From an uncultured archaeon (GTDB lineage: Archaea > Thermoproteota > Bathyarchaeia > Bathyarchaeales > Bathycorpusculaceae), in contig CAWALK010000024.1 of the NCBI GenBank assembly GCA_963782915.1, positions 32,001 to 96,000 of the forward strand: a DNA stretch of 64,000 nt, in the 5' to 3' direction. The position numbers and the translations under genes are program-made. The notes below the pieces were generated by a model. The model worked only from the letters and a program-made list of their open reading frames with translations. It did no database searches and was not told the origin of the DNA. Of the stretch, positions 1-64,000 are shown piece after piece (the first letter of the stretch is position 1; each line of letters opens with the position of its first letter).

Positions 1-904
1 GACGGCACCCCACTCAAAAACAGCAAAGACCAAATCACCAGCCACCTAAGCGGACTCTTCTACCGCACAAGCAACCTCATAGAAATGGGCATAAAACCAA
101 TCTATGTTTTCGACGGCAAATCGCCAGTCCTAAAATCTGCCGAGGTTGAGACGACGACGCCAAGTTAAGGTGGAAGCAGTCGTAAGCTACGCTAAAGCAG
201 AAGCGAAGGGCGACACTGAAAAGATGCGGCAGTACGCACAGGTGGCAACAACCATGAAGCCATACATGGTACCTGAGAGCAAACAACTGCTGGATTTGAT
301 GGGTTTGCCATGGATTCAGGCGCCAAGCGAAGGCGAAGCCCAAGCAGCCTACATGAACAAGAAAGGCGACGCAGATTTCTGTGCAAGCCAAGACTATGAC
401 AGCTTGCTTTTTGGTGCACCCAAGCTGCTTAGAAACGTCACAATTTCAGGCAGACGAAGACGAGGGAAAGCCTTCATCGAAGTTGTCCCCGAAATTGTCG
501 AGTTACGAAAGACACTTGGCGAATGCGAATTAACCTACGAACAACTTAATCGATGTAGGCATCTTGATCGGCACAGACTTCAACGACAGCATCAAAGGAT
601 TGGGACCAAAAACTGCCCTCAAACTAATAAAACAATACGGCACCATCGAATGCGCGTTGCCTCACATCGAAAACGTTACTTACGGCGATAAAGTAGGGCA
701 GATAAAAGAAATCTTTCTGCACCCAGAAGTTACCGACAACTACAAACTTGAATGGAAAGAACCCAATGAGCAGGGTTTGTTGGAGTTTTTGTGTAGCGAG
801 AAAGAGTTCGGTGAAGAACGCATCAAAAAATCATTGAACGCATGACTGCGGGGTCAGTAAGAAGCAGAAAGGGAAAGGTTTCGTTAGAGAAATGGTTCGG
901 CTAA
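1..904 (+). CDS. fen: Flap endonuclease 1 (5'-partial; split by apparent indels)
   Basis: [22 protein letters not shown] and [19 protein letters not shown] motifs across ORFs 146-691 and 564-845; C-terminal PIP-like SLEKWFG before TAA at 902-904. Confidence 0.93.
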
Positions 905-915
905 AAAAGAAAAGG

Positions 916-2745
916 TTACTTTACTGTAACCGATTTCGCCAAGTTCCGTGGCATGTCAGGGTTTAAGCCCTTCTCAATCGCGGTATGGTACGCTAACAGT
1001 TGCAGTGGCACCGCATATGGGATAGGTGAGAGTATTGTTGGGATGCCTTTGGGTACTTCGATGTAGTCGTCGGCTAAGCTTTTGATTTCTTCGTCGTCTT
1101 CTTCTATGACTGCGATGATGTGTGCGCCTCGGGCTTTCATCTCCATGATGTTGCCGATTACGGTTCTGTGGGTGTCATCTTTGGGGCAAACGAACACGAC
1201 TGGGAAGCCGTCTTCGATTAGGCTGATTGGGCCATGTTTGCTTTCGCCTGCGGGGAACGCGATGGATGGGATGTAAGCGATTTCCATGAGTTTGAGTCTG
1301 CCTTCAAACGCGGTGGCGGTGCTTATGCCTCTGCCCAAGAAGAAGAACACTTTGGCGTCAACGTATTTTTTGGCGATCGCTTTAATTTTGTCTTCCTGTG
1401 TGGCTACGATGTATTCGACGTATTTGGGTAGTTCTTGGAGTTTTTCTTCTAAGAGGTCCATTTCGTCTTGGCTGATTTTTCCCCGTTTCTTTGAGAGTTT
1501 GAGCGCGAGTTGTGCTAGGACTGAGAGTTGGGAAGTGAAGGTTTTGGTTGCGGCGACGCCGATTTCTGGTCCTGCTTGGGTGCCGATGTAGACTCGGCTG
1601 ACTCGGGTGAGTGTGGAGCCGATGACGTTTGTTAAGCTCAAAACGGTTGCTGCACGTTGCTGGGCGCAGGTGACTGCTGCGATGGTATCTGCTGTTTCGC
1701 CGGATTGGCTAACTGCGAGGATGGTGCTGTCGATGTTTACTGATTTGCCGCATTGCTCCAGAAACTCTGACGCATAAACTGGGAAGGTTGGCAGGAACGC
1801 GAGTTTGCTGAACATGTAGGATGCTGCGAGACATGCATGGTAACTTGTTCCGCACGCTACTAGGAACACTTCGTTGGCGCGGTCCAAGAAGGTAGCAAGC
1901 AAATCCAAATAGTGATCCTGTATACGCAGGGTGTTGCGCAGGGTTTGGGGTTGCTCGTTGATTTCTTTAATCATGAAGTGCGGGTAACCCTGTTTAACCG
2001 CCATTTCAGCTGTCCATTCAATGGTGATTGGTTCCCGAGTGACTAGGCTGCCGTCACTGATTTTTTTGATTTCATATCCGTTAACAGTGAGGATAACGAG
2101 TTCACCGTTGTTAATCATAACAGCTTTGTTAGTTACATCGAGGAAGGCGGGTATGTCTGAAGCGCAGAAGACGCCGGTGTGGTTGATACCTAGAACCAGT
2201 GGGCTTTCGTTTCTTGCGCAGATGATTTTGTCCGGTTCACGGGTGGATATTATGGCGAAGGCGTAGGAACCTTCTACCCGTTTGAGGCTTTCCAGAACAG
2301 CCTGTTGAAGGGTTAATTGGGGGTTATGTTTCAGGGTTTCCTCGATGAGGTGTGGCATAACTTCTGTGTCGGTTTTTGAGACGAATGTGTGACCGAGGTT
2401 TATCAATTCGGCTTTTAGCTCAAGGAAGTTTTCGATGATGCCGTTGTGGACGACGACTATTTCGCCTTTGCAGTCGGTATGTGGGTGACTGTTAACTTTT
2501 AGGGGTGCACCATGGGTTGCCCAACGGGTGTGGCCGATGCCTATGCTGCCGGGCATGTCGTCGAGGTCTACGATTTTGTGGACTTCATCAATTTTACCTT
2601 GATCTTTTTTGATGAAAACTTTGCCGTCGCTTAGTGTGGCGATGCCCACTGAGTCATAGCCGCGGTACTCTAGATGTTTGAGAGAAGAATGAATTAGGGG
2701 AGCAGCGTTACCTTCTTTTAGAACACAACCGAATATTCCACACAT
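916..2745 (-). CDS. glmS: Glutamine--fructose-6-phosphate transaminase (isomerizing)
   Basis: N-terminal MCGI, GHTRWATHG and C-terminal PRNLAKSVTV; 609 aa. Confidence 0.98.
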   Translation of the reverse strand: MCGIFGCVLKEGNAAPLIHSSLKHLEYRGYDSVGIATLSDGKVFIKKDQGKIDEVHKIVDLDDMPGSIGIGHTRWATHGAPLKVNSHPHTDCKGEIVVVHNGIIENFLELKAELINLGHTFVSKTDTEVMPHLIEETLKHNPQLTLQQAVLESLKRVEGSYAFAIISTREPDKIICARNESPLVLGINHTGVFCASDIPAFLDVTNKAVMINNGELVILTVNGYEIKKISDGSLVTREPITIEWTAEMAVKQGYPHFMIKEINEQPQTLRNTLRIQDHYLDLLATFLDRANEVFLVACGTSYHACLAASYMFSKLAFLPTFPVYASEFLEQCGKSVNIDSTILAVSQSGETADTIAAVTCAQQRAATVLSLTNVIGSTLTRVSRVYIGTQAGPEIGVAATKTFTSQLSVLAQLALKLSKKRGKISQDEMDLLEEKLQELPKYVEYIVATQEDKIKAIAKKYVDAKVFFFLGRGISTATAFEGRLKLMEIAYIPSIAFPAGESKHGPISLIEDGFPVVFVCPKDDTHRTVIGNIMEMKARGAHIIAVIEEDDEEIKSLADDYIEVPKGIPTILSPIPYAVPLQLLAYHTAIEKGLNPDMPRNLAKSVTVK

Positions 2746-2967
2746 ACCTTTTCGAAGCCTTCACTAAATTCTTATTCAGCATCCATGGGCTGAATATTGC
2801 ATATAAGGTTTTTTAATATTCAAGTTTGAGTGCTACAACTTTTTTGTTAGCTGTTACGCCTGATTTTGCAGTTATCCCCAGTATATACAGCAATTTTTTC
2901 CCGAAAATCCTCGACCGTTATAAATAAATTTTTTATACTACCTGCACAGTTAGAGCCTTGAATAGCC

Positions 2968-3930
2968 ATGGACAAAAAACTGCTCCTCCAAGACGACGGC
3001 AAAACCCAACAAGTAAAAGACATAGCCATTCTAACCGACGCTCAAAACCTAAAAATGATGCTTGGCAGCTTAAGCTGGAAAATCCTCACTATACTCTCCC
3101 AAAAAGAAATGTATCCCTTAGAAATCGCCAAGCAACTGGGCATGCATGAACAAAAAGTGTACTATCACATACGCAAATTAGCCAAAGCCGGAGCCATAAC
3201 CGTTGTCCGAGAAGAGAACAAGAAAGGTGCCACAGCAAAATACTACAAAACCGCTTCACCCGCGTTTGGTGTAGAATTTGCTTATGGCTACAGACCCATC
3301 CAGAACATGTGCATGCTTGGCATAAGCGATCAACTCCAAGAGTTCTTCAAAGAATTCATCCACGAAGGCACCTTCGACGGCAAAATCGTGGTTGGCAGCC
3401 CATTGGCACATGGACCCTTTAAAACCAGCGCCCGAGACGGCCACTATGCTGCGCATTTAGCGCTTTTTCTGGGGCAATTTGCCAAGATGCCCACCGAGTT
3501 TGCGGTGAAGCTGGACGTTGATGTTAAAGTTGAGAAGGAAGAGAAGAACAACCTCATCTTAGTCGGCGGCCCCGGAACTAATTTGTTAACGCAGGAAATC
3601 AACGAGTATTTGCCTATCAAATTTAATATGCAGTCCTCTGCGCAGGGTTTCTTGCTGGGTGGTTTATCCTCGCAGAAGACAGGGCAAAATTACACTTCAG
3701 ACGTTACGGGGTTGGTTGCGAAGATTGTGAATCCATGGGATAATTCCAAGCGGATCATCATTTTAGCAGGCAACAAGGCTGTGGGAACCAAAGCTTGCGT
3801 GATTGCCTTGACTAATTTCTGGAAAAAAACCCTTGAGAAATATAAAGGGGAAGATACCTTTGCAGTGGTCATTGTTGGTTTTGATTTAGATGGCGACGGC
3901 AAAGTTGATTCAATTGAGGTGCGCGAGTAA
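2968..3930 (+). CDS. ArsR-type winged-HTH protein with uncharacterised C-terminal domain
   Basis: YPLEIAKQLGMHEQKVYYHIRKL HTH; NLILVGGP..N motif; terminal DLDGDGKVD. Confidence 0.7.
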   Translation: MDKKLLLQDDGKTQQVKDIAILTDAQNLKMMLGSLSWKILTILSQKEMYPLEIAKQLGMHEQKVYYHIRKLAKAGAITVVREENKKGATAKYYKTASPAFGVEFAYGYRPIQNMCMLGISDQLQEFFKEFIHEGTFDGKIVVGSPLAHGPFKTSARDGHYAAHLALFLGQFAKMPTEFAVKLDVDVKVEKEEKNNLILVGGPGTNLLTQEINEYLPIKFNMQSSAQGFLLGGLSSQKTGQNYTSDVTGLVAKIVNPWDNSKRIIILAGNKAVGTKACVIALTNFWKKTLEKYKGEDTFAVVIVGFDLDGDGKVDSIEVRE

Positions 3931-3933
3931 ATA

Positions 3934-4368
3934 ATGGTGCCAAAAAAAATAGTTGAAGTCATTCATGCGTTTGGGCACCCGAACATTCGGTCAAGTCACC
4001 CAACCACACTTATGATCACCAAAGAAAGGCAGGTTACACAAAGAGGCGACTGTGTAGTAGCGGTGGATGCCGACAAATCAGTGGCGGATTTAAGCCCAGA
4101 ATTCAAGAAGGCCATGCGGCAGCCAAACGCTAAATTAACTATCCAGCTCGAAGTGGACGGTTTAGTGGGGCAAATAAACGCTTATGGCTCCCCCGAGTTG
4201 ACGCTAAACCATCCGAACGATTTGGTGATACGAACAAGCGAGTTCCTCTCAGATAGAACCTTAGCTGTAAAAGCGGACAAAGCTTCAGGTGACCTCTCAA
4301 AAGCAGTTGTGGAAAAACTAAAAAACCCAAAACAAAAGGTCACCTTAACTTTAACTGTGGAAGCCTAA
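3934..4368 (+). CDS. DUF371 family protein
   Basis: GHPNIRSSHPTTLMITKE..RGDCVV and IRTSEF.SDRTL motifs. Confidence 0.85.
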   Translation: MVPKKIVEVIHAFGHPNIRSSHPTTLMITKERQVTQRGDCVVAVDADKSVADLSPEFKKAMRQPNAKLTIQLEVDGLVGQINAYGSPELTLNHPNDLVIRTSEFLSDRTLAVKADKASGDLSKAVVEKLKNPKQKVTLTLTVEA

Positions 4369-4371
4369 CAA

Positions 4372-4581
4372 TTAGGGCTGCGTTAATACCATATAGTAGG
4401 TTGTTAGGGCAGCGGCTGCGGTGAAGCACATTAAACCAGCCAACGTCACCACATTATTCGCCATTACCTGACCGATTGCAATCAAGGCTGCAAAGACAGC
4501 GTACAACGCAACTATAGCCAGCTTTAGCAGCAAGAGCTTTTTTCGGCTCTGTCCCTGCTGCTCCTCAGGTAGTTGTACCAT
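4372..4581 (-). CDS. Small membrane protein
   Basis: 69 aa with two hydrophobic segments; abuts the PAP2 gene. Confidence 0.6.
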   Translation of the reverse strand: MVQLPEEQQGQSRKKLLLLKLAIVALYAVFAALIAIGQVMANNVVTLAGLMCFTAAAALTTYYMVLTQP

Positions 4582-5273
4582 TACTTTTCACCTACCTCTT
4601 GTAATATCGTTACCGCTGGGACGGCGCCATGCTTCTTGAGTTGCCAGTCCGCTAAAGATTCGATAACCAATACCGTTGCAGTTACAATGAACAATGCCAG
4701 GAAGGGCGCTGCAATGATATCGCTTAACCAATGAATATTCAGGTATAGCCTGTCAAGCGCCATCAAGACCCCCAAAACAGGCGTTATAATCGCGAAGAGC
4801 TTCAGCGAGGGCTTTTGGTTCTGGTAAGCGAAATAGGTCAACATACCCAAAAGCACCAAAATACTTGTCAAGTGCCCGCTTGGGAAAGAAAAGTCGCCCT
4901 CAGGAATGAGGCTGTTGAAGGGTCTTGGTGAAGCTACCGTTGTTTTGAGTATTTGAAGCAGAAGTGCGTCAGCAGCCATTGCGCCAAGTAGCATTAAGCC
5001 ATTTTTAGTTTCTTTTCTATAGAGAAAGTAACTTGCTACAGGCAGTGAGATGATAAGCAGTACAGTTGTGTCGAAGATGTTGAGTGCTTCTGCAGCCTGC
5101 GTTAAGTTTTGGCTCTGGATAGTTGTAATCCAAGAATTAAACCCTAAATTCACAGCTTCAAAGGAGCCTCTTGAGATGAGGATTCCAAGAAAGCAAAGCA
5201 GAGACAACAAGGCAACTGTAAGGAGAGTGTAGTTCTTTGTTAGTTTGCGTGGTTTTTGGTTATTGATACTCAT
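4581..5273 (-). CDS. PAP2 family phosphatase
   Basis: K......RP, SFPSGH and R.YL..HW.SD motifs. Confidence 0.9.
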   Translation of the reverse strand: MSINNQKPRKLTKNYTLLTVALLSLLCFLGILISRGSFEAVNLGFNSWITTIQSQNLTQAAEALNIFDTTVLLIISLPVASYFLYRKETKNGLMLLGAMAADALLLQILKTTVASPRPFNSLIPEGDFSFPSGHLTSILVLLGMLTYFAYQNQKPSLKLFAIITPVLGVLMALDRLYLNIHWLSDIIAAPFLALFIVTATVLVIESLADWQLKKHGAVPAVTILQEVGEK

Positions 5274-5382
5274 TGGCTTTTCACGGTGTTACGAGATACC
5301 GTTAGCCGATTATAGCCCTACCATTAAGAGCTTGGACTCTAACAGTTAGAGTTGTAGAGACTAAATCTCGAACAGGGATTAT

Positions 5383-6453
5383 TTAGCGGATTGCTGCATC
5401 TAGAACAATCTGTGACTCAAACGGCGCAGTCTCCCGAATGCTCCTGGCAAGCAGAAAATACGCCACTGTTCTGCCATTCTGCTCAACCTTCTCTGTGAAG
5501 CGCTGTTTCAAGTTCTCAATTGTATCTGGCTGACGTACAAAACCATAGAAATGCACGACTCCACCCTCTGGCTTGATTGCGTTGCAGGCGGCATCCACAA
5601 AATCTATGGCTGTCTCAGGCAGGTTCATGATGACTCTGTCAGCTGTGCCTTTGAGTTTGCCAGCCGCGATTTCTCGGGCATCGGCACAAATCGGGAAAAC
5701 ATGGCTATCAACCCTGTTAACCCGCACATTCACCTTGAGCAACTCCACTGCGTCAGGGTTCAAATCAACAGCATACACTTTAGCCATCGGAGCCTTTTTG
5801 CCAATCAGCACCGAAAACGGCCCCACACCAGCAAACAAATCTGCCACAACCTCGCCCGATTGCACCAACCCAGCTACCCGTTCATGCTCATGGCTGAGTC
5901 GAGGGGAAAAGTACGCTTTGGCTATGTCAACGTAGTATTGGCAGCCGAATTCTTTGTGGATTGTTTGGGTTTTGTGTTCGCCTGCAATGAAGTCATAGTC
6001 CCGTACACGGAAAATACCGCTAATATCGCCTGCTTTAGCCAGAACTGTTTTAACGTTTTTTTGGGTGTGTAGAATTGCCTCGCCGATCTCGTTCTGGTAA
6101 GCTTTGAGTTTGGGTGGGATGTCGATTACGACTATGTCGCCTATGATGTCGAAGGCTTGAGGAACACTATCGAGCAATTCAGTGGGCAGTTTGTCTTGGA
6201 GTGCTTGGGTCAGGGTTTCTGGGGGAAGCTGTTTTTCGCTGAAAACAGCGGTGTAAACTGTGAATTTTGGTATCTGGCTTTTTAGAGTCGCTAACTCGAT
6301 GCCCATGGGTTCCCTAACCAAGGGAATGATGAGGTTGTCTTCTTCTCGTTGAATAACCAGTGATTTGTCGGCGAGCTCCATTTTGGTTGCTAAAGTTATG
6401 GTTTTTTCGCCTTGACTTTTCGGGACCTTGATGCAAACAGACGGTTTAGGCAT
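5383..6453 (-). CDS. trm5: Trm5/Met-10+ family tRNA methyltransferase
   Basis: YFSPRL, DLFAGVGPF and IMNLP motifs. Confidence 0.88.
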   Translation of the reverse strand: MPKPSVCIKVPKSQGEKTITLATKMELADKSLVIQREEDNLIIPLVREPMGIELATLKSQIPKFTVYTAVFSEKQLPPETLTQALQDKLPTELLDSVPQAFDIIGDIVVIDIPPKLKAYQNEIGEAILHTQKNVKTVLAKAGDISGIFRVRDYDFIAGEHKTQTIHKEFGCQYYVDIAKAYFSPRLSHEHERVAGLVQSGEVVADLFAGVGPFSVLIGKKAPMAKVYAVDLNPDAVELLKVNVRVNRVDSHVFPICADAREIAAGKLKGTADRVIMNLPETAIDFVDAACNAIKPEGGVVHFYGFVRQPDTIENLKQRFTEKVEQNGRTVAYFLLARSIRETAPFESQIVLDAAIR

Positions 6454-6459
6454 GAGTGT

Positions 6460-7495
6460 TCAGCTTTTCTCTATTCGATAGAGGTTGTTTACCTTTTCGA
6501 TGGTGAATTGGGCGTTTAACATTTTTTCCATGAGCCAAATGTTGGATTCTATGTGTTCAGAGATGGCTCGGGTGAGGAACGCGGATTTGCCCGTCGGCTA
6601 GTGCCATGTAGGGTATGAGCATGTCGGCGAGGTATTCATCCACCGTTGGTTTGGCGGATAGTTCGGTTATGAGGGTTTGGGCGGCTTGTTTGCCGACGTC
6701 TTCTGCCATTTTGCGGAGTTCACCGATGGAGTCGGCGCCAACGATTACGCCTGTGTCAGTTTCAGCCCACAATACGATGGAGCTGCCTTTCTGGATGGGG
6801 TTTGATTGGTCGTTTACGATTTGGATGTCTGCTTTGTAGCCATTTTGACCCAGAACGTTTTGGGCGCCTTTGGCTTGACGTTCAGCCACTTGCCTATCAG
6901 CCAAAAATGTGCAAACCGAGGCGCCCTTTATGGATTTGAGGGTGCCAAACTTTTCGAGCGCAAACGGTTTCATGTTGGGGTTTGGCTTCACAGTTAAGGT
7001 TGCTTCGCCCATGCCTTTGGGATAGTAACCGTATTTTTGAACGGTGATTTCCGCTGCAACGCCCATCTTGCTAAGAGTTGGCAGGAGCACGTTTCGCAGG
7101 TAGTTGATGGTTGGCGCGTGGGTGGTGTCTGTTCCGCCTTTTGCCACATGGACCTTCACTGGGGTTTGGGCGAATAGGCAGATGGGCAGTGTAGATAGGA
7201 ACAGCATTGGGATGCTTCCAGCTGTTTCAATAACAGCCTCTACATTGCCGCCTTTAATCTCACGGGGTGTAACCCAGAGTTCCCTTGAACCCAGCGATGC
7301 CCCTTTTACTTCTGCATTGCAGAGTTTAGCGGCTGTCAACACTGATTCGAGGTGCTGATGCTTCAACCCTGGCTGCGGGCGGTTCTGGCGAATGTTAGTG
7401 ATGTGCAGAGGCTGCCCTTTGATGGCGGCTATTGCTATGGATAAGCGCAGTATGGTGCCGCTTCCGCTTTTTTGGCTCCCATCAATCTCGATCAT
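6460..7495 (-). CDS. rtcA: RNA 3'-terminal phosphate cyclase (C-terminal indel)
   Basis: MIEIDGS..GSGTILR, RPQPGLKHQHL, GYYPKGMGE and VDEYLADML motifs. Confidence 0.93.
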
Positions 7496-7621
7496 ATGGT
7501 TTCTTCTATAGCGGGACTGGCTAAAATATAGAATAGTTACTAGATCAATGGTACTGCCCAAAGTGGAGGACTCTTGGTGTCAATCATACGGTTGCTTAAG
7601 TCTTAAATATAGCTAATTCAG

Positions 7622-7750
7622 ATATGGTTGTGGGGTGAAGAGCGCCTGTGATGCATGCCTTTGCGTCTCAACATTGGAGAAAGTGTTGAGTACTCGCATG
7701 CTTGAGTAGGAACAGTCTCACCCTTTAGCTTCTCCGACATGCAGCCATAT
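7622..7750 (+). ncRNA. Candidate structured RNA (multi-stem, possible pseudoknot)
   Basis: Six nested stems plus loop-to-downstream complementarity found by eye; G-U pairs favour the + strand. Confidence 0.45.
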
Positions 7751-7853
7751 CCACAACCAGCCCACAACCCAAACCAGACGCTGAACCCAAACCAAAATTG
7801 CCAACTCAATCGATTGGTTGTTGTTGTGTATAGGGGCTTTTCGCCAACAACAC
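7751..7853 (+). repeat. Dispersed repeat module A (C/A-rich block + GTTG..CAAC hairpin)
   Basis: ccacaaccagcccacaacccaaaccagacgc closely matches 39534-39570; hairpin loop contains tatagggg. Confidence 0.8.
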
Positions 7854-8002
7854 ACTGATAAAAAACAATTCACCTCCCACAAAATTATGCTATCAAGCGG
7901 CAAGCGTGCACCTAAAACATTCTTCGCCTAACAAACGCCCACCCCATCAGTTAACACCACAATGAATGCAGCCCTTAAACGTCGTAAACTATGCAGACGT
8001 TG

Positions 8003-8043
8003 AGCCTATAAATAAGGGAGGGGGTAGGTCGGCAGAGCAATAG
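8003..8043 (+). repeat. Dispersed repeat module B (G-string motif)
   Basis: tataaataagggagggggtaggtcggcagagcaa; near-identical core at 49512-49545. Confidence 0.8.
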
Positions 8044-8150
8044 TACCTAACACAAACAACCAATAAACACTGCTACAGAACATTTGGCTAAAAGCTGCAA
8101 ATAATTTATTAAGCGTCCGAGATTACTTAGCAGTTTAAGAGGGAGCCAAA

Positions 8151-8606
8151 GTGAGCAGTGACAAAGAAAAACTCAATCAACTTCTAGCTAAAGTCGAAGA
8201 AATCAATGCTACAATGAACAAGATGTCTGAGGAGTTGCGTTCGGTTTCTGCTTCTCTTAAGTCACTTGCTGTTGGGCAAATTACTCAGCCACCAACCGTC
8301 CATGTTACGGCTTCACCAAAGCCTGCCTCTGCACCCATCCATACACCCTCGCCACCTGCAGTTACGGCTCCAGCATCTGAGGGTTCAAAATTGAGGTCAC
8401 TAGATGACATCCGCATGTCGTTCCCAGAAGAACTCGAAGCACGCCTCAGCTTCGAAGAAAAAGGCGAATACATCATAATCAAACCCAAACAGTTCTTAGG
8501 CTCAGATAACTTCGCCAAAATCGCTGCAGCTTCACGGGGAATGGGCGGAGAATACATCAGTTTGGGCAAAGACTCGCATTTCAGGATACCCAAAAAGAAA
8601 GCCTAA
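8151..8606 (+). CDS. Hypothetical protein (coiled coil, Pro-rich linker, globular C-domain)
   Basis: 151 aa ORF with GGGAG RBS-like sequence and upstream TATA-like tttattaa. Confidence 0.75.
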   Translation: MSSDKEKLNQLLAKVEEINATMNKMSEELRSVSASLKSLAVGQITQPPTVHVTASPKPASAPIHTPSPPAVTAPASEGSKLRSLDDIRMSFPEELEARLSFEEKGEYIIIKPKQFLGSDNFAKIAAASRGMGGEYISLGKDSHFRIPKKKA

Positions 8607-9146
8607 ACTCATTTGATATGCTTGCCCAACGTCAGAAGCTTCATTTAGCACATGTGGCTGCGATTTAACTTCCGCCTTCTCAGAAGCCTTTGGCAACAGT
8701 ACGCTGATTATGTCCATTTCTAAATATTTGAATGATAAATTAAACATGCCCACGATGTGGTTGCATGCGTCTGCGCCTTCTTCGGATGGAATAACCAGAA
8801 TAGCTTTTTTGCCGCTTAACTTTTTAGATTCGATAAAAGGACGCAACCTGTCGAGCAGCAGCTTCATTTTGGCAGTGGGACCATACCAATATAGGGGTGT
8901 TCCGAAAACGATAACGTCGGCTTCTTCAAGTTTAGGATAAAGACTCTGCATGCCATCTTTTAGGACACATTGGAGGTTGCCTTTTTTGCATGCTCTACAA
9001 TCAACACATGGAGCAATATCAACACTGTAAAGATACACTTTTTCGGTCGCATGCTTGTTCTTGGCTGCACCTTCAAGAATAGCGCTGACAAGCAAGTCGG
9101 TGTTGCTGTCTTTTCGGGGGCTGCCCACTAAACCCAATATCTTCAT
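8532..9146 (-). CDS. Flavodoxin-fold NADPH-dependent FMN reductase / iron-sulfur flavoprotein
   Basis: GSPRKDSNT, CxxCxxC....C and GTPLYWY; true stop probably near 8603 (indel). Confidence 0.88.
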   Translation of the reverse strand: MKILGLVGSPRKDSNTDLLVSAILEGAAKNKHATEKVYLYSVDIAPCVDCRACKKGNLQCVLKDGMQSLYPKLEEADVIVFGTPLYWYGPTAKMKLLLDRLRPFIESKKLSGKKAILVIPSEEGADACNHIVGMFNLSFKYLEMDIISVLLPKASEKAEVKSQPHVLNEASDVGQAYQMSLGFLFGYPEMRVFAQTDVFSAHSP

Positions 9147-9184
9147 AATGCTTCTATAGTGTGGTTTCGGATTTTAATTTACCG

Positions 9185-9469
9185 TTAGTAAGCTATAGAG
9201 AAGTTTTGGAATTCTTCCTTGAATGGTTCCCAATCCACGGTTATATCTGTGACTGAGGCACCTTTTGGACCTTTTTTGCAAAATTCTACCACTGCCTTAA
9301 CCGCTTCTTCTTCACCCTCAAAAACAGCTTCCACACGGCCATCTTCTAAATTTTTAACCCAGCCCATGACCCCTTGGCTTTGAGCTTGTCTTTTCGTGTT
9401 TTGCCTAAAGAAAACGCCTTGAACTTTGCCGCTTACGAGTACGTGTGCTCTGGTTTTTGCCATAATCAA
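9185..9469 (-). CDS. acyP: Acylphosphatase
   Basis: SGKVQGVFFR and GWVKNLEDGRVE. Confidence 0.95.
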   Translation of the reverse strand: MIMAKTRAHVLVSGKVQGVFFRQNTKRQAQSQGVMGWVKNLEDGRVEAVFEGEEEAVKAVVEFCKKGPKGASVTDITVDWEPFKEEFQNFSIAY

Positions 9470-9489
9470 TCCGTTTATCTGAAGCTATT

Positions 9490-9961
9490 TTAATACATAC
9501 GTTTGGGCTTGATGTTTTCTCCAACGGACAAAAGAAAAAGCGCTGCCGTGGTTGGACCTATGCGTTCGAAGCAGTCGGCTAATGCTTTGGTGACTTTGGC
9601 ATAGTTGTCGGATTTGTCCAAGCTGTCTAGGTAGGCTTGGAAGGAGCCATATTGGCGCCTTATTTGCTGGAATTTCTTTGCGTTCTCGATTATGGCATGG
9701 ATTTTGTATTTGTTGCGGATTATACCCTTGTCGTTTAAGAGCTGTTTTACGTCGGTCGTCATTGAAGGCGGCTATGCGGTCAACGTTAAAGCCCAAGAAA
9801 GCTGTCTTTATAGTTGGCCATTTCTTTTCAACAACACTCCAATTTAAGCCAGTCTGGAAAATAATTCGGCACAAATTCTCAAAATATAAATCATCACTAG
9901 ACGGCCGCCTGTCACAATACCACCATGCAGGGTAATGCTCAGTTTGGTTCTGCCCCGACAT
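9490..9961 (-). CDS. DNA-3-methyladenine glycosylase I family protein (indel)
   Basis: FQTGLNW..V.KK, IIRNKYKI.A.IENA and F..IGPTT motifs in two frames. Confidence 0.85.
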
Positions 9962-9977
9962 AGTTAACCTGCTTTAA

Positions 9978-10457
9978 TCAGTGCCCCCACACATCGATGT
10001 CTTCACCCACAGTATAGAGAAAAGTGCTCGCCGAAGGTGGCCCCAACCATTTAAAATTGTTAACAAGCGTCTTCACAGCTTTCGCATAATTGTCTGATTT
10101 GTCGATGCTGTCGAGGTATTTTTGGAATGAACCGTACTGTTTTTCGATGGCTGTGAAGGTTTGGGCGTTACGGATTATCGCTTTGATTTTGCCTCTGTTT
10201 CGGATTATGCCGCTGTCTTTCAGTAGGCATTCTACGTCTTCATCAGTGAAGCAAGCGACTTTTTGAATATCAAAATTTAGGAAGGCTTCTTTTATGGTGG
10301 ACCATTTCTTGTCAACTACTTGCCAGTTTAAGCCCGCTTGAAAAATTACTCGGCACATATTCTCAAAATACGCCGCATCGTTTGCGGGCCGTTTATTTCT
10401 GTACCACCAATCAGGCGGCTGCCAACTTTCATGTTCCTGCTGCATAGACGTTGCCAT
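9978..10457 (-). CDS. DNA-3-methyladenine glycosylase I family protein (paralogue)
   Basis: FQAGLNW, IIRNRGKI.A.I.NA and FKWLGP motifs. Confidence 0.88.
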   Translation of the reverse strand: MATSMQQEHESWQPPDWWYRNKRPANDAAYFENMCRVIFQAGLNWQVVDKKWSTIKEAFLNFDIQKVACFTDEDVECLLKDSGIIRNRGKIKAIIRNAQTFTAIEKQYGSFQKYLDSIDKSDNYAKAVKTLVNNFKWLGPPSASTFLYTVGEDIDVWGH

Positions 10458-10629
10458 TGAAGCTCACTAAAGATTAGGGGTTTAGTGGCTTGATTTAAGC
10501 AGTTGTGGTAGCGCCGACACACCCACTGCCTGCTTTCACTTTCATCGACCCCTCTGCTGATTGGTAAAGTCGTTTCTGGAATTGCCTTAAAAGAGATTTC
10601 AACTGATTGAAAAGCCTGGTGAATATGGT

Positions 10630-10965
10630 ATGTTTAAGGGGAACTCTGGCAAACTCATGGTTTATACTTCAACGGGTCTTCCAAGCAAAGAACGCTTAGA
10701 ATCCGTACGAGACGCAGCCAAAGAAACAGCGAAACGGTTGAATCTGGATTTTGAAATTGTACGTTTCGAGCGATCAAGTACCCCAATATATGTTTACTAT
10801 GAAGAAAACGATGGGGAACCAATCCCACTCTACTGTGACGAAGGCAAAATTTCAGGTTATGAGGAAATAAGCAGTGCCTTGAGGCACATGATGTTTGTTT
10901 TGTCTTTCCATCCTAAGCATCTGGCGTTGGCTCAGATGCGGGGCGAATTGCTTAAACTTTCCTAA
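10630..10965 (+). CDS. Hypothetical protein
   Basis: 111 aa ORF with GGTGA RBS-like sequence. Confidence 0.7.
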   Translation: MFKGNSGKLMVYTSTGLPSKERLESVRDAAKETAKRLNLDFEIVRFERSSTPIYVYYEENDGEPIPLYCDEGKISGYEEISSALRHMMFVLSFHPKHLALAQMRGELLKLS

Positions 10966-11275
10966 ACCTTATCGCTTGGTTCTCAAGCATAACCTCATAG
11001 ACTTGGTTAACATCAAAGGTTATGCCTAAACTGTCGTATTCATGCTCGGTTAGGAACAGTATGATTTTTGGCGTTGCCATCTGTTGGCGTTGCGGTAGAA
11101 ACGGCATTTGGGTTTGAAGCGCCTGCATGATATCCTGCGCCATCTTCGCTTCGTCGGATTGCGGCCTTACAATGTAGGGATTAACTTCGCGCTCTTCAAG
11201 CAGTTCGATTCTTTTTCCAAGGTTGCCATCTAAGTCGCGGGTGGATTCGATTTTGTTCACTCGTACGCGAAACAA
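10952..11275 (-). CDS. Arcadin-1-like protein
   Basis: Pattern D.DG...KRIELLEERE...Q.MP....PKIILFLTEHEY..LG..FDV...E resembles Pyrobaculum arcadin-1 as recalled; not searched. Confidence 0.75.
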   Translation of the reverse strand: MFRVRVNKIESTRDLDGNLGKRIELLEEREVNPYIVRPQSDEAKMAQDIMQALQTQMPFLPQRQQMATPKIILFLTEHEYDSLGITFDVNQVYEVMLENQAIRFRKV

Positions 11276-11362
11276 GCGTTATACACTCCTGTTCATAAGG
11301 ATAAGATAGTCACAGATTTAAACTATTTACAGAAACCGCAAAGCCGCTACTTGCTGGGTGCT

Positions 11363-11932
11363 TCAGGGTTCGGGTTTGGCTTGTTTTTTCAGTTGGGCAA
11401 TCCTTGCATCGATGTCTGCTAAACGTTCCCTCATCGATTTCATGCCCTCTATGAGGTGCGTGCGTTGATGTTCAAGCTCTGGCAGAGCTATTTCGCAGTT
11501 TTTGTCTTCGAGAAAAGCGCTAAACGGTGAGGGCATGGGCATTTTAGCTGTTGTTTGTACGTTGAGTACTTCTCGGGCGAATTCGTTGAAGAGGCCGCTG
11601 ATGTTGGTGAATATTTCGCTTTGTTTTACGATGGCGTGTTTGAGGATGGCGTCGCCTGATTGGGTTGTTTTGTAGATTTTTAGGCGTCTGTTTTTTTGGG
11701 TTTCCCAGTGGCCTTTGATGTAGTCACATTTTTCCAGGTCTCGAAGGATGGGGTAGACGCCGCCTGCTGTGGGTTGCCAGAAGCCTTTGGTTCGGCTGTT
11801 GATTTCTTTCATGAGTTCGTAGCCGTGGGAGGGTTTTTTGTTGAGTAGCATTAGGACGCCCATGCGTATGTAGCCTTTTTGCGCTTCTTTCATCCAGTTT
11901 TGTGTGGTCTGGTCTTGGGTTTCAGGCTTCAT
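11363..11932 (-). CDS. PadR family transcriptional regulator
   Basis: HGYELMK, GGVYPILRDLE and K.Y..T..G. Confidence 0.92.
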   Translation of the reverse strand: MKPETQDQTTQNWMKEAQKGYIRMGVLMLLNKKPSHGYELMKEINSRTKGFWQPTAGGVYPILRDLEKCDYIKGHWETQKNRRLKIYKTTQSGDAILKHAIVKQSEIFTNISGLFNEFAREVLNVQTTAKMPMPSPFSAFLEDKNCEIALPELEHQRTHLIEGMKSMRERLADIDARIAQLKKQAKPEP

Positions 11933-12009
11933 GGGTCTTTCGAACGTATAGTATCTATAGGTAATACTTATATTTTACCGCAATATATTGCAGTCAACAA
12001 TATACAAGA

Positions 12010-13053
12010 GTGGTCTCTACAATGGATAACGGTAACATAATCGAAGTAAAGAACTTGACCAAAACATTCGGTAAGTTCACAGCCGTAGATGACATCAGTT
12101 TTGAGGTAAAAAAAGGCGAAATCTTCGGCTTACTAGGCCCCAACGGCGCAGGCAAAAGCACCACACTACGCATGCTCTCCACGCTTTCACGGCCAACCAA
12201 GGGCACAGCCACCATCGGCGGCTATGACACAGTAAAGCATGACATGGAAGTCCGAAACTTAATCGGCATAGTCTCAGAAAAGATGATCATCTACAACCGC
12301 TTAACCGCAAGAGAAAACCTGCGGTTCTTCGGCAACCTATTCAACATCCCCAAAGACACCTTAAACAAAAGAATCGATGAATTACTCGATCTTGTCCAGT
12401 TAAACAAGTTCAAGGATGCTCAAGTGGGAACGTTCTCAACTGGCATGCGCCAAAGAATGAACGTTGTACGTGCATTGCTAAACATGCCGCAGGTGCTCTT
12501 CTTGGATGAACCAACCCTGGGCTTGGATCCCCAGTCTTCAGTGGAAATCCGCGAATTCGTAAGGAAACTCAACCAAGAACAAGGAACCACAGTCATCATA
12601 ACCACCCACATGATGCTTGACGCTGATTTACTCTGCGACCGCATAGCCATCGTTGACCACGGAAAAATCATCGCATTAGACACTTCCACTAATCTCAAAA
12701 AGATAATTTCAGGAGCAGACACCATGGTTGTAAAACTTGAAATCTCAAACCTAACGCCCGAAATGACAACAACCATAAAAGAACTCAAATGCGCAGACGC
12801 AGTAACCCAAGAAAACTCCACAACCCTACATGTTATCGTTCATGGTGGCGACGCCTTCGATAACATTGTCGATGCAGTCCGAAAGAAAGACGGAAAAATC
12901 ACATCAATGGCAAACCTGCAACCATCACTGGAAGACGTTTTCCTGCACATAACTGGGCACGAAGTCCGTGATAGCGCTGACCAAAAAATTCCCATGGTAG
13001 AGCAGGGACCTGGTAGAAGGTTTGGTGGCGGATCACAGAAGAGAGTAAGGTGA
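12010..13053 (+). CDS. ABC transporter ATP-binding protein (DrrA/multidrug type)
   Basis: GPNGAGKST, FSTGMRQR, LDEPTLGLDP and SLEDVFL..TG. Confidence 0.95.
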   Translation: MVSTMDNGNIIEVKNLTKTFGKFTAVDDISFEVKKGEIFGLLGPNGAGKSTTLRMLSTLSRPTKGTATIGGYDTVKHDMEVRNLIGIVSEKMIIYNRLTARENLRFFGNLFNIPKDTLNKRIDELLDLVQLNKFKDAQVGTFSTGMRQRMNVVRALLNMPQVLFLDEPTLGLDPQSSVEIREFVRKLNQEQGTTVIITTHMMLDADLLCDRIAIVDHGKIIALDTSTNLKKIISGADTMVVKLEISNLTPEMTTTIKELKCADAVTQENSTTLHVIVHGGDAFDNIVDAVRKKDGKITSMANLQPSLEDVFLHITGHEVRDSADQKIPMVEQGPGRRFGGGSQKRVR

Positions 13054-13059
13054 TAGAAC

Positions 13060-14243
13060 ATGACCGCAACTACTATTATTAAACACAGTTTCAGAATTGC
13101 ACAAAAAGACCTAACAGAGTTGTTCCGTAACAGATTGGGCTTAGTATTGCTTATCGTTATGCCACTGTTCATGATGGTTATGGTTGGCTTCATTTACCCA
13201 TCTAACGGCACGATAAATGATTTGCAAATTGGTGTTGTCAACCAAGACACAGGTTTCCAAGGGCATTTCGAGCCAAGTCAAGGTTTCTTGACGGGTCTGA
13301 ACCAAATCAACAATCAAACCCACATGCTCATAATGACCGATTTGAATAGCACAGTTGACCTTACCGATCAAGTGCAAAGAGGAGTGTTAGAAGGCGGCAT
13401 AGTTATTCCCGCCAACTTCTCGAGAGCATAATGTCTGGACAGCAAGGCACCATCATTGTAGTCAGTGACGAATCTAACCCGCAAATCTCTGCCACCATAC
13501 AAGGCGCATTAAAAGGCGTCTTTGGCGCAATGAGCACACAATTAGCCATACACAATGTAGCGCCGCTCAACGCAACCAACTCTTTGGCAGTCGTTCAACC
13601 CTACACCGTAAAAACCCAAGGCGTCGTCTCAGGTAACCCAAGCTACTTCGACTTCATCGCACCAGGCATCATGGCAATGACTGTTATGATGAGTGTCATG
13701 ACTGGTTTACCAGTAGCTATTTCACAAGAGAAAGAAATGGGCACAATGGACGGCATGATGGTTGCACCAGTAAACAGACTATCAATACTGTTGGGCAAGA
13801 CAATGGCACAGACAGGCAGAGGCTTAATCCAAGGTGTCATAATCTTGGCGTTGGCAATCGGCATATTCGGAGTCGCCATACAAGGAAGCATACTGCTCGT
13901 GTTCGCGCTACTACTGCTCGGAGTGTTTAGCTTCGTTGGATTGGGCATAGTAATCACATCGTTCACTAAAGACCAAGAAACCGCTCAGATGCTAATGATG
14001 ACACTGATGTTCCCAATGATGTTCCTCTCCGGAGTGTTCTTCCCGATACAGCAGATGCCCTGGTACATGCAGACAATATCGCATTTCCTGCCACTAACAT
14101 ACGCAGCTGATGCATTACGAAAAGTCATGGTACTAGGCGCAGGTGTCCCACAGATAACCAACGAACTCATAATCCTCATAGGCTTTGGCATAGTAATGAT
14201 TGCAATCGCTTTGCCAGTGTTCAAACGGATGATGACACGATAG
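13060..14243 (+). CDS. ABC-2 type permease (split near 13430)
   Basis: EKEMGT, FLSGVFFP and LPLTYAADALR. Confidence 0.9.
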
Positions 14244-14253
14244 GAGAACCAAA

Positions 14254-14400
14254 ATGAGCACACTCTGTAACAAATGCCCCTTCTTTCAACTTGCCCCTCT
14301 TTTGAGGCGCAAAAACGCCCGCAAACGCTGCCGCATTGAACCACAACGTCAACTGCGCATCTATGAATGCAAAGATTACCCCAAAAAACAGCAAAAATAG
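14254..14400 (+). CDS. Small Cys/Arg-rich protein (48 aa; not in ORF track)
   Basis: AGGAGA RBS, MSTLCNKCPFF...RCR...YECKDYPKKQQK, followed by a T-tract. Confidence 0.5.
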   Translation: MSTLCNKCPFFQLAPLLRRKNARKRCRIEPQRQLRIYECKDYPKKQQK

Positions 14401-14401
14401 C

Positions 14402-14425
14402 CTTTTTTTCTTTTTTTAGTTTTTT
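14402..14425 (+). terminator. Oligo-T archaeal-type terminator
   Basis: Three T-runs immediately after the stop at 14400. Confidence 0.5.
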
Positions 14426-14426
14426 G

Positions 14427-14467
14427 CTTGTTGCTCTCAGCGGACCCCCCTCCCCTTACATAAAGCC
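14427..14467 (-). repeat. Dispersed repeat module B
   Basis: Reverse complement: tttatgtaaggggag, G-run, tccgctgagagcaacaag. Confidence 0.65.
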
Positions 14468-14562
14468 AAAATTATTGCTCTAAACGCTGTATAGGCTAGC
14501 GCCCCAATGGATTGCAAAAATGATAATACCCAGTTGCACCACATCCATGCAGGGAAACAGCA

Positions 14563-15105
14563 GTGTCCACCGCAAAACCCCAAAAAAGAAACAGAAAAAC
14601 CCTCGCCTTAATCGCAGCTTACATAGCTATCTTGGCGTTTGCAAGCATTCTAATTCCCTATGATCTCTGGTTCATCTTAGCCGCCTTCTTCGTAGCCAGC
14701 CTCATCATCCTTGTCTCTTGGATCAAAAAAGTTAACCCCCACAAAATACTGACCGCTTTCGTTGCTGCAAACATAGTTTTAGACATAATAGCCATAGTGA
14801 TTTGGGCTGGAGCGCCTGCTACGCAGTGGAGCATCTACCAGTTAGGATTCACAATCGTGGGCACGGAAGCAGCCATAGCCGCAGTGTTGTTTACTGTGGC
14901 ATTATTTGGGTTGTTGAAAAAGAAGAAATGGGCACCCTACCTCGCCCTCATCGTAACTATTAATCAGCGGGTGTTTGCGACCTACGTGTTCTTTCCGAGC
15001 ACCGCAATCGGAGTAACGCTAATTTGGAGTCTGATAATAATTTACTTTGCTTATAGCGACATAATCAAAAACCAAACACTAAACAAAACCAAAATAACCA
15101 CCTAA
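14563..15105 (+). CDS. Multi-pass membrane protein
   Basis: 180 aa with about 6 hydrophobic segments. Confidence 0.75.
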   Translation: MSTAKPQKRNRKTLALIAAYIAILAFASILIPYDLWFILAAFFVASLIILVSWIKKVNPHKILTAFVAANIVLDIIAIVIWAGAPATQWSIYQLGFTIVGTEAAIAAVLFTVALFGLLKKKKWAPYLALIVTINQRVFATYVFFPSTAIGVTLIWSLIIIYFAYSDIIKNQTLNKTKITT

Positions 15106-15145
15106 AAAATCCAAAAAAAAGAAGGATTGAGGGATAGCTTGTCGC

Positions 15146-15931
15146 TTATGTTGGCGGGGTTACTACTGTTACTTCGCGGACCAGTATTGTGCCGGAGGTT
15201 TCTGTTTGGCCGCCGATCCATGTGGGTATATTGATTCGGACCCATGCGGGAACATCGTAATGTGTTGTTGTGATTTTGAAGCCGCTCTGTAATGTGAAGG
15301 TTTCTTGGTGGTAGAAGCTGTCGGCGACTCCCCGGAACATCAATGCCATTGCGGGGACGGTTAGGTTTGTGCCGAAGACGGCCGGTGGAAGGTTGGTGAA
15401 GTCAAGGGCAACTGGCACGGTCAGATTAGCATTAAGCACAGTGTCTTCATCCCCATGGGCTGATTCTACCCATACATCTAGCTGGTTGTCGGCTACAATT
15501 TTGAAGTTATTGCGAATCACGGTTCCGTTTACTTCAAGATAGATTGCTGTGTTGTTCCAGACGGCTTTCATTTGGTCGACGGGTGGTTGGTCAAGAATTA
15601 TTGCCATGGGATTGTAGATGTTGAGCGAGGGAATCCACACATAGAAGAACAAAGCATCTGTGTAGTTACGAGTGGCATTGTAATCGTAGATTACAAGTCT
15701 TATGTCAGTGGGGCGACCAGCCAAAGCTCCGCCGCCCGGAGGCAAACTGACGATGACATTTCCAACCGTTGTCGAGGCAGGAGGCACATTTTGGTCTGTT
15801 GCAGGAGGAAAACGGGTGGCTAAAGCAGAATTCAGCGCTGCAGCCAATAGAGTGACAAGACAAAAAGATACAACGAATCCATAAAAAAGTTTTTTGTTCA
15901 TCGTTGTTCCCTGCTGTTGCAAGAGAACCAT
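15146..15931 (-). CDS. Secreted hypothetical protein
   Basis: Signal-like MNKKLFYGFVV (probable start 15901); many N-x-T sequons. Confidence 0.7.
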   Translation of the reverse strand: MVLLQQQGTTMNKKLFYGFVVSFCLVTLLAAALNSALATRFPPATDQNVPPASTTVGNVIVSLPPGGGALAGRPTDIRLVIYDYNATRNYTDALFFYVWIPSLNIYNPMAIILDQPPVDQMKAVWNNTAIYLEVNGTVIRNNFKIVADNQLDVWVESAHGDEDTVLNANLTVPVALDFTNLPPAVFGTNLTVPAMALMFRGVADSFYHQETFTLQSGFKITTTHYDVPAWVRINIPTWIGGQTETSGTILVREVTVVTPPT

Positions 15932-15999
15932 TAATTACATCAAATTCATATACAGTAGTCAGTCGAAAAAAATACGACTATACTTTTGGAGCAGAAACA

Positions 16000-16830
16000 A
16001 TGCCTCAGAACGGGGTTCTCCAAACATTGACCAATCTTGGGTTTGACCCTGTCGACGCCCAAGTATACCTCTTCTTGGCAAAGCAAGGGCTCCAAAAAGC
16101 AAGCACCATAACCCAAACCCTAACCTTAACCAAACAACAAATCTACCCGAGCTTAAAGCGGCTCCAACACAGAGGCATCGTTATCTCCACCCTTGAGCAT
16201 CCCGCACGCTTTACAGCCATACCATTTGAGCAAGTGCTTGATTTATTCATTAAATCGCGAATAGAAGAAGCCCAAAGTATTCAACAAAGAAAAAAAGAAA
16301 TACTTTCCAGCTGGCAATCTTGCCAGACTCAACAACCCGACGACACCTCCAAATTTGCCGTTATAGCAGGCCAAAAGAATGTGTACGCCAGAATTCGACA
16401 GATAATGCAACAAGCAACTAGAAGCATAGCGATTATTTCGCCAGTTTGGGATTTGATTCGCGCAGACCAATTCGGCGTCTTTAGCCACATAAGTTGTGGG
16501 TTAAACCAGAGGCGGATTAGCGTTCGTTTTTTGACAGAAGTTTCTTCCGAGAACATAGCTGTATTGAAAACTTTGCTTGCGGTAATAGACAGCGAAAGAT
16601 TTATTGCGGAAGGAAAGACACTGCAAGCGGGGTTGGGTTTGTTTCCTAAAATGGTGCTGCAAGATAACGATCAAGCCATGTTCTTCATCAACGGCAAGGC
16701 TGGAGAGCAGTTTGAAGCTTGTTTTTGGACAAATTGCGACTCTTTAGTTTTTGCGTTCAAGGGTATGTTTGATGCATTTTGGAGCAAGGGAACAGACATC
16801 CGTAGCAGAATGTGGGAACTGGAAGTTTAA
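16000..16830 (+). CDS. TrmB family transcriptional regulator
   Basis: LGF...AQVYLFL, IY.SLKRL..RGIV and HPARF.AIP; C-terminal effector-type domain. Confidence 0.85.
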   Translation: MPQNGVLQTLTNLGFDPVDAQVYLFLAKQGLQKASTITQTLTLTKQQIYPSLKRLQHRGIVISTLEHPARFTAIPFEQVLDLFIKSRIEEAQSIQQRKKEILSSWQSCQTQQPDDTSKFAVIAGQKNVYARIRQIMQQATRSIAIISPVWDLIRADQFGVFSHISCGLNQRRISVRFLTEVSSENIAVLKTLLAVIDSERFIAEGKTLQAGLGLFPKMVLQDNDQAMFFINGKAGEQFEACFWTNCDSLVFAFKGMFDAFWSKGTDIRSRMWELEV

Positions 16831-17083
16831 AGCCGATTTGTTGGCAGAATTCATGTTAATACACTGCTAATCAACTAAACCGATGATGCGACATGTTTTA
16901 GCTGAGTATGAGACTAGACACTGATAGAACGTAACTAAAATATTCTTATCGCAAATGTAACCAGTTGAGCGTTCTAACAAGGGGCTATGGAATTAGAGTT
17001 TAACAACGGCTATTTTTTTAATTAATCCAGTTACGGTTTTATATGCAACAAAGAGCATACAACTGGAAAAGAAGAGATTACTC

Positions 17084-18526
17084 ATGTCTGATACTGGGGT
17101 AACCGTAAAGAAAAACGTCGACTTTAGCGAATGGTACGTTGAAGTTGTCCTAAAAGCAGAATTAGCCGATTACGCGCCTGTCAAGGGCTGCATGATCATC
17201 CGCCCAGACGCCTACGCTGTTTGGGAAAAAATCCAGGAAGTAGTAAACCAAAAAATCAAAGCAACAGGTCATAGAAACGCCTATTTCCCAATGTTCATCC
17301 CCGAAGCATTCCTCAAAAAAGAGGCAGAACACTTTGCTGGGTTCACTCCCGAAGTCGCGTGGATCACACAGGGCGGCGACACCCCACTAGACGAGAAATT
17401 GGCGGTGCGTCCAACCAGCGAAACCATCATGTACAGCATGTACAGCAAATGGATTAGAAGCTGGAGAGACCTACCACTCAAAATCAACCAATGGTGCAAC
17501 ATCGTACGATGGGAAACCAAAGCCACCAAACTCTTCTTGCGCACCCGAGAATTTCTCTGGCAGGAAGGCCACACAGCACACGCAACCGCCGAAGAAGCAG
17601 AAGCTGAAGTTATGTGGGCACTCAACATGTACAAAGATGTTGTAGAAAACTACCTTGCCATCCCAGTAGTTTTGGGCACGAAGAGCGAGAGTGAAAAATT
17701 TGCAGGCGCCAACTACACCACAGCACTCGAATCCATCATGCCCGACGGCAAAGCCCTCCAAATGGGAACAAGCCACAATCTTGGGCAGCACTTCGCCAAG
17801 GTCTTTGACGTAAAATACATCGGCGAAGACAAAGTTGACCACTTCGTCTGGCAAACCAGTTGGGGCATCACCACACGCCTCATCGGAGCCATGATTATGG
17901 TTCACGGAGACGACAAGGGTTTGGTTATGCCGCCTAAAGTTGCGCCAACACAGGTTGTCATCGTCCCTATCCCATTCAAAGGCTTAGAAGCAGAAGCTAT
18001 CGCAGCTAAAACTAAAGAAATCGAAGCCACACTCAAAGCCAGAGGCATCAGCGTAATCCTCGACGACCGCCAAGAATACACGCCAGGCTGGAAATTCCAC
18101 CAATGGGAACTCAAAGGCATCCCAATCCGCATCGAACTCGGCCCAAGAGACCTCAAAGGCAGCCAAGTAGTCATGGTCAGACGCGACACCGGAGTAAAAA
18201 CACCAGTTGCCAACGCAGACATCCCCGCAACCGTCGATAAACTGCTCCAAGACATACAGGATAACCTACTAGCTAAAGCCAAAGCCATCCTCGCAGACAA
18301 AACCACCCTCGTAGCAAACTACGACGAATTCAAACAGGTGGTTGAGGGCAAAGGCGGCTTTATAAAAGCAGCATGGTGCAATAATCCTGAATGCGAAGCC
18401 AAAATTAAAGACCAAACAGGCGCAACCATCCGAGTACGGCCATTCCAAAAGGAAGAGGCAAAAACCGGCTGTGTCTATTGTGGTAAGGAAGCTAAAGAAG
18501 TAGTTTACTTCGCACGCTCCTACTAA
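17084..18526 (+). CDS. proS: Proline--tRNA ligase (archaeal/eukaryotic type)
   Basis: RPTSET, FLRTREFLWQEGH, QTSWG and terminal ARSY. Confidence 0.98.
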   Translation: MSDTGVTVKKNVDFSEWYVEVVLKAELADYAPVKGCMIIRPDAYAVWEKIQEVVNQKIKATGHRNAYFPMFIPEAFLKKEAEHFAGFTPEVAWITQGGDTPLDEKLAVRPTSETIMYSMYSKWIRSWRDLPLKINQWCNIVRWETKATKLFLRTREFLWQEGHTAHATAEEAEAEVMWALNMYKDVVENYLAIPVVLGTKSESEKFAGANYTTALESIMPDGKALQMGTSHNLGQHFAKVFDVKYIGEDKVDHFVWQTSWGITTRLIGAMIMVHGDDKGLVMPPKVAPTQVVIVPIPFKGLEAEAIAAKTKEIEATLKARGISVILDDRQEYTPGWKFHQWELKGIPIRIELGPRDLKGSQVVMVRRDTGVKTPVANADIPATVDKLLQDIQDNLLAKAKAILADKTTLVANYDEFKQVVEGKGGFIKAAWCNNPECEAKIKDQTGATIRVRPFQKEEAKTGCVYCGKEAKEVVYFARSY

Positions 18527-18649
18527 ACCAACCTTTTCTTAATTTTTCTTTTTTATGTCTCGAGGTTCAATAGCGGGCATGCTACATGTTTCATATAAGG
18601 AATGTTTATTTTTTGGGCTAGCAAGTGTTCTGGATACAGGTGAGGGCAT

Positions 18650-19895
18650 CTGACAAACGTTAAAGTAACCAAACGCGCGAGCAACATCGAATATGCAATA
18701 CGCGACGTCATAGTCCATACACAAGACCTCATTAAGAATGGACGAAAAATCTATTACCTAAACATCGGCGACCCCGCCGCATTTGACTATAAAACTCCAA
18801 CTTACGTCAAAGCAGCCCTCTGCAAAGCAATCGAAGAGGACAACAACTATTATTCACCCTCAGAAGGCCGTCCTGAGCTTCGAGAGGCGATTGTTAAAAA
18901 AGAAAAGAGAGTTAACGGCGTAGACATAACCGCCGACAAAGTACTCATAACAGAAGGCATCTCCGAAGGCATCGAGATGCTCCTGGCGGGAATAGTTGAA
19001 AAAGGCGACGAAATCCTATTCCCAGGCCCAACCTATTCACCCTACATCGCCTACACTAAATTCTTCGAAGGCACCCCAGTCGCATATGAAACCATCGAGA
19101 AAGAAGGCTGGGTACCCAACATCGACGATTTACGCAACAAAATCTCACCCAAAACCAAAGCCATCGTAATCACTAACCCCAACAACCCAACCGGCAGCGT
19201 GTATAGCGAAAAATACCTCAAAGAAATAATCGACATCGCAGGCGAAAACAACCTCCCAATCATCAGCGACGAAATCTACGACCAACTAACCTACGAAAAA
19301 CCATTCGTCAGCACCGCAGCACTCACAAACGACGTGCCAATAATTGGCTTAAACGGCTTCTCCAAAGTCTACCAAATGACCGGCTGGCGATTGGGCTACA
19401 TGTACTTTAAAGGCCAAGGCAAAATACTCGACGACCTCAAAATGGGCGTAGAGAAGCAATGCCGCATCCGACTCTGCGCCAACACACCAGTCCAAATCGC
19501 AGGAGCCGCAGCACTCAACGGTCCACAAGGCTTCGTAAAAGGCATCGTAGAGAAGCTTAAGCAACGCCGCGACTACGCCTACAAACGCCTAAACGAAATC
19601 GAAGGCGTCTCCACCACCAAGCCTGAAGGCGCATTCTACATTTTCCCAAAAATCGAAGACGTCGGCGAAGGCAAACGCTGGAAAAACGACTTGGAATTCG
19701 TTATTCAGCTCCTCAAAGAAACAGGCGTCCTAATCGTTAACGGCTCAGGCTTCGATCCAGTGTATGGCAAAGACCACGTCCAGAATCGTGTTTTTGCCTC
19801 CGATTGAGGAATTGGAGCAGGCGTTTGATGCGATGGAAGAGTTCATGAAGAATAAAGAGGAAAAGCAAAGCCGCAGCCATGTTGGTTACGGCTAA
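18650..19895 (+). CDS. Class I/II PLP aminotransferase (alanine aminotransferase-like); CTG start; C-terminal indel
   Basis: In-frame extension IEYAIRD...LNIGDP upstream of the listed ORF; NPNNPTG, SDEIY and SKVYQMTGWRLG. Confidence 0.9.
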
Positions 19896-19942
19896 AACCC
19901 TTAATTCATTATTTTTATGAAAAATAAAGAAAAGAAGAAAGT

Positions 19943-20828
19943 TTAGATTTTTGTGCCGTTAGCTGGGTCAGAAATTACATTCTTAAACTCAGCCATCAGC
20001 TTCTTGGTCACTGGACCAGGCTTGCCTGTGCCGACTACGCGTTTGTTGACTTCGCGGATGGGAACAACTTCCATGGCGGTGCCTGTGAAGAATGCTTCAT
20101 CAGCAGTGAATAGCATATATGCTGTCAAGTTGGCGACTGTGACTTTGAGTTTGAGTTTCTCGCAGAGTTTTATGACTGCGTCGGAGGTGATGCCTTCAAG
20201 TGCTCCTGTGCTGCTTGGCGGTGTGAGGATTTCACCGTTTTTGACGATGAAGACGTTTTCGCCGACTCCTTCTGCGATGCAGCCGTTCTGTTCAAGGCAT
20301 ATTGCTTCGTCTGCGCCGCATGCGTTGGCTTCGATTTTTCCAAGTATGCTGTTGAGGTAATTGAGTGATTTGACTTCGCTTGTGGTTGCATCCACGGGGT
20401 TTCTGCGAACCCAAGTAATCAGTGCGGTGACGCCTGTTTCTGATGCGTTACCTGCTTTGATGTTGATGGTGTCTGTGATGATGATAACGCTTGCTTTGGG
20501 GCATTTACGAGGGTCTAAGCCTAAGTCGCCGACTCCTCTGGAAACGACTAAGCGGATGTAGCTGTCCTTCATGTTGTTCTTGCGTAAGGGATTCAACTAC
20601 GGCTGCTACCATTTCCTCTTTAGTTAAGGGAATGTTTAGCATTATGGCATGTGCGCCACGGTATAGGCGGTCAACGTGTTCTTTGAGCTTGAAGACGACG
20701 CCGTTGTAGGCACGGATTCCTTCGAACACGCCGTCACCATAGAGGAAACCGTGGTCATAGACAGAGATTTTAGCCTGAGACTTCGGGTAATATGCACCGT
20801 CTATGTAGATTTGCAATTCGTTAGTCAT
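19943..20828 (-). CDS. ilvE: Branched-chain amino acid aminotransferase (indel)
   Basis: [30 protein letters not shown] and FTGTAMEV. Confidence 0.93.
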
Positions 20829-20922
20829 TTGTTTATTCCTTCTTGGATGCGCTTTTCATATTGTCCAATGATTTGATAAGGTTTACCCCAGTGATACATA
20901 TTTTTCATTTATGCACACTTTA

Positions 20923-22832
20923 TTAACCGTGGAACTGGGGACGCTTGGAGAGGTACAGTGGCAGCGGCAGAGCTTTAAACGGTTTACCAGCGATTTTCTC
21001 GGAGACTTTTGCGATGAGTTGCTCGGCGGTGAGGGTTTCCTGTTTGCCCTTCTCTTCACGGACACGAACCGATAGGGTGCCTGACTCGATTTCTTTGTCG
21101 CCTACAACGATGATGTAGGGAACCCATTCCTGTTCAGCTTCCCGGATCTTCTTTTGCAGAGTTGAGGAGGAATCGTCGATGTCTACACGGATGTTATGAG
21201 CAGCGATTTGCTGGGCGAGGGCTTCGAGTTTGTCGAGGAATTTGTCGGAAATCGGAATCAAACGTACCTGAGTGGGTGAGAGCCAGAGAGGCAGCATGGG
21301 TGCTTTGCCCGTCATTTGTTCACGGTAAGCCTTCTCCAAGAGCGCATAGATGTCTCGTTCGAGTGCGCCGCTTGGGCTACAGTGCAAGATAAGCGGGTAC
21401 TGTTTTTCGCCTTTCTCATCAACGAAAGTAATCTCATAGCGTTTGGCGTTTTCAACATCAATTTGGTCAGTTGATTAGAGCTGCAGCTTTGTCTTGGTTA
21501 TCCACAAAGTTAAGGTCCCATTTCAAAGCGAAGTAGAAGAAGCGTTCATTCCACACTTCAGCTAAGAAGGGTTTACCGAATTTCTGTGTAATGCTTGCGA
21601 TGAAGTCCTTGTTTTCGGCATAGAAGTCTTTGGTGAAGCGCATGGCGATTTCGTAGTCGTCTTTGACTAAGCCAATGTCTTCGAGTACGCTGATGCATAG
21701 GTCGAAGCGTATCATGAATTCTTTTTTGGCTTGTTCGAGGTCAGCGCAGAAGGCGTGGCAGTCTGGCATAGTGAATGCGCGAAGACGTTTTAAGCCGACG
21801 ACTTCGCCGCTTTTCTCCCGTCGGAAGCTGTAGCGGGTTAATTCGTAGAGTTTAACTGGCATCTGCTTGTAGCTGAATTGTGCGTCGTGTGCCATGAGGA
21901 ACTGGCCAAAGCACGCGGCGAATCGTAGGAAGAGTTCTTTGTCTTCTGATTTGAGGACGTATTGGCGTGCTGGGAAACGGTTCAGGTAACTTGCGAGGCT
22001 GGGGTGGTGGAAGTCATACATGATTGGAGTTTCAACTTCCATACCGCCATATTGAGCAACACGAAGACTCACGTATTGTTCGAGGAGCGATTTTATCATG
22101 CGTCCTTTGGGGTACCAGCGGATGTTGCCTGGGTCACTGCCTGGTTCATAATCGGCAATTTCAAGGCGCTTCATCAATGGCACATGAGGCGGCATTTGGG
22201 TGACTGCGCGGGTTTTTTTGATTTCGTATTGGCTGAATTTTTGGAGGTTTGATTTTCCCTTAAACTTGTAATCTTCAATGGGAACTAAGGAGCCGTCAAC
22301 TTCGAGGATGTGCCAGTAGGATTTCATGGTGTCTTCGGCTTTCAGTGCTGCGGAGACTGGTTCTTCTTCTTTTTTGGCTTCACATGGAGCGCCAGGTTGC
22401 TGCCACAGTTGCTGCTTGTGCTGTTGGGGCGTAGCTGCGGGCTTGCTCAGCCAACGGGTGACCTTTGATGGAGATGGTGAATTGTTTGTTCCAGCCGAAT
22501 GGTGCACGGAAGGTTTCTATGCCTTTTGTTTTGGCGTAGGCTTCCATGTCTTTGATGATTGCGAGTGCCTGTGATGGTTGGGAGAGGTTGCTGCTTAGGT
22601 GCGCGAATGGGTAGATGAGGATTCGGTTAGCTTTGAGTTTACCCAAAAATGCGCGTACGTCATCGATGGCTTTCTGTGCCATGGCGCTGTTGTCGCCTTC
22701 TTCGATGGCGGTGAATAAAACTACAACGTCTTCTACGCGGCTTTCTTCTTTGGCTGCTTCTTCAGCTATGTTGATTTCTTTTTCGATTGGTTTGAAAACT
22801 ATAAAGTTAGAATGTAACTGTAAAATACGCAT
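20923..22832 (-). CDS. thrS: Threonine--tRNA ligase with archaeal editing domain (indels)
   Basis: [32 protein letters not shown] and HCSPSG..ER. Confidence 0.95.
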
Positions 22833-22847
22833 GGACTTTATGCCTCT

Positions 22848-23069
22848 TTAGCCGTAGCGCCATTTGTCAAGGGTCTTATCTTTCTTGGTTTTCTTCTTGA
22901 ATTCCTTGTAGTGCTCTTTGCAGATGTATGCGCGTTTCTCTGCAGTGTTAACACTTAGTCCTGCAGCTTTGCATTTGTCAGTTGTTATTGAACGGGCTGC
23001 TTCATTCTTGCAACCTGATACGTTGCATGTTACGCCTTTATCGATACGACCCAAACAAGTCACGCTCAC
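22848..23069 (-). CDS. Small Cys-rich (Zn-binding) basic protein
   Basis: C....C and C..H pairs with a Lys-rich tail; directly upstream of thrS. Confidence 0.7.
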   Translation of the reverse strand: MSVTCLGRIDKGVTCNVSGCKNEAARSITTDKCKAAGLSVNTAEKRAYICKEHYKEFKKKTKKDKTLDKWRYG

Positions 23070-23097
23070 TTTACTATTTTATTACGCTATATTGTTA

Positions 23098-24057
23098 CTA
23101 TTGCTTAAGTTCCTTTTCATACAGTACGTTAGCTCTCCGATAAATCTCTTCTTTTTTCCCGAAGTAAGTTGGCCCAATAGACTCAACAACCAACGAAGCA
23201 GCAGCGGAGCCAACGGCTGCACACCAAAGCGACTCCTTCTGGCGAATGTATTCTGTTAAGAAGCCACCGATAAAAACGTCTCCTGCGCCAGTGGGATCAA
23301 CGAGCACTTCTGAGGGGCAAGCTGCAACATTGTATTGTGCGCCTTCTACAGATAGCACGGAGCCTTTTTCGCCCATGGTTACGATGACTGTTTCTACGCC
23401 TACATCATGGATTGCCCTTATTGCATGTTTAAGGTCTGATTCTCCTGTTAGGGCAAAAATTTCGTGTTGTGAGGACTTGTAAATGTTGATGAGGCTGAAT
23501 ATGTTGTTGTCTACTTCGGCGGCGTTTTCGAATACATGTCCGTGTTCGTCAAAGCTTCGTGTTAATCCTTGGGGGTCAAGTGATAGGATGTCAGCGGATT
23601 GTTTGAGTTGTTCAGCTACTTCATAGGGGATTTCGTTAGCGATGGGTGCTAGATGAATGGCTTTAGCATGGAAGTCTTTAGGCAAATCTTCCAGGGTTAG
23701 AGGTAAGCCTTTGCTTTTGAGTTTGAGAGTTCTGTCGATGAAGCCCTCTGTATAGGTTAATTCGAAACCTGTAGTTGGCTCATCGAGGTGTCGGGTGACT
23801 CCTGAGATGTCGATGCCTTCCTGCTCCAGCCACCATAGGTATGCTTGGGGAAAATTTGCGCCGACTCTAGAAATGACACTGGCGGATGCATCCAAGTTTT
23901 TTGCGGCAAACGAAGTGTATGTTGTTGCGCCGCCTAAAACTACGAACGGTGATTTTCGGGTAGGCAATACTAATGTGTCAACTGAGAAGTGTCCTACCAC
24001 TGCTACATCGAAGCTTGTTGCCGCCATCTCTCTAATCCATGTTTGAATATTAGGCAT
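23098..24057 (-). CDS. PfkB family carbohydrate kinase
   Basis: LGGA near N-terminus; DPTGAGDVF. Confidence 0.92.
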   Translation of the reverse strand: MPNIQTWIREMAATSFDVAVVGHFSVDTLVLPTRKSPFVVLGGATTYTSFAAKNLDASASVISRVGANFPQAYLWWLEQEGIDISGVTRHLDEPTTGFELTYTEGFIDRTLKLKSKGLPLTLEDLPKDFHAKAIHLAPIANEIPYEVAEQLKQSADILSLDPQGLTRSFDEHGHVFENAAEVDNNIFSLINIYKSSQHEIFALTGESDLKHAIRAIHDVGVETVIVTMGEKGSVLSVEGAQYNVAACPSEVLVDPTGAGDVFIGGFLTEYIRQKESLWCAAVGSAAASLVVESIGPTYFGKKEEIYRRANVLYEKELKQ

Positions 24058-24135
24058 GTCCTATATAGAATTAGCCTATCACAGAGAAACACGATTAATT
24101 TGTTCTAGAATCTTTTTGAGGCTTAAAGAATTTTT

Positions 24136-24236
24136 ATGGTGGTATGCTGAGGCCCTGGAGAACGGAGAATTGCAACCTTTGATCACGAACATGTACTAAT
24201 CTGAAAGTGCAAACCAGAGCCTTCTCAGCCCACCAT
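24136..24236. ncRNA. Candidate ~100-nt hairpin RNA
   Basis: Nested complementary segments ATGGTGG/CCACCAT, GCTGAG/CTCAGC, CTGG/CCAG, TTGCA/TGCAA and CTTT/AAAG. Confidence 0.4.
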
Positions 24237-24292
24237 TTTATCTTTCGATATTAACAAAAAAGGGAAAGGGATTGTTGTTTGATTTTGCGTGT

Positions 24293-26915
24293 TTACTTTT
24301 TGCGTTGCATCAGCATGTTTAACACGCCGACGATGATGATGACGACGATTATTGCTGCGACTCCTGGTAGGAAGTATTGGTCAGCGACGCTTGCTGGTGC
24401 TGCTGTTGGTGCTGCGGTTGCTTGTGGTGCTGCTGCGACTGTGAATGATGATACTGCCTCAGATGGCCAGTATGATTCACTGCCGCCGTATGAAGCGTAT
24501 ACGATATAGTCACCTGTGATGTCTGGGCTCCATGTGTAGGTGAAGTATCCTTCTGTTGTGCTTGTGGTTTGTCCGATGGTTCGGTAGTTGCCGTTTGCGT
24601 CAACAACGCTCAATGTCACTGGGACACCAGATGCGTTTGTTGGCTTTGGTTGTTGCATGTACACGTATGCCATCCATTCGGTTTGGCTTGCATCAGAGAC
24701 GCATCCAACTCCGTTGGGGAAACGTGCTGATCTGTCAGAGTCTGTTGTGCCTGCGGAAATGTCTGTGATAGTGCCGCTGAGGACTAAGGATTTGCCTGAG
24801 TCGACGCTTGTTTGTGGTGCACTAAGGGTGGTTTGTGTTGGGCCTTTGCCGTAGGTGTAGATTTGGCAGTCGTAGCTGTTCCATGCGACTAGGTATCCGT
24901 CTGCGATTGCGCTTGGTTCTCGACCGTAGTAGCCGAGTCCGCTCCAGACTAATTGGCCGTTGGTGCAGTTTATGGCTAGTTTGTGTGCATCAGAGAAGAT
25001 TGGTGGGTCATACATGCGACCTTCTGAGAGGAACAGTTTGCCATCAGCTATGCTATGTGACCCGAAGTGCCATATTGGATAGACACCGTATGGTGTGTTG
25101 TATCCTGCTTCTCGGGGCATATAGGTCCAGTTGAGGGTTCCACTTGCTAAGTTGATTGCATTTACGTATCCACCGAAGTCCCAAATGTATGCTAAACCAT
25201 ATGCAATGGCTCCGCCTCTTGAGAGGGTGCTCAATGCGCTGCCGACTAATTGTACTCCTGAGCCGACTTGTGCACCTGTGTTTATGTTGTAGACGTATGC
25301 TGTGTTGGTGTCTTTGTCTTGTTCAACGTAGTAACCGTCGCCTGCACAGAGGACGCTGACTTCATGGTAGATTGGGGTTGTTCTGTTAACTGGGCCCCAT
25401 ATTACTGCGCCTGTTCGTGCGTTCATGCCGACTTCGATTTCTGATGAGTTCACCGAATTCGGATGCGAAGGTTGCCATAGTTTGACCGTAAGATCTCAGA
25501 ACTATTACGTTGTTGGTTCTTGCTGCAATGTTTAGTTGTGGGTTTTTGAGTGTAGCTGTTACGCTGCTTAGGTCAGTAATGTTGACTCCGTTGATGGTTG
25601 CTGGAATCGGTTTTGACCATTGGTAACCACGAGTGTAGTTGATGTTGCCTGATGGGCGGATTGTTGAGCCACCTGATGGACCTGCTAAGCAGAGAGTTGA
25701 ATTCCACATTGTCAAAGTGAGGTTTGGATATGTGCCGTTTATTGTGTGAATATAGACTGCGCCTTGTGTGCTTTCATCGTCTGTTTCAACTAAGCCTGAG
25801 GCTACTGTGTTAGGAACGCTTGTGATGTTGGCAATGAAGTATCCAGTCATTGGGTCATAGAGATGCCATACGTTATAGGCAGTTGCGCCTGTGCCGACGC
25901 TTGGACCGATTGCAACTAGGAACGCTTGTGTTCCGTATTCCTGTATAGTGTGGAATTGCATGTTCCAACCGTAGACTAATGTATCGTTGGTTTCTTTTGT
26001 CCAGAGTGTTTGTCCTGTGCGTAAATCAACTGCTGCCCAACCTGGGGTTCCGCCTGGACTTGTGACTGTTGTTGGTACGTTGGGGTATAGTTTGTAGTAG
26101 ATAATGCCGTTCATGATGATGGGTTCGAATTGTCTGTACAGAATTGAGGTTGAGGTGTACTGGCTTTCTTGGTCGCCGCTGATTGGACCGCCAACTTGTC
26201 CACCGAAGGCTGTTGGCTTAACCCACATAATGTGAGCTGAGTTTGGCGCTTCAGTGTATGGGTTGAAGTTGTTACCAGTTGCGTCGTAGCCGCCGGTGTC
26301 AGTGAAAGACGGTTTGCCAAGACCCCACCAGTTACCGCCAAGCTGTGACCAGAGATAGTTGGTTGCATAGATTGGACGCGACCAGTATTCTGTAGGAAGC
26401 GGAACTAATGGTTTACCTTGGATTTGGTCTTGTTGTACTGCAAAGGTGATTGCTTCGCTCTGGGTTGGAAGGATATTGTATGTGAGTGTTACGCCTGAAC
26501 TTGTGCCGCTGATTGTTTGTCCTTTGTAAAATGCTTGTACCGTGTAGTTGCCGGTTGTGTCGGGGGTGAATTCGATTCCGCCGACTCCGCCGGTTGTGTC
26601 GCTGACGTATGGTCCGAGGGTTGTGTTTGTTCCGTCTGGTTTAACGATGTTGAGGGATAATCCTGTGTATGTGCTGGCTCCGCCGGATGAGCCGACGATT
26701 GGGATTGGTTTAGTGAAGAATAGGCTGATGTAGACGACTTGTCCTACGCCCGTTGGGTTTGGTTCAGCGTAGACTTTCAGGTATACTGGCATGTCTGACG
26801 CTGCTGCCGCGGGTGCGATTTGCGATATTTGTATCATCGTGGGGATTGTTAATACGACTAAAAGAATCATCGCTATCAAAGTTTTTGTCTTTTGCATTTT
26901 TTTCTTTCTCCTCAT
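24293..26915 (-). CDS. Large secreted PQQ-like beta-propeller surface protein with C-terminal TM anchor (indel near 25440)
   Basis: Signal peptide; A.DLRTGQTLW and AIN..G...W repeats; C-terminal TM followed by RKK. Confidence 0.85.
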
Positions 26916-27053
26916 AATTAGGAAGCGAAAATGCTTCCTTCCTCTTTTTCATCTGGTTCTGCTAATAAAACCGCGCAGCAACACTGCGTTGTGACAACCC
27001 TTAAATTCTCCAGACCCCATCAGGGTGCAACTATTTATAAGGAGATAAGTGGA

Positions 27054-27866
27054 TTGCCAATTCAAGAAGAAGGAATTCGACTTCTAACACAAATGGGATT
27101 CACTGAAGCACAAGCAAAACTATACTTAGCCCTTATCATTACGGGAAAAACAGACGTTAAAACCCTCGCTAAGCAGGCAGTTGTTCCCCGACAAGCAGTT
27201 TACAGGACGCTTGGGGAATTGCATGAAAAAGGAATTGTTGAACGCATAATCTCTTTGCCACAAGAATACAAGGCGATTCCCCTGCAAGACGGCTTAGAAA
27301 TTATGATTGCTGAAAAAGCAAACGACTACACAAAAATTTTGGAACAAGCCAAAGAGTTTTTGTTTAAATTTGAAGCGCAGCAAGAGCAACTGATTTTCGA
27401 AAATGATTATAATATCTCCATCGTTGAAGGAAAAGAGACGATAGTTAAAAGAACCAAAAACATCACCGATAACCTCCAACACAACGTTTGTCTCTGCAGC
27501 ACCGCGCAACGTTGGATTCATATGAATCTTGAAATTATAGAAAACGTCAAAGAAGCATTAGGCAGAGGAGTTAAGTACCACATGGTTTTAGAGAATTCGA
27601 ACGGTGAAATCTGTTTTCCAAAAGAATTCAAACCCATGCTGTCACATCCAAACTATGAGGTAAGGATGGTGCGCAATAAACTAAAAATAAACGCTGCAAT
27701 CTTCGACGATAAAGAAGCCAGCTTCAGCTTCTACCCATCCAAATCCCTCTCCGAATCACCCATGATATGGACAAATCACCCCAGTTTACTGGTAGGATTC
27801 CAAGACCATTTTACGAATGTTTGGCGTGATAGCGAAAAAGTAGATATGAAAGATAAATTCAAGTAA
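27054..27866 (+). CDS. TrmB family transcriptional regulator
   Basis: GFTEAQAKLYLAL and VYRTL.EL.EKGIV; GGAGA RBS before TTG at 27054. Confidence 0.87.
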   Translation: MPIQEEGIRLLTQMGFTEAQAKLYLALIITGKTDVKTLAKQAVVPRQAVYRTLGELHEKGIVERIISLPQEYKAIPLQDGLEIMIAEKANDYTKILEQAKEFLFKFEAQQEQLIFENDYNISIVEGKETIVKRTKNITDNLQHNVCLCSTAQRWIHMNLEIIENVKEALGRGVKYHMVLENSNGEICFPKEFKPMLSHPNYEVRMVRNKLKINAAIFDDKEASFSFYPSKSLSESPMIWTNHPSLLVGFQDHFTNVWRDSEKVDMKDKFK

Positions 27867-27914
27867 ACAAGAAACGCCCAGAAAGTTAATTAATCCATAA
27901 ACCCCCAAAAAGTT

Positions 27915-27979
27915 GGCTATGGCATTAGCCGTGGCAGTCGCCAGAACCGCAACCAAAACTGGATGCTGATAATGCCTAC
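27915..27979 (+). promoter_or_regulatory. Fluoride riboswitch (crcB motif)
   Basis: GGCTATGGCATTAGCC...AACCGC...GCTGATAATGCCTAC; GGCATT/AATGCC pseudoknot; directly upstream of crcB. Confidence 0.88.
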
Positions 27980-28003
27980 CAATTAGAATGGATGGTAGAT
28001 GGT

Positions 28004-28396
28004 TTGAAGTGGCTAGAATTTGCGTTATTAGCGGTTGGCGCGGTTGTTGGAGCCTTACTTGCGGTATCGACTTGTGGAGTCCCCTGTTGCAATTTATGGG
28101 TTGCCAGTGAACGTTTTAATCGTTAACGTTTTAGGCAGCTTTATTTTAGGCTTATTCTCGATGTTGTCGGTTGGTTTCAATTTGGATTCCCAGTACTCGC
28201 CTGTCTAGTTGCAGTGGGTTTCTGCGGTTCCTTCACCACCATGTCCTCATTCGCGCTGGAAACTACTAATTTGCTTGAGGCAAACCGTTTTACACTGTTG
28301 GCACTTAACATTCTAGCGAACGTGGGCTTATCGCTCGGAGCCATAATTGGCGGTAGAGCGGTGGGTAACGTTTTATTGGAGAGGGTTGTGCGTTGA
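28004..28396 (+). CDS. crcB: Fluoride efflux channel CrcB/Fluc (indels)
   Basis: GAVVGA..R, N.LGSF.LG and GFCGSFTTMSSF motifs across frames. Confidence 0.9.
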
Positions 28397-28704
28397 AGCA
28401 GAAAATGTGGCAACTTATAATTCGCATTAAGAAGAATGATGAAGTCGGCGGCAAACGCTTAGAGAAGCTCATCATGGATTGCCTGATGAAGGCGCATATT
28501 GAAGGTGCAACGGTTTGGACTGGCGTAGACGGCTTTGGCAAACGAGGCAAATCCACCCTGCATCTGGAGGGTGTGTCTGTTAATATGCCACTGATAATTG
28601 AAGTGGTCGATAGCCAAGAGAAGTTGGAACCGCTGCTTCCTGAACTTAAATTGATTGTTGGCGATAACGGATTGGTAACCATCCAAGAAACCTATGTTAT
28701 CTAA
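28393..28704 (+). CDS. DUF190 (PII-like) protein
   Basis: GATV..G..GFG and PLIIEVVD; typical crcB neighbour. Confidence 0.88.
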   Translation: MKQKMWQLIIRIKKNDEVGGKRLEKLIMDCLMKAHIEGATVWTGVDGFGKRGKSTLHLEGVSVNMPLIIEVVDSQEKLEPLLPELKLIVGDNGLVTIQETYVI

Positions 28705-28800
28705 GTATTTCGATGTTGAAAACCACGCGACCTTTCGACAGTTGCTGGCACACCCTTGATCGGTAGATCAAAATTTGGGTGGATATCTGCTTTTTCTATA

Positions 28801-28919
28801 TTGGTTGTTGCCGTGGACCCCTCTTATTTCAACAACAACCAGCGGCGTATGCAGGCGATTGCTTTTGATGGCAAGAGACGGTGTTGGGTTGCAGGCGGGT
28901 TGTGCAAACTGCCACAAGT
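28801..28919 (-). repeat. Dispersed repeat module A
   Basis: Reverse complement cttgtggcagtttgcacaacccgcctgcaacccaacacc...cgctggttgttgttgaaataagaggggtccacggcaacaacc. Confidence 0.75.
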
Positions 28920-28942
28920 TGAACGAATTCTGTATTAAAGCC

Positions 28943-29045
28943 TCTACCTACCTCAGAGACACCTCCCCCTCCCTTATTTAAAGGACAAAAAGCCAACATA
29001 GATTAAGCGTTTGTTGCTCTGCACAGACCCCCTACCCTCTATATA
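28943..29045 (-). repeat. Dispersed repeat module B, tandem pair
   Basis: Reverse complement tatagagggtagggggtctgtgcagagcaacaaacgct..tctatgttg..aaataagggagggggagg; colinear with 49512-49600. Confidence 0.78.
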
Positions 29046-29091
29046 AAACAAAAAGCATCAAAATTACAGCTAACTTAGGTGTCACTCAGGA

Positions 29092-30027
29092 TTAGCCAAC
29101 TTCAAGCCAAACCGACTTAACCTTCTCTGCTGAAACGCAACCACAAAAACCAACACAGCCACAACAACCAAATAGGATAACAAAGGCAACTATCGACCAG
29201 TCTAACCCAATAGGGTTCTCAGTCACTGTATTCGGTTGCATGGGTGTCGCTGTTGGGCTCTGAGAAGGAGAAACTGATTCAGCAGGTATTGGAGTAGGGA
29301 AGGTATTCTGAGGCTCAGTGGAGTTTTGAGGCGTAAATACGGGCACAGTTGCCGACGGGGCTAAGTACTGGTCCGTTGAGGGTGAATAGGGATCGTTGGG
29401 TGTCGGAGGATCACTGACCACTACGGTTTGCGTGTTGCTCCAATCGCCGAATTCACCCGCAAAATAGTACCACTTGTCATCAGGTTGAATTTGACCAGAA
29501 ATAACCTGCACTTGAACGTCAAGCGTCGCCCCCTTTGGAACCCGCCAAGCCCCGGGAATCGTTATTTCACTGTAGGTATTCGCCGTTTGATTGGGAAAGC
29601 AGGTGCAGGAGGTCTCTTGTCGAGTGGAACGAATAGTCCGCCATAAGTGTTTGTAGTCCAACCATTCTCGGCAAATGGGTAATAGTCCCACTGAGATTCT
29701 GTCCCGTAAATCGCCTTTACTCTGAAGTTAAAGAAAACGCCAGATATGTTACCGCTTTGCTGTGGCGGAGAAGGGTAAGCCTGATTTTTGATGGTGAACT
29801 GTATGGAGCGGTTGTCAATGGTATATCCTTGTTGTAAAACTATGGTTTTTCCCGTGTACTGGTCGGTGCCATAGGTGGAGGGTACGTCATAGTTGAGGTT
29901 TAGGTATTTGGCGGTGAATTCTGGGGCAGACGGTTTAGCCATTGCAGATGACTATTTGAGTAGAGAGTAAACTTGACGCTACTAAGAAGATAAGGAGAAA
30001 AGAGCAACTCTTCTTAGTAGCTGTCAT
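29092..30027 (-). CDS. Secreted, membrane-anchored hypothetical protein (indels)
   Basis: Signal-like N-terminus from ATG at 30027; Pro/Thr-rich linker; C-terminal hydrophobic segment. Confidence 0.65.
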
Positions 30028-30158
30028 AATTAAGGTTGGATTGGGCTGTGAATTAAAGGGTTCTTGTATAGGTTTCTTGACTAAGGCTTGTCTACAAATG
30101 TGGACTAAACTGTAAAGATAATTGTTTAAATAGGAAAATTAGGGGTTGGAAAGAAATT

Positions 30159-30524
30159 TTATTGGAGCAGCAAAATTGCTTTTGCCAAATCGCCTTCAGC
30201 TTCGATAAGCGCTTCTTTTGCTTTATCTAAGCTTTTGCCTGTTTGGTCCGCGACAAGCTGTACGTCTTCTTCGGTGAATGCTGGCTTAGCAGGTGCACCC
30301 AATGCGCCTCGGGCTGATGGGGCTTGTTCGCTGACTTGTCCGCCGATGACTTGATACATTTTCTGTCCCTGAACACCCAAAATCGCCACTTCAGGTTCAT
30401 CAATAACTATGTCTTTGGTTGCAGTTCGAATGATGACTTGCTGGACATCTTCAACGCTGTCCATGTTCATGCCCATGCGTTGCATCATGCGTTTTTGCTC
30501 TCGGGGATTCATGCGTTTATGCAT
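30159..30524 (-). CDS. nac: Nascent polypeptide-associated complex protein
   Basis: MNPR..RMMQRMG, EEDVQLVADQT and GDLAKAI. Confidence 0.95.
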   Translation of the reverse strand: MHKRMNPREQKRMMQRMGMNMDSVEDVQQVIIRTATKDIVIDEPEVAILGVQGQKMYQVIGGQVSEQAPSARGALGAPAKPAFTEEDVQLVADQTGKSLDKAKEALIEAEGDLAKAILLLQ

Positions 30525-30568
30525 ACTGTTCTACCTTTAACCTTATTCTGCGTTAGAAGTTGATATAC

Positions 30569-31036
30569 TTAACTTTCTTTGGTGCCGTGTCTGGTCTTAA
30601 CGGCGGCGCCGGTTTTGAAAGCCCTGATTTCGCCGCTGCTAAGCAGGGTGCGTCCGACTGCTAAGACTTGGTGGTCTTCGTCTATGGCGATGACTTCGTC
30701 TTTTGCGCCGACTTCATCATCAACTTTAACGACGTGTACTGCGAAGACGTCTCCGCCTTTTGCGATGTAGGAGGCTACTTCGTTTTTGACGGTGACGAAG
30801 CATTTAGCTTCAGGAATATTCTGTGCCATGCACTCCGCAGCTTTGAGGCTCAAAGATAGCAATCCGTCGGTTGGGCGCAGTGTGGCTAGGCGTTCGCCGT
30901 TTAGGTTAATGTAGCGTATTCTGCCTGTACGGGGCGACAGCTGAATAGTGATGTCTTCTGGGAACAGTTTTGCGCCTACGCCTTTGCCGAATTGGTAATC
31001 TGCAATGCTTCTTACGCGGTCTTTTGCATTCTCCAT
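30569..31036 (-). CDS. PUA-domain RNA-binding protein (archaeosine TGT C-terminal-like)
   Basis: IADYQFG, S.RTGRIR, G.DVFA.HV and AVKTRHG. Confidence 0.85.
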   Translation of the reverse strand: MENAKDRVRSIADYQFGKGVGAKLFPEDITIQLSPRTGRIRYINLNGERLATLRPTDGLLSLSLKAAECMAQNIPEAKCFVTVKNEVASYIAKGGDVFAVHVVKVDDEVGAKDEVIAIDEDHQVLAVGRTLLSSGEIRAFKTGAAVKTRHGTKES

Positions 31037-31122
31037 GGCTCAATCATACCGTAACTTTTTAGTTGATTCGACAAGTATAAACAGTACAACATTATAAAGT
31101 CACTGAAAGGTGTACAGTTAAT

Positions 31123-31653
31123 ATGCGATGCGAAGTTTGCGGTAGAAAAATACATTCTGACCCTGTACGAGCAAATATTGAAGGCGCAAAATTAACCGTT
31201 TGCGTAGAATGCTCCAAACACGGCAAAGTCATCTATGAAGATGCCCCTACGCAGCAGTCCAGTCCTAGCCCAACTAAATCGTATGCGCATATTCCAGTTA
31301 TCATGAGAAAACCGCCTGTTGCCCAAGTGCAGATAAGCCAAGAAGTCGTCGAAGACTACGCATCCAAAATCCGTGTAGCAAGAGAGAAACTGGGTTTATC
31401 ACATGAGGATCTTGGCAAAAAAATTAACGAGAAAGCCTCCTTACTAAGACACGTCGAAACAGGCAAAATGGCTCCTAACAATCAACTTGCAAACAAACTG
31501 GAGCATGTTCTAAAAATCAAGTTGATGGTTCAGATTGAAAACGAAAAAGCTACAGCTACTCCAACAAAGCCCGCTGAAGGGTTAACTTTGGGGGACCTCA
31601 TCGACATGAGTAAAACAGATGAGGAGGCGCCCACTAAACGAAAGCGATCTTAG
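31123..31653 (+). CDS. mbf1: Archaeal multiprotein bridging factor aMBF1
   Basis: CEVCG..C..C Zn ribbon plus HTH and LTLGD. Confidence 0.93.
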   Translation: MRCEVCGRKIHSDPVRANIEGAKLTVCVECSKHGKVIYEDAPTQQSSPSPTKSYAHIPVIMRKPPVAQVQISQEVVEDYASKIRVAREKLGLSHEDLGKKINEKASLLRHVETGKMAPNNQLANKLEHVLKIKLMVQIENEKATATPTKPAEGLTLGDLIDMSKTDEEAPTKRKRS

Positions 31654-32916
31654 TCCAGCGTAGACTTAACCGTGAAGAATCCACTTTACCTGAGCTGGAG
31701 AGTTTAGCCGAAACAGCCGGCTACCTCGTCGTCGGCAAAATGGAGCAGACAAGACTCCCCGATTCACGTTACCAAATTGGCGCAGGCAAAGTTGAAGAAC
31801 TCGCCAGAATGGCTGAAGAGTTAGGCGCTGAAAAAATAATTTTTGACAATACCCTTCGCACGCTGCAAACCTACAATTTGGCGAAAGCGACGAAGGTAGA
31901 AGTTATTGACCGCTTCCAGCTTATTCTTGGAGCTTTTCAGGAAACGCGCCACCACAACTGAAGCGCAAATGCAAATCCAACTTGCCACCCTCCAAAACGA
32001 ATTGAAGCATGCACGAGAAAAAGTTCGGTTATCCAAAGGCAGCGAACAACCCGGCTTCATGGGTTTAGGCGCATATGAAGCAGACGTTTACCGAGACGCC
32101 ATAAAACTGCAAGTGCAAACCATCAAAAAGAAACTCATTCGCATAAGTGAAAAAAGGGTTCTGCAGCGTGATAGACGAACTGAGTTGGGTTTTCTCACTG
32201 TTTCACTTGCGGGATACACAAGCTCGGGCAAAAGCACCCTCTTTAACGCCTTAACAGCCGAAACTGCGATGGTTGACAAATCACTATTCACCACGCTGTC
32301 AACTCAGACTCGTATGATAGAGTTTTCCAACCGCAAATTCCTCTTAACCGACACAGTAGGCTTCATCGACCGCCTACCTATTTCGCTGATTGAAGCATTC
32401 CATTCCACATTAGAAGAAACCATATTCGCCGACCTAATCGTGCTCTTACTCGACATGAGCGAACCCCTTGACATGGTCAAGAAGAAAAATAATGTGTGCC
32501 TCGAAACCATCGACCGACTCGGAGCCTCAGGCATACCAATCGTTACGGCACTCAACAAAATTGACCTCATGAAACCTGAGGAGCGATTGGAAAGACTTGA
32601 AGCACTCAAGGACTGCGTCAAAAACCCTATTATGCTCTCGGCAAAACGCGAAATCAACCTTGAAGAACTCAAAAAATATGTGCTTCGTATCCTCGAAAAC
32701 TTCCAGTCCGCCCAATTCAGCGTTCCCCTCTCAGGCAATGTGATGCCGTTTATCTCTTGGATGCACCAGAAAACTGATATTCACAAAGAAGAATTCACAA
32801 ACACCTCCGTCAACGTAGTCTTCGAAGCTAATCCGTCTGTGATGGAGCAAGCTAAAAGAAAAGTACAGGATCTCCATGGAAAATTCCAATTCACCACTCA
32901 ACCCAGCAGCCAATAG
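31638..32916 (+). CDS. hflX: GTPase HflX (indel near 31930; possible ACG start)
   Basis: GYTSSGKSTL, FTTL, DTVGFI, F.STLEE and NKID. Confidence 0.92.
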
Positions 32917-33481
32917 TCAACCCAAAATTGTTATTCTCAGATGGGGGCACCGTGTGCAACGTGATGTGCGGTTGACGACTCATGTGGCGTTGACTGCACG
33001 GGCACTGTGTGCTTCAGGTTTCATACTCTCAGATACGACTGACATACATATTGAGGAAACAGTGAATAAAATCACTAAGGCTTGGGGCGGCAACTTCCAT
33101 TTTGAGATGGGTACGCCTTGGAAGCGGGCGGTTCGGGAATGGAAAGCCACTGGCGGCATCATCGTGCATCTAACTGCTTATGGCGAGAACATTCAAACCA
33201 GCGATGTTATGGAAAGAATCCGAGCTACGGGCAAAGATGTGATGTTGCTGGTGGGTAGCCAGAAGGTTCCAGGCGAATTCTACTCGGACGAAGTCTCAAA
33301 CTTCAACGTTGCCGTGGGGAATCAGCCGCATTCCGAGTGCTCAGCACTTGCCATTTTCCTTGACAGATTCTTCCAAGGTAAAGAGCTTGGCAAACCATTC
33401 GAAAAAGCCAAAATCACCATCGTTCCCAAGGAGCGGGGTAAAGAAGTTAAAACAAACGTCGATTTCATCGTAGATTGGTAA
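32876..33481 (+). CDS. trm56: tRNA (cytidine-56-2'-O)-methyltransferase aTrm56
   Basis: HR..RD.R.TTHVALTARA, VHLTAYG, VGSQKVP and NQPHSE. Confidence 0.93.
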   Translation: MENSNSPLNPAANSQPKIVILRWGHRVQRDVRLTTHVALTARALCASGFILSDTTDIHIEETVNKITKAWGGNFHFEMGTPWKRAVREWKATGGIIVHLTAYGENIQTSDVMERIRATGKDVMLLVGSQKVPGEFYSDEVSNFNVAVGNQPHSECSALAIFLDRFFQGKELGKPFEKAKITIVPKERGKEVKTNVDFIVDW

Positions 33482-33538
33482 GAAGAGTTTTATTGTACGG
33501 AGCAGCAATAATAGGGTATCAAAAGGGAACTTTAGAGC

Positions 33539-34052
33539 ATGTTATCGACAATTGATGATGCAACCCTAAATAAAGTCGCAATAGCTTTGGGCGAACAAGA
33601 CGCCGTTATACTTATCGCGCACTTAAAGGGTGTAGAAGAAATCACTGATGACGAAATAGCGAACAAAACAGGCATCCGCCTAAACAGTGTCCGCAAGATT
33701 CTCTACAAACTCTACGACCATTCACTTGTCAGTCTCCGCAGAACACGAGACCCTAAGACGGGCTGGTTCATTTTTCACTGGAAACTCCAACCAGACCAAC
33801 TAGAAGGCTTCATACTTAGCCAGAAACGCCGTGTACTCGAAAAACTCAACGTCAGGCTCGAATACGAACGAAACCATGACTTCTACTACTGTGGCAGTCA
33901 AGAATGCAAACGTGTACCATTCGAAGAAGCAGTTGAACTAGTTTTCCACTGTGCAGGCTGCGGCAAACCATTGGTGCATTTTGCAAACGAAGACCATGAT
34001 TGAGAAGCTCGGCGAAAAAGTAGACATTCTACGCAAGGAACTGGGCGAATAA
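33539..34052 (+). CDS. tfe: Transcription factor E (C-terminal indel)
   Basis: TDDEIA, VRKILYKL, TGWFIFHW and Zn ribbon. Confidence 0.92.
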
Positions 34053-34053
34053 A

Positions 34054-34585
34054 GTGACTGCGGCGCTTCCGAATAGGGAGCAAGCAATCCATCTTCTTCA
34101 AATAAACAATTGCCCACCCCAAGTTATCAGCCACTGCATAGCAGTTACAGACTTAGCATTGCAAATCGCCTGTAAACTTCAAGGCAGAGGCTATGTGATT
34201 GATTTAGGGCTGGTTGAGGCAGGGGGACTTCTCCATGACCTCGGACGCAGCAAAACCCACGCCGTAGACCACGGAGTAGTAGGCGCACAAATCGCCCAAA
34301 CCCTCGAGTTACCCCAAGCAGGTAATCAACATTATCAAGCGGCATGTCGGCGCAGGCATCACCCCAGAAGAAGCAGAATGGCTCGGCTGGACCAAAGATA
34401 ACTATATACCAGAAACCCTCGAAGAGAAAGTTGTGTGCTACGCGGACAAACGCATAGACCACGACCAGAAAACGCCAATCGAAGTTGAAATTGAGCGGCT
34501 ACAGAAGGGCGGTTTCGGTGAAGCGGCAGAAAGAGTTAGAAGGCTGCATGACGAAATAACACATCTAATAGGCGAAACTCCATGA
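34054..34585 (+). CDS. HD/HDIG domain protein (indel)
   Basis: H..AV, LLHDLGR, HG..GA, RHVGAGI and EEKVV.YADK. Confidence 0.88.
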
Positions 34586-35355
34586 CGGACTTAACTTTAT
34601 TCGTTAAAGCATTCAATGGCGGACAACTCAAACAAATAGATGAGCTTCTGCAAAGCCAATTTGAAGACTTAAGTGTAGAAGCAAAACTCACAGCGGATCC
34701 TACTAACAAGTGGGTTCAAGTTCACATTGAAGGCGAAGACGAAGTTATCGCTGCTGCTTATGCTAAAAAAGAGATTGGAACCTGCCCAGTCAGCCTTGAC
34801 AACGTGGAAGTTGGCGCAGTATTGAAGGGCTATATTTCCAAGGTTGATGAGAGCAGGATGCAGTTGACGGTTGATGTGGGAGTTTTTCAACCTAACATGA
34901 TCCAAGCGGCTGTGTCTGTGGTGGTTTTGCGTGGGCAGTTTGGAGCAGCCAAAGATGCGCCGCTAAAAGCAATCTGTGAAGCTTACGGCATCGCAGAGGG
35001 TTTGCCAATTAATGTTAAAGTAACTGAGAAGGAAGCTGCTGGGTTGAAGGCGGAGTTGTCGCCTGAGATGGTTGCGAAGCTTAAGGCTTGGCAGCAGTCG
35101 CTTCTTGATAGGTTGATTGTTTTGCGTGCATCCAAAGAGATAGTGGCTACTGCTTTGGAACGGTCTCAGCTTGAGCGGGATGTTATTGATGTTGAGCAGT
35201 TAGGCTTTTTTGAGTTTGCCTTGGTTTGTAAGTTGGGTACTGAGGCGAGGGGCTTGATTCCTAGGGTGGGTCGGTATATGCGTAATGCGGTGTTTGTGGT
35301 GTTTAGCTCTAAGAAGAGCACCGATTTTTTGGGTGAAAAAGGATTAACCTTATAA
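34582..35355 (+). CDS. DUF2110-like protein
   Basis: Conserved position after tfe and the HD gene; CKLGTEARGLIP motif. Confidence 0.7.
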   Translation: MTDLTLFVKAFNGGQLKQIDELLQSQFEDLSVEAKLTADPTNKWVQVHIEGEDEVIAAAYAKKEIGTCPVSLDNVEVGAVLKGYISKVDESRMQLTVDVGVFQPNMIQAAVSVVVLRGQFGAAKDAPLKAICEAYGIAEGLPINVKVTEKEAAGLKAELSPEMVAKLKAWQQSLLDRLIVLRASKEIVATALERSQLERDVIDVEQLGFFEFALVCKLGTEARGLIPRVGRYMRNAVFVVFSSKKSTDFLGEKGLTL

Positions 35356-35422
35356 TAGTGATCATAACTAATACAACAATCTATTATCCGTAATAGAGGA
35401 TTTAGAGAAGGGAGAGGGGTAA

Positions 35423-35590
35423 ATGACACAAATAGAAGACAGCAGAGATAAGGGAAGAAAATACAGAATAGACATCGGAGCCTATGGCAGCATAGGCATA
35501 GAAGCACCCACAAAAGAAGAATGCTTAGAACTTTTCAAGGAAGTCACCCGCACCAAACGGGACTCAAGAATAGACGAAGCAATCAGATAA
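35423..35590 (+). CDS. Small hypothetical protein (55 aa; not in ORF track)
   Basis: GAGGGGT RBS-like sequence; MTQIEDSRDKGRKYRIDIGAYGSIGIEAPTKEECLELFKEV... Confidence 0.6.
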   Translation: MTQIEDSRDKGRKYRIDIGAYGSIGIEAPTKEECLELFKEVTRTKRDSRIDEAIR

Positions 35591-35661
35591 AAAATAAAAA
35601 CGGTAGGCTACCGCAAACTCCAATTCACCCGCGGCAAAGCGAGTGTTTTTAGAGTTTGCGA

Positions 35662-35886
35662 TTATAGCACATCATGCTCTTCTTTACAGTGTGAATTGTA
35701 GTCCTCGCGGTTATCGTAAACCTGCTGGTCAATGGGGCACTTGAATTTCTTTTCGTTAGTCATTTCTGGTTCAGGAATGGTAATCCTTGGAGCAGTACGT
35801 TTAAGATCATCGCTATCAGCGCTTGCTGATTCTTCCATATCTTCGGAACCGCAAGAGCCACATCCGCATTCATCTTCTTCAAACAA
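35662..35886 (-). CDS. Small acidic protein with C2H2-like zinc finger
   Basis: GGAGGTGA RBS; CGCGSC and CPID..Y.....Y..HC.EEH. Confidence 0.7.
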   Translation of the reverse strand: MFEEDECGCGSCGSEDMEESASADSDDLKRTAPRITIPEPEMTNEKKFKCPIDQQVYDNREDYNSHCKEEHDVL

Positions 35887-36039
35887 AACTTTTCACCTCC
35901 GACAAAAACTCGGCTGCCTAAAACAATTATTTTAGCGGAGTAAATTGTTAATTAAAATATGTGACTGCACGTCAGGCAACAACCAACCGTTAAAAAATGC
36001 CTAAAAAGAAGAAAAAAGGGACAGAATTGGTTTTATGGT

Positions 36040-36465
36040 TTAGTTTTTGGCTTTGGTTATTTGTTTGCGGAAGTAGACAACGCCGATAACGCCGCCAACT
36101 ACTATAGCTAAGATTACGCCGATGGCCGCAACTATCCAGGTGTTATCTGCTGCGGGGGTGTTTTCGTTTGCCATACCGTTCGCGTACATGAGTTCGCCGT
36201 CTTCTGCGCCTGGAACTATGGGGTCAGTTGAGTTGGTGTCTGTGCTGTTATCGCCTACGCCGTAGAGGATTGGGGTATCGTCGGTTACTGTTGAGTTGTC
36301 ATTTACTGGGCTGTCTGGATCGGGGGTGGCTGGTGGTATGCTGTCTGGAGGAGATGCGGTTGGGGTTGTTTCCTGTGCAGCCGCCAATGAAACGACGGCG
36401 CTGCTTAGAAGAACGGCTGCTAATACGGAGAGTAAGAGGTACTTGGTTTTTTGCATATTTTTCAC
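36040..36465 (-). CDS. Secreted acidic Thr/Pro/Asp-rich protein with C-terminal TM
   Basis: Signal peptide, low-complexity core, TM followed by basic tail. Confidence 0.75.
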   Translation of the reverse strand: MKNMQKTKYLLLSVLAAVLLSSAVVSLAAAQETTPTASPPDSIPPATPDPDSPVNDNSTVTDDTPILYGVGDNSTDTNSTDPIVPGAEDGELMYANGMANENTPAADNTWIVAAIGVILAIVVGGVIGVVYFRKQITKAKN

Positions 36466-36625
36466 TACTTGATTTGCTTGTTAGCTCTAGTAGGTGGGTG
36501 GTTTATTTAGCACCAAGCATGCGAACAAGCTGTCTAATTTCTGGAACCATCCCGTAAACCCGTATGGGTAAGGGACAATGAATATGTAGCGAAAACAGCT
36601 AATGTTTATGGTAAGGTAGTTTGGT

Positions 36626-37882
36626 ATGAGGAAATTTTGTTTACTTTTAACTTTAGCAATCCTTTGTTTTTCGGTAGCATTACCCCTTAGTTTGGCCCAA
36701 AGCAGCGATTCATGGCCAATGTACCACGGAGACCCCACACACAGCGGCTACGTCAATGCGCAGGGACCCACCAATAACCAGACCCTTTGGACTTACAGCA
36801 CAAACGGTTGGATAATGAATTCGCCAGCAGTCGCCAACGGCGTAGTCTACTTCAGCGCATCCGACGCTGGCTACCATGAAGGCCCCAACAATAACCTAAT
36901 CGCAATGAACGCCAAAGACGGAACCAAACTCTGGAATTTCTCGGCTGGAGGCAAAATCTACAGTTCCCCGGCAGTCGCAAACGGCATCGTCTATTTCGGC
37001 TCAGATGACAACGCAATCTATGCAGTCAACGCCTCAACCGGCACCGAAATTTGGAAGTGCATCACAGACTCTGACGTACAAGGTTCACCCACAGTTGCAA
37101 ACGGAGTAGTATATGCAGGTTCAAACGACGGCAAACTCTACGCCCTCGACGCCGCATTGGGCATGCCCATTTGGAACTTCTCCACAGGCGGACTAGTCAC
37201 CACTTCCCCCGCCGTAGCCAACGGAGTAGTATACTTCGGTTCATACGACCACAAAATCTATGCACTCGACGCAACAACCGGCGCTAAAAAATGGGATTTC
37301 ACAACTGGCAGCGTCGTCGCCTCAGCCGCAGTAGTGGCAAACGGCAACGTCTACGTTGGCAGCTACGACAACCAAACCTACGCCCTAAACGCTGACACCG
37401 GCGCTTTAGTCTGGAAAGTCGAAACAGGCTATGACCAATGCGTCCAAGCCTCACCAGCCTACGCAAACGGCATCCTCTACACCGGCGGCGCATTCGACAA
37501 AAAAGTATACGCCCTCGACCCAGCAACAGGCGCAGAAAAATGGAGTTACACCATGAATGAAGGCTTAACGACCGCACCCGCAGTCATCGGCCACACAGTC
37601 TACGTCACCTCAACCTTGGGCAACACAACTTACGCCTTAAACGCAGACAACGGCGCTTTGCAATGGAGTTACCAGACAGCAGGCAACATCTACTCTTCAC
37701 CGGCAGTAGCAGATGGAGCAGTATACTTTGGTGCATATGATGGCATCTTCTATGCAGTCGGCGCAAGTTCAGGCGGAACCAGCAATCCAGAGATGTCAAA
37801 CATTGTTTACTATGCGATTGCCATCGTTGTCTTGGTTGTAGTAATCGCAGTCGCCATAGTTTTCCTGAGAAAGCGACGATAG
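36626..37882 (+). CDS. PQQ-like (BamB-like) beta-propeller surface protein
   Basis: About 8 tandem SSPAVANGVVYFGS.D..YAL.A.TG...W repeats; signal peptide; C-terminal TM. Confidence 0.93.
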   Translation: MRKFCLLLTLAILCFSVALPLSLAQSSDSWPMYHGDPTHSGYVNAQGPTNNQTLWTYSTNGWIMNSPAVANGVVYFSASDAGYHEGPNNNLIAMNAKDGTKLWNFSAGGKIYSSPAVANGIVYFGSDDNAIYAVNASTGTEIWKCITDSDVQGSPTVANGVVYAGSNDGKLYALDAALGMPIWNFSTGGLVTTSPAVANGVVYFGSYDHKIYALDATTGAKKWDFTTGSVVASAAVVANGNVYVGSYDNQTYALNADTGALVWKVETGYDQCVQASPAYANGILYTGGAFDKKVYALDPATGAEKWSYTMNEGLTTAPAVIGHTVYVTSTLGNTTYALNADNGALQWSYQTAGNIYSSPAVADGAVYFGAYDGIFYAVGASSGGTSNPEMSNIVYYAIAIVVLVVVIAVAIVFLRKRR

Positions 37883-37972
37883 AGTTACCACAAACTTTTC
37901 CTTTTTTTCTTTTTTAGAACCTAATATACAAAGGATGCTTCAAAAAAAATATTAAAAAGAGTTTTGCTGGAC

Positions 37973-38335
37973 TTAGAAACCCAGTGACCCTAAACCTATA
38001 CCGATGCCTATACCGATCAATGCCAGCAGGAAAGCTATGATTATGAAGACAATCACTGCGATTACAGCGATTACGAATGCTTTGATCCAGCCGCAGTCAA
38101 AGAAGTGTTTGATCAGTCCAAGCCAAACAAAGAACATGATTATCGACGCAATTAATCCGCCGATTAACCAGCCGATTATTGAGCCAATGACTATGCCCAA
38201 AACGACGATCCAGATGGCGTCAGTGAATTTAGCGTTATGTTTGCCTGCTAATGCTCTGCCCACAAGCCAAAGTACTGGTGCAACAACGATTATGGCAACG
38301 ACTATTTGTATTAAAAGGCCAATTATATCTACCAA
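37973..38335 (-). CDS. Small multi-pass membrane protein
   Basis: 120 aa, highly hydrophobic. Confidence 0.8.
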   Translation of the reverse strand: MVDIIGLLIQIVVAIIVVAPVLWLVGRALAGKHNAKFTDAIWIVVLGIVIGSIIGWLIGGLIASIIMFFVWLGLIKHFFDCGWIKAFVIAVIAVIVFIIIAFLLALIGIGIGIGLGSLGF

Positions 38336-38436
38336 AATTTATCCCTGATACCTAGTTGTTGTTAGTGTTTTTAAGACAATCGCTTAAGAACATGTACGGC
38401 AATATTGGGAGCTGAGCGGATTTTAACCAACCTTGG

Positions 38437-39383
38437 TTAAGCATGAAAACGGGACTTCTTACGGTTTTTTAGTTTAATCGCAGCTGCAAAGAAGAGCCCC
38501 AGAACTATCGTCGGTAACAGGATGAAAAGGGGTAATTCTGGGATGCTGGGTGTTGAAGATGATGTGGATGAGGAAGGAATAGGTGATGAAGTGGAGGGGT
38601 TCTGGGAGATGCTTGGTGTGGGAGAAATTGATGCGTTGGGTGTTGGAGTGGCCGTTGAAGTTTGGGGGGTTAATGATGTGGGTGAAGCTGTTGGTTCGGG
38701 GGTTGGGGTAACGGTTAGGTTGGGAGTTGTTGGTCTTGGTGTGGGTGAGGGCGTAGCTGCGGGTGTTGGGGTGGGCGTAGGAGTTGTTGTGGGTGTTGGA
38801 GTCGGTGTGAGAGTTGGCGTAGGAGTGGGATTAGGCGTGGCAGTTGGGCTTGGTGTGGGCGTTGGAGAAGGGGTTGGCTAGGGGTCGGCGAGGGGTTCTG
38901 ACTTCTTCCCAAATCAAGCGTGTAATAAGTGTAGCCGTTAATGCTGTAGACGCCTAAGCCCGCGTCGACGTAGTCGCCAATCATGTTGGTGTAGTGTCCC
39001 GGCGAGTTCTTCCACATATCATAAACCTTCGTTGCATCTGGGGCTCCGTAGGCATAGGCAATGTTTTCTGCCGCTGAAACCCACTTGTATCCTACAGCGG
39101 TGATTCGTTGGCTGAATTGCGTCCCATCCTGTGAGGTGTGGGAGAAGTAGTTGTTGTCGCCCATGTCTTTGGAATGCAGGTAAGCGGCGCTTTCAAGCTG
39201 GCTGTTGGCTGCGAGCGGGGTTTTGCCGAGGCTTGCACGTTCAGCGTTTACCAGCGCTAAAAAGTCGCTTTGCAGGTTTCCCGAGGTCTGTGCCGAGGAT
39301 ACTGCGGTGAAGATTGGGCTTGTTATGCACGTGAGTGCTATAATGAGTAGAGCGGCTGCCAGCTTGTTCGTCGCTGCTTTCAT
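38437..39383 (-). CDS. CAP/SCP domain surface protein with Pro-Thr stalk and C-terminal TM (indel near 38880)
   Basis: N.ER, H..DM....YFSH, AENIA and W..SPGH..N; PT repeats followed by IPELP, a TM and a basic tail. Confidence 0.88.
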
Positions 39384-39521
39384 GGTCGAGAGTCAGGGGT
39401 TGCATGCAAGATAACCGTTTTTAGGAAGCCTAATTCGCTTGGTTTGCGAAGAATCATTCGCTCAATGAACCGGCGACGGATAAGCCAAAAGTGCAGCATT
39501 CTAAGAGTTGGTGTCGGGGAG

Positions 39522-39640
39522 CTTGTGGTTTGCTCCACAACCAGCCAGCAACCCAAACCAGACGCAGAACCTCAAACACAACCGCCTACATCAACCGCTG
39601 GAAGAAGAAGAGTAAAGGAGGTCAATTCCTTCTTCTACTA
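39522..39640 (+). repeat. Dispersed repeat module A (covariant hairpin variant)
   Basis: cttgtggtttgctccacaaccagccagcaacccaaaccagacgc...cgctggAAGAAGAAG..aaaggagg..CTTCTTCT. Confidence 0.78.
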
Positions 39641-39691
39641 CTAAGAAAAATAGGGTTGCATAATCGGATAGAATCAGTAAGTTAGAAGTGT

Positions 39692-39769
39692 TGGTGGGCC
39701 GAGCCGGACTCGGACCGGCGACCTTTGGCTCGTAAAGCCAACGTCCTAACCAGGCTAGACGACCGGCCC
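39692..39769 (-). tRNA. tRNA-Val(UAC), CCA encoded
   Basis: GGGCCGG/TCGGCCC acceptor stem; anticodon arm TTGGC-TTTACGA-GCCAA; ends in ACCA. Confidence 0.95.
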
Positions 39770-39882
39770 ACAGCATGCTGGATTAAGAGATTGCATTTGT
39801 TAATATTAGAGTTTTGTTTCTGGAGACGACAAATATATCGCTTTTGAATGGGTTGTCCATTGAATGGGGATATGTTTGGCTG

Positions 39883-40274
39883 CTAATATGTAAACGGGAG
39901 GTAGCTGCAAAGAGGTCGCGTGGTTTTCAACATTGAGGCTATTTGAATTTTCCCTCGAACAGTGCTTTGAAGAGGTAAATTATGGCGGGGATGTTGATGA
40001 CTACGCGGATAGCGTTTAGCCAGACTTGATAGTAAATCAAGTATGCCCACGCTTGTGCTTAAGGTGTAGATTAGGACAAATATTGTGAAGGCGGGACCCC
40101 ATTTTTTGGTGAAAGCAAAGCGGGAATAGCGGTGACCCAGAGTGCGATTTCTATCCAATTGTTTAGGTCTTGCACGTCGCCTCCAAGAAGTATGAGCGCC
40201 ATTAAAAAGATGTTAACAACCATCCATGCAGCGATGGCATAGAGTATTGGGGATCGTTTGGTTGCTTGAGCCAC
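39883..40274 (-). CDS. Membrane protein (indels)
   Basis: Hydrophobic segments continue across ORFs 40071-40274 and 39883-40158. Confidence 0.55.
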
Positions 40275-40382
40275 AGGCGTATCCTCAATTGCACTATCAG
40301 TTGTTATAAATAATTAATTTTTTGGCTTTTTGAGATAATTTATTATGGATAGCAATAGATAGCTCTGTCTGGGAACCTCAAC

Positions 40383-41728
40383 GTGGACGCTAAAAGCCTC
40401 AAACAGTTTGCGCTTGCACATTACCCCGTATTGGGGGTGCTGCTGGGCAGCTTCATCATTGCAGCATCAATGGGCACCTATACGAACTGGGATTCCCAAC
40501 TTGAATACGAAGCCGCCTCAAGTGTCCTCACTAGCGGGTTTCCCTTGATATCCACGGGTTTTATGATTAATCAGCCTCCGCTGGGCTTCTATACGGCGGC
40601 ACCTATTTTCCAGCTGTTCGGGCTATCTTACCTCAATGGCATCGGGTTGGCTACGGCGTTTGGGCTGGGCTCAGTTGCCCTCGTCTATGCACTAGGAACC
40701 TTGCTGTACGGTAGAAAGACTGGGTTGGTTGCGTCGGCGCTCTTCGGCTTAGTCCCATGGCACGTTTACATGAGCCGCATCTTCCTCATAGACAACCAAT
40801 GCCTATTCTGGAGCCTAATGTTCCTGGTTTTCGGAGTTTTAGCGGTTAAGCGCAACTCTGATAGGCTGGTGCTTGGGGCAGGGATATTTTTTGCTTTGGC
40901 GTTTTTAACGAAGTTGTTTGCGGTTTTTAGTTTGGTTCCATTGCTGCTTTTTGTGTTCTTGAATCGAAAAGAAGGCACCTTTAAGGTTACAAAGAGAAAA
41001 CTGCTGTTTTTCCTTGTGCCCTCAATAGTCCTGCAAGCGGTATGGTATGGAGGCTTCGCAAACCAGAACTTCAGTGCAGTCTACTTCAGCAGCGACCTCT
41101 CACATCCAGTCTACGTAGATGCTCCAGCAGCCTATCTGCCCACAATTTTGGTTAATAGCACAGGGATTTTCTTGTTTGCCGCCTCATTCTTTGCCATAGC
41201 GTTTGCAGTTGCATACAGAAGGAAGCTTGCGGGGCACCTTCGAACTGACCTGCTTTGCGTTGCTACTGTCGCGGTTATTTCGGGGCTGAACCTGCTTTTG
41301 TTTTGGGTTTCCGTTTAACGGTGCCCTATGTCAGCGTCTTCAAGTACACCTATTTGGCGTTGCCGTTTTTGTGTCTAATCGCCGCATCCATAGCCGACAA
41401 AGGCGCGGGTTTGCTGGGTTCTGTGGAGTGGAAAAATAAAATCCAATGGATTAAGCCTGCGCTGATTACTGTTGGGCTGGTTTTGGTGTTTGCTTCATTG
41501 CTTGAAAGCGTCCAGTTCCTAAACCGGTGGGTTGATTATGCATGGTTTGGCGTAGACACCGTCACCTATTACCCCTTCAACCTATTCTCAAAAACCCTAT
41601 TCAGCGATATTTTAGTGCCGTTGCAGTATTTTGGGTTGGCTCTTGTGGTGTGCAGTATGTTTCTGCCCACTATTGTTGGTGTCTTTGGGCGTTTGATGTA
41701 TGGGTTAAAGAAAATCCTCGCAAACTAA
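40383..41728 (+). CDS. GT-C membrane glycosyltransferase (ArnT/PMT-like; indel)
   Basis: WD...Y, QPPL, SR....D and LA.LTK; multiple TM segments. Confidence 0.85.
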
Positions 41729-42926
41729 GCGGGTTTTTGCCGCCTCTTGGAAAACAGGAAAACAACAATCGAAAGTACCAGAAGCAAGCTAAGCGAGAAA
41801 AACAACCCCAGATACCTCAGGCTTGATGCGAAGATTACACCGCTAATTATCGGTCCCAACGTTTGACCCACATCCATCATTGTAGCTAAGAAACCCATCG
41901 AAGCCCCCACCAAAGTGCAAGGAACCAAATCGCACACTAAAGGCGAAGTGGAAGAGAGCACCGTTGCAAAAGCCGCGCCATACCCAACCGCTAAGAGCAG
42001 CAGCACTGGAAACTGGGTTGTAAAGGGAATTGCCCCCACCAATATGCAGCTGGCGGCGATGCCTGCGATGATGGGTTTAGTTCGCCCTATCCTGTCAGAG
42101 ACGCGCCCGATTAAGGGCCGAACGATAACGAACGCTACAATCTGGCTTCCAGTAATAACTCCGATGGAGAAGAGGTCCAATCCCACGACGTCGGTTAAGT
42201 AGCCGACTAGGAAGAATTCGACTGAACCGAACACGTAGTATTGGGTTGCTTGGACAAAACTGACGCCCATGATGCCTCTGTTGCGGATGAGGTAGAGCCA
42301 GCCTTCGAACATTTTCTTGGACGAATGAGGGGTAGGCGGTGTTTTGGTGAGGTTTCGTTTTTCAGCCAAAAACAGCAGCCCCACAACGAATGCGGTTACG
42401 CCAGCGACACCGACTGAGAGGTATAATGTGAAGAAACTTTGATTTGTGGCAAACAGTATGTAGCCGCCTAGAAACGGCGCTAATGCTCTTCCTACAGCGG
42501 TTGCCGAATTGAAAAGCGAGATGCGTTCGCCCCGTTTGGTAGGGTATAATTCTGCGATGGATGCTTCAGCTACAGGTATGAATATGGCTGTTGCGAAGCC
42601 ATGGAAAAAGCGAACCAGCGCAAGAGTCCACCAGGAATCCACACCCAAATAAAGGAATGGAGCACTGCGAAGATGGAGCCTGCGAGCAGTAGCACTTTGC
42701 GTCTGCCGATGTAGTCGGAGAGCGATGCAGCGGGTAAACTGATTAGTATGCCGGGGATGGTTGAAGCGGAAGCGACAATGCCTAAAAGTTCATTTGGGGT
42801 GCCTAAGCTGGTTGCGAAGGGTTTAAGCACGGGATTCTTCGACATGGTGGAGCTTAAGATTGCAAAGAAACCCATGATGCACATGATGGCAAAGAAGATT
42901 TTGTGGGTACGGGTAATCTTAAGCAA
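41725..42926 (-). CDS. MFS transporter (indel)
   Basis: LSDYIGRRKV and GRVSDRIGR motif A. Confidence 0.92.
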
Positions 42927-43052
42927 ACACTAAACCCCATAAGGATAGCTTCTGTGGGGAGATATTTTTTGTTTGCTATTTCCACAGGAAGAATGTTGTT
43001 TATTAAGAAAGAGCGCATTCCACTAGGAAGTCAACGTGTTGAAGGCGCCTAT

Positions 43053-43748
43053 TTGAGTAACACTCCAAAAATGACCCGCAAAGAATACATTAAATCCGCA
43101 GTTGCCATTGCCTTAATCGTTGCAGTTGTTTTAGGCTTCTTTGTTGGGTTACGGTTCGCCTTAAACGTTGAAGTGCCGGTTCGTGTGGTTGAAAGCGGCA
43201 GCATGTGCGTGCCCTACGGTTACTTATGTGATGGTTGGAGCCACACTTTTGCGCCAACCCTACATGTCGGCGACATAATAATCATCCAGGGCGTAAAAGC
43301 AGAAGATATTAACGCTAATTACCCAAACAGCGACATAATTGTTTACCAAAACCCAACCAACCCAACCGATACACCCATCGTGCACCGTGTGGTAGCGAAA
43401 TATCAAGTTGATGGCAAATGGTATTTCCAAACCAAAGGCGATGGCAACGGCGAAGACTGGCCAGCAAATGTCTCCGTTAACGAGTACGATTCAAACTCGA
43501 TTTGGCATACAGGCCAAGGCGTCCCAGAAGATTTGGTGTTGGGCAAAGTTGTTATGAGGGTTCCATTCTTTGGCCATATAACATTGTTTTTGCAGAAGAA
43601 TTCTTGGGGGTTGCCCGTGATTATTGCATTAATAATTTTGTTGCTATTGGTAGAATTTATTCTTCCGGTGATAAAGCCAAAAAAAGTTAAGCCCGCCGAA
43701 GAAGCGGGGGCTGGGGAAGTTCAGCAGTTTACATTAGTAAGCGGTTGA
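43053..43748 (+). CDS. Signal peptidase I (Sec11/ER-type)
   Basis: VESGSM, GDIII, PIVHRV and TKGDGN. Confidence 0.9.
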   Translation: MSNTPKMTRKEYIKSAVAIALIVAVVLGFFVGLRFALNVEVPVRVVESGSMCVPYGYLCDGWSHTFAPTLHVGDIIIIQGVKAEDINANYPNSDIIVYQNPTNPTDTPIVHRVVAKYQVDGKWYFQTKGDGNGEDWPANVSVNEYDSNSIWHTGQGVPEDLVLGKVVMRVPFFGHITLFLQKNSWGLPVIIALIILLLLVEFILPVIKPKKVKPAEEAGAGEVQQFTLVSG

Positions 43749-44292
43749 CGAAGTCTTGGCAGTTTGCATCTACGCTGTTACCTGAAACTATCTTTACAAC
43801 TGCTGTGAGCATTACTGGGCTATCGCTGGAAGGGGTGCTACAGCTTGTTCAACAGCGGTTTGGTTGCTGTTATCGACTTGGACACTGCCGTATCCGAAGA
43901 CGCCGACTGTTGCGTTTGCGGGTGGGTTGAGGCCGTTTAGGTAACTTTGGATTGAGCTTGCGGGTTTGCCTGCATAGATGGGGCCTTTGACGACGATAAC
44001 CGCGTAGCCTGGGAGGTTTGCGGCAGTAGTGCTTTTTACCCCTGCTAAAGTAACATCATAGCCTTTGTCCTGGAGGTAATAGCCGATTTTGGTTGCTACA
44101 TCTTTTGCGCCTCCACTCAGGCCAGGGTCATAAACAACTATTGCTTTTTGGGTGGCTGAGCCGTTGGGTAAGGGATGGGTGTCTGTGGCGAAGGTTCCTG
44201 CGACATCAAACTTGATTAAGCTGAAGCTGGCGATGCCAACAATGATTAATATTGCCCAATATTGAGAGAATTATTTTGAAGATTTTTTGCAT
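43729..44292 (-). CDS. Membrane-anchored flavodoxin-like protein (indels; not in ORF track)
   Basis: Manual translation MQKIFKIILS...KAIVVYDPGLSGGAKDVATKIG...IVVKGPIYAGKP. Confidence 0.7.
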
Positions 44293-44545
44293 TTTTGTTT
44301 TTTCTCCTTTTGGTTAGTGCTGGCTATTTCGGATTATCTGCATAAAAATCCTGCGCTTAAAAATTCTGGGACCTATTGCCCCATAATCTATCAATCGTTA
44401 GATATAATTATGCAAACCCAAGAAAATAAAAAAATTAAAAGAATTAACTCAATGCTGTAGTAGCCGTTAGAGGGAGAGAATTTTTGGGTGTGTGAGAGGT
44501 TAGAAGTGTCATAAAAATGGTGGTCCCCAAAATGGGGATTGGGTT

Positions 44546-47500
44546 TTATTGGGGTGTTTTGATTGGTTTATGTTTTCGTTTGCTAACGGCGATGGCTGCT
44601 ATGGCTATGGCGACTGCTATGACAGCAATTATGGCTGCGTACATTAGCAGTGGCGACTCTGAACCGGGGGTTTCTTCCGTTAAACCGTATCTCGATATTG
44701 TGCGTGCTGAAGTGCGTTGAATAATAGACATAGTAGTTTTCGCTGTCTTGTGTGTAGCTTTGGTTCTCTGCAGGTTGGCCATCGATGTATACGGTTATGG
44801 TTGTTCCATAAGGTATCTGGCTTTTTGGAAGAGTTATGTTGCCATATCCTGTGGTGCCGGTTTGGCTGTGACGGTAAGAAGACTGTGGTTGTTTGTGCTG
44901 TTTGGTTTGTGGTGATTGTTACATTGGTATATTGTGAGGTCGTTATGTTGCCGTTTACTGCTATGTTAACTGTGGAGCTGCCGTCTTTGTTGCTGAAATA
45001 GTATTTGTTGTTGTGGGTGCTGGCGTAGGCGTAACGGCTTCAGATACGGTTAGTACAGAACTTATGCCCGAGTGCCCGTTGCTGTCGGCTGCAGTTATCT
45101 TAAACGATCCCGCCTGAGTTATGGTGACTGTACCGAACCATTGTCCTTGTGTAAAGGCGCCGGAGGTTGATGGATTGAGGTTGGTTCCGTTTGCCGTCAG
45201 AGCAACCGTGCCTGTGAAGCCAGTCACAATGTTGCCTAAGGAGTCTAAGGCTACTACTCGGATGTTGAAGGGGTTGCCTACGGTCGCTGAATTAGGAACT
45301 AAAACAACAAAGCGAGCTACAGTACCTGGTGTAACTATCAAGATTACTGTATCTGTTTTGTGTTATAGGTAGACACTACGCTGTATGCGCCGGGAATTTC
45401 TCCAGTTAGGCTGGTGCCGCTGAAGGCTTGACCGTCGATAGTGTATGAGGCGCTGACGTTCCATGCGTTGCCGAATTCGTCATAGGCCGTCGTGGTGAAG
45501 TTGGCTGTGTCGCCCGCTGCAATGGTGGTGGCGTTGGCTGATACTGTTATGTGGTTGACGATGCTTGAGTGGGGGTTGATTGTGAAATTTGCTGTGGCAG
45601 AGTTAGTTACGCCCTGAGCAGATGCAGTAATGACTGGGTTGCCTGCAGAGAGGTCTTTGTAGAAAAAGGATGCAGTTGATGAACCCGCGGGAATAGTGAG
45701 GCTTGTTATCTGTTGAGTGCCCGCTGCGTCACTGTAGAACTTGCCCGAGACTAGAGTTGCTCGATAGGTTTACAATAGTGCCGGTGGTCAGGTTGCCAAA
45801 GAAGTCCGTGTATTGTACAGTTATACCTGGAGGATGTTTGGTTTACAACTAAAGTTTGGGTATTGCCTATGGGGAATGTGAGGTTGGAGGTGTAGCCTGA
45901 ACTGTAGGGGAGGTAATCATAGACTGTTCCGATGGATGAGTTGCTGAAGAGATCGAAGGGGGTGTCGATGAATCCGTCGTGGTTTGTGTCTATGCCTGTT
46001 TGGCTTGTGCCGTTGGGGTGTGCCCAGTAGTTGCCGCCAATCAAACTTCCGCTACTGTAGGCTCTGGTTCCAGCCTGTAAGGGCACATTAAAGATAAGTA
46101 TTGAACTGTTGAAGGGCAGGTTTAGACCGGAATTGTCTTCGATATAGCTGTATGGGTTAACGTAGTTGGTGTCGTTGACGAGGTTGTTGTAGAAGTACAG
46201 TTTTTCGTTGGTGTATGTGTTGGGTTCAAAACAGCATAGGAGCATTGTACTGTTGTTATCGGTGAACTGGTTGTTGTAGATAAGTTGAGTATAGTTAAAT
46301 TCTGGCTCTGAGACGCCCCAGAAGAAACCGTTGTAGTTGTTGAGGAAAATGTTGTTGCTTACATTACAGTCGACGTCGCCTAGGAAAAGTGCTGTGCCTT
46401 CCCAATCGGTGGAGTCTGGAGTTCCGGTGTTTTCGAAACAGTTGCCGCTTATCGTTTCGTTTGCGCTGTATATGTCCCAGAGTGCATATAGACTACAATT
46501 GTTAAACATTGAGTCTATGTATGTGCAGTTGCTGCAGTCTGCCATATCAATGCCTATGATGTTATTGTTGAAGCAGCATGTTGACAATTATTGCATTAAC
46601 GCAGCTCTCACCGCCGAGTCCTTCATCGTTTCCTTGGAAGTTACAGCCGGTAACACTATAGTTGTAGCAGCCCTGGCCAATATTCCATAGTTGGTACAGT
46701 CTGAAAAGTTGCTGTTTGTAATGGTGAAAGAGCTCTCAAGAGCCCTGATGCCATACCTTTCGCCTTGTATGTTAAAGTTTTCCAAAGTTAGATTTTCGCT
46801 GCGTGAAAGTATAATACCTGTTCCACTTGGCATATGCGGAGTAATGTCGGATTCGACCAGTGGAAGGATTAGGTTTTGGATCAGGTTATTTTGACCGTCA
46901 ACCGTGACGTTGTTGGCTTCTATGATTAAGGCGGTTCCTCTACCGGTGTATGGTGCGGTGATTCGGTAGTTGCCGGGCGAAGTAATTGCAGCAGGCAAAG
47001 TAATGTTGACCCAACTGTTTACGTCGAAGTTCAAACTGTAGGGGTGATAATCGTAGGCGGATCCAATTGATACATTGTTAAATAAGTTGAAGGCTGAATC
47101 AACGAAGCCATCTCTGTCTGCGTCTGTACCTATTTGGCTTAATCCTGTGCCGTCTGGAGTAGCCCAGAAGTTGCCGCCAATAATGGGGCCGCTGCTGCAG
47201 ATTCTTTCTCCAAGATGCTCTGTAGTGTTTAGGTTGAGGATATTACTGTTGATGGGCAGGTAATTGCCTGAATAAGTGGATGTTAAACAGGTTGGGTCAA
47301 CGAGGGCTGAGTCATTGACAAAATTGTTGTAGAAGTATAGTTTTTGGTTGGTGTTGCTGCTTGGAAGTTATAGTCAAGGAAAATTGTGTAGGTATTGTTT
47401 TGGAAAATGTTGTCGTTGGCGTTAAAGGTGTTGTTTGATGTTGGGTCGGTTACTTCCCATAATAATGCATCATAATTGCTGTCAAAGTTATTTCGGATAC

Positions 47501-48504
47501 TGTGCAGTTGCTGTCCGTTGCTTGAATTCCACCGTAAAAAGTGCCTGCCGCTAATCCGTTGTTTTTAATGTTGTTGTTATCAAAAGTGATACCATCCGAA
47601 AGGTAAGCAAGCCCTGCTTGAGAGTTATTTGCTATCTCGTTGTAGTCATAGTATCCCTCACTTTGATATGGAACTACTATGCCAAGGTCGCCGTTTCCAT
47701 CAATAATGCAATCCTCAACATACGAGTTATTTCCGTAACCAGTATAAACGCCCTCCATGCCGTTGTAGCTGCAGTTAGAGCTTACTAAGGCATAATTGCT
47801 GGATGCATAAACGCTAAAGCCATTCCACCCATTATAACTTAGGTCAACGCTATCGACGCGTAAAAGAGTCACAGTTCGTTGCATAGAAACCGTTGTCCTA
47901 CTGTGTTAGCAGATGCGTTGCATGAGTAAACCCCAAATTCGCTTGATGCGTTAGCCACGATACCGAACCAAAGGTTAGCTGATGCATTGCAGTTGACTAT
48001 TTGGAAACTGTTTGAGCAGTTTAAGTCTATGCCGTTGTAGCTCTTGGCTATGCTGCAATCTACAACTGTGAAGTCGGTGCAATTTGCAATGCTTAATCCA
48101 TCAACAAAGCCATTGGTTATGTTACAATTCTGTATAGTGAAGGTATTGCTGGAATTGACTTGCAAACCTATCTGGGCGCAGATCACGTTTAGGTTTTGTA
48201 AGGTTACGTTTGATTGGGAATCCATGTAAACGCCGAAGTCGCCGGTACTGTTTGTGGGCAAACTTATCGAGCAGTTTTGTCCATCAACCACGACGTTGCT
48301 GGCGCTAATGTTTAAGCCTACGCCGCTGCCTGACCAAGAGTCGCTTATTGCGTAGTTTCCGCTTTCTGTTATAGTGTAGGGCAACGTGATGGGTGTCCAT
48401 GTTGTTTCTGCCTTAGCAGGGGTGAATAAACCGCTTATGAATGAGATTGATAAGAGTAAAATTAATGTGTAAACTAGAATTTTTTTGGTTTTCATATTTT
48501 TCAT
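44546..48504 (-). CDS. Very large surface protein with NosD/right-handed beta-helix modules and Ig-like repeats (multiple indels)
   Basis: Signal peptide; two modules beginning W..ITLP..IT and ending GGN[YF]WA.P.GT...D...DGF.D..F...YDY.PY; C-terminal TM. Confidence 0.8.
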
Positions 48505-49284
48505 CTTTAATGAACTTTATAGTTGTATGGAATTACCGCTTGTCTTTGTTGGTGGAACTATATAAAATATGAGCAGTTCAGATACTGATTATTGGTTACA
48601 AGCACTAACATCCAAGCGTTAAATCCATTTTGTATAGGGGCAAATGGGGATGCGGTGGGTTTCCGCCATAGTACACGAGGGTTTTGTTGTTTAGGTTTGG
48701 AAATAGGCTTTGTTAATGCCCAGCTTTATCGTGCTGTTCAGATAATCAAAAATCTGGGAATAGAAGTCATATTGAGATTCCTAATTAAAGAATCTTAGAG
48801 AAGAGTCCGACGTATGATTGCGGATAACGTCGCAACCAACCAGTGACCCTGCACATAGATAGGCGCCAAAACATACTTCACAGCCAGCCAAGCCCCCTGC
48901 AAGAAGGTGAGCTTAAGAGGGTCTGTGTGTTGCAACTGGCGCGTGGTTGTGGTTGTAACAACAGTTGTAACTTCTATAATTTCGATAACAATGTTTGAAG
49001 GTTTTTCTTTTTTGTTCTTTGTGGGGATGGGATGCGTAGGAGTTTTCCCATCCCATCTGGTGGGTTGTGGGGGCGGTTGGTTTTTTGGTTTGGGCTGTTT
49101 TTCTGTTTGCGTTGGGATGGGGTAAGAGGCTTTTTTTGTCCCATCCGCATGCATGGAGCTATGTTGGGTGGGATGGGATGAGGATGGGGAAGTATGTTGC
49201 GCGTTAGCTGTTTTTTGTGTGGGTGGCAAAAAAAACGCTACACTGCGATAGCTGTCTTTAGTGGAAAAGAGAAGCGCAAGTTTT

Positions 49285-49338
49285 GTTAGTAGTTGCAACT
49301 ATTGTGGGGGGCACAGTTGCAGCAGCAACAACAACAAC
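49285..49338 (+). repeat. G-loop hairpin related to repeat module A
   Basis: TGCAACT-attgtggggggcac-AGTTGCA followed by gcagcaacaacaac. Confidence 0.5.
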
Positions 49339-49511
49339 TAACTTTCATCTTTTAATATGCAAGCAACCTACAACAAGACTTGGAGATAAGCAACTCTTAA
49401 AAGAAGACAATTGACCTGCATACATAGTGCTGTCTTCTTATTTTAGAAGAACAACAAACCGTTTTTCCAATTGGTGTTTTTCTTTAGAAAATAGAGAAAT
49501 TTGATCTACTG

Positions 49512-49600
49512 ATATAGGGGAGGAGGTAGGTCGGCAGAGCAGCAAACGCTACCTCTATGTTGCTATTTACAGAGGGGGGTAGGTGCCTGCAAAGCAACAG
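49512..49600 (+). repeat. Dispersed repeat module B, tandem pair
   Basis: atataggggaggaggtaggtcggcagagcagcaaacgct..tctatgttgc..gaggggggtaggtgcctgcaaagcaacag. Confidence 0.8.
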
Positions 49601-49601
49601 A

Positions 49602-50946
49602 CTATCGCAGTTTCATCAGGACCATTTCAGCTGCCAAAACCATCGGCTCCCAAGTTTCGCACAGTGGCGGCGCATATGCGGTGTCTGCTTTGGCGAGTTC
49701 ACGCACAGTCATGCCTTTCTGGATAGCGAAGCTAGGCAGTTTATGCGTTGTGTTACTTCTTCGCCGCCTATGACTTGTCCGCCGATTATGCGTTGTGACT
49801 CTTTTTCGACGACTAGTTTGACTTTGATGGGTTTAGCGCCTGGGAAGTAATCGGCCTTGGTTTTGCTGGTGATTGCGCCGGTAACGACTTCGATGCGGTT
49901 TCGTTCGGCAGCGGTTTCGGTTAAGCCGGTGTTGCCTGCTTCAATCTCAAACAGCCGTGTAACAGCCGAAGCTAAAAGCCCATGAACAGTGAGTAGTCGC
50001 CGCCTGCGTTTGCCCCCGCAACTTTGCCCTGCCGAACCGCAATCGTGCCCAACTGTGCGCACATGGGTCGGTGGGTGATGATGTTTGGGGCTTCAGCACA
50101 GTCGCCCACAGCGTAAACGTCTTTCACGTCGGTTTCCATGCGTCCGTTAGTCTTAATTGCTCTTGTTTCGCCCAATGGGATGCCTGCTTCGGCTGCGAGT
50201 TTGGTGTTGGCGCGGACTCCAAATGCGCTGATGAATAGGTCGGCTTCGATTTTTTCTCCGCCCGCCATAACCCCGGTAACTTTGTCGGTCGCCGAGGAAT
50301 TCTTCAACGCCTTTGCTGATGAGGATCCGCATGCCTTTTTCTTCAAGGTGTTCCTGAACCAGTTTTGCCATGTCCGCATCAAGCAACTGCGGCAGAATCT
50401 GGGGCAACATTTCAACGACAGTAACTTTCAGGCCTTGCTCCATTAAGCCAACGCCCACTTCCAAGCCAATTAAGCCTGCGCCCATGATGACGGCGGATTT
50501 TGCGCCTGCTTTCACTGCAGCCTCGATTTTTTCGCCATCCTCTATGCCGCGTAGGCTCAGGATGCCCTGTTTTTCTTTTCCCTTAATCGGTGGCATAAAT
50601 GAATCTGCGCCAGTAGCAATCACGAGGCTGTCGTAGGGCATCGTTTCGGTTGCGCCTTCTTTGGTTTGGATCGTCACAGTTTTTTCTTTGGTGTTAATCG
50701 CGGTGGCTTTGGTTTCGTTCTTCAAGTTGAGCTTGAGCATCTGGAAGTACGCTGGAGGATAAACAATCAAGTCCTTGAAATTTGCGATTTGTCCGCCGAT
50801 AACAAAGGGTAAGCCGCAGCGCAGTAACCCGCGTTTTTTTCTTGGGTAATTAGGGTGATTTCTGCTGTGCGGTCTTTTTTGCGTGCTGCAGAGGCTGCTT
50901 CAACGCCGGCAGCGTTTGCGCCGATAACGATTACGCGTCTAGCCAT
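49602..50946 (-). CDS. FAD-dependent NADH oxidase / CoA-disulfide reductase family protein (indels)
   Basis: IGANAAG, RCGLPF, GAGLIGLE, YAVGDC and AYAPP. Confidence 0.9.
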
Positions 50947-50958
50947 CAAGTTCGCCTT

Positions 50959-51371
50959 CTATTTGCCTGGGTTGGCTTTGTGCCACTCCACGGCGGCTTA
51001 AAGTCCATGAGGTTGGCAAGTTCAGCTTGCAAATTTGCGGGTTTCACAACGAGCAGCCAGCCTTTGCCGTATGGGTCTTCGTTGAGGGTTTCGGGTTTGG
51101 ATTGGACTTCATCGTTGACTTCTTCGATTGTTCCGGTGACTGCGGCGATGAGGTCTGAGACGGCTTTCACGGATTCGAGTGTTCCGTATGGTTCGTTCTG
51201 TTTTACTTGTGCGCCTGCGCTTGGCAATTCGGCGTAAACGATTTCGCGCAGGGATTTCTGTGCGTAGTCGGTTATGCCCATGCGGACTTTGTCGCCTTCT
51301 ATTTTGATCCATTCAAAATCTTTGCTGTAGTAGAGGCCTTCTGGTACTTCGTATGCTTCAACTTTAACCAT
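50959..51371 (-). CDS. gcvH: Glycine cleavage H-like lipoyl-carrier protein
   Basis: GITDYAQ, ESVKAVSD (lipoyl-Lys) and LNEDPYGKGW. Confidence 0.92.
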
Positions 51372-51451
51372 GTACTTGAACCTTCTAGTATTTCCTTGAA
51401 GAGACAAGTCGGGAAGGATATAAAAGGTTTACAAAAGGGAAAGAGATGGGT

Positions 51452-52538
51452 TTAGCGTTCCCGTTTGCCTGCTATCCAGTCTTCAGTCCATTGCCTGGCT
51501 TGGTTGTCTGGCACTTGCACGGGTGGATGCTTGAAGGCGTATGATGGCATGCTTAGGAGGGCGCCGGCTGATTTTGCGGTCTAAGGCGATTTTTGCTGCG
51601 CGGATGAGGTCGATGACTACTCCTGCGCTGTTGGGTGAGTCTTCGACTTCGAGTTTTGCGCTGATTATTATGGGTCGGTCGCCGAAAGCGCGGGTTTTGA
51701 GTGAAAGGTAACAGATTTTTTTGTTTTCCAGGAACGGTACGAAGTCGCTGGGTCCGATGCGGGTGGGCAATCGTATGGGACAAGGCTGGTGACGGCTTCG
51801 GTTTTGCTGATGCGTTTAGATTTGAGGCGGCCTTCGACGGTCATGTTCTGGAAGTCTGTGTCTCCGCCTAGGTTAAGTTGATAAGTTTCATCCACGATTG
51901 CTCCTCGGTCAAGGCAAAGCCTGACGAGAGTGCGGTGGAGGATGGTTGCGCCAACTTGGCTTTTGATGTCGTCGCCCAAAACTGGCAAGCCTGCTTTTTC
52001 GAATTTTTTGGGCCACTCTTTTGATTGCGTCGCTGCCGATGAATTCGGGCATGCAGTTCACAAACGCGCATCCTGCGTCTATGGCGCATTGCGCGTAGAA
52101 GCGGACTGCGTCGTGGCTGCCGACTGGGAGATAGTTTACTAGAACTTGGGTTTTGGCGTCTTTGAGGGTTTTGACGATGCTTTCTTTGGTGGTTTTGCTG
52201 TCGTCGTAGACGTTGAAGGTTTCCCGCATGTGTGGTGCGACGCCGTCAAGGATTGGTGGCGGGTGAAACTTTTACGCCTAGGTTGGGGACATCGGCGAAT
52301 TTTGCGCAGCAGTTGGGCTTAACCCAGATGGCTTCTGAGAGGTCTTTGCCGATTTTGTCTTTGTTAACTTCAAAAGCCGCGACGAAGTATATGTCCCGTA
52401 TGTGGTAGCCGCCGTAGTTGACGTGCATAAGTCCGGGAACGATGGTGTTTCTTTTGCGTCTTTATAGTATTGGGTTCCTTGGATGAGGGCTGATGCGCTG
52501 TTGCCAACGCCGACGAGTGCTACGCGGATTTCAGGCAT
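51452..52538 (-). CDS. ino1: myo-inositol-1-phosphate synthase (indels)
   Basis: [32 protein letters not shown] and DSPNSAG. Confidence 0.93.
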
Positions 52539-52636
52539 GAAACAGTAACCATCCAATGCTTTGATTATTGAGGCTTAATGTTTGCGTACTCTATAACTTT
52601 TTCTAAAGAAACGCTCCAGTTGGCTTTGGAATAGAT

Positions 52637-52910
52637 TTCTGTTGCTTCGCCGCATCCTCCCCTCCTCTAAGGGTACGGACCTACTACTAGGTATTTTTTT
52701 TGGCTATATATGGTTTTTATAGTTGTTGTTGCTGCAAAGCCCCTATACTCTACAACAACCCCAGGGGTTTTGATTATTTTCTAGGTAGAATATAATAGCA
52801 ACTGACATTACTTATTCAATCATCTATAACAGGTATTGCAAGCCGGCTGCGTTTTGGTTTCTGCCCGTTTGGGATGCTATGCGGGTTGGCCCGTGGAAGC
52901 AAATCACAAG
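52637..52910 (-). repeat. Dispersed repeat: module A (with ~80 bp insert), hairpin and module B
   Basis: Reverse complement cttgtgatttgcttccac...catcccaaacgggcagaaacc; gttgttgtagagtataggggctttgcagcaacaac; tagaggaggggaggatgcggcgaagcaacag. Confidence 0.72.
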
Positions 52911-52975
52911 CAGAACCGATTTTTTGTTTACAGATAAAATAATCCCCAGAGACAAAAAGCAATTAAAAAACTAAA

Positions 52976-53660
52976 TCAGCGCAGAATGACGCCACAACTC
53001 TTGATGAACTCGAGTACTTCAGGTGAAGGAATCAACAGCGAAATCGCAAGAAAATTTTGACTCCATCCGAACTTTTTTCGCCATTGCGCACCCTTGCCTG
53101 AAGCCCAACCACCTTGCCATCCACAGTAAAAAACGGGCACCCACTCGAACCCCCATACATCACCCGATCAACCTCATACCAAGAAATCAACCTACCCGAA
53201 ACCCCCTCAGTAATGTAAGCAGAGATAAACGCGCCTTGGAACCGCTCAGTAAAACCATAAGACACCCTGCCATTTTCAGAGGCGACGACGGAGAGCGGAA
53301 ACCCCAAACTACCACAACTTACCCCCGAAGCAACAATCTCCTCAGCAAGACTGGCACATTGCCCCGAGCATTCGCCTTCAATTTTCAACAGGGCAAGGTC
53401 CCTAACCGCATCCTCACGGACAAGACTCGCCGACACAGCGTTTTTCCCAATATCAGGCGACCGAATAACCTCAAAAGTCCGATGACGACCATTCGCCACC
53501 GCCCCGTCCAAATGCAGAATATGCGCATTAGTAACCACAAAACCAGGCGCCACCATAACCCCCGAACCCAAACAATGATTAGTAGACGCCCCAAAAACAT
53601 AGACCGAGCAATTATACCATACAACGCTTCCCTAACTTCAGCGGCAGCAGTACGAAACAT
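52976..53660 (-). CDS. Trypsin-like serine protease (indels)
   Basis: GSG....VTNAH, DLALLKI and GGSSGCP catalytic triad motifs. Confidence 0.85.
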
Positions 53661-53789
53661 AAACTAAATGTAGGCAGTTTGAGCGATTTGTGTCTTGCGG
53701 CTAAATAATTAATACCAAAAATAGCACCTACTTTCTTGTGTATGGCAAAATTAAAAGGGAACCACAACCACATTAGGGTTAACTAACAT

Positions 53790-54173
53790 GTGGATGAGTG
53801 TGTTATGAGCATTAATGGCGTTTCTATTTCGTATGAGCCCTTTAAAGAAATTGTGATTATGGAGAAAACCCGTTTTGGCAGCGCTGAAGAGATTGCGCGT
53901 TTTACCTCGGTTATTGCCGGGGGTAAGTTGGCGGGGCTTTACTGGGTTGAGGGCGTTGTGTTTTTGTATTTCCCACTCACCGCATCCAACACCGCAGTAG
54001 CCAAGGAACTGCTCGAAAAACGGCGTGTTTACTGGACTTTTGTCGGTTATGCACCCATGCCACGGTATCTTCCAACGATTGAGACTAAGGAGAAGATGAT
54101 TGTTCCGGTCGTGGATATTTCAACTGACCCGATTTTGAAGTCAGTTGCGCTGTGGCTAAAAGAACAACCATAA
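53790..54173 (+). CDS. Conserved hypothetical protein
   Basis: 127 aa ORF immediately upstream of ribK. Confidence 0.75.
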   Translation: MDECVMSINGVSISYEPFKEIVIMEKTRFGSAEEIARFTSVIAGGKLAGLYWVEGVVFLYFPLTASNTAVAKELLEKRRVYWTFVGYAPMPRYLPTIETKEKMIVPVVDISTDPILKSVALWLKEQP

Positions 54174-54187
54174 AACTGTGAAGGCTT

Positions 54188-54577
54188 TTGCCTCCTCTAT
54201 CTTTTGAGGGCAGAATCTATTCGGGCAAGGGTACAGGAAAAACTTTTGTTGCCCTACCATGGGTCAAAACGCAGGTAGAGCAGAAACTCGGTTTTACACC
54301 TTACCCAGGCACCTTAAACTTACGTTTAACAGAAGAAGCTAAACTGAAAAGAAAATTGTTGGAACCCAAAAAAGGGTTGCGCATAGAACCCCAAAGGGGC
54401 TACTACGCCGGCGTCCTATTCAGGGCATCGATTGAGTGCTTGGAATGCGCTGTTGTGGTTCCGTTGATGCCCAATTACCCCGGCGACGTTTTAGAAATCA
54501 TTTCGCCGCTTTATTTAAGGGGAAAATTGGGGTTGATGGATGGCAGTTTGGTAACTGTTTGTGTTACCGTTTTTTAG
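54188..54577 (+). CDS. ribK: CTP-dependent riboflavin kinase
   Basis: SGKGTG..F, GFTPYPGTLN and LEIISP..LR. Confidence 0.9.
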   Translation: MPPLSFEGRIYSGKGTGKTFVALPWVKTQVEQKLGFTPYPGTLNLRLTEEAKLKRKLLEPKKGLRIEPQRGYYAGVLFRASIECLECAVVVPLMPNYPGDVLEIISPLYLRGKLGLMDGSLVTVCVTVF

Positions 54578-56079
54578 CTTGGGTTGGCGCTGCACATTTT
54601 TTGAAGTTGGCAACGTATGCTTCTAGTGCGCCGTTTTTGGTGAGGTATTCGCCGTACCAGACTAGTGCTCTCATGGCGCGTGCTGCATCTTCAGGTGAAC
54701 CGAAGCTTGGGTACGCATAATCTGTCGAAGCGGCTGCGGGTGTAGAGTGCCATTTCTGTTTCGCCGATGTCAACCATAACGATGGGTTTGGTGTATTTTT
54801 CGCTCACTGCTGCGATGTCGTCGATGTATTTCTCTTTGAGGCCTGGCATATGGTGGAGTCCGAGTAGGATGATGCCGTAGGTGTCTTTGTCTTGGAACAT
54901 GATATCAGCTGACATGGTGAATTGGTCGTCGGTAACTGAACCTGTTAAGTCGACTGGGTTGTGTGTGGCTGCGATTTGCAGGATTAAACCTTGCTTTTTG
55001 AGTTCTTCGAATTTAGCGTCGGTTTCTGGGCAGAAGTGATCAGCAGTTAAACCCTGAGTTTCTAATTCGTCAACGGTCATGACTCCGGGTCCGCCTGCAT
55101 CAGTTAAGATGCCGATGTTTCGGCCGGTTGCTGGAGGCTGCATGGCTAAGGCTTTGCCGATGTCGAAGAATTCTTCCATGCTATGGGCACGGATAACTCC
55201 GCATTGCTCAAACGCTGCTTCGTACACTTTGTCGGAACCGGCGATGGCGCCTGTGTGGGATGCTGCTGCTCGTGCACCTGCGCTGCTGCGGCCTGACTTG
55301 ATAACGACTACGGGTTTTTTGAGGGTAACTTGCTTGGCGATTCTTATGAAGTCGCGTCCGCTTTTAACATCTTCGAGATAGACCAAGATGACTTTGGTTT
55401 CGTCGTCATGTTGGAGATAGTCGAGTATGTCGGATTCGCTGACGTCGGATTTGTTGCCGAATGATACGAATTTGGAGACACCCATCTGGCGACCGGTCAA
55501 ATAGTCCAGTGCTGCTGAACCGAAAGCGCCGCTTTGCGTAATCATGGCGATGCTTCCCGGCATAGGACGTGGAGTTGCAACGACTTCTTCGCCTGTGCTG
55601 AGGGTTTTCATTTCGGGTAGGAATAATGTGTCGACTCCGCTCTTGGAGTAGAAGACGCCTAAGCAGTTGGGGCCTAAAACGCGGATGTTGCCTTTTTTGG
55701 CGATAGCGATAACGTCATCTTCGAGTTCTTTGTTGCCGACTTCTTTGAAGCCAGCTGTGATTATGACTGCTGTCTTAACCTTCTTTGCGACAGCTTCCTC
55801 CATGACGGAGGCAACATATTTGGCCGGAACAATAATAACGATTAAGTCAATTTCGCTCTCAGGAACCTTAGTTAAACTTTCGAAGCATTTGAACCCTAAA
55901 ATGGAGTCTTCTCCGGGGTTAACTGGGTAGAGTTCGCCTTTGAAGACGCTTCGCTGCTTGTTTGTAGCTAAATTTTTAAATATGACGTAGCCAGCTTTGC
56001 CAACTTTTTTGGTTGCGCCGATGACTGCGACTGACTTTGGATTAAAGAACGCATCTATCCTTTGTAGTGATTCTTCCAT
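54564..56079 (-). CDS. acdA: Acetate--CoA ligase (ADP-forming) alpha subunit (C-terminal indel)
   Basis: PKSVAVIGA, GPNCLG, TQSGA, AASHTGA and NPVDLTG. Confidence 0.9.
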
Positions 56080-56182
56080 GTGTGATCCCTTGTGTTTCCG
56101 CATAAGGCTTGCAAGCCAATTTTTATGTCTTACTCTTCAAAAAGGCTTTTTTTAGCTAAATCACTAATAAATTTTTGTAGTA

Positions 56183-57034
56183 TCAACTTTTCTGTATGGT
56201 TTTTCTTACGATTACAAGCGGCTTATGCGCGACCCCGCTGAGCATCTCCCAAGTGACCAAATTTATGTCCACTTTAAAGCGGGCAGCCATATCCCACACC
56301 GTCGCCCCCGACCCAGGACCCCTCGCACGGTCAGCAATGTTAGTAATCGTCAAAGCCTCACCCGCAGAAAGCCTGCATCCCGCCACCGCCAGCGGCGTTG
56401 AGCTCCTTTTCAACCCAAACATCCTGCCTAGCACGTAAGTGAAGACGCCGCCGAAAGAATGTATACCCCTGAGCGGGTTGGGGCGTGGAGTGAAATAGAA
56501 GTTGCGGAACCTGTAGGTTTTGTCGGTGTCGGCGATAACTACACAGACGCTTTTGCCCAACTGTTTTTGGATCTGCTCTTGAATTTTCTGCGCTAATTCG
56601 TCCGCATTACTTAGCGGCAAACTAACAAAAGAATAAGCCAAATTGGAACCATCAATGCCCCCCTCCGAACCAAACAACAGCGCCCCCAAGAGCCCTGCAT
56701 ACTCCAACGCAACCTGCTTGTGTTTGCTTCCGGATTCTAAGGGGTATTCACGCAGGCGCTTCAGAAGCCGATGGCCAAAACCGCAGAGAAAACCAAGCGG
56801 ATACCCCCACATTTTACGCATCCAGAAATCTGCAATGAATCTGGCATTTCGGCTCGGCGCAACACAACTTTCATCAACAATTTTACCCGTCGCCACCGCC
56901 AACGCCTTCTCAGAAACCACAACAAAATCCCCATCCAAAACCCGCCCATCCAGCGCGCCCATTATTTTGTAGAGGTAAGCTTCGTTTGGTCTCCAGTAAC
57001 CGGTTGCAAGTGCCAAAGCAGAGTACTTAGTCAT
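56183..57034 (-). CDS. CofE-like (F420:gamma-glutamyl ligase family) protein
   Basis: VVSEK, GGID.SN, IADTD and IAD...G.G. Confidence 0.75.
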   Translation of the reverse strand: MTKYSALALATGYWRPNEAYLYKIMGALDGRVLDGDFVVVSEKALAVATGKIVDESCVAPSRNARFIADFWMRKMWGYPLGFLCGFGHRLLKRLREYPLESGSKHKQVALEYAGLLGALLFGSEGGIDGSNLAYSFVSLPLSNADELAQKIQEQIQKQLGKSVCVVIADTDKTYRFRNFYFTPRPNPLRGIHSFGGVFTYVLGRMFGLKRSSTPLAVAGCRLSAGEALTITNIADRARGPGSGATVWDMAARFKVDINLVTWEMLSGVAHKPLVIVRKTIQKS

Positions 57035-57084
57035 TCTGTGCCCGAATGCAAAAGCGAGCTTTCGCCTAATAAGAGTTAGTAATG

Positions 57085-58140
57085 CTAAAACAAGGCGTAT
57101 GGGAATCGTTGGTTGTTCTGGTATAGTTTACCTTTTATCGGAATTGCCTGTCCGCAGACGGGACAGTGCATATCGTCGGTTAGGTTCCATTGGGTAATGT
57201 CAAACGCATTGCGCCTAATAACAGCCGTATCACACGTAGGGCAATATGTGTTTTCAGCGGCGTGGCCCGGTACGTTACCGATGTAGACATAATGCAGACC
57301 CTGATTTTTGGCGGTCAACAGAGCCATCTCCATCTCTTTCACGCTGGTCGCGGGGGTAGCGGACATTTTGTATTCAGGATGGAACCGTAACAGGTGTAGT
57401 GGCGTGTCTTTGCCGAGGTTATCGTGTATCCAAGCGGCTAATTCTCTGATTCGATCCATTGAATCGCCTGTTTTGGGTACAACTAGGTTGGTGAGTTCTA
57501 TGTGGACGCCGCTGATTCTGAGTTCTTTTAGGCATTCAAAGATGGGTTTAACGTCCGGGACGCCCATGACGGATTTGTAGAAGTCTGGGTCAGCGCCGCC
57601 TTTGAAATCCACCGTCACTGCATCCAAGTAGGGCGCAATGGTTTTCACAGCTTCAGGCGTCATATAGCCATTGGTTACAAAAGTGTTGAATAACCCCGCT
57701 TCCTTCGCCAACTTTGCAGTGTCGTAAGCATACTCCATGAAGATTGTAGGTTCCGTATAGGTGTAGCTTATGCCTTGGCAACCCGCATTTTGGGCTGCTT
57801 TAATTATTTCTTCCGGAGGCAAGGGATTGCCTGGGGCTTCGTGATCTTGGCTTATCATCCAGTTGTCGCAGAATTGGCAGCGGAAGTTGCATCCGGCAGC
57901 CGCAACCGACATCACCAACGCGCCGGGGTTGAAGTGTGAGAGGGGTTTTTTGCCGATTGGGTCTACGCCTGCAGAGACGGCCTTGCCATAGTTTAGGGTG
58001 AAAAGCGTTCCGCCTTCGTTTTTGCGGACTAAACAGAAGCCTGGTGCTCCGTCACTGATTAAACAACGTCGTGCGCATAGGCAACATTTGACTTTGCCTT
58101 CTTCTTGGCGGGTGTAGAGCATGGCTTCATTAAGGGACAT
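57085..58140 (-). CDS. AmmeMemoRadiSam system radical SAM enzyme
   Basis: C..C...C, DPI.KKPL.HF.PG, GCNFRCQFCDNW.ISQ and YTYTEP. Confidence 0.92.
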   Translation of the reverse strand: MSLNEAMLYTRQEEGKVKCCLCARRCLISDGAPGFCLVRKNEGGTLFTLNYGKAVSAGVDPIGKKPLSHFNPGALVMSVAAAGCNFRCQFCDNWMISQDHEAPGNPLPPEEIIKAAQNAGCQGISYTYTEPTIFMEYAYDTAKLAKEAGLFNTFVTNGYMTPEAVKTIAPYLDAVTVDFKGGADPDFYKSVMGVPDVKPIFECLKELRISGVHIELTNLVVPKTGDSMDRIRELAAWIHDNLGKDTPLHLLRFHPEYKMSATPATSVKEMEMALLTAKNQGLHYVYIGNVPGHAAENTYCPTCDTAVIRRNAFDITQWNLTDDMHCPVCGQAIPIKGKLYQNNQRFPYALF

Positions 58141-58207
58141 AAATGATCACAAGAGAATAGAGCAGGTTTTGTTTAAAAGGATTAACTACAAGGGGCTACA
58201 CGTTATA

Positions 58208-58546
58208 TTATTCAGAATGCGTCATTAGATCCTGCACTTGTTTCTTCAGGTTAGGCAGGTCTTCTTTAACAGTCTTCCAGACCAACGGTAAATTTACACC
58301 GAAATATACGTGAATCAGTTTATCACGCATTCCAGCAATGTCTTTCCAATTTATCTCAGAACAGCCCTTCTTCAAGTCTGGGCTTAAGTTCTTGGTAGCT
58401 TCACCGATTACTTCCAATCCGCGAAGAACCGCATACTGTTTCTCCCTATTTTTAAGAAAATTCTCTTTTGATAGTCCTTGTATAAATTGCTCTATATCGC
58501 AAATTGTGTCCAAGATGTGTTTCAGGTAGATGGCGTTATTTTTCAT
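58208..58546 (-). CDS. HEPN (DUF86/HepT) RNase toxin
   Basis: IGEA and RDKLIHVY (Rx4HxY). Confidence 0.92.
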   Translation of the reverse strand: MKNNAIYLKHILDTICDIEQFIQGLSKENFLKNREKQYAVLRGLEVIGEATKNLSPDLKKGCSEINWKDIAGMRDKLIHVYFGVNLPLVWKTVKEDLPNLKKQVQDLMTHSE

Positions 58547-58862
58547 AGATAACGCACATCTCATTTTTCACATCATCAATTATGTAAGGATGCAAACTAC
58601 TGAATATTCCAAGGTCAACTTTGCGTTTGAAAATCTTACCTAACTCATTTTCTAGATGAATTAGGTCCAAAAGAGTTTTCTCCTTACTCGGATCGAATTC
58701 AATAGCAATATCAACATCGCTTCCTCTATGCTGCTCGCCTCTAACAAAAGAACCGAAAACTGCCAAAAAAATAACATCATTTTTACTGCAAATATCGGTG
58801 AGTTTTTTCTCTAAACCGCTTGTTCTTAGGGGTTTAGGCAGCTTTTTGATTTGGATTTCCAT
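58536..58862 (-). CDS. MNT nucleotidyltransferase antitoxin
   Basis: FGSFVRGEQHRGSDVD (GSx10DxD) and RKVDL; overlaps the HEPN gene. Confidence 0.92.
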   Translation of the reverse strand: MEIQIKKLPKPLRTSGLEKKLTDICSKNDVIFLAVFGSFVRGEQHRGSDVDIAIEFDPSKEKTLLDLIHLENELGKIFKRKVDLGIFSSLHPYIIDDVKNEMCVIYEK

Positions 58863-58927
58863 GGTTAGTCAATAGGTAATGTGGAGACATAAGCTTTTTC
58901 AAATTCAAATGAAAAAAGAAGCTCTTT

Positions 58928-59266
58928 TTAGAGCAGTTTGTTGTAGAAACAGCTGTATTCGCCTGTGTGGCACGCCGGACCCTTCTGCTCAACTACATAG
59001 AGTAGCGAGTCGTAGTCGCAGTCTGTGGATACGGAGATGACTTTTTGGGTGTTGCCGCTGGTTTCGCCTTTGACCCAGATTTCGTTGCGGCTTCGGCTCC
59101 AGTAAGTGGCTTTCTTGGTTTTTAGGGTAAGTTCTACTGCTTCTTTGTTGGCGAATGCCTGCATTAAGATCGCATTTGTTTTGGCGTCCTGCACTATGAC
59201 TGGGATAAGGCCGTTGCCCTTAGTGAAATCTAGCTTTGCGAGCAATTCGGTTTGATTGGTTGTCAT
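58928..59266 (-). CDS. hisI: Phosphoribosyl-AMP cyclohydrolase
   Basis: SRSR..W.KGETSG, DCD.D and ACHTG..SCF. Confidence 0.96.
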
Positions 59267-60066
59267 TGTCTTATAGTCACCCCCATCTTGCGCAAGTAAT
59301 CTTTAACGACTGGAACGGGGTACTGGTTGTAGTGGAATATGGAAGCTGCTAATGCGGCGTCGGCTTTGCCCTCTGTGAAGACGTCGTAGAGGTGTTTGGG
59401 TATGCCTGCGCCCCCGCTGGCGATGACGGGTACGTTGACGCGTTCGGATATGGCGCGGGTTAATTCGATGTCGTAGCCGTCTTTTGTGCCGTCACGGTCC
59501 ATTGAGGTGACTAAGAATTCGCCTGCTCCAAGCTTTTCAGCCTGCATTGCCCAAGCTACTGCGTCGATGCCTGTCGGTTTTCTGCCGCCATACGTGTTAA
59601 CTTCGAACCAAACCTTACCCTCGGCGGTGTCAAACATGAGTTTTCCGTCAGTTGGGGTGCGGTTGCGTTTCGCATCTATGGCGATTACGACGCATTGCCG
59701 ACCGAAAACGTCAGCTAACTCAGTAATAACTGGGGGATTTTCTATTGCGGCTGTGTTGACCGACACTTTATCCGCGCCGCTGCACAGGACGTTTCTTGCA
59801 TCTGACACAGAACGAATTCCTCCGCCGACAGTAAACGGTATACTGATAGCTTTGGCGACGCCTTCCACATATTGGCGCATAATATCGCGTTTCTCATGAG
59901 AAGCGGTGATGTCGAGGAAAACCAATTCGTCTGCGCCTTCGTCGCTGTAGCGCTTCGCCATTTCAACAGGGTCGCCTGCGTGTGTGAGTTGCAGGAAATT
60001 TATGCCCTTCACTACTTTTCCATGGTCAACGTCGAGGCAGGGTACGATTCTTTTTGCAAGCGGCAT
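59263..60066 (-). CDS. hisF: Imidazole glycerol phosphate synthase cyclase subunit
   Basis: [16 protein letters not shown] and [11 protein letters not shown]. Confidence 0.97.
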
Positions 60067-60069
60067 ACT

Positions 60070-60804
60070 TTAGGCTCCTATCTTCGCTAAGGCTTCTTTT
60101 AGAGTGAATCGTCCTTCATATAGGGCTTTGCCGATGACTGCGCCTTCGCACCCGATTTCTTTAAGGGCTGCTAAGTCGCCGATGCTGCCGATTCCGCCTG
60201 CCGCGATGATTTTGGCGCCGGGGTACATGATTGCACTGCTTAGGGTTTGCAGGTCGGGTCCGTTTAGCATGCCGTCTTGGGCGATAGATGTAATTAGGAA
60301 AGTGTGGACGTCAAGCAGGCTATATTTTTCCAGTGCATGGTCGACTGTCATGGCGGTTTCTGTTTGCCAACCCTCAACCATAATGCGCCCTTCCTTGTTG
60401 TCTAAGGCGACTATGACGGAGTCGGGTCCGAATCGTTTTTGGATTTTTGTGATGACTGAGGGGTCGCTGAAGGCTAAGGAGCCTAAGATGACTTGGGCTA
60501 TGCCTGTTTTGAGAAGGTTCTCAGCGATTTCGTAGCTGCGGATTCCGCCTCCGACTTGAATGGGTAACGAAACGTTTTTTGCTACTTCAGCCATGACTGC
60601 ACGGTTGTCGCCGATGCTAAAGGCTGCGTCTAAATCGATTATGTGAAGTTTTCCTGCGCCCTCATCTCGCCAGCGTTCTGCGGCTTGGAGGGGGGTACCG
60701 AATTCTGTTTCGTAGCTTTTGGCGGTTTCTGCTTTGCCCTTCGTTAAGCGGACAATTTTGCCGCCCATAAGGTCTATTGCTGGAATAAGCTGCATCAGTA
60801 TCAC
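60070..60804 (-). CDS. hisA: ProFAR isomerase
   Basis: [14 protein letters not shown] and DGML.GP. Confidence 0.96.
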
Positions 60805-61408
60805 CTAACAACGAGGTTGGCGAAGTTCTTTAGGATTTTGAGTCCGACATCGCCTGATTTTTCGGGGTGGAACTGTGTGCCGTAGATGTTGTCTTTGGCG
60901 ACTGCTGAGGTGAAGGTGGTGCCGTACTCGGTTTTGGTAATGATGATAGCTTGGGTCTTTGGGCACGGGGTAGAGTGAGTGTACAAAGTAGACGTAGGTG
61001 CCCTCTTGGATGCCGTCGAGGAGTTCGTTGGGTTTGACGATGTTTAGTGTGTTCCATCCCATATGGGGCACTTTGACGGTTTTGGGGAGCGTTGCGACGT
61101 TGCCTTTGAAGAATGCTAAGCCAGCGCCGGGGCCTTCCTCGCTGGATTCAAAGAACAGCTGCATTCCGAGGCAGATACCAAGGAGTGGGGTGCCTTCCGA
61201 CACTTTAGTCTGCAATATTTCTTTTACAGTGTCGAGTTTGGTTCAAGTGCGGCGGTGAAGCTTCCGACACCAGGCAACGCAATCGCATCAGCTTTGCTAA
61301 ATCTGCGGCAGTGGTGCCGATTGTGACGGATAAACCCGCCTTCTCCAACGCGGTTTTGAGGCTAAGCAGGTTTCCTACGCCGTAATCAAAGATGACTGCG
61401 TTTGCCAT
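60801..61408 (-). CDS. hisH: Imidazole glycerol phosphate synthase glutaminase subunit (indels)
   Basis: [20 protein letters not shown] and QFHPEKS. Confidence 0.95.
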
Positions 61409-61987
61409 TTAGATGACGCCTTTGCTGCTGGGTACGCCTTTGCGTCGGGGGTCCATGGTGGCTGCTTGTCGAAGTGAGAGTGCGAGCGCCTTGGTGGCGG
61501 CTTCTGCTTTGTGGTGGTCGTTGCTGCCGTACTCGACGAAGATGTGTACGTTAGCATTGCAGGGCGGTTGGGTTAGGGATTCGAAGAAGTGCACTATGTC
61601 TTCGGTTGGCATTTCTTCTACTTTTTTGCCTCTGAGTTTGAGGTCGATTTTGAAGTAGGGACGTTTGACCAAGTCGACGGCGGCGAATGCGAGTGAGCAA
61701 TCCATGGGTGCGGCTGCGTTGCCAAAGCGTGTGATGCCTTCGCGTGTGCCCAGCGCTTTGTTTAGGGCTTCGCCTAAGCCGAGTGCGAGGTCTTCGACCA
61801 TGTGGTGGACGAAGTCACCTTTGACGGAGGCGTCTATGTCGATTAGGCTGTGTGTAGCCAGTGAGGTGAGCATGTGGTCTAGGAACGGCACGGATGTGGA
61901 GATGTCTGTTTTTCCTTCGCCGTCTAAGTTGACTTTGACTTTTACTTCGGTTTCTTTGGTTTTACGGTAAACCTCTTCGGTCCTCAT
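61409..61987 (-). CDS. hisB: Imidazoleglycerol-phosphate dehydratase
   Basis: R.TKET, FLDHML, HH..ED, HH.AEA and PSSKG. Confidence 0.96.
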   Translation of the reverse strand: MRTEEVYRKTKETEVKVKVNLDGEGKTDISTSVPFLDHMLTSLATHSLIDIDASVKGDFVHHMVEDLALGLGEALNKALGTREGITRFGNAAAPMDCSLAFAAVDLVKRPYFKIDLKLRGKKVEEMPTEDIVHFFESLTQPPCNANVHIFVEYGSNDHHKAEAATKALALSLRQAATMDPRRKGVPSSKGVI

Positions 61988-61988
61988 T

Positions 61989-63107
61989 TCAATCCCTCAT
62001 TATTTCCTTTAATGCTTCGATTAGTTTAGCGTTCATTTCAGGTAATCCGACAGTAACGCGGAAGCAGTTGTCGTATTGTAGCAGTTTGCCCCATTTCTTA
62101 AGCATAATACCCTTTTTGAGCAGCTTTGTGTAGACTTCGTCGGCCGGTTTCGCGGTGTTTATCAGTATGAAATCTGCCTGTGACGGAAACGCCTGGATAC
62201 CGTCTATTCCGTTTAGTGCATTTATGAATTTTCCCCGCTCAGCCACAAGCGCTCCGACAGCTGTACGCATGATATCCATGTTTTCGAGCATTTTGATGCC
62301 CATGCGAATCGTGAAACCCGACACCGGATAGGGCAACGGCGCTTTTTCGCGGATGACTCTGCATAACTCGGGGTTCGCAACTGCATAGCCCAACCGTAGC
62401 ATAGCTAATCCGAAAGCTTTGCTGAATGTTCGCAGGATAACCATGTTTGGGAACTCGCGGATGCGTGGCACGAAGCTGTAGTCGGCGAATTCGCCGTATG
62501 CTTCGTCGAGGATGACTATGCCTGGGAAGGCTTTGACTAGTTTTTCGACGTCTTCGGGTTTCATTTGGTTGGAGGTGGGGTTGTTTGGTGTGCAGAGGTA
62601 GAGCAGGCGAGTTTTCTCTGAAAACTCGGATAACATACCAGAGACGTCTAATTGGAAATCGCCTTTCAGTGGCACTGTGATGTATTCGCCCTCTTGACGC
62701 TTCACACAGAGCCGCGGAATGGCAAATGATGGCGCAAACGAGACTGCGACGTCGCCTTTTTCGATGAAGAGGCGGATTATGCGGTCGATTAATTCGTCGC
62801 CGGCGTTGCTAATCGCAAGGTAATCTGCGGGTACGCCGATGTAGCCGGTGAGTTTCTCTCGGAGTTTGGCTTCTTCGTCTTCGGGATACATGCGCAAATC
62901 GATTTCGTCGGCGAGCTGCTTCATCAAAGGTATCTGCTTGGAGCGGTCTACGAAGAGGTTCTCGTTAAAGTTCAGTTTAACAATTTTTGAGACGTCAACG
63001 CCCAGTTGCTCCGCTAAACCCTCCGGTGTAACGCCGGCGGAATAGCAGTCTATGGCGCCCAGTTTCTCCTGTTTTGCTTTGAACCATTTCTGGTAGGATT
63101 CGCTCAT
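61989..63107 (-). CDS. hisC: Histidinol-phosphate aminotransferase
   Basis: KLNFNEN, PNNPT, DEAY and RTFSKAFGLA. Confidence 0.95.
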   Translation of the reverse strand: MSESYQKWFKAKQEKLGAIDCYSAGVTPEGLAEQLGVDVSKIVKLNFNENLFVDRSKQIPLMKQLADEIDLRMYPEDEEAKLREKLTGYIGVPADYLAISNAGDELIDRIIRLFIEKGDVAVSFAPSFAIPRLCVKRQEGEYITVPLKGDFQLDVSGMLSEFSEKTRLLYLCTPNNPTSNQMKPEDVEKLVKAFPGIVILDEAYGEFADYSFVPRIREFPNMVILRTFSKAFGLAMLRLGYAVANPELCRVIREKAPLPYPVSGFTIRMGIKMLENMDIMRTAVGALVAERGKFINALNGIDGIQAFPSQADFILINTAKPADEVYTKLLKKGIMLKKWGKLLQYDNCFRVTVGLPEMNAKLIEALKEIMRD

Positions 63108-64000
63108 TTGGTAAACCTTGCCTCTATTGCTTTGTAGTGATTTGGAAGATTCTCCGTGTCAGTTAAGACTTTGACTTGGGCTTTGACTTTTTCGAGACCT
63201 TCGCGTGAGCACTCGGCGATGCTGACTCGGCGCATGTAATCAATAGCAGATAATCCCGAGAAAGCCTTTGCAAACCCGCCTGTGGGTAAAACATGGTTGG
63301 TTCCGCTGGCGTAGTCGCTTAGCGGCACGGGGCTGTATTGTCCGATGAGGATTAGGCCTGCGACGAGTTTGTCTGCTAACAATTTGGCGTCGTTTGCCAT
63401 AACTTCGAGGTGTTCGGCGGCGAATTGGTTGGTTAATGCAACTGCTTCATCCATGGTTTCGCAGGTGATTATGAAGCCGTATTTGGTTAGTGACTCGGAG
63501 ATTTTGTCGGCTCTTGGAGCGGCTGCAGTGATTTTGCCGAGTTGCGCTTGCACTTGGACTGCGAGTTTGTCGGATGTTGTGATTAATGCGGCGACACTGT
63601 CGGTTCCGTGCTCTGCCTGCGAGATCATGTCGTAGGCGATTAAGCGTGCATCTGCGTATTGGTCGGCGAGGATTAGTACTTCGCTTGGGCCGGCAGGCAT
63701 GTCGATTGCTACGTCTTGGGAGGCAAGGACTTTTGCCATGGTGACGTATTTGCTGCCGGGTCCGACGATTTTGCGCACAGGCTTTATGGTTTCTGTGCCG
63801 TATGCGAGTGCGGCTATGGCTTGGGCTCCGCCGACTTTGTAGACTTCATTGACTCCGCAGATGTCAGCGGCGACAAGAACCAGCGGGTTAACTTTTCCTT
63901 CTGCATCGGAGGGGGAGCAGACAACTATGCGCGGTACGCCTGCAATTTTGGCTGGAACGGCCGTCATTACGACTGTGCTCGGATAAGCGGCTTGGCCGCC
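63104..64000 (-). CDS. hisD: Histidinol dehydrogenase (5'-partial)
   Basis: GGAQAIAALAYG, DMPAGPSE, SQAEH and GTNHVLPT. Confidence 0.97.
   Translation of the reverse strand, partial: GGQAAYPSTVVMTAVPAKIAGVPRIVVCSPSDAEGKVNPLVLVAADICGVNEVYKVGGAQAIAALAYGTETIKPVRKIVGPGSKYVTMAKVLASQDVAIDMPAGPSEVLILADQYADARLIAYDMISQAEHGTDSVAALITTSDKLAVQVQAQLGKITAAAPRADKISESLTKYGFIITCETMDEAVALTNQFAAEHLEVMANDAKLLADKLVAGLILIGQYSPVPLSDYASGTNHVLPTGGFAKAFSGLSAIDYMRRVSIAECSREGLEKVKAQVKVLTDTENLPNHYKAIEARFTK

Follow-up and report, generated by a model that had tools for sequence, protein, structure and literature searches.

The window (the whole 64,000-nt stretch analyzed here, from an uncultured archaeon of the Bathyarchaeia) carries genes for RtcA and a Trm5/TYW2-type methyltransferase to the left of a candidate RNA, as the original prediction had described. 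The RNA had been drawn at 7622-7750 as a cloverleaf-like structure with a pseudoknot, downstream of a TATA-like sequence, which was located as TTAAATAT at 7603-7610. Our analysis placed a non-coding RNA gene with its own promoter at 7633-7727 of the plus strand, and its predicted transcript is a member of a previously undescribed family. The elements of the gene, as aligned with those of other members, are the following:

7603-7610, plus strand: TATA box TTAAATAT, promoter of the sRNA gene; the box aligns in nine orthologues
7633-7727, plus strand: predicted sRNA transcript of ~95 nt, for which the distance to the TATA box suggests the 5' end and the T-rich tail suggests the 3' end
7633-7639, plus strand: 5' strand of the terminal helix P2, GGGUGAA, pairing with 7717-7723; A7639 faces C7717 in the window copy
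7639-7644, plus strand: 5' side of internal loop IL1, AGAGCG (R-GAGNG in the family); in 82 sequences, the G, A, G and G show little or no variation
7645-7651, plus strand: 5' strand of helix P3, CCUGU and then GA, opposite GUAGG (7706-7710) and GA (7704-7705)
7653-7658, plus strand: 5' strand of P4, GCAUGC, pairing with 7696-7701; a family-wide covarying stem
7667-7674 and 7683-7690, plus strand: apical hairpin P5 with the purine-rich loop UGGAGAAA (7675-7682), the middle hairpin of the original prediction
7696-7701, plus strand: 3' strand of P4, GCAUGC, pairing with 7653-7658
7704-7710, plus strand: 3' core GAGUAGG, in which GA faces GA and GUAGG pairs with CCUGU
7711-7717, plus strand: 3' side of IL1, AACAGUC, conserved in the main clade; it includes the ACAG of the P3 first proposed
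7717-7723, plus strand: 3' strand of P2, CUCACCC, pairing with 7633-7639
7724-7735, plus strand: T-rich 3' tail UUUAGCUUCUCC, the likely termination zone

The RNA gene and its surroundings

In every copy of the family, a TATA box preceded the first paired base by about 27 nt, and the gene ended in a T-rich tail. In the 103 distinct members, positions -28 to -25, counted from the start of P2, were 93-98% A/T, and the starts of TATA-like hexamers peaked at -32 to -27. Archaeal TATA boxes are centred ~26-27 nt upstream of the start site, so transcription was predicted from this distance to start at the first paired bases, at ~7632-7634. T made up 45-65% at most of the first ~11 positions 3' of P2 and ~30% further on, and TTT was found no more than 9 nt past P2 in 68/103 members. 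Measured between the outer ends of the terminal helix, the RNA was 77-124 nt long, with a median of 91.

Both versions of the RNA folded better than shuffled sequences. The 129-nt stretch 7622-7750 reached -46.5 kcal/mol (z = -2.70, 3/200 shuffles as good), with z = -1.16 for its opposite strand, and the refined RNA 7633-7727 reached -35.9 kcal/mol (z = -3.73, 0/200 shuffles as good). The opposite strand of the refined RNA also folded well (z = -3.10, 2/200 shuffles as good). The assignment to the plus strand was made from the promoter, the G-U pairs and the strand-specific scores of the family model. G-U and U-G dominated two positions of P3 (84/103 and 91/103, respectively), which supports the plus strand since the opposite strand would carry mismatches there. 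The reverse complement of a 58.5-bit hit scored 5.7 bits with the family model, and 7633-7727 itself scored 89.5 bits (E 1.4e-19).

Rfam 15 gave no match to the RNA at gathering score when the whole window was scanned, and no credible match at E up to 10 in 7450-8200; no recurrent Rfam family appeared among 20 other members. With this result, the conservation in relatives and the gene's own promoter, the proposal of a novel structured non-coding RNA held. The reading of the element as a cis-regulatory leader (a riboswitch) or a small-protein gene has hardly any chance of being right. Its 5' end resembles a Shine-Dalgarno sequence (GGUGAGGAG) and is followed by a conserved GUG, as would suit either version. 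Against a leader, no downstream gene was conserved; the genes downstream of the copies were unrelated and often convergent, and the T-rich tail came directly after P2. Against a coding sequence, the GUG open reading frame reached the 3' module in 49/103 members, compared with 41/103 for a control frame, and orthologues differed by 1-nt indels that break the frame.

Several other elements were observed in the window. Two further Rfam matches at gathering score lay away from the RNA locus, namely a fluoride riboswitch (crcB motif) at 27906-27985 on the plus strand, with 39.4 bits against a gathering score of 34, and a tRNA-Val. A dispersed repeat of ~120-130 nt occupied 7750-7868, starting directly after the outermost helix of the original prediction. 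It had 74 BLAST hits at E<=1e-6 in the same genome, 39 of them at least 95 nt long, and other copies reached ~20 nt further 5' than the window copy. Its consensus contained the inverted repeats CCACAACCAGCC ... TGGTTGTTGTTGTG, followed by a GTTGTTG...CAACAAC hairpin and AGAAAAA. The repeat could represent a MITE or a further RNA family. A second dispersed repeat of ~50 nt at 7989-8048 contained CCTATAAATAAGGGAGGGGG and had dozens of copies in the genome, which were often separated by 100-250 nt from one of the first repeat; it may serve as a shared promoter or leader module. Downstream of the repeats lay an open reading frame of 151 aa (8151-8606, plus strand) with no Pfam match. Two adjacent paralogous genes on the minus strand (9485-9961 and 9978-10457) resemble DNA-3-methyladenine glycosylase I, judging by eye. 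The former appears to be split over two overlapping frames (9485-9961 and 9490-9762) and may be frameshifted.

Distribution and genomic context of the family

A BLAST search of the same genome with 7560-7830 found one partial paralogue of the 5' part. When 61 related genomes were searched with 7590-7752, homologues were detected in eight genomes of a single genus, the source genome included. Two conserved modules emerged, GGUGARGAGYGCCUGUGA and (Y)GAGUAGGAACAGWCUCACC, which were 60-110 nt apart and flanked unrelated sequence. A motif scan of the source genome revealed four copies, each of which contained the two modules and had a TATA box 5' of them. Fourteen sequences went into a covariance model whose only structure was the terminal helix. 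This model gave 119 matches in 62/120 genomes of the genus, with 1-15 in each matching genome and four in the source genome; matches were present in 41/73 of the high-quality genomes. In a sample of 151 genomes from 79 genera of the class, strong matches were confined to the same genus, and the model gave no credible match in the other genera. Two weak matches outside the genus (E 0.002-0.004) were treated as false: one lay inside an apparent open reading frame and had no TATA box, and the other lacked the 3' module.

A wider search with the exact composite pattern, covering one genome per species in 185,579 species, matched 57 stretches. These were labelled as generic archaea or as MAGs of Bathyarchaeia or Bathyarchaeota, with three Candidatus Bathycorpusculum species among the latter, except for one match labelled as a Methanocella sp. 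MAG. The proteins flanking the Methanocella-labelled match clustered with those of Bathyarchaeota loci, and its contig was probably mis-binned. As far as was searched, the family is confined to one genus of Bathyarchaeia. Tandem arrays of 2-4 units were seen, each unit with its own TATA box. On the minus strands of two loci, L054 (560-1136) and L055 (584-1075), arrays of 3-4 members with different apical domains were spaced ~140-175 nt apart.

More divergent candidates for hairpin sRNAs, each with its own TATA box, were observed in L055 (minus strand, ~1100-1700) and in the source genome (C1:70920, minus strand). They had the same GGGUGAGG...CCUCACC terminal stem as the family with different cores, and the C1:70920 candidate carried the CCUCUCUUCCU loop of the commonest subfamily. 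Since these divergent relatives share the terminal stem but have other cores, a larger group probably exists, of which the family is the part that can be detected. The motif strings appeared only in papers that are unrelated, judging by titles and the opening parts of abstracts, and papers naming the genus had no RNA topic in the title or the start of the abstract. Paralogous families of stand-alone sRNAs are already known as a kind; the scaffold, the restriction to one genus of Bathyarchaeia and the tandem arrays are new.

The neighbours of the copies varied. The two nearest open reading frames at 57 other copies encoded 94 proteins of 75 Pfam families, the commonest being the tRNA-splicing endonuclease (4), a hydrogenase small-subunit family (4) and Trm1 (2). 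Clustering showed that recurrent neighbours reflected synteny within subfamilies, that is, single events, and no neighbouring protein was conserved across 40 loci or across the 57 loci. The closest orthologue of the window copy was located between a tyrosine integrase and an N6/N4 DNA methylase. In the viral collection, one match only was found, by the exact pattern (L127, 5748-5838). This member was observed between genes of tailed viruses (tail tube, HK97 gp10-like) and host-type genes (transglutaminase-like, TBP), and the site may be a provirus border.

Such surroundings bring up an RNA of mobile elements or genetic conflict, which would be carried by integrative elements or proviruses, serve as their integration site, or form a diversifying repertoire for defence or counter-defence. 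The copy number of 0-15 per genome, the tandem arrays of 2-4 units, the integrase and methylase beside the closest orthologue and the viral-collection match at the edge of a tail-gene block that adjoins host-type genes such as TBP are consistent with this reading. It is nevertheless given only a slim chance: the genome carrying the integrase neighbour showed no partial copy of the RNA that resembles an att site, most copies lay among housekeeping genes with subfamily-specific synteny across species, and the single match in the viral collection was to the exact pattern only.

Structure of the scaffold

The comparison of members revealed the conserved scaffold GGUGA-R-GAGNG-CCUGUGA ... AGUAGG-AACAGN-Y-UCACC, which enclosed a covarying stem and a hypervariable apical domain. 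The architecture predicted from these sequences is one long irregular hairpin, a rod with no cloverleaf, in which the terminal helix P2 is followed by the internal loop IL1, the irregular helix P3, the covarying P4 and the apical domain. The consensus of P2 was N-GGUGA-R with Y-UCACC-N, and its closing pair was GC in 48, UA in 27 and AU in 9 of 103 members. About 30 positions of the scaffold were invariant or nearly so in 82-103 sequences, including the helix bases GGUGA/UCACC and CCUGUGA/AGUAGG. P4 formed a contiguous helix with a mean of 6.0 pairs within a sequence and 3.6 between sequences, and five of its seven pairs changed on both sides, in an imperfect alignment.

The irregular helix CCUGUGA/(R)AGUAGG consisted of C-G, C-G, U-A, G-U and U-G pairs, after which came G-A and A-G. 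The P3 of the original prediction (7646-49/7712-15, 4 bp) pairs CUGU with ACAG instead; these pairs were present and 91.7% paired in the orthologues, but CCUGU/GUAGG fits better and the strand was probably mis-paired. In the 103 members, 97.7% of the CCUGU/GUAGG cells were paired, with 31 changes that kept the pairing, 12 unpaired cells and no gap cells, whereas CUGU/ACAG was 94.6% paired, with 24 one-sided pair-keeping changes, 21 unpaired cells and 20 gap cells. In divergent members, the wobbles of CCUGU/GUAGG turned into Watson-Crick pairs (G-U into A-U in six or G-C in four; U-G into C-G in six or U-A in six). The ACAG segment was missing from seven divergent members that kept the GUAGG-type strand, and the minimum-free-energy fold of 7633-7727 paired CCUGU with the GUAGG region and not CUGU with ACAG. 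Because of the higher pairing, the changes from wobble to Watson-Crick pairs, the loss of ACAG and this fold, CCUGU/GUAGG followed by G-A and A-G was preferred as the better fit. The changes in both registers were one-sided only, with no double compensatory change in either. The two registers are mutually exclusive, and the RNA could conceivably alternate between them.

The known motifs compared with the core by eye, namely the kink-turn, the S-turn (loop E) and the bulge-helix-bulge, did not fit the CCUGU/GUAGG register. Tandem G7650-A7705 and A7651-G7704 pairs would be possible, as in a kink-turn, but no bulge adjoined them in this register, and in the CUGU/ACAG register the bulge would be 6-7 nt.

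A small, highly conserved internal loop between variable helices might also be the active site of a new class of catalytic RNA, self-cleaving or other. The multiple copies with tandem arrays and the lack of a match to any known class would suit such an RNA, but no ribozyme model of Rfam matched at E up to 10 in the window region or the 20 other members scanned, and the CAG-N part of the loop was deleted in the seven divergent members, which were otherwise intact. This makes catalysis very unlikely.

All pairings of the original prediction could be traced in the window sequence at their positions, including the outer helix P1 (7622-31/7741-50, 10 bp with two G-U pairs), the three hairpins (7650-55/7662-67, 7668-75/7682-89 and 7691-95/7704-08) and the complementarity of GGAGAA (7676-81) to UUCUCC (7730-35) that would form the pseudoknot. 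Comparison with relatives bore out conservation of the RNA and covariation of P2 and P4, but not all of the elements. In an alignment of the window copy and eight orthologues, where slid controls paired in 32-50% of cells, P2 (7633-38/7718-23, 6 bp) was 100% paired in the nine sequences, and the middle hairpin was 88.9% paired. Hairpin 7650-55/7662-67 was intermediate: it was 67.3% paired, but clashed with the family-wide P4. P1 (50.6% paired), the pseudoknot (35.2%) and hairpin 7691-95/7704-08 (43.2%) were at or near the level of the slid controls; UUCUCC was found 3' of the RNA in only one of the nine sequences, and the last hairpin clashed with the family helices. The flank helix of the window copy, with 12 contiguous pairs, was the longest of the 103 members, but the family mean (5.83) was level with that of a between-sequence control (5.66). 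The tRNA-like four-way junction was likewise not retained, as its hairpins clashed with the covarying P4 and P3 and the minimum-free-energy fold was one long hairpin. Because pairing in the orthologues resembled that of the controls and the TATA box predicts a transcription start downstream of the 5' strand of P1, the cloverleaf, P1 and the pseudoknot are, as judged from the alignment, features of the window sequence alone. The single-sequence fold thus had the core stem right and its surroundings wrong; the cloverleaf, the pseudoknot and the link to RNA repair vanished on comparison.

This link had been drawn from the genes beside the window copy, which is divergent from rtcA and near trm5, and from an analogy with pseudoknotted, tRNA-like RNAs of the Y/YrlA type. 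The pairing of the 5' and 3' ends around a variable interior recalls Y RNAs, and the tRNA-splicing endonuclease (four loci) and Trm1 (two) among the 94 neighbours would agree with a role in RNA repair tied to RtcA. However, P1, the pseudoknot and the junction were not conserved, and the endonuclease neighbours belonged to one syntenic subfamily and count as one event. Homologues of RtcA and Trm5 were found only in the window's own loci among 184 loci, the regions of other members included. TROVE/Ro60 (PF05731) had no match in the source genome, which is 93.5% complete, while positive controls were hit in two control genomes, and neither ARAGORN nor Rfam detected a tRNA, tRNA-like gene or tRNA-like element at the RNA locus. 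The Y/YrlA reading is largely refuted.

Apical loops and possible functions

The apical domain was wholly different between paralogues and conserved across species within a subfamily. In the window-type subfamily, P5 was 91.7% paired across nine orthologues, and all nine members had the loop G[G/A]AGAAAGUG. The commonest subfamily contained 35/103 members with the loop CUCUCCCUU or CUCU(C/U)UUCC, which was carried on 20 different P4 arms. The other loop types were the window type (nine members) and two CA-rich types (six each), and 47/103 members were in no subfamily. Because the loops were kept across species while the stems varied, they appear to act by their sequence. The C/U-rich loop CUCUCCCUU may be likened to the anti-Shine-Dalgarno end of the organism's 16S rRNA.

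The window copy is one of four paralogous stand-alone sRNA genes in its genome, and the family may well consist of sRNAs that act in trans, sharing a scaffold but differing in their targeting loops, a function to which we assign somewhat less than an even chance. The invariant scaffold would give stability, bind a common protein, or both, and the apical loops would be specificity elements that base-pair with targets, so that the family would work like the 'sibling' families of trans-acting sRNAs in bacteria, for example LhrC1-5 and Qrr. The similarities to these families include paralogues that are in part tandem, individual promoters, a shared fold and exposed C/U-rich loops that could bind ribosome-binding sites. 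The differences are that the RNAs described here are archaeal and unrelated in sequence, that their invariant scaffold is much larger and that their loops differ between paralogues. The search for antisense targets in the source genome gave only matches of 13-14 nt, which is the chance level. Complementarity of 103 interiors to the organism's own 16S, 23S, 5S and tRNAs, measured as the longest Watson-Crick matches with G-U excluded and with targets from one genome, showed no excess over shuffled, reversed and sense controls.

Some results count against trans-acting sRNAs. The scaffold, and not the loops, is the most invariant part, which a protein-binding or decoy RNA would fit equally; the 47/103 members fall outside the loop subfamilies; the P3 changes are one-sided, with CUGU/ACAG 94.6% paired; and the reverse strand of 7633-7727 also folds well (z = -3.10). 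The main rival is a protein-binding scaffold or decoy, with the invariant internal loop and the G-U/G-A helix as the binding site of an RNA-binding protein, either dedicated or general, such as a ribosomal, L7Ae-type or Sm-like one. In this case, the apical domain would be a tolerated spacer or secondary platform, and the RNA would sequester or assemble the protein as Y, 6S or vault RNAs do. Tandem G-A pairs beside a helix are a common protein-binding feature and are possible in the core. The ~30 invariant or nearly invariant scaffold positions, some of them inside helices, the unrelated apical domains of paralogues and the lack of a base-pairing target in the searches of the source genome, rRNA and tRNA also point this way. 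On the other hand, the conservation of loops across species in the subfamilies while the adjacent stems vary is unexpected of a spacer, the supported register has no 3-nt bulge beside the G-A pairs and would not form a standard kink-turn, and the copies had neither a conserved neighbouring protein gene nor a TROVE gene in the genome. A scaffold or decoy role of this kind is judged unlikely, though it is the strongest of the rivals.

Comparison with the known RNAs of similar form revealed likenesses and clear differences. Like Y RNA and YrlA, the members are stand-alone RNAs of ~100 nt with a conserved end stem, a variable interior and several paralogues per genome. Unlike them, they have no Ro60/TROVE gene, tRNA-like domain, match to the Rfam Y_RNA model or linkage to rtc, and the conserved sequence is unrelated. 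With the archaeal box C/D and H/ACA sRNAs, they share multiple copies, a conserved core with variable segments, G-A pairs and some clustering, and the core of those RNAs binds proteins. Box C/D RNAs are defined by a C box (RUGAUGA) near the 5' end and a D box (CUGA) near the 3' end. The family has no such boxes: its consensus reads CCUGUGA and AGUAGGAACAG, and the 3' stem strand is not preceded by CUGA. It also differs from box H/ACA RNAs in that no ACA box adjoins the 3' end of its basal stem; P2 was followed by A in 35, U in 29, C in 17 and G in 1 of 82 sequences, and the trailers varied. The members are longer than the guides of both classes and rod-like, with no excess complementarity to rRNA or tRNA and no snoRNA-type Rfam match on the plus strand. 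The helix with G-U, U-G and G-A pairs and its AGUAGG/UGUGA-type sequence bear some likeness to the loop E regions of 5S rRNA. The three 5S genes of the source genome differ in sequence and have a three-arm fold, the 5S model RF00001 misses the family, and the register supported by covariation is not that of the S-turn.

A broader proposal is a new class of archaeal ribonucleoprotein RNA, in which a dedicated protein would recognize the rod scaffold and the apical module, as an interchangeable part, would guide the complex to different targets, either RNA or DNA. This is improbable at present. If it were true, the family would represent a guide-type system beside box C/D, H/ACA and CRISPR RNAs, and the tandem arrays and the 0-15 copies per genome would be signs of rapid diversification, perhaps during conflicts with mobile elements.

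Bathyarchaeia are abundant and uncultured, and to our knowledge almost nothing is known of their regulatory RNAs. The family provides a well-defined RNA with more than 100 natural variants, a promoter, a terminator, a secondary structure open to testing and subfamilies whose loops are conserved. This suffices for the design of probing, pull-down and target-search experiments and of an Rfam model for annotation.
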